The notes under the pieces were generated by a model. The model was not told the DNA's origin. It saw only the letters and a program-made list of their open reading frames with translations, and did not search any database. A stretch of DNA of 14,060 bases from Promethearchaeota archaeon (lineage in GTDB: Archaea > Asgardarchaeota > Lokiarchaeia > Sigyniarchaeales > SOKP01), in assembly GCA_048938445.1 (NCBI GenBank), contig JBHLME010000116.1:1-14060 (forward strand), given 5' to 3'. Shown piece after piece: positions 1-14,060 of the stretch. Position numbers and translations under genes: made by a program. Position 1 is the first letter of the stretch. Every line of letters begins with the position of its first letter.

Positions 1-1660
1 TAATAGTAATATTAACAAAGAATGGGAGATTATTATCTATATCAACATAATCTACAGTAAACCTTACGAAAACGTCATTACCTTCAAATAGAGAGGATAT
101 TTGAGGATAGACTAATTCTGGAGCATAATTATTTACTAAATTTACTTGTAAGTCATTATAAGTATTGCTTGAACTTTTATGAATTCTTTCTGCACATTCA
201 ATTGAATATGAATAATTAAAAGGTGATGGAAATAGTCGAGTTGAAAATATAAATTTGCATCCATCCGTGTAATCAACATCTAATGGATTTTCTTTATGCA
301 TTATATAAGTTGAATCATTTATCATGAGATGCACATAACTAGGTGCATCATTATCGATATCAGTATAGATAACTGAAAAATTATATAGTGTTGATTGATC
401 TCCTACATATGGATCAACAGATATGGATGATAAAATGGGTTCATTTTCATTTTTAGTATAATTAAATAAAATGGAAGTATGATAAACATAACTATCTGGA
501 AAAGTGTAAGAATTATAATAATTAGTATCAAGTCCTAAATTTAATCCAGAAAGGAAAAATTCTTTAATACCATTCAAGTCATGATAATTAAATACAATAT
601 CTCCAGACTCAAATAAGACTACTTGAAAATTACCATCGAATTTAGGTGATATAGCATTGATCCACTCTGCAACCCAATAAGTCTCGAAGGATTTAACATA
701 AACCATTGCTCCATCCAAAATGTAAGTGTTAAAATCACCCAAAAGGGGAGCTATCATATAATGATAAGATGGATCACCATTGGGAATAGAGATATAATCT
801 TCAATTAAGATTGGACTCGAATCTGTAAAACTAATATAACCTTTACCACTAACATGTACAGTAGAAAATGTTTTATTATAAAAAGTAAAATTGAAGGGTA
901 AATCATAAGATGAATACCCTATTTCTAGTACTGAGAATCCTATTCCGTCAGAAGTATCAATCCAATTATAATGGTATCCCACTTTCATATCATAATTCCT
1001 GGGATTGGTTTCTATCACAATGGGTCTCTCCGATACATTAAGATTTGTGTAAGTAACTGATGTGTTAATGAATACTCCATCTGAACAGTTAAAAAAATAT
1101 GAAGAGATACCGATATCATCAATTTGAGTACTATAACTATAAATACACCCATCGATATAACAATCATCAAGGGGATCTTGTTTTTTCATGTCGTATTTAA
1201 CGGAATTCAAGATGAGATTTACTGAAGTGGGCATGTTGTTATCTTGATCGGTATAATTAACAAAAAATGTAAATAGAGTACTTCCATTATATCCTATCTG
1301 AGGACTGACATGGCCTTCTGATAAAAGAGGTGCTAAATTATTAATCTCATTGACTTCTAAATCATTATGAATAGAGGTCGTGTCAATAAAAGCACCATCT
1401 GAACACTCAAAATAGTAGGTATAATTATGTAATGCTGGTTGAAAATAGGTTAAATATTGAAAAACGCACCCATCTTCATAATTATTATCTAAAGGATCAA
1501 CTTTTTGCATGGCATGTGGAGTTCCATTAACAACAACATTAATATAAGCTGGATGGAAATTATCTGCATCATTATAAGTTATTGAGAAGTTAAAAATGTG
1601 GTTTTGAAATTCGGAATGTGGAGTGAGTTTTTCATTTGTAAGAGATGGGGCAAATTCATT
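1..1660 (-). repeat. Four ~106-aa intragenic protein repeats (starts ~1660, ~1339, ~445, ~130; the last is truncated)
   Basis: Shared pattern N.AP.L...V.P......F.F.V.Y.D.DN..P..V...N.....M.K.DPLD..Y.DGC...Y......C(SDG). Examples: TYNDADNFHP / NYTDQDNNMP / IYTDIDNDAP / DYVDIDNNLP, and DPLDNNYEDGC / DPLDDCYIDGC / NPLDVDYTDGC. Confidence 0.9.
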
Positions 1661-4087
1661 TGGTAAGAAACTTACAGAAGCATTACCACTTCCATATATT
1701 GCTTTTACGATGAGATAATACTTTCCTGTTGTTGTAGGGATAAAATCTATAATTTCATCTTCACCTAATGCTGATGAAATACTTGATGCAACCATTATGG
1801 GTAATCCAATATCATTTGGAGAACTGCTATATAAATGTAAATCAAAATCTACTCCATCTGGAACATTTAATTTTAATTTGTAATTTACTCCCTTAATTAA
1901 ATCCAAGTTACAACCAAATCCATGCTTTTCAAATGGATCTATAACACTACTGGATATAATCATGCTCTTCTCGGAATTTATATCTAAATTTTGTGTAATG
2001 GTTTCTAAAGCAATATCTACATTCATTCTTCCGTATCCTTCATGGGCATCTCTTCCTCCACGATTGAGGAGGGGGCTATATTGTTCTGTACTTAATTCTC
2101 TCATCAGAGGATAAGTTTCTGTTGCTGACATCAATAGTAATGCCTTAATTCTAAGTACCTCAATAGCAGTATAATTCCAATTTTGGTGACCGCCCATAGC
2201 TTCAATTAATAAATTTACAGCACCAGCAACAGCAGGACAAGCCATTGAAGTTCCTTGCATACTAGCTAAATCATCGGGATACCCATCTGCAAATTGAATT
2301 CCAGCATCATAATCATTGCTGTCTGCGGAAAAGAACGTGCCACTAAGACGACTTCCTCCCGGAGCCATTATGTCCGGTTTATTGCTAGAACCTTGACTAC
2401 TATAAGAAGTAACTCGATCATCATTACCCATAGCAGCAACTGTAATTACTTTATCAGCATCTCCAGGAGAGCCAATATGATTTCCCTCAGGACCACGATT
2501 GCCAGCTGAAGTTACTACAACAATTCCTTGATCCACAGCATTATTGACTGCATTAATTACAGAGGTTTCACCGTCAGAATCATAACCCAAGCTCATTGAA
2601 ATAGTAGTTATGTTATATTTTATTTTATTGTATACCACCCAATTTATACCAGCTAGTAAACACGATGTTAATCCAGATCCCTTCTCATCCATTACCTTTA
2701 CTCCTACTAATTTAGCATCTGGAGCTACTCCTTTAAAAGGTTCATTAATATCAAATAGCTCTGGATTAAAAGGCCAATGGATTACTCCTCTAATTCCAAA
2801 ATAGGGATATCTACAATAATCATCTGAATCTCCATCAATAAAATTAATAGCATATCTTAGGGAGTAATCTCCCAAATCTCCACTTGTTACAATATAGGAG
2901 AGCGTGTGTGTCCAACTACTCGCGGATGTAGTGAATTCATCTACAATAACTTCATCATGATAGAGAAACACGTGTAATTCTACATTATCAACTCCTGGAG
3001 TCAAATCATTATAGAGACATTCAATTTCCACTATTCCTGGATCAGTAACTTGAAACCTTGATGCAATCGTCTCAAGAATCTGAGGATCAACGTAAGATCC
3101 TCTATAATCAATGTTCAATCCGTGAGTCGCGACTGTACGACCATTAGTATCTAATGACAGATTTCCATTACCTGCTGCAATTCCACTACAATGTGATCCA
3201 TGACCATGGTCATCATAGGGAGCGGAAATGCCATTTACTTGATCATTCCACCCTACAATTTTTGAAGTAAAATCACCATCAGAGTATCCTGGAGAAAATA
3301 ATGGATGGGTGTCATCAATACCCGTATCTAAAATGGCGATCGAACTATATCGATCGCCTGTATTGGTAAGATTTTTCCAGACATATGGTCTGAGGTTCAT
3401 ATTTCTCGAAGAATAATACAATTCCGTTTTACATTCAAGATCTTCTTCAATAAAAAAGGGGATCTCATTTTTATTTAAAATTGAAATAAAATCATTAAAG
3501 GCATTATAATCAACTTTGCCAGCAAAACCATTGAGGGCTGATTTGTACTCAAAGTGTATTATACCACCAAGATCTTCAAATAGGGAAGAAATTGGCTCAT
3601 AATTACATTCAGGGAATTGAATGATGATTGAGAGCTCCTCGCTACTAAGAGTATTAGACTCAAGTTGATTTATTGAGCCACTTAAATCTTTTAAAATTTC
3701 ATCTGGGGCAATATATTTTTTATTTTCTATTTCGGAACTCGTCGTAATAGTTGAATCTTTAAACTTATCAAGTTTTAATTCAAATTGATCATTTATTCCA
3801 TTAAGATTTTCATCCGCATTGAGTAAAGATTCTCTCCAAGTATAGAGATCTACAATATTTAATTCTTTCAAATCTATTGGGATCATGTCAGAATGATTAG
3901 AAAGCATGACTTCTTCAGAATAATAAGATTTGAAATCGGTAATTGGATTTATATAAAATATCCTGAAAAAGTTATAATTAAGTGAATGAAAATTAGAAAA
4001 AACTGAAATAATAATCACAAATGATAAAAATAGGCCTTTTAACCTAATTTTTCTCAAGGAATTTTTGGATAATGTTTTTACAGACAT
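1..4087 (-). CDS. Large secreted multidomain S8 (subtilisin-like) serine peptidase, 3'-truncated at the window edge (>=1362 aa)
   Basis: Manual minus-strand translation is open from ATG 4087 (alternative in-frame ATG 4096) to base 2. The N-terminus is basic then hydrophobic (MSVKTLSKNSLRKIRLKGLFLSFVIIISVF). An I9-like prodomain follows (~3650-3430, YKSALNGFAG). Catalytic motifs: IAILDTGID (Asp 3326-3328), DDHGHGSHCSG (His 3200-3202), SAGN (Asn 2498-2500), QGTSMACPAVAG (Ser 2246-2248). After these come a PPC-like domain (~1930-1670, DFDLHLY...GKYYLIV), ~106-aa repeats and a NIDO-like segment. Confidence 0.95.
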   Translation of the reverse strand, partial: MSVKTLSKNSLRKIRLKGLFLSFVIIISVFSNFHSLNYNFFRIFYINPITDFKSYYSEEVMLSNHSDMIPIDLKELNIVDLYTWRESLLNADENLNGINDQFELKLDKFKDSTITTSSEIENKKYIAPDEILKDLSGSINQLESNTLSSEELSIIIQFPECNYEPISSLFEDLGGIIHFEYKSALNGFAGKVDYNAFNDFISILNKNEIPFFIEEDLECKTELYYSSRNMNLRPYVWKNLTNTGDRYSSIAILDTGIDDTHPLFSPGYSDGDFTSKIVGWNDQVNGISAPYDDHGHGSHCSGIAAGNGNLSLDTNGRTVATHGLNIDYRGSYVDPQILETIASRFQVTDPGIVEIECLYNDLTPGVDNVELHVFLYHDEVIVDEFTTSASSWTHTLSYIVTSGDLGDYSLRYAINFIDGDSDDYCRYPYFGIRGVIHWPFNPELFDINEPFKGVAPDAKLVGVKVMDEKGSGLTSCLLAGINWVVYNKIKYNITTISMSLGYDSDGETSVINAVNNAVDQGIVVVTSAGNRGPEGNHIGSPGDADKVITVAAMGNDDRVTSYSSQGSSNKPDIMAPGGSRLSGTFFSADSNDYDAGIQFADGYPDDLASMQGTSMACPAVAGAVNLLIEAMGGHQNWNYTAIEVLRIKALLLMSATETYPLMRELSTEQYSPLLNRGGRDAHEGYGRMNVDIALETITQNLDINSEKSMIISSSVIDPFEKHGFGCNLDLIKGVNYKLKLNVPDGVDFDLHLYSSSPNDIGLPIMVASSISSALGEDEIIDFIPTTTGKYYLIVKAIYGSGNASVSFLPNEFAPSLTNEKLTPHSEFQNHIFNFSITYNDADNFHPAYINVVVNGTPHAMQKVDPLDNNYEDGCVFQYLTYFQPALHNYTYYFECSDGAFIDTTSIHNDLEVNEINNLAPLLSEGHVSPQIGYNGSTLFTFFVNYTDQDNNMPTSVNLILNSVKYDMKKQDPLDDCYIDGCIYSYSTQIDDIGISSYFFNCSDGVFINTSVTYTNLNVSERPIVIETNPRNYDMKVGYHYNWIDTSDGIGFSVLEIGYSSYDLPFNFTFYNKTFSTVHVSGKGYISFTDSSPILIEDYISIPNGDPSYHYMIAPLLGDFNTYILDGAMVYVKSFETYWVAEWINAISPKFDGNFQVVLFESGDIVFNYHDLNGIKEFFLSGLNLGLDTNYYNSYTFPDSYVYHTSILFNYTKNENEPILSSISVDPYVGDQSTLYNFSVIYTDIDNDAPSYVHLMINDSTYIMHKENPLDVDYTDGCKFIFSTRLFPSPFNYSYSIECAERIHKSSSNTYNDLQVNLVNNYAPELVYPQISSLFEGNDVFVRFTVDYVDIDNNLPFFVNITI

Positions 4088-4450
4088 ATTCCTCATCAAT
4101 ATATTATTTATTTATTATTTTTGAATCAAATGGTTGAGATTCCCTAATTTTAATTATAATTTAAAGATAATGATTTTAAGTCCAGTAATTAAATATTTAA
4201 TCGAAATAATATAAAAATGGATCTGGTAAATTATTGAATTATAAAGTCAAAAATTGAAAATATTAGAAAGAGAAAATTGAAAACTTTTAGTTAAGAATGG
4301 ATACAACCTATGGAAGATTTCAAACTTTTTAGTAATTTTAAAACTTCTATAATTCAATTAAGTTTTAATAGGATTAAAAAAATTAGTGATGCTATTGATG
4401 AAATTTGATATGATATCAAGAGCTTTACTAGAATTATATTGAATAAATGA

Positions 4451-4768
4451 TTACTTTTGTTTTATCAATTGATCAAGCGTGACTTTATTATAGATTCGTC
4501 TTATATAACTACATTCTGAATTGCTACATTTCATTCCACTTGGCTCTAAGCTTGGATCTGGCTCAAGTAAGTGAGTGCATCGTGGACATCTTATTTGTGG
4601 CTTAGTAATAAAAATCCCAAGTTTTTTAGCTTGATTTGTTTCTATAGTTACTTCAAGTTCTCCCAAATGGCTCCATCCTAAGTTTTTGACTAAACTCGAG
4701 GGAATAATCAAGACTTCTGAATCTTCATCTTCATCATCAAAAAAATACGTTTTATATCGCTTCGACAT
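4451..4768 (-). CDS. AbrB/MazE/SpoVT-like swapped-hairpin protein with C-terminal zinc ribbon (105 aa)
   Basis: LIIPSSLVKNLGW...ELEVTIE resembles the AbrB-family IPxxxxxxLG motif. CPRC-x15-CSNSEC is a four-Cys Zn-ribbon pattern. ATG start. Confidence 0.6.
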   Translation of the reverse strand: MSKRYKTYFFDDEDEDSEVLIIPSSLVKNLGWSHLGELEVTIETNQAKKLGIFITKPQIRCPRCTHLLEPDPSLEPSGMKCSNSECSYIRRIYNKVTLDQLIKQK

Positions 4769-4932
4769 TTAAAGTCCCTAACTTTCAATTTTAATTATTT
4801 AATTAAGATATATTATAAACTAAATATAAACATATCATTCATTACACTTACATTTTTATAAAATAATTTTTTTTGTCTAAAATTTATAATCAATTACTTC
4901 AGTAAAATGTTCCTGTAGGTTTATAATATTAG

Positions 4933-5715
4933 TCATGAATTAAATTTATCCTTGAAAATGCTGTCCCTATAACAAGCTTTTATGCATTTACCACATACAT
5001 CGTAGCTTAGTCTTAAAGAAATGATAAACTTTCGACAATTTTCTCTATAGTCTTTAAATTTATGCTTATTTTTTAAAATAGGGCAAATATCCAGACATGC
5101 AGTACATTCTCCACACTGGTTTTCCATTTTTTCACCTTGAATTAATGGAAGATTACTTAAAATTGAAGTAAAACGTACTGTGGGTCCGTGACTTTTTGTA
5201 ATAAGTAATTCATTCTTTCCTCTCCACCCTATACCTGCCTGTTCAGCAACAACTCTATGTGAAATTGTATGTGGATAATAATCGATCACGTTGGAAATAT
5301 TTTCTGCAGGTACTCCCGTAGTAGGAGGGAAGGCAAAACCACCAAAATTTTGAGCTATTAACTCGCCAATTTCTTTTAACATATCATTCAAATGCTTGTA
5401 TTCTTTAGCATACCTGTTCCAATGGTCTTTCTCTAATTTATCATTTATCTCAATATTAATATTATCAATGGTATCAGGATGATAAAAGATACCTAATGAT
5501 ATGATGCTTCCTGTTTTTAAGAAATCCTGAAGATTATTATTCAGAACCTCATTAAGTTTTTCTTGTTGAACTGGCATAAGTACCTTGTATACAGCAGAAA
5601 ATTTGGAAACTCCAAAAATCCCTTTATAATTTACTTTCTGTAAATAATTAAGGAAAAAATTGTGGATTTCAGCCGTGTTTTTCGTTTTTTGTTTTTGTAT
5701 CTGTTCTGTTGGCAA
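4933..5715 (-). CDS. QueG/reductive-dehalogenase-superfamily Fe-S protein (two [4Fe-4S], probable cobalamin binding)
   Basis: SHRVVAEQAGIGWRGKNELLITKSHGPTVRFTSILS matches the AxxAGxGxxGKNxL...GxxVR motif of QueG/RdhA-like proteins. Eight Cys are present: CGECTACLDICP...C...CGKCIKAC. The TTG start is uncertain. Confidence 0.8.
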   Translation of the reverse strand: MPTEQIQKQKTKNTAEIHNFFLNYLQKVNYKGIFGVSKFSAVYKVLMPVQQEKLNEVLNNNLQDFLKTGSIISLGIFYHPDTIDNINIEINDKLEKDHWNRYAKEYKHLNDMLKEIGELIAQNFGGFAFPPTTGVPAENISNVIDYYPHTISHRVVAEQAGIGWRGKNELLITKSHGPTVRFTSILSNLPLIQGEKMENQCGECTACLDICPILKNKHKFKDYRENCRKFIISLRLSYDVCGKCIKACYRDSIFKDKFNS

Positions 5716-5744
5716 TTTATTCTGTCCTATTTGAGATATTCGGT

Positions 5745-6149
5745 TTAATTTAAAAGATGTTCTCGGTGTATGACTATGACTTCAGCATTCAACCAGCAAA
5801 GTTCATCATAACTCAATCCGGAATGATGTATCTCCTCAGCTAACTTCCTTATATCTTCCTCAGAAACATTTGAGTAACCTTTTTCTATACTTAATTTTCG
5901 CTCTGCGAGTAGCCAGCATAATTCATCAAAACTAAGCTCGTTTAATGAGATAAAATATGCCTCTTCTCTGACTAATGTCTCAAAATCTTTCTCAGGTTTA
6001 ATGAACGTTGGTTCAGGTTCATAAACTTCAACTTTTGGTTCCGATACTTCTACGACAGTTCTATATTTCTTTAGCTGCTTTAACCATTTTAAAATGTTTC
6101 TCTCTTGTTCACTCAATTTATTTTTCTTTTCTACTTCAATAATTTCCAT
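5745..6149 (-). CDS. Hypothetical protein with two 40-aa helical repeats (DUF2934-like)
   Basis: VREEAYFISLNELSFDELCWLLAE and IRKLAEEIHHSGLSYDELCWLNAE lie 120 nt apart. The IRxxAY...WxxAE pattern recalls DUF2934. Confidence 0.7.
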   Translation of the reverse strand: MEIIEVEKKNKLSEQERNILKWLKQLKKYRTVVEVSEPKVEVYEPEPTFIKPEKDFETLVREEAYFISLNELSFDELCWLLAERKLSIEKGYSNVSEEDIRKLAEEIHHSGLSYDELCWLNAEVIVIHREHLLN

Positions 6150-6258
6150 AACCCTTCAGACATTGTTATTATACTTATTTGTAGAAAAATAATAGATGAT
6201 TTCACTTATAAATCTTTATTTAAAAACTAAATAAATTCTCATGAACATGGAAATCTTT

Positions 6259-6292
6259 ATTACATAATGTAATTTAATCAAAAATGATTAAA
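6259..6292. promoter_or_regulatory. Two abutting perfect inverted repeats (candidate operators) immediately upstream of the DUF362 start
   Basis: ATTACAT-A-ATGTAAT (6259-6273) and TTTAATCA-AAAA-TGATTAAA (6273-6292). The ATG is at 6294, and a TATA-like TTTATTA lies at 6256-6262. Confidence 0.55.
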
Positions 6293-6293
6293 G

Positions 6294-8390
6294 ATGGATA
6301 GACATAAAGTCGCTATTGGACAATATCGAAAGAAATTTACTTCAGTAAAAAAGGTAATTAACCTTTCTGATGCGTTTAACGCCCTTTCTGGGAATGAAAG
6401 GGTATATTTAAAACCCAACATCGTCTTTTGGTCAAAAGATCCCTATTATTTAAAATATGGAGTGATTACTACATCTCGAGTAATGGAAGATGTGATCATT
6501 GCATTAAAAGAAATAGGAATAAATGATATCACCATAGGAGAGGGCACTGTAACGTCAAAACCAAATGATTTTGAAACTATTCACCATGCTTATGAAACAT
6601 TAGGTTATAATAAATTTAAAAAACGTCATGGTGTGAAGGTTATCAATATTTTTGAAAGACCGTTTGAGAAAGTGGATTTAGGAGATGAAATTGAACTAAA
6701 TTTTAACGCCGATGCTTTACATAGCGATTTTATTATTAGCATTCCTGTTCTAAAAACTCATTCTCAAACAAAAGTGAGTTTAGGTATTAAAAATTTAAAA
6801 GGATTAATTGATATTAATTCCCGTAAAAAATGTCATACACCCGATACAGTAAAAGATCTAGAGTTTTATATTTCTCGTTTACCAAAAGATCTTCCTCCTA
6901 CAGCAGCAATCATAGATGGGATATATACAAATGAAAAGGGTCCAGGTATAGATGGGAAAATGCGAAGGAGCAATATTTTAGTTGCTTCTTCGGACCTTTT
7001 TGCCGCGGATAAAGTTGGTTCAATGATTCTTGGTTATGAACCTTCAGATATTGGCTATTTTGTCCAATATGCAAAAGACAATAATAGAGCGTTAGATCTG
7101 TCAGATATAGAGATTGTTGGAAAAAAAATCGAAGAAGTAAAGATACCTCTTGCATATAAATTTGAATACACTGAAGATGGTTATACTGCTGTTGCTTTTG
7201 AAAAAATGGGTATAAAAGGGCTTAACTATCGTGAATATGATAATTCTTTATGCACCTATTGCTCAAGATTAACATCAGTATTAATGAATTCTATTTCTTT
7301 TGCTTGGAATGGGACTCCATGGGATGATGTGGAAATTTTAACGGGAAAAAGAATGGAACCAACTCCAGGAAAGAAAAAAACCATTTTATTAGGACAATGC
7401 ATGGTAAACAAACATCGAAATAATCCTATTATTAACGAAATGATTCCAATTAAAGGATGTCCTGCTAAAGTAGAAAATATTGTAAATGCATTGAAAGATG
7501 CGGGAATTGATGTAAATCCTGAAATCATTGAAAACATGGATAATTTATCAAGATTAAATGCTTTAACATATAGACATCGATTTAATGAATTTGACGAATC
7601 TCATTTTATCGAAGATATAGTACCTGAAACTGTGCCTCCAATAGATGCTATTGGAGCCAGTCAATTATATTTTGACTATAAAGGGGATGCATTAAATTGC
7701 GAACAAGCTAAATTTGAAGTAAGATTCTTTGGAATAGTTGGAGAAAAAAATACAAATGCCATAAAAAATATTCTAATTGAAGGCCCCCAAGGATATGAAT
7801 TCCAATTTAAGAAACAGCGCTTTGACATTCAGAATCTTAATGGATATATCGTGGATAATTTTAACCGAGGTATGATTAAATTCTTGGCGCATGATACAAA
7901 TGGATACTTAGAAGATGGCAACTATAATTTTACAGTAGAATATTGGACAGATGATATTAGGACTAAATCACGCAATTTAAAAACAAATAATAACCTCATT
8001 AATGAATACAAGAAGAATAGGGATAAGATCATTTATTCTCACGAAAAAAAACCGGAATATGAAGGAGATCCTAGTATTTACGCGTCTACTTCATGGACAC
8101 CTCTGAGTAAATTTGGTAGTGTTGATGCATACTATCAAAACTACGTGTCTGAAGGTAAAATCTCCATAGTTAATTTCCATGATTTAATTTTCTCAGATGA
8201 TATTTTTACATTATCCCTCCTGATGCCCTCCTATGGTTTAAATAAAGAGTCTTCTTTATTAAACGCTCGTTGGCGCCCCTTAAAATTGGAAACAGAATAT
8301 AGTTGGAACACGGAAATATTTGACTCCAACAACTTTGAAAGTCTTAATACCAGAATAATGCAACCAACCCAACATTTTATAATCTCATGA
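6294..8390 (+). CDS. DUF362-domain Fe-S protein with central CxxC/GxC/GCP module and ~250-aa C-terminal extension (698 aa)
   Basis: DUF362 motifs: VYLKPNIV, TIGEG, IPVLKTH...SLGIKNLKG, IIDGI...GP, D..AAD. Cys codons at 7251 and 7260 (CTYC), 7398 (GQC) and 7458 (GCP). The beta-rich C-terminal region from ~7630 is unassigned. Confidence 0.85.
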   Translation: MDRHKVAIGQYRKKFTSVKKVINLSDAFNALSGNERVYLKPNIVFWSKDPYYLKYGVITTSRVMEDVIIALKEIGINDITIGEGTVTSKPNDFETIHHAYETLGYNKFKKRHGVKVINIFERPFEKVDLGDEIELNFNADALHSDFIISIPVLKTHSQTKVSLGIKNLKGLIDINSRKKCHTPDTVKDLEFYISRLPKDLPPTAAIIDGIYTNEKGPGIDGKMRRSNILVASSDLFAADKVGSMILGYEPSDIGYFVQYAKDNNRALDLSDIEIVGKKIEEVKIPLAYKFEYTEDGYTAVAFEKMGIKGLNYREYDNSLCTYCSRLTSVLMNSISFAWNGTPWDDVEILTGKRMEPTPGKKKTILLGQCMVNKHRNNPIINEMIPIKGCPAKVENIVNALKDAGIDVNPEIIENMDNLSRLNALTYRHRFNEFDESHFIEDIVPETVPPIDAIGASQLYFDYKGDALNCEQAKFEVRFFGIVGEKNTNAIKNILIEGPQGYEFQFKKQRFDIQNLNGYIVDNFNRGMIKFLAHDTNGYLEDGNYNFTVEYWTDDIRTKSRNLKTNNNLINEYKKNRDKIIYSHEKKPEYEGDPSIYASTSWTPLSKFGSVDAYYQNYVSEGKISIVNFHDLIFSDDIFTLSLLMPSYGLNKESSLLNARWRPLKLETEYSWNTEIFDSNNFESLNTRIMQPTQHFIIS

Positions 8391-8501
8391 TTTTAATGAG
8401 AAAAAGAGTAAATTTTAAACATATTTATCATAAGATATCATATTTAATTTAAAAAATCTAATTGTAATTTCATTACTAATAAAAGTGAAGGTATATCAAA
8501 T

Positions 8502-8936
8502 ATGAATGAAAGTAATGATGCAGTTTCGAGTTTCAAGAACGGTTTTAACTGTTCTCAATCAGTGTTATCTACTTTTAGCCCTCAATTTGGTCTTAATAGA
8601 GAAAAAGCATTAAAAATTTCTACTGGTTTTGGAGGTGGTATGGGGAGTATGGGTGAAACATGTGGTGCTGTCACTGGTGCTTTCATGGTTATTGGATTAA
8701 AATATGGAAGAATAAAAATAGAAGACACTCTAGCAAAAGAGAAAACATACCAAATGGTGAGGGAATTTGTCAATCAATTTAAAAAAATTTATGGTTCCAT
8801 TAAATGCAAAGAATTACTTGGTTGCGATATAAACACGCTTGAAGGAAAAGAAAAGGCAATGGACCAAAATCTATTTAAAGAGCTTTGCCCTAAATTTGTA
8901 GAAGATGCCGCTAAGATATTGAATAAAATCTTATAA
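8502..8936 (+). CDS. C_GCAxxG_C_C family putative redox-active protein (144 aa)
   Basis: GFNCSQSV, GFGGGMG..GETCGAVTGA, GSIKCKELLG and LCPKFV give the four-Cys signature of the family. An SD-like GAAGGT lies upstream. Confidence 0.92.
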   Translation: MNESNDAVSSFKNGFNCSQSVLSTFSPQFGLNREKALKISTGFGGGMGSMGETCGAVTGAFMVIGLKYGRIKIEDTLAKEKTYQMVREFVNQFKKIYGSIKCKELLGCDINTLEGKEKAMDQNLFKELCPKFVEDAAKILNKIL

Positions 8937-9010
8937 TAATATGTGAAATCTTAAAACGATAAACTTTATAAAAATAATATAATAATTCTCTCAAAATATT
9001 GTAGTTTAAC

Positions 9011-9019
9011 AAAAAAAAA
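9011..9019 (-). terminator. Oligo-T tract, candidate archaeal terminator of the small ORF
   Basis: A9 on the + strand is T9 on the - strand, ~12 nt after the stop at 9031. Confidence 0.4.
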
Positions 9020-9030
9020 TAGATAATAAT

Positions 9031-9183
9031 CTATTGAAATCCTTTAAATTCCTTTTTTTCTTCGGGTTTTTTTTTTCTACCCGATTCAGATAAAAGATTA
9101 AAAGTACTAGAAACCCCTAAACGTTCTATCTCGTCTTTTTCTTTTTGAACATCGTGCCCGTTTTCTTGCTCTTCATCTGACAT
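9031..9183 (-). CDS. Small hypothetical protein, 50 aa (not in ORF track)
   Basis: MSDEEQENGHDVQKEKDEIERLGVSSTFNLLSESGRKKKPEEKKEFKGFQ* with ATG at 9183 and TAG at 9033-9031. An SD-like AGAGGT lies ~9 nt upstream, GC is higher than in the flanks, and a T9 tract follows the stop. Confidence 0.65.
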   Translation of the reverse strand: MSDEEQENGHDVQKEKDEIERLGVSSTFNLLSESGRKKKPEEKKEFKGFQ

Positions 9184-9347
9184 TACAGAAATACCTCTTT
9201 TTAATTTTAATAAAATTTCCTTTATTTAAATTTAATCAAGATAGTTAATAAAGAAATCATAAAAATGAATATTAATATCAGAAAATCTTCATTAAATAAT
9301 AAAAGAATCTGAAGGATATTTTCACTTAAGAACTAATATTATCTATT

Positions 9348-11537
9348 TTACTGGTATGGTTTAATTACATGAACTATATCATCATAATCTATTCCCAATT
9401 CCCTAACAAGTTCTATTGTAGGACACCCAAACGCGTTCCATCCCCGTTTTTGATACACTGCTTCTTGTAACTTGAAATATTGAATTTCTCGATGTTTTCT
9501 TAAAATGTTCATTTTTTCTTCTATTGTTTTATCTTTGAGATCTATTTCTAGTTGTTGCAGTTGTTCGTCATATCTTTCTTGCCGGCTCTCATATTCCATT
9601 TTAGTTACAGGACCCATTGCTCTATAAGGTAAGTTAGAATCATTTTCTCGCAGTCCCTTTCCTTGTCGAATGTTAAATATTCTCTGAAGAGTGTAGACTC
9701 TTTCAGACATCCTTATTAAATCATCCGGTTCGGACTTGATACCAGTTACTGCCGTAAAATAATCAGCATACCATTGGACATGTTGAGGGATTTTTGCTTG
9801 CAATAGTTCCCCTGCGATTTTAATGGGCAAGTCAAAATTGCTAGGAGGAGGAACGTCATTCCATGGTAGCTTGCATAATCCACATAATCCAAACCATGTT
9901 CTCCAAAGTGGAAACCAATATAATGCTTTAGCTTTATCTTCAAAAGTAGGGATAGAATGCCTGACAATATCCTCAAAAATTAACCAGGCTTCATCATGTT
10001 GAGGTCCTTTATTAGTTAAACCATATCCTCCTTGTTGAGTGAGTGATTCTTTAGTGACATATTCTGAAAATTCTAATCCTTTATGTTCCATACCAATGTC
10101 TTGAAGAAATTGTGGATCACCACTATATTTTTCAGCAAATAATTTCTTTAATCGCTTGATTCCTTCTCCCACCACATTTCCAAAACCTTCTCCTCTTGCG
10201 ATTTGATGGACTAATTCCATTGCATCAGCAGCATTACCAAAATTTAATTCAAGACCGCCAGTAATGTCTTTGTTAATGATCCCTTCCTCATAACATTCCA
10301 TGACAAAAGCTATTCCCGTTCCAACTCCTATCGTGTCAAGTCCGTAAGTATCACAGTAAAAATTTACTTCAAGCACCCACTTTGGGTCCCATACTCCCCA
10401 ATTTGAACCGCATCCTGCTATCGTTTCATATTCAGGACCATCAACAATGACCTTTTCACCTTTAAATGGACCTGTCATTACTTGATAATCTTTAACCCAA
10501 TGACTGCAACTTACACTACATCCATGAAAGCAGCCATCTGCTCCTTTCCCTGTGTGTTCTCCAAAGATTTCAAACCAATCTTGTCTTTTATATGGGATAT
10601 TTTTATCCTTAATTCCGCGGGGTTGACCAAATCGAAAGTTCTCGGTAGGTAATAAATCCGTCATATTCATTATATCAGGAAGATACCCAGTTCCTACAAA
10701 TCGCATTTGATTCATTGATGGGTCGTATGTTACGATTTCTTTTTTATGTTTCCTTCCAATTTCGGTTAATTTAGCTGGATCTGCGGGATCGTTTTTTTTA
10801 ACATCATATACAGGTGATCTGCAGGCAAGAGCCTTAAGACGTTTATCAACAAATACAGTACCTATTCCACCTCGACCTGCTTGCTTGTAAGAAGGCCATT
10901 TTCTCTTACGACTGTACCAAGAAGAATTCAACATCCCCCATCGAGAATATTTCGCACCAGGGCCAGTACTGACTACGGAAACCAGCTGCTTTTCTTTCTC
11001 ACTTGAATCTTTAGCAAATTGTTCTGTTAATTGTTGAGTAAGTAAATGAGAATAGTTAGAAAGATCATCTTTTTGTTCTACTTGTAGGAGTTGTATGACA
11101 TGATCTTGACCATTTATGAAAATAATCGTTTCTTGTTCTGATTTTCCTTGAATTTCTAATGCATCGAATCCCGAATATTTTAGATATGGACCAAAATGAC
11201 CCCCTACATTACTATCAATAATTATTCCCGTTAATGGTGATATGGAGGTAACAATTGATTTGCCTCCTCCAGGATAATAAGTTGATGCTCCAAGCGGTCC
11301 AGTTGCCCAGCATATTTCATTTTCAGGATCATCCCATTTTACAATTCTATCTTTTGGAAGAGAATTCCACATAAGCCATAAATCAAAGCCACGTCCACCA
11401 ACAAATTTTTCCTTCATTTCATCTGAAACAGGTTTAATTTTAATTTCATTGGTTGTTAGATTTATATATAACGTTCGATTTGTATATCCTCTAGACATTT
11501 TTTGATGCTCATATGTCAATTTTGCGACAATTTTCAT
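9348..11537 (-). CDS. aor: Tungsten-dependent aldehyde:ferredoxin oxidoreductase family protein (729 aa)
   Basis: AOR-family motifs: FVGGRG, SPLTG...SNVGG.FG..LK.SGFDA, QAGRGGIG, GCFHGCSVSC (Fe-S ligands), DGPEYET, CDTYGLDTI, LCGLC, and the C-terminal Y..RGW...G.PT. Confidence 0.93.
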   Translation of the reverse strand: MKIVAKLTYEHQKMSRGYTNRTLYINLTTNEIKIKPVSDEMKEKFVGGRGFDLWLMWNSLPKDRIVKWDDPENEICWATGPLGASTYYPGGGKSIVTSISPLTGIIIDSNVGGHFGPYLKYSGFDALEIQGKSEQETIIFINGQDHVIQLLQVEQKDDLSNYSHLLTQQLTEQFAKDSSEKEKQLVSVVSTGPGAKYSRWGMLNSSWYSRKRKWPSYKQAGRGGIGTVFVDKRLKALACRSPVYDVKKNDPADPAKLTEIGRKHKKEIVTYDPSMNQMRFVGTGYLPDIMNMTDLLPTENFRFGQPRGIKDKNIPYKRQDWFEIFGEHTGKGADGCFHGCSVSCSHWVKDYQVMTGPFKGEKVIVDGPEYETIAGCGSNWGVWDPKWVLEVNFYCDTYGLDTIGVGTGIAFVMECYEEGIINKDITGGLELNFGNAADAMELVHQIARGEGFGNVVGEGIKRLKKLFAEKYSGDPQFLQDIGMEHKGLEFSEYVTKESLTQQGGYGLTNKGPQHDEAWLIFEDIVRHSIPTFEDKAKALYWFPLWRTWFGLCGLCKLPWNDVPPPSNFDLPIKIAGELLQAKIPQHVQWYADYFTAVTGIKSEPDDLIRMSERVYTLQRIFNIRQGKGLRENDSNLPYRAMGPVTKMEYESRQERYDEQLQQLEIDLKDKTIEEKMNILRKHREIQYFKLQEAVYQKRGWNAFGCPTIELVRELGIDYDDIVHVIKPYQ

Positions 11538-11586
11538 ATTTTAAGTTAGCACCTACATTAATAAACAAGTATCTTAAATTGTTGAT

Positions 11587-11594
11587 TTATATAA
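11587..11594 (-). promoter_or_regulatory. Candidate TATA box of the AOR gene
   Basis: TTATATAA preceded by an A-rich BRE-like stretch, ~50 nt upstream of ATG 11537. An SD-like AGGTG lies in between. Confidence 0.4.
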
Positions 11595-11761
11595 TTATTT
11601 TTTCCAAGTTATAATTCTAATATTTTTATTTTAGAAAAATTGATTTGTTTGATTATTTTTAAAAAGTAAATTGAATCATAGTTTTTTTTAAATATGATGC
11701 TCGATTCAGAATCCATTTTAAAAAATAGAGTTAAATCTCTAGAATAAAAAAGAATCCAATT

Positions 11762-12559
11762 CTATTTTGAACCATAAAGATGATCAATTTCTTTCATTAT
11801 TTCCTCTTCTGTAACATCTCTATCTTCAATAGGGAAATGTCTTTTATTAAAAAATTTTTTAAAACTTTTTGGCATTGTCCATGCAATTAATGAGCCTAAT
11901 GAAAAAGAACTTGCAAGTATTGCTCTAAATAGAAATGATAAATCGTAAAAAAACCTAAGATAGATGGGATTAAATCGTCCTATAACAAGGAGGAATAGGG
12001 GCATCCCAAGGTTGCTATATGCTAAGGCTACGATCCCACTTAATAAATACCGAATCTTTATCCAAGGTTCTATATTCATATTCCTGTATTTAGAATATTG
12101 TTTTAATGAGATATATGCAAACCAATAACCAGAAATTGCATGATCAATACTATAAGAAATCGCGTAAATAAACAATGCTATTGCAGTTAATTGAGTTAAA
12201 GTTCTAGTAAAAAATTGCATTATAAATGCAAAGAAAAAATTACCAATTAATAATGGTACTACTATTTTATAAGGACTCTTCTTCTGCTTATAAAATGTTT
12301 TTTGAATAAATGTTACTATTAATAATTGACTCGTTAAAGTTAATACTTGGAATATAGGTGCCCATAATTCACTTTCAATATAAACCATCAACCGTGATAG
12401 CAAGAATGAGATACCAACCGTTAAGTTAAATAAAGCTAAATATAATAAATTCCTTATTTTTGAATTGATGGTTTTATATATAAGCATAATCCCTATTAAA
12501 AGTTGAATTGTAAGGGTTGGAACTAATAAAGTCATATCAGGTATGGGATTTAGTGCCAT
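11762..12559 (-). CDS. Stand-alone seven-transmembrane protein, function unknown (265 aa)
   Basis: Seven hydrophobic segments are visible by eye: LLVPTLTIQLLIGIMLIY; LLYLALFNLTVGISFLL; IFQVLTLTSQLLIVTFI; IVVPLLIGNFFFAFIMQFF; IALFIYAISY..AISGYWFAYI; YLLSGIVALAYSNLGMPLFLLVI; FLFRAILASSFSLGSLIAW. Loops after TM1, TM3 and TM5 are basic. An amphipathic PKSFKKFF and an acidic TEEEIM tail follow TM7. Confidence 0.8.
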   Translation of the reverse strand: MALNPIPDMTLLVPTLTIQLLIGIMLIYKTINSKIRNLLYLALFNLTVGISFLLSRLMVYIESELWAPIFQVLTLTSQLLIVTFIQKTFYKQKKSPYKIVVPLLIGNFFFAFIMQFFTRTLTQLTAIALFIYAISYSIDHAISGYWFAYISLKQYSKYRNMNIEPWIKIRYLLSGIVALAYSNLGMPLFLLVIGRFNPIYLRFFYDLSFLFRAILASSFSLGSLIAWTMPKSFKKFFNKRHFPIEDRDVTEEEIMKEIDHLYGSK

Positions 12560-12594
12560 TTCTATATTTATTTCCTTTTTTGTTAAAAATTATT

Positions 12595-12870
12595 TTAAAA
12601 TTTATCCATAGTAATTAATGATTGATTTTCTTTTAGTTCTAATAATAATAAAGCAATTAAATCTTCTATATTATCAAATTTTAATCTCACTAATCTTTCC
12701 TTTAAGGCATTTTCAATCGAATATTTCAAATCTAGATAAGTCACTTGATTAAAATCGAAATATGGTCCTAATTGATCCTTAATAGATAATTTTATCAAAC
12801 CTCGAGTTGCTGATGGACTTATATTAATCTTTTTAGCAAGGATGTCTGATAGATAATTAATTATCGTCAA
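12595..12870 (-). CDS. Small all-helical hypothetical protein (91 aa), probably co-transcribed with the 7TM gene
   Basis: TTG start with SD-like GAGGAG upstream. Leu/Ile periodicity suggests helices. The gap to the 7TM ATG is only 35 bp. Confidence 0.75.
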   Translation of the reverse strand: MTIINYLSDILAKKINISPSATRGLIKLSIKDQLGPYFDFNQVTYLDLKYSIENALKERLVRLKFDNIEDLIALLLLELKENQSLITMDKF

Positions 12871-13009
12871 TAATAATGCTCCTCAGTTCTTATTAAATTC
12901 AATCTATAGTATTAACTGATATCTCCTATCAAGTGAAAAATTTCAATTTTAGTATTAGAACTAAATTTAACCGTATATGGTGGACTATTTTAATTTCTAT
13001 AACTATTCG

Positions 13010-13028
13010 AAAAAAATATAAAAAAAAA
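13010..13028 (-). terminator. Oligo-T tracts downstream of the histidine kinase
   Basis: Two long A runs on the + strand (T runs on -), ~55-70 nt after the stop at 13081. Confidence 0.35.
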
Positions 13029-13080
13029 TATTTATAAATCTTCCTTTTATTTTCAGAAAACTAATTAGAGTCAAAATAAT

Positions 13081-14060
13081 TTATTTGCTTTCTGGAATCA
13101 TTATGCTGAATTTAGTTCCTTGAGATGGATCCCCCTTGATTTTATCTTCTACCCAAATTTCACCGCCATATGCATCTATTAATTTTTTAACAAGTGTTAA
13201 TCCGAATCCCATTCCTTTTGAACGCTTTTCTTTTTTATGACCTTCTTTAAAAATTATTTGTTTCAGTGCATCACTGATTCCGATACCATTATCAATAATA
13301 TCAATTTTTATATGGTCAATATCATTCTTTCTTTCCTTTAACATACTGATGTAAATTTTCACGGGAGTATTCTTATTATATTTTATGGAATTTATCAGTA
13401 TATTTTCAAACACACCTACTAACAGGTCATTAGCTTTAATCGTGAGATTTTTATCAGGAAAATTACCATATATGATGACTTTCTTCTTTTCATAACTTTT
13501 ATAAATGAAATCAATCGCATTTTTTAAAACTTCACAGACATTTACAATTTTTAAGAATTCATCTGGTTTTTCCTCTAATCTTGATAATTGCCGGATATTA
13601 TATATTAATTTAATCCCATTTATCACTTGTTCATTAATGATATTCATCATCTCATCAATCTTTTCAGATTTATTCTCTTGATTCTTGTAAAACTTATAAA
13701 CTTGAAAAGAACCCTTGATATTATTCAAAATATTGAGCATATCATGAGTAAAAATGTCTTTATAAAAATCAGCCTGTTCATATGCTTTTCGATAATTTTC
13801 TTCAGAGGTTTGTAATTTTTGTTTTGCATTCTCCATCTCAGTAATATCTTCAAAAATTGCCATTCCTAAAGGTTTATCATCAATGGTAAGTAAAGAAAGA
13901 TTAGGACGAATTAAAGCACTCGAACCATCTTTTTTAATTACTTCTATTTCAATAGGTTTTATTTTTTCTCCTTTTTGATGACTAATTAATCTTTTTTTAA
14001 GAATAGGTATTTGTTCAGGGTTCATCAATTCAGGTAGATGTAAATAATTTTTACCCTTTA
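13081..14060 (-). CDS. PAS-domain sensor histidine kinase, 5'-truncated
   Basis: The frame stays open past the track start (14028) to the window end (...KGKNYLHLPELMNPEQ). PAS/PAC end: KKDGS...FEDITE. H box FTHDMLN (His 13744-13746), N box FENILINSIKY, G1 IIDNGIGI, G2 GMGFGL, and GTKF. Confidence 0.95.
   Translation of the reverse strand, partial: KGKNYLHLPELMNPEQIPILKKRLISHQKGEKIKPIEIEVIKKDGSSALIRPNLSLLTIDDKPLGMAIFEDITEMENAKQKLQTSEENYRKAYEQADFYKDIFTHDMLNILNNIKGSFQVYKFYKNQENKSEKIDEMMNIINEQVINGIKLIYNIRQLSRLEEKPDEFLKIVNVCEVLKNAIDFIYKSYEKKKVIIYGNFPDKNLTIKANDLLVGVFENILINSIKYNKNTPVKIYISMLKERKNDIDHIKIDIIDNGIGISDALKQIIFKEGHKKEKRSKGMGFGLTLVKKLIDAYGGEIWVEDKIKGDPSQGTKFSIMIPESK

Follow-up and report, generated by a model that had tools for sequence, protein, structure and literature searches.

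A seven-helix membrane protein and its small four-helix partner probably form a lineage-restricted membrane sensor, split or fused, in Asgard archaea

The window analysed here is a stretch of 14,060 nucleotides that makes up the whole of contig C43 (G000:C43:1-14060) of a Promethearchaeota archaeon, and the locus of interest carries a gene for a small helical protein, a gene for a membrane protein with seven transmembrane helices (7TM) and, upstream of both, a histidine kinase gene (Table 1). The sequence-only reading had placed the small gene directly upstream of the 7TM gene, and its coordinates were borne out. Both genes are real: the open reading frames are not chance occurrences, because a search of 1.84 billion proteins returned 161 cluster representatives matching the 7TM protein at E <= 0.001 and because many genomes contain the pair. 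The aligned position of the small gene's start codon in the closest relative of the pair (locus L112, at 46% and 56% identity) is TTG too. The two genes are probably co-transcribed. As read from the sequence, the TTTATAAATA word and the T9 and T7 runs that follow it may serve as a terminator for the kinase gene, as a promoter for the pair, or both, and the two T6 runs after the 7TM gene are a possible archaeal oligo-T terminator; the T-runs and a TATA-like word that separate the kinase gene from the pair point to separate transcripts.

Table 1. Positions of genes and putative signals at the locus, in window coordinates.
Feature	Positions	Strand	Remarks	Source
7TM gene, 265 aa	11762-12559	-		ORF list
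Spacer between small gene and 7TM gene, 35 bp	12560-12594	-		Coordinates and sequence
Small gene, 91-aa partner	12595-12870	-	TTG start	ORF list
GAGGAG, Shine-Dalgarno-like word	12879-12884	-	8 nt 5' of the small-gene TTG	Read from sequence
TTTATAAATA word, then T9 and T7 runs	13010-13038	-	Between kinase stop and small gene	Read from sequence
Two T6 runs	11720-11751	-	Immediately 3' of the 7TM stop codon	Read from sequence
PAS-HisKA-HATPase_c histidine kinase gene	13081-14058	-	210 bp upstream of small gene	Pfam, NCBIfam

Recurrent pairing and an expansion of paralogues were both found. The small gene lies within 120 bp of the 7TM gene, on the same strand, for 46 of 49 7TM genes (43 loci in 33 genomes), a count in which related genomes are not independent and in which the 31 loci from other genomes are mostly the best-scoring match per genome, together with two relatives of the window protein from a search of the genus. 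The host genome itself encodes 13 copies of the 7TM protein, 11 of them adjacent to a small gene and two of these fused to it; a search of the phylum gave the small gene at 28 of the 30 best loci. The order of the two genes varies, with the small gene upstream in 21 of the 46 pairs and downstream or fused in 25. Among the best 150 7TM representatives, 17 are at least 300 residues long, and 16 of these end in the small domain; the longest has 385 residues, its extension being the small domain. The small protein had been proposed to act in trans as a free messenger; instead, it is fused to the 7TM protein in about a tenth of the representatives and appears to be an obligate domain on the cytoplasmic side of the receptor, the two proteins being two halves of one conserved unit. 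Co-divergence of the 7TM protein and its partner over 10 own-genome pairs was weak (rho 0.28, p 0.06). A third membrane-protein gene, which follows the pair on contig C68, was rejected as a family member, as it scored 9 bits with a bias of 42.9 against the family model. An Asgard host, which the sequence-only reading had raised as a condition, is supported: the relatives are named Lokiarchaeota or Promethearchaeota, the Atlas clusters are from Promethearchaeota, and the unit is restricted mainly to one Asgard order (Lokiarchaeia-type).

A Kyte-Doolittle scan of the 7TM protein gave seven hydrophobic segments, and an AF2 model (pLDDT 93.3, pTM 0.87) places helices at residues 5-33, 37-60, 66-89, 97-120, 125-159, 165-196 and 198-228, followed by shorter ones at 231-237 and 251-263. 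The protein can be assigned an N-out/C-in orientation because Lys and Arg are numerous in loops 28-40, 86-98 and 143-174 and in the tail (3, 5, 5 and 8, respectively) and scarce in the remaining loops (0, 0, 1 and 2); a cytoplasmic C-terminus also fits because the soluble domain sits after the 7TM C-terminus in the fused relatives. Hydropathy, positive-inside counts, modelled helices and fused relatives thus agree on the topology first read from the sequence. Several further features of that reading held: Pfam and NCBIfam find no fused output domain, helix 7 contains no Lys (at most two of 71 relatives have one at any helix-7 column), and the segments PKSFKKFF (230-237) and TEEEIMKEI (250-258) exist, P230, K234 and E251 being conserved in 98%, 84% and 95% of the 71 relatives. 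The polar intramembrane residues (Q19, N45, Q71, Q78, N107, Q115, D139, H140 and R212) are likewise present, but all of them vary across the 71 relatives, so the residues suggested to line a ligand pocket are not conserved; no polar or charged residue within the membrane is conserved in this set. Conservation increases towards the cytoplasm: the commonest residue has a frequency of 0.14 in the outer loops, 0.23 in the outer third of the membrane and 0.32 in the middle, against 0.49 in the inner third and 0.47 for the cytoplasmic loops and tail together; the outer half is variable. Residues conserved at 80% or more are all at cytoplasmic helix ends, in loops or in the tail, and the conserved cytoplasmic face consists of F84, T88, F89, W146, Y155, P165, W166, K168, R170, Y171, W227, M229, P230, K234, N238, E251 and E253.

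Searches with Pfam and NCBIfam gave nothing above cut-off for either window protein, PADLOC gave no match, and a PDB sequence profile search with the 7TM family gave none at E <= 1. A Pfam scan of the 71 relatives found no consistently matched family, of transporters, enzymes or any other kind. Tetraspanin was matched by six of the 71, which we take to be compositional. The LiaF-TM match of the 7TM protein is weak (E 0.031), falls below cut-off and is not common to other members. The 7TM ion channels of the insect Or/Gr superfamily (7TMIC) are oriented the other way round from the family described here, to judge from its positive-inside counts and from the cytoplasmic domain at its C-terminus. 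The PAQR/adiponectin receptor/hemolysin III proteins have conserved intramembrane zinc-binding His residues and an N-in topology, and the 7TM protein has neither. We found no published description of the pairing or of its kinase link, in a search that lay outside the supplementary cluster lists of preprint 10.64898/2026.10.28.762692, which possibly include the family; '7TM' and 'GPCR' are absent from the main text of Eme et al. 2023 (PMC10307638).

The 91-residue partner is modelled (AF2, pLDDT 94.5) as a four-helix domain, with helices at 2-15, 19-34, 45-62, 68-81 and 85-88, conserved motifs RGLIKLSIKD and a C-terminal NQSLITM, and G24, L28, Q83 and S84 invariant in an alignment of 34 sequences (A2). 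Its fold has no clear structural match, a PDB sequence profile search gave only E >= 0.27, and a Pfam scan of the 34 relatives gave nothing consistent. HPt domains are also four-helix domains, in which the phospho-accepting His is conserved; this identity was rejected for the small protein, as no invariant or near-invariant column of the alignment holds a His and no Pfam family is common to more than three of the 34. A search with the partner profile, filtered for longer proteins, returned three matches, of 523, 327 and 363 residues; the first contains an aconitase Pfam domain, lies on a 2.3-kb contig and is possibly a gene-call join.

Prediction of the complex supported binding of the 91-residue protein at the cytoplasmic face of the 7TM protein. 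The ipSAE values were 0.58, 0.71 and 0.69 (median 0.69), compared with 0.00 for the best of three controls, the mark applied being one that 58 of 80 solved complexes attain, as do two of 110 mismatched pairs. At least 80% of contacts agreed between runs, with a partner pLDDT of at least 83, and a pass from the predictor's memory is unlikely because neither chain has a solved relative by sequence. On the 7TM protein, the 36 predicted interface residues include eight of the 17 conserved at 80% or more (Fisher p 5e-4), and for the partner the corresponding count is 11 of 20 (p 0.026), although this agreement is not independent evidence, the predictor having been fed with the same alignments. In the model, the invariant C-terminal NQSLITM of the partner is predicted to dock at the cytoplasmic face of the 7TM protein, in a crevice between the inner ends of helices 2, 3, 5 and 6, and helix 1 of the partner is predicted to pack on the acidic tail helix of the 7TM protein.

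The kinase gene of the window (Pfam HATPase_c 4.3e-20, HisKA 8.8e-4) has its 5' end cut by the end of the contig, and residues 96-325 of its product match 514-residue PAS-PAS kinases at E 1.9e-46 to 1.6e-53, which themselves adjoin 7TM/small pairs in five other genomes. A HisKA-HATPase core adjoins the module, in five arrangements, at 17 of the 43 loci, the window included, which fits the proposed link to two-component signalling; at 26 there is no adjacent kinase. Of 72 genes lying no more than two positions away from 20 loci, 10 encode proteins with PAS plus HATPase_c by Pfam. The kinase-linked loci are spread over at least four separate clades of a quick tree, the sole basis for the clade counts; in the window's own four-row clade the link occurs at the window only, and L112 has an oxidoreductase-like gene upstream instead of the kinase. 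HATPase_c matches number 45 across the 4.63 Mb of the host genome, and three of the 13 own-genome 7TM loci have one within 4 kb, against approximately one in 13 by chance (binomial p ~0.08), an excess that is weak taken alone. Fifteen of 16 adjacent kinases checked, a set that excludes the 5'-cut kinase of the window, have no hydrophobic segment, and the text available of PMC10343646 describes Asgard kinases as mostly cytoplasmic and PAS-rich. The adjacency could also mean that the kinase regulates the module instead of taking its input.

On the observed linkage, fusion, topology and pattern of conservation, and on the interface as predicted, we favour, with a probability of about 0.55, a two-part membrane sensor in which the 7TM protein and its bound 91-residue domain modulate a soluble PAS histidine kinase. 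The variable outer half of the 7TM protein would be the sensing side, and the four-helix domain would stay permanently bound to the cytoplasmic face; a stimulus in or across the membrane would change that face and the bound domain, and this change would in turn modulate the soluble kinase, whose gene is often a neighbour, as it is in the window. A kinase that itself lacks membrane segments would in this way receive an input from the membrane or from outside the cell. The unit is probably a lineage-restricted membrane sensor, split or fused, and it probably feeds soluble kinases.

Known systems offer partial parallels. In the 'three-component' systems LiaF-LiaS and BceAB-BceS, an accessory membrane protein controls a membrane-anchored histidine kinase; here too a separate membrane protein would feed input to a kinase encoded beside it, but those kinases are membrane-anchored, unlike the 15 of 16 noted above. 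Anantharaman and Aravind reportedly described in 2003 the bacterial 7TMR-DISM and 7TMR-HD proteins as 7TM receptors with diverse intracellular signalling modules. Those proteins are likewise prokaryotic seven-helix receptor modules, feeding kinases, cyclases or phosphohydrolases, but they carry their output as a fusion and commonly have an extracellular domain, whereas the window protein is a 7TM region only, with a small partner domain; their Pfam models gave no match at E <= 1 for the window protein, nor are they among the 25 commonest families of the 71 members at E <= 0.1. HisKA_7TM (PF16927) is similar, being a 7TM input region that occurs in archaea together with HisKA/HATPase_c kinases. 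The relatedness suggested earlier was, however, not detectable: PF16927 had no match in the host genome (nine candidates scored) and was found in 15 of 151 searched genomes, in other Asgard families, while hhalign against 17 Asgard HisKA_7TM domains gave 13.8% probability over 42 columns; an Atlas lead, a cluster with HisKA_7TM in 10% of its members, scored 0.88, under the 0.9 bar. Moreover, HisKA_7TM is fused N-terminally to HisKA/HATPase_c, whereas in the present family the kinases are adjacent and, among the best 150 representatives, never fused, and the dedicated partner domain is not part of the HisKA_7TM description. Sensory rhodopsin II is bound to a separately encoded transducer, HtrII, and its signal passes to the soluble histidine kinase CheA. 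The present unit would resemble this haloarchaeal system (PMC13466386, as far as its text was available) as a stand-alone 7TM sensor that has no output domain of its own and signals to a soluble histidine kinase through a separately encoded partner, but HtrII is a transducer that crosses the membrane with two helices and has a long coiled coil, whereas the partner is a soluble four-helix protein predicted to bind the cytoplasmic face, and the neighbouring kinases are of the PAS-HisKA-HATPase_c type rather than CheA.

The pair might instead be a two-subunit membrane protein with no part in signalling (a channel, a transporter, a lipid-handling enzyme or a structural protein), whose expression the kinases control or which they adjoin by chance. 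Fusion and obligate pairing would suit any two-subunit complex, the kinase is not next door at most loci, and the Atlas look-alikes of the 7TM protein include YhhN-like clusters (with a TM of 0.62 by query and 0.71 by row) and a SpoIIE membrane region (0.65). However, the lack of a conserved polar or charged residue in the membrane is unusual for a transporter or an intramembrane enzyme, no Pfam family of either kind is consistent over the 71 members, kinase adjacency recurs in several clades, and the paralogue expansion and variable outer half resemble a receptor family. We regard this explanation as possible but doubtful.

A bolder version of the sensor would have a GPCR-fold 7TM protein take the C-terminal tail of its transducer into the crevice bounded by helices 3, 5 and 6, as GPCRs do with G-alpha, and so drive soluble PAS histidine kinases that lack an input, a system evolved or inherited in this Asgard order; we think this unlikely. 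Very improbable is a genuine, though very distant, homology of the 7TM protein to eukaryotic GPCRs, with the small protein or a small GTPase as its G protein. The N-out/C-in topology shared with GPCRs, the short helix after helix 7 and the predicted entry of the partner's C-terminal segment into a cytoplasmic crevice are in keeping with such homology, and a preprint, in the part of its text available, reports Asgard-eukaryote structural clusters labelled GPCR. However, there is no sequence or profile similarity: Foldseek with the 7TM model gave none at E <= 0.001 (best 0.066, TM-scores mostly 0.4-0.56), no Pfam GPCR family was found for the window protein at E <= 1, nor in the 71 members beyond a weak Serpentine_r_xa match in one (0.0015), and every one of the nearest Atlas clusters consists of Promethearchaeota hypotheticals, none being eukaryotic. 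The partner is a four-helix bundle rather than a GTPase, and is apparently permanently bound, being fused in some relatives. Arf/Rag-like GTPase genes do occur near two of the 13 own-genome loci, but about two are expected within 4 kb from the 89 Arf-model matches in the genome, so that adjacency, as judged from the gene neighbourhood, is at chance level.

The unit could also be read as a rhodopsin-like light sensor of the microbial kind, with retinal or some other chromophore and with the small protein as transducer. Rhodopsins share with the family the fold class, a seven-helix bundle of rhodopsin arrangement, and sensory rhodopsins do have a separate transducer, but the reading is close to refuted. 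The window protein lacks the retinal Lys, which is invariant (K192) in 16 aligned Asgard rhodopsins, and the family shows no rhodopsin profile similarity: hhalign of the 7TM alignment (A1) against those 16 (A5) gave 0.26% probability over 10 columns, and PF01036, which finds rhodopsins in 16 of 151 genomes of the phylum, had no match in the host genome (eight candidates scored).

Homology to GPCRs remains unshown. So does any bearing of the unit on the origin of eukaryotic 7TM signalling, because relatedness to HisKA_7TM went undetected, the polar pocket residues are not conserved, the small protein appears to be an obligate domain and GTPase adjacency is at chance. With a GPCR-like fold and a host group to which eukaryotes are more closely related than to any other known, the family lends itself to testing whether GPCR-type coupling arose before eukaryotes. 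If the tail-in-crevice system were real, it would supply Asgard two-component signalling with its missing input from the membrane, and would be a prokaryotic case of GPCR-style coupling, ancestral or convergent, in the closest relatives of eukaryotes. Asgard archaea have many histidine kinases without membrane segments, which are, in the accessible text of PMC10343646, usually read as sensors of internal signals; if the proposed sensor is correct, a dedicated and expanded set of stand-alone 7TM sensors beside such kinases would show how Asgard cells sense the outside, and the known parts of prokaryotic signalling would grow by a receptor family so far without annotation and by a partner domain that is new.

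Both genes described by the sequence-only reading as a candidate 7TM receptor with a dedicated small soluble partner were confirmed, 35 bp apart, and are listed below with the other genes of the window. The small gene is preceded at a distance of 8 nt by the word GAGGAG, and its TTG start codon recurs at the aligned position in the closest relative of the pair (locus L112). A Kyte–Doolittle scan of the 7TM protein found seven hydrophobic segments, and its lysines and arginines number 3, 5, 5 and 8 in alternate loops and the tail versus 0, 0, 1 and 2 in the rest, a distribution that places the N-terminus outside and the C-terminus inside, as had been proposed. The motifs PKSFKKFF and TEEEIMKEI, previously read as a helix and an acidic tail after the last membrane segment, are both present, and are helical in the AF2 model (residues 231-237 and 251-263, respectively). 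Because the window is the whole of contig C43 (in a genome of 4.63 Mb and 256 contigs), its end truncates the kinase gene; no response regulator is encoded on this contig. Beyond its subtilase domain, the 1366-aa ORF continues into a long C-terminal stretch in which modules containing Cys recur (YYFECSDG, YFFNCSDG and YSIECAE in translation).

Genes of the window and their positions
Feature	Position	Strand	Remarks
ORF with Peptidase_S8 (subtilase) domain, 1366 aa	2-4099	-	runs off contig start; domain at residues 455-690
DUF362 protein, 698 aa	6294-8390	+	long C-terminal extension
C_GCAxxG_C_C redox protein	8502-8936	+	
Aldehyde:ferredoxin oxidoreductase	9348-11537	-	
7TM ORF, 265 aa	11762-12559	-	
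Small-protein ORF, 91 aa	12595-12870	-	TTG start
PAS-HisKA-HATPase_c kinase gene	13081-14058	-	210 bp upstream of the pair, same strand

Neither protein gave an above-cut-off match in Pfam, NCBIfam or PADLOC, and the profiles of the two families found no solved structure by sequence. When 1.84 billion cluster representatives were searched exhaustively with HMMER, 161 were related to the 7TM protein at E ≤ 0.001, including 57 at ≤ 1e-10, the named ones being 'hypothetical proteins' of Lokiarchaeota or Promethearchaeota bins and one from a bin labelled Bathyarchaeota; the nearest Atlas clusters are all from Promethearchaeota. Within the phylum, 78 of 400 genomes have a match at E ≤ 1e-5, with six candidates scored per genome, so that copy numbers from this search are lower bounds. 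Strong matches cluster in the family to which the host belongs (43 of 134 genomes) and in two further families within that order (8 of 14 and 3 of 4). Pfam also detects ankyrin repeats (Ank_3, 6.8e-11) in one of the 71 aligned 7TM members, which would not be expected in a 235-285-aa protein with seven membrane helices.

In the host genome the 7TM protein has 13 matches and the small protein 15; a small gene adjoins 11 of the 13 7TM copies, in two cases as a C-terminal fusion that our own ORF call gives as a single ORF (351 aa on contig C226 and 345 aa on C93). Among the 150 best representatives, 16 of the 17 with at least 300 aa end in the small domain, as detected with a local HMM built from eight host copies, and the small gene is adjacent in 28 of the 30 best loci of the phylum search. 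Taking all 43 loci together (the window, 11 others from the same genome and one from each of 31 further genomes), a same-strand small gene lies no more than 120 bp from 46 of 49 7TM genes: it is upstream of the 7TM gene 21 times, and 25 times it follows it or is fused to it; in five loci with the layout 7TM-small-7TM, the lone small gene was counted for both neighbours. The two genes thus very probably encode halves of one protein unit. Small genes also occur on C109 (10478-10744, minus strand), flanked by deoxyhypusine synthase and URO-D-like genes and with no 7TM neighbour, and at the end of C184 (24625-24876, minus strand), where an adjacent 7TM gene is absent and could lie beyond the assembly. 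A 523-aa protein (P0157) on a 2,275-bp metagenome contig has both an aconitase domain (PF00330) and a segment with 52% identity to the small protein, which could reflect two genes run together by the gene call or an uncommon fusion of another kind. A 455-aa HMGL-like/homocitrate-synthase-type protein on C226 (L053:13568-14932, minus strand) matched the small-domain HMM once at E ≤ 0.001 and gave no match in a later domain-level run; it is probably a false hit.

For the complex of the two proteins an interface is predicted, with ipSAE values (the predictor's own confidence rather than a measurement) of 0.58, 0.71 and 0.69, median 0.69, while the highest of three controls is 0.00; of 80 solved complexes 58 attain the ipSAE mark, as do 2 of 110 mismatched pairs. 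The pair belongs to a split-gene class that tends to pass such docking, yet no like complex was found among solved structures by sequence search. The runs share at least 80% of contacts, with a partner pLDDT of at least 83. Partner residues 80-89 are predicted to lie closest to 7TM residues 88-93, 150, 154, 161-171 and 38, at the inner ends of helices 3, 5, 6 and 2, and the 7TM tail (244-261) to contact partner helix 1. The 36-residue 7TM interface holds 8 of the 17 residues conserved at ≥ 80% (Fisher P = 5e-4), and that of the partner 11 of 20 (P = 0.026), an agreement that is not independent because the predictor was given the same alignments.

No column is invariant among the 71 aligned 7TM sequences, the nearest being F84, F89, W146, R170, W227, M229, P230 and E251. 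The frequency of the top residue grows from outside to inside: 0.14 in the outer loops, 0.23 in the outer and 0.32 in the middle thirds of the helices, 0.49 in their inner thirds and 0.47 in the cytoplasmic loops and tail. The polar intramembrane residues earlier suggested to line a ligand pocket are not conserved, every one varying across the family, which would fit a diversifying sensing side or, equally, an absence of constraint. The partner has invariant G24, L28, Q83 and S84, and the motifs RGLIKLSIKD and, at its C-terminus, NQSLITM are conspicuous.

Kinases with PAS and HATPase_c domains make up 10 of the 72 genes within two positions of 20 loci from other genomes (Pfam), and a local HisKA-HATPase model detects a kinase core beside the module at 17 of 43 loci. 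The layouts are kinase-small-7TM (window, L104), kinase-7TM-small (L062, L063, L065), small-7TM-kinase (L074, L075, L078, L106, L108), 7TM-small-7TM-kinase (L067, L068, L107, L109, L110) and, on host contigs C214 (66-4651, L054) and C24 (4873-10694, L056), a PAS kinase (819 and 1184 aa) and a divergent HisKA-receiver protein (299 and 247 aa) followed by 7TM and small genes. The visible part of the kinase in the window resembles the 514-aa kinases of L062, L063, L065, L067 and L068 (E 1.9e-46 to 1.6e-53). Hydrophobic segments are absent from 15 of 16 adjacent kinases checked, a set without the truncated kinase of the window; the exception is the 819-aa kinase, with four. In a quick tree the 7TM genes with a linked kinase are spread over at least four distinct clades, and the 45 HATPase_c matches in the genome would place one within 4 kb of about one of 13 loci, whereas three were observed. 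The 7TM-small-7TM-kinase row is conserved in five other genomes of the same family, with a PAS kinase of the 514-aa class, and its two 7TM genes sit in different clades of the quick tree, so that a single partner domain could be shared by two different receptors, or the two could form a pair themselves.

Against a kinase link, 26 of the 43 loci have no kinase beside the module, L112 among them; in the window, T-runs and a TATA-like word lie between the kinase gene and the pair; and the adjacency counts come from related genomes that are not independent. Other neighbours show no consistent pattern: ECF riboflavin S components (4 of 72), GH20 hydrolases (3 of 72) and one 618-aa CheR-CheD fusion from a further genome of the family, where it lies two genes upstream of a 7TM-small pair (L072:3625-5478, plus strand). 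Small GTPases show no excess near the host 7TM loci (two observed, about two of 13 expected from 89 Arf-model matches), so the 318-aa Gtr1/RagA-Arf-like GTPase that follows two tandem 7TM-small pairs on the same strand (L049, C154:10517-13962) is within chance. The main rival, that the pair is a two-subunit membrane protein with no part in signalling, is one that we consider rather unlikely.

True GPCR homology is a poorly supported and very improbable alternative: the best Foldseek rows for the 7TM model (pLDDT 93.3, pTM 0.87, from the 71-sequence alignment) are GPCRs and rhodopsins, but at E 0.07-1 with TM-scores mostly of 0.4-0.56, the PDB giving no match at E ≤ 0.001, and no eukaryotic cluster is among the Atlas neighbours. 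Profile-profile comparison agrees with this null result: the probability is 13.8% (42 columns) for 17 Asgard HisKA_7TM domains and 0.26% for 16 Asgard rhodopsins. A rhodopsin-type photoreceptor, with helix 7 indeed devoid of Lys, is also poorly supported and is the least probable reading of all.

In those parts of the literature available to us, we found no description of the 7TM-small pairing or of its kinase link. One preprint (10.64898/2026.10.28.762692) labels four Asgard–eukaryote structural clusters GPCR, one 'class C GPCR', and names '7TM proteins' among earlier reported signature families; HisKA_7TM is listed elsewhere as one of the archaeal sensor domains (PMC5847659). According to PMC10343646, Asgard kinases are for the most part cytoplasmic and rich in PAS domains. 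The receptor-like conservation gradient, the expansion of paralogues, the lack of conserved polar residues within the membrane and the recurrence of kinase neighbours together lead us to favour, at a probability of about 0.55, a unit that acts as a membrane sensor feeding soluble PAS kinases.
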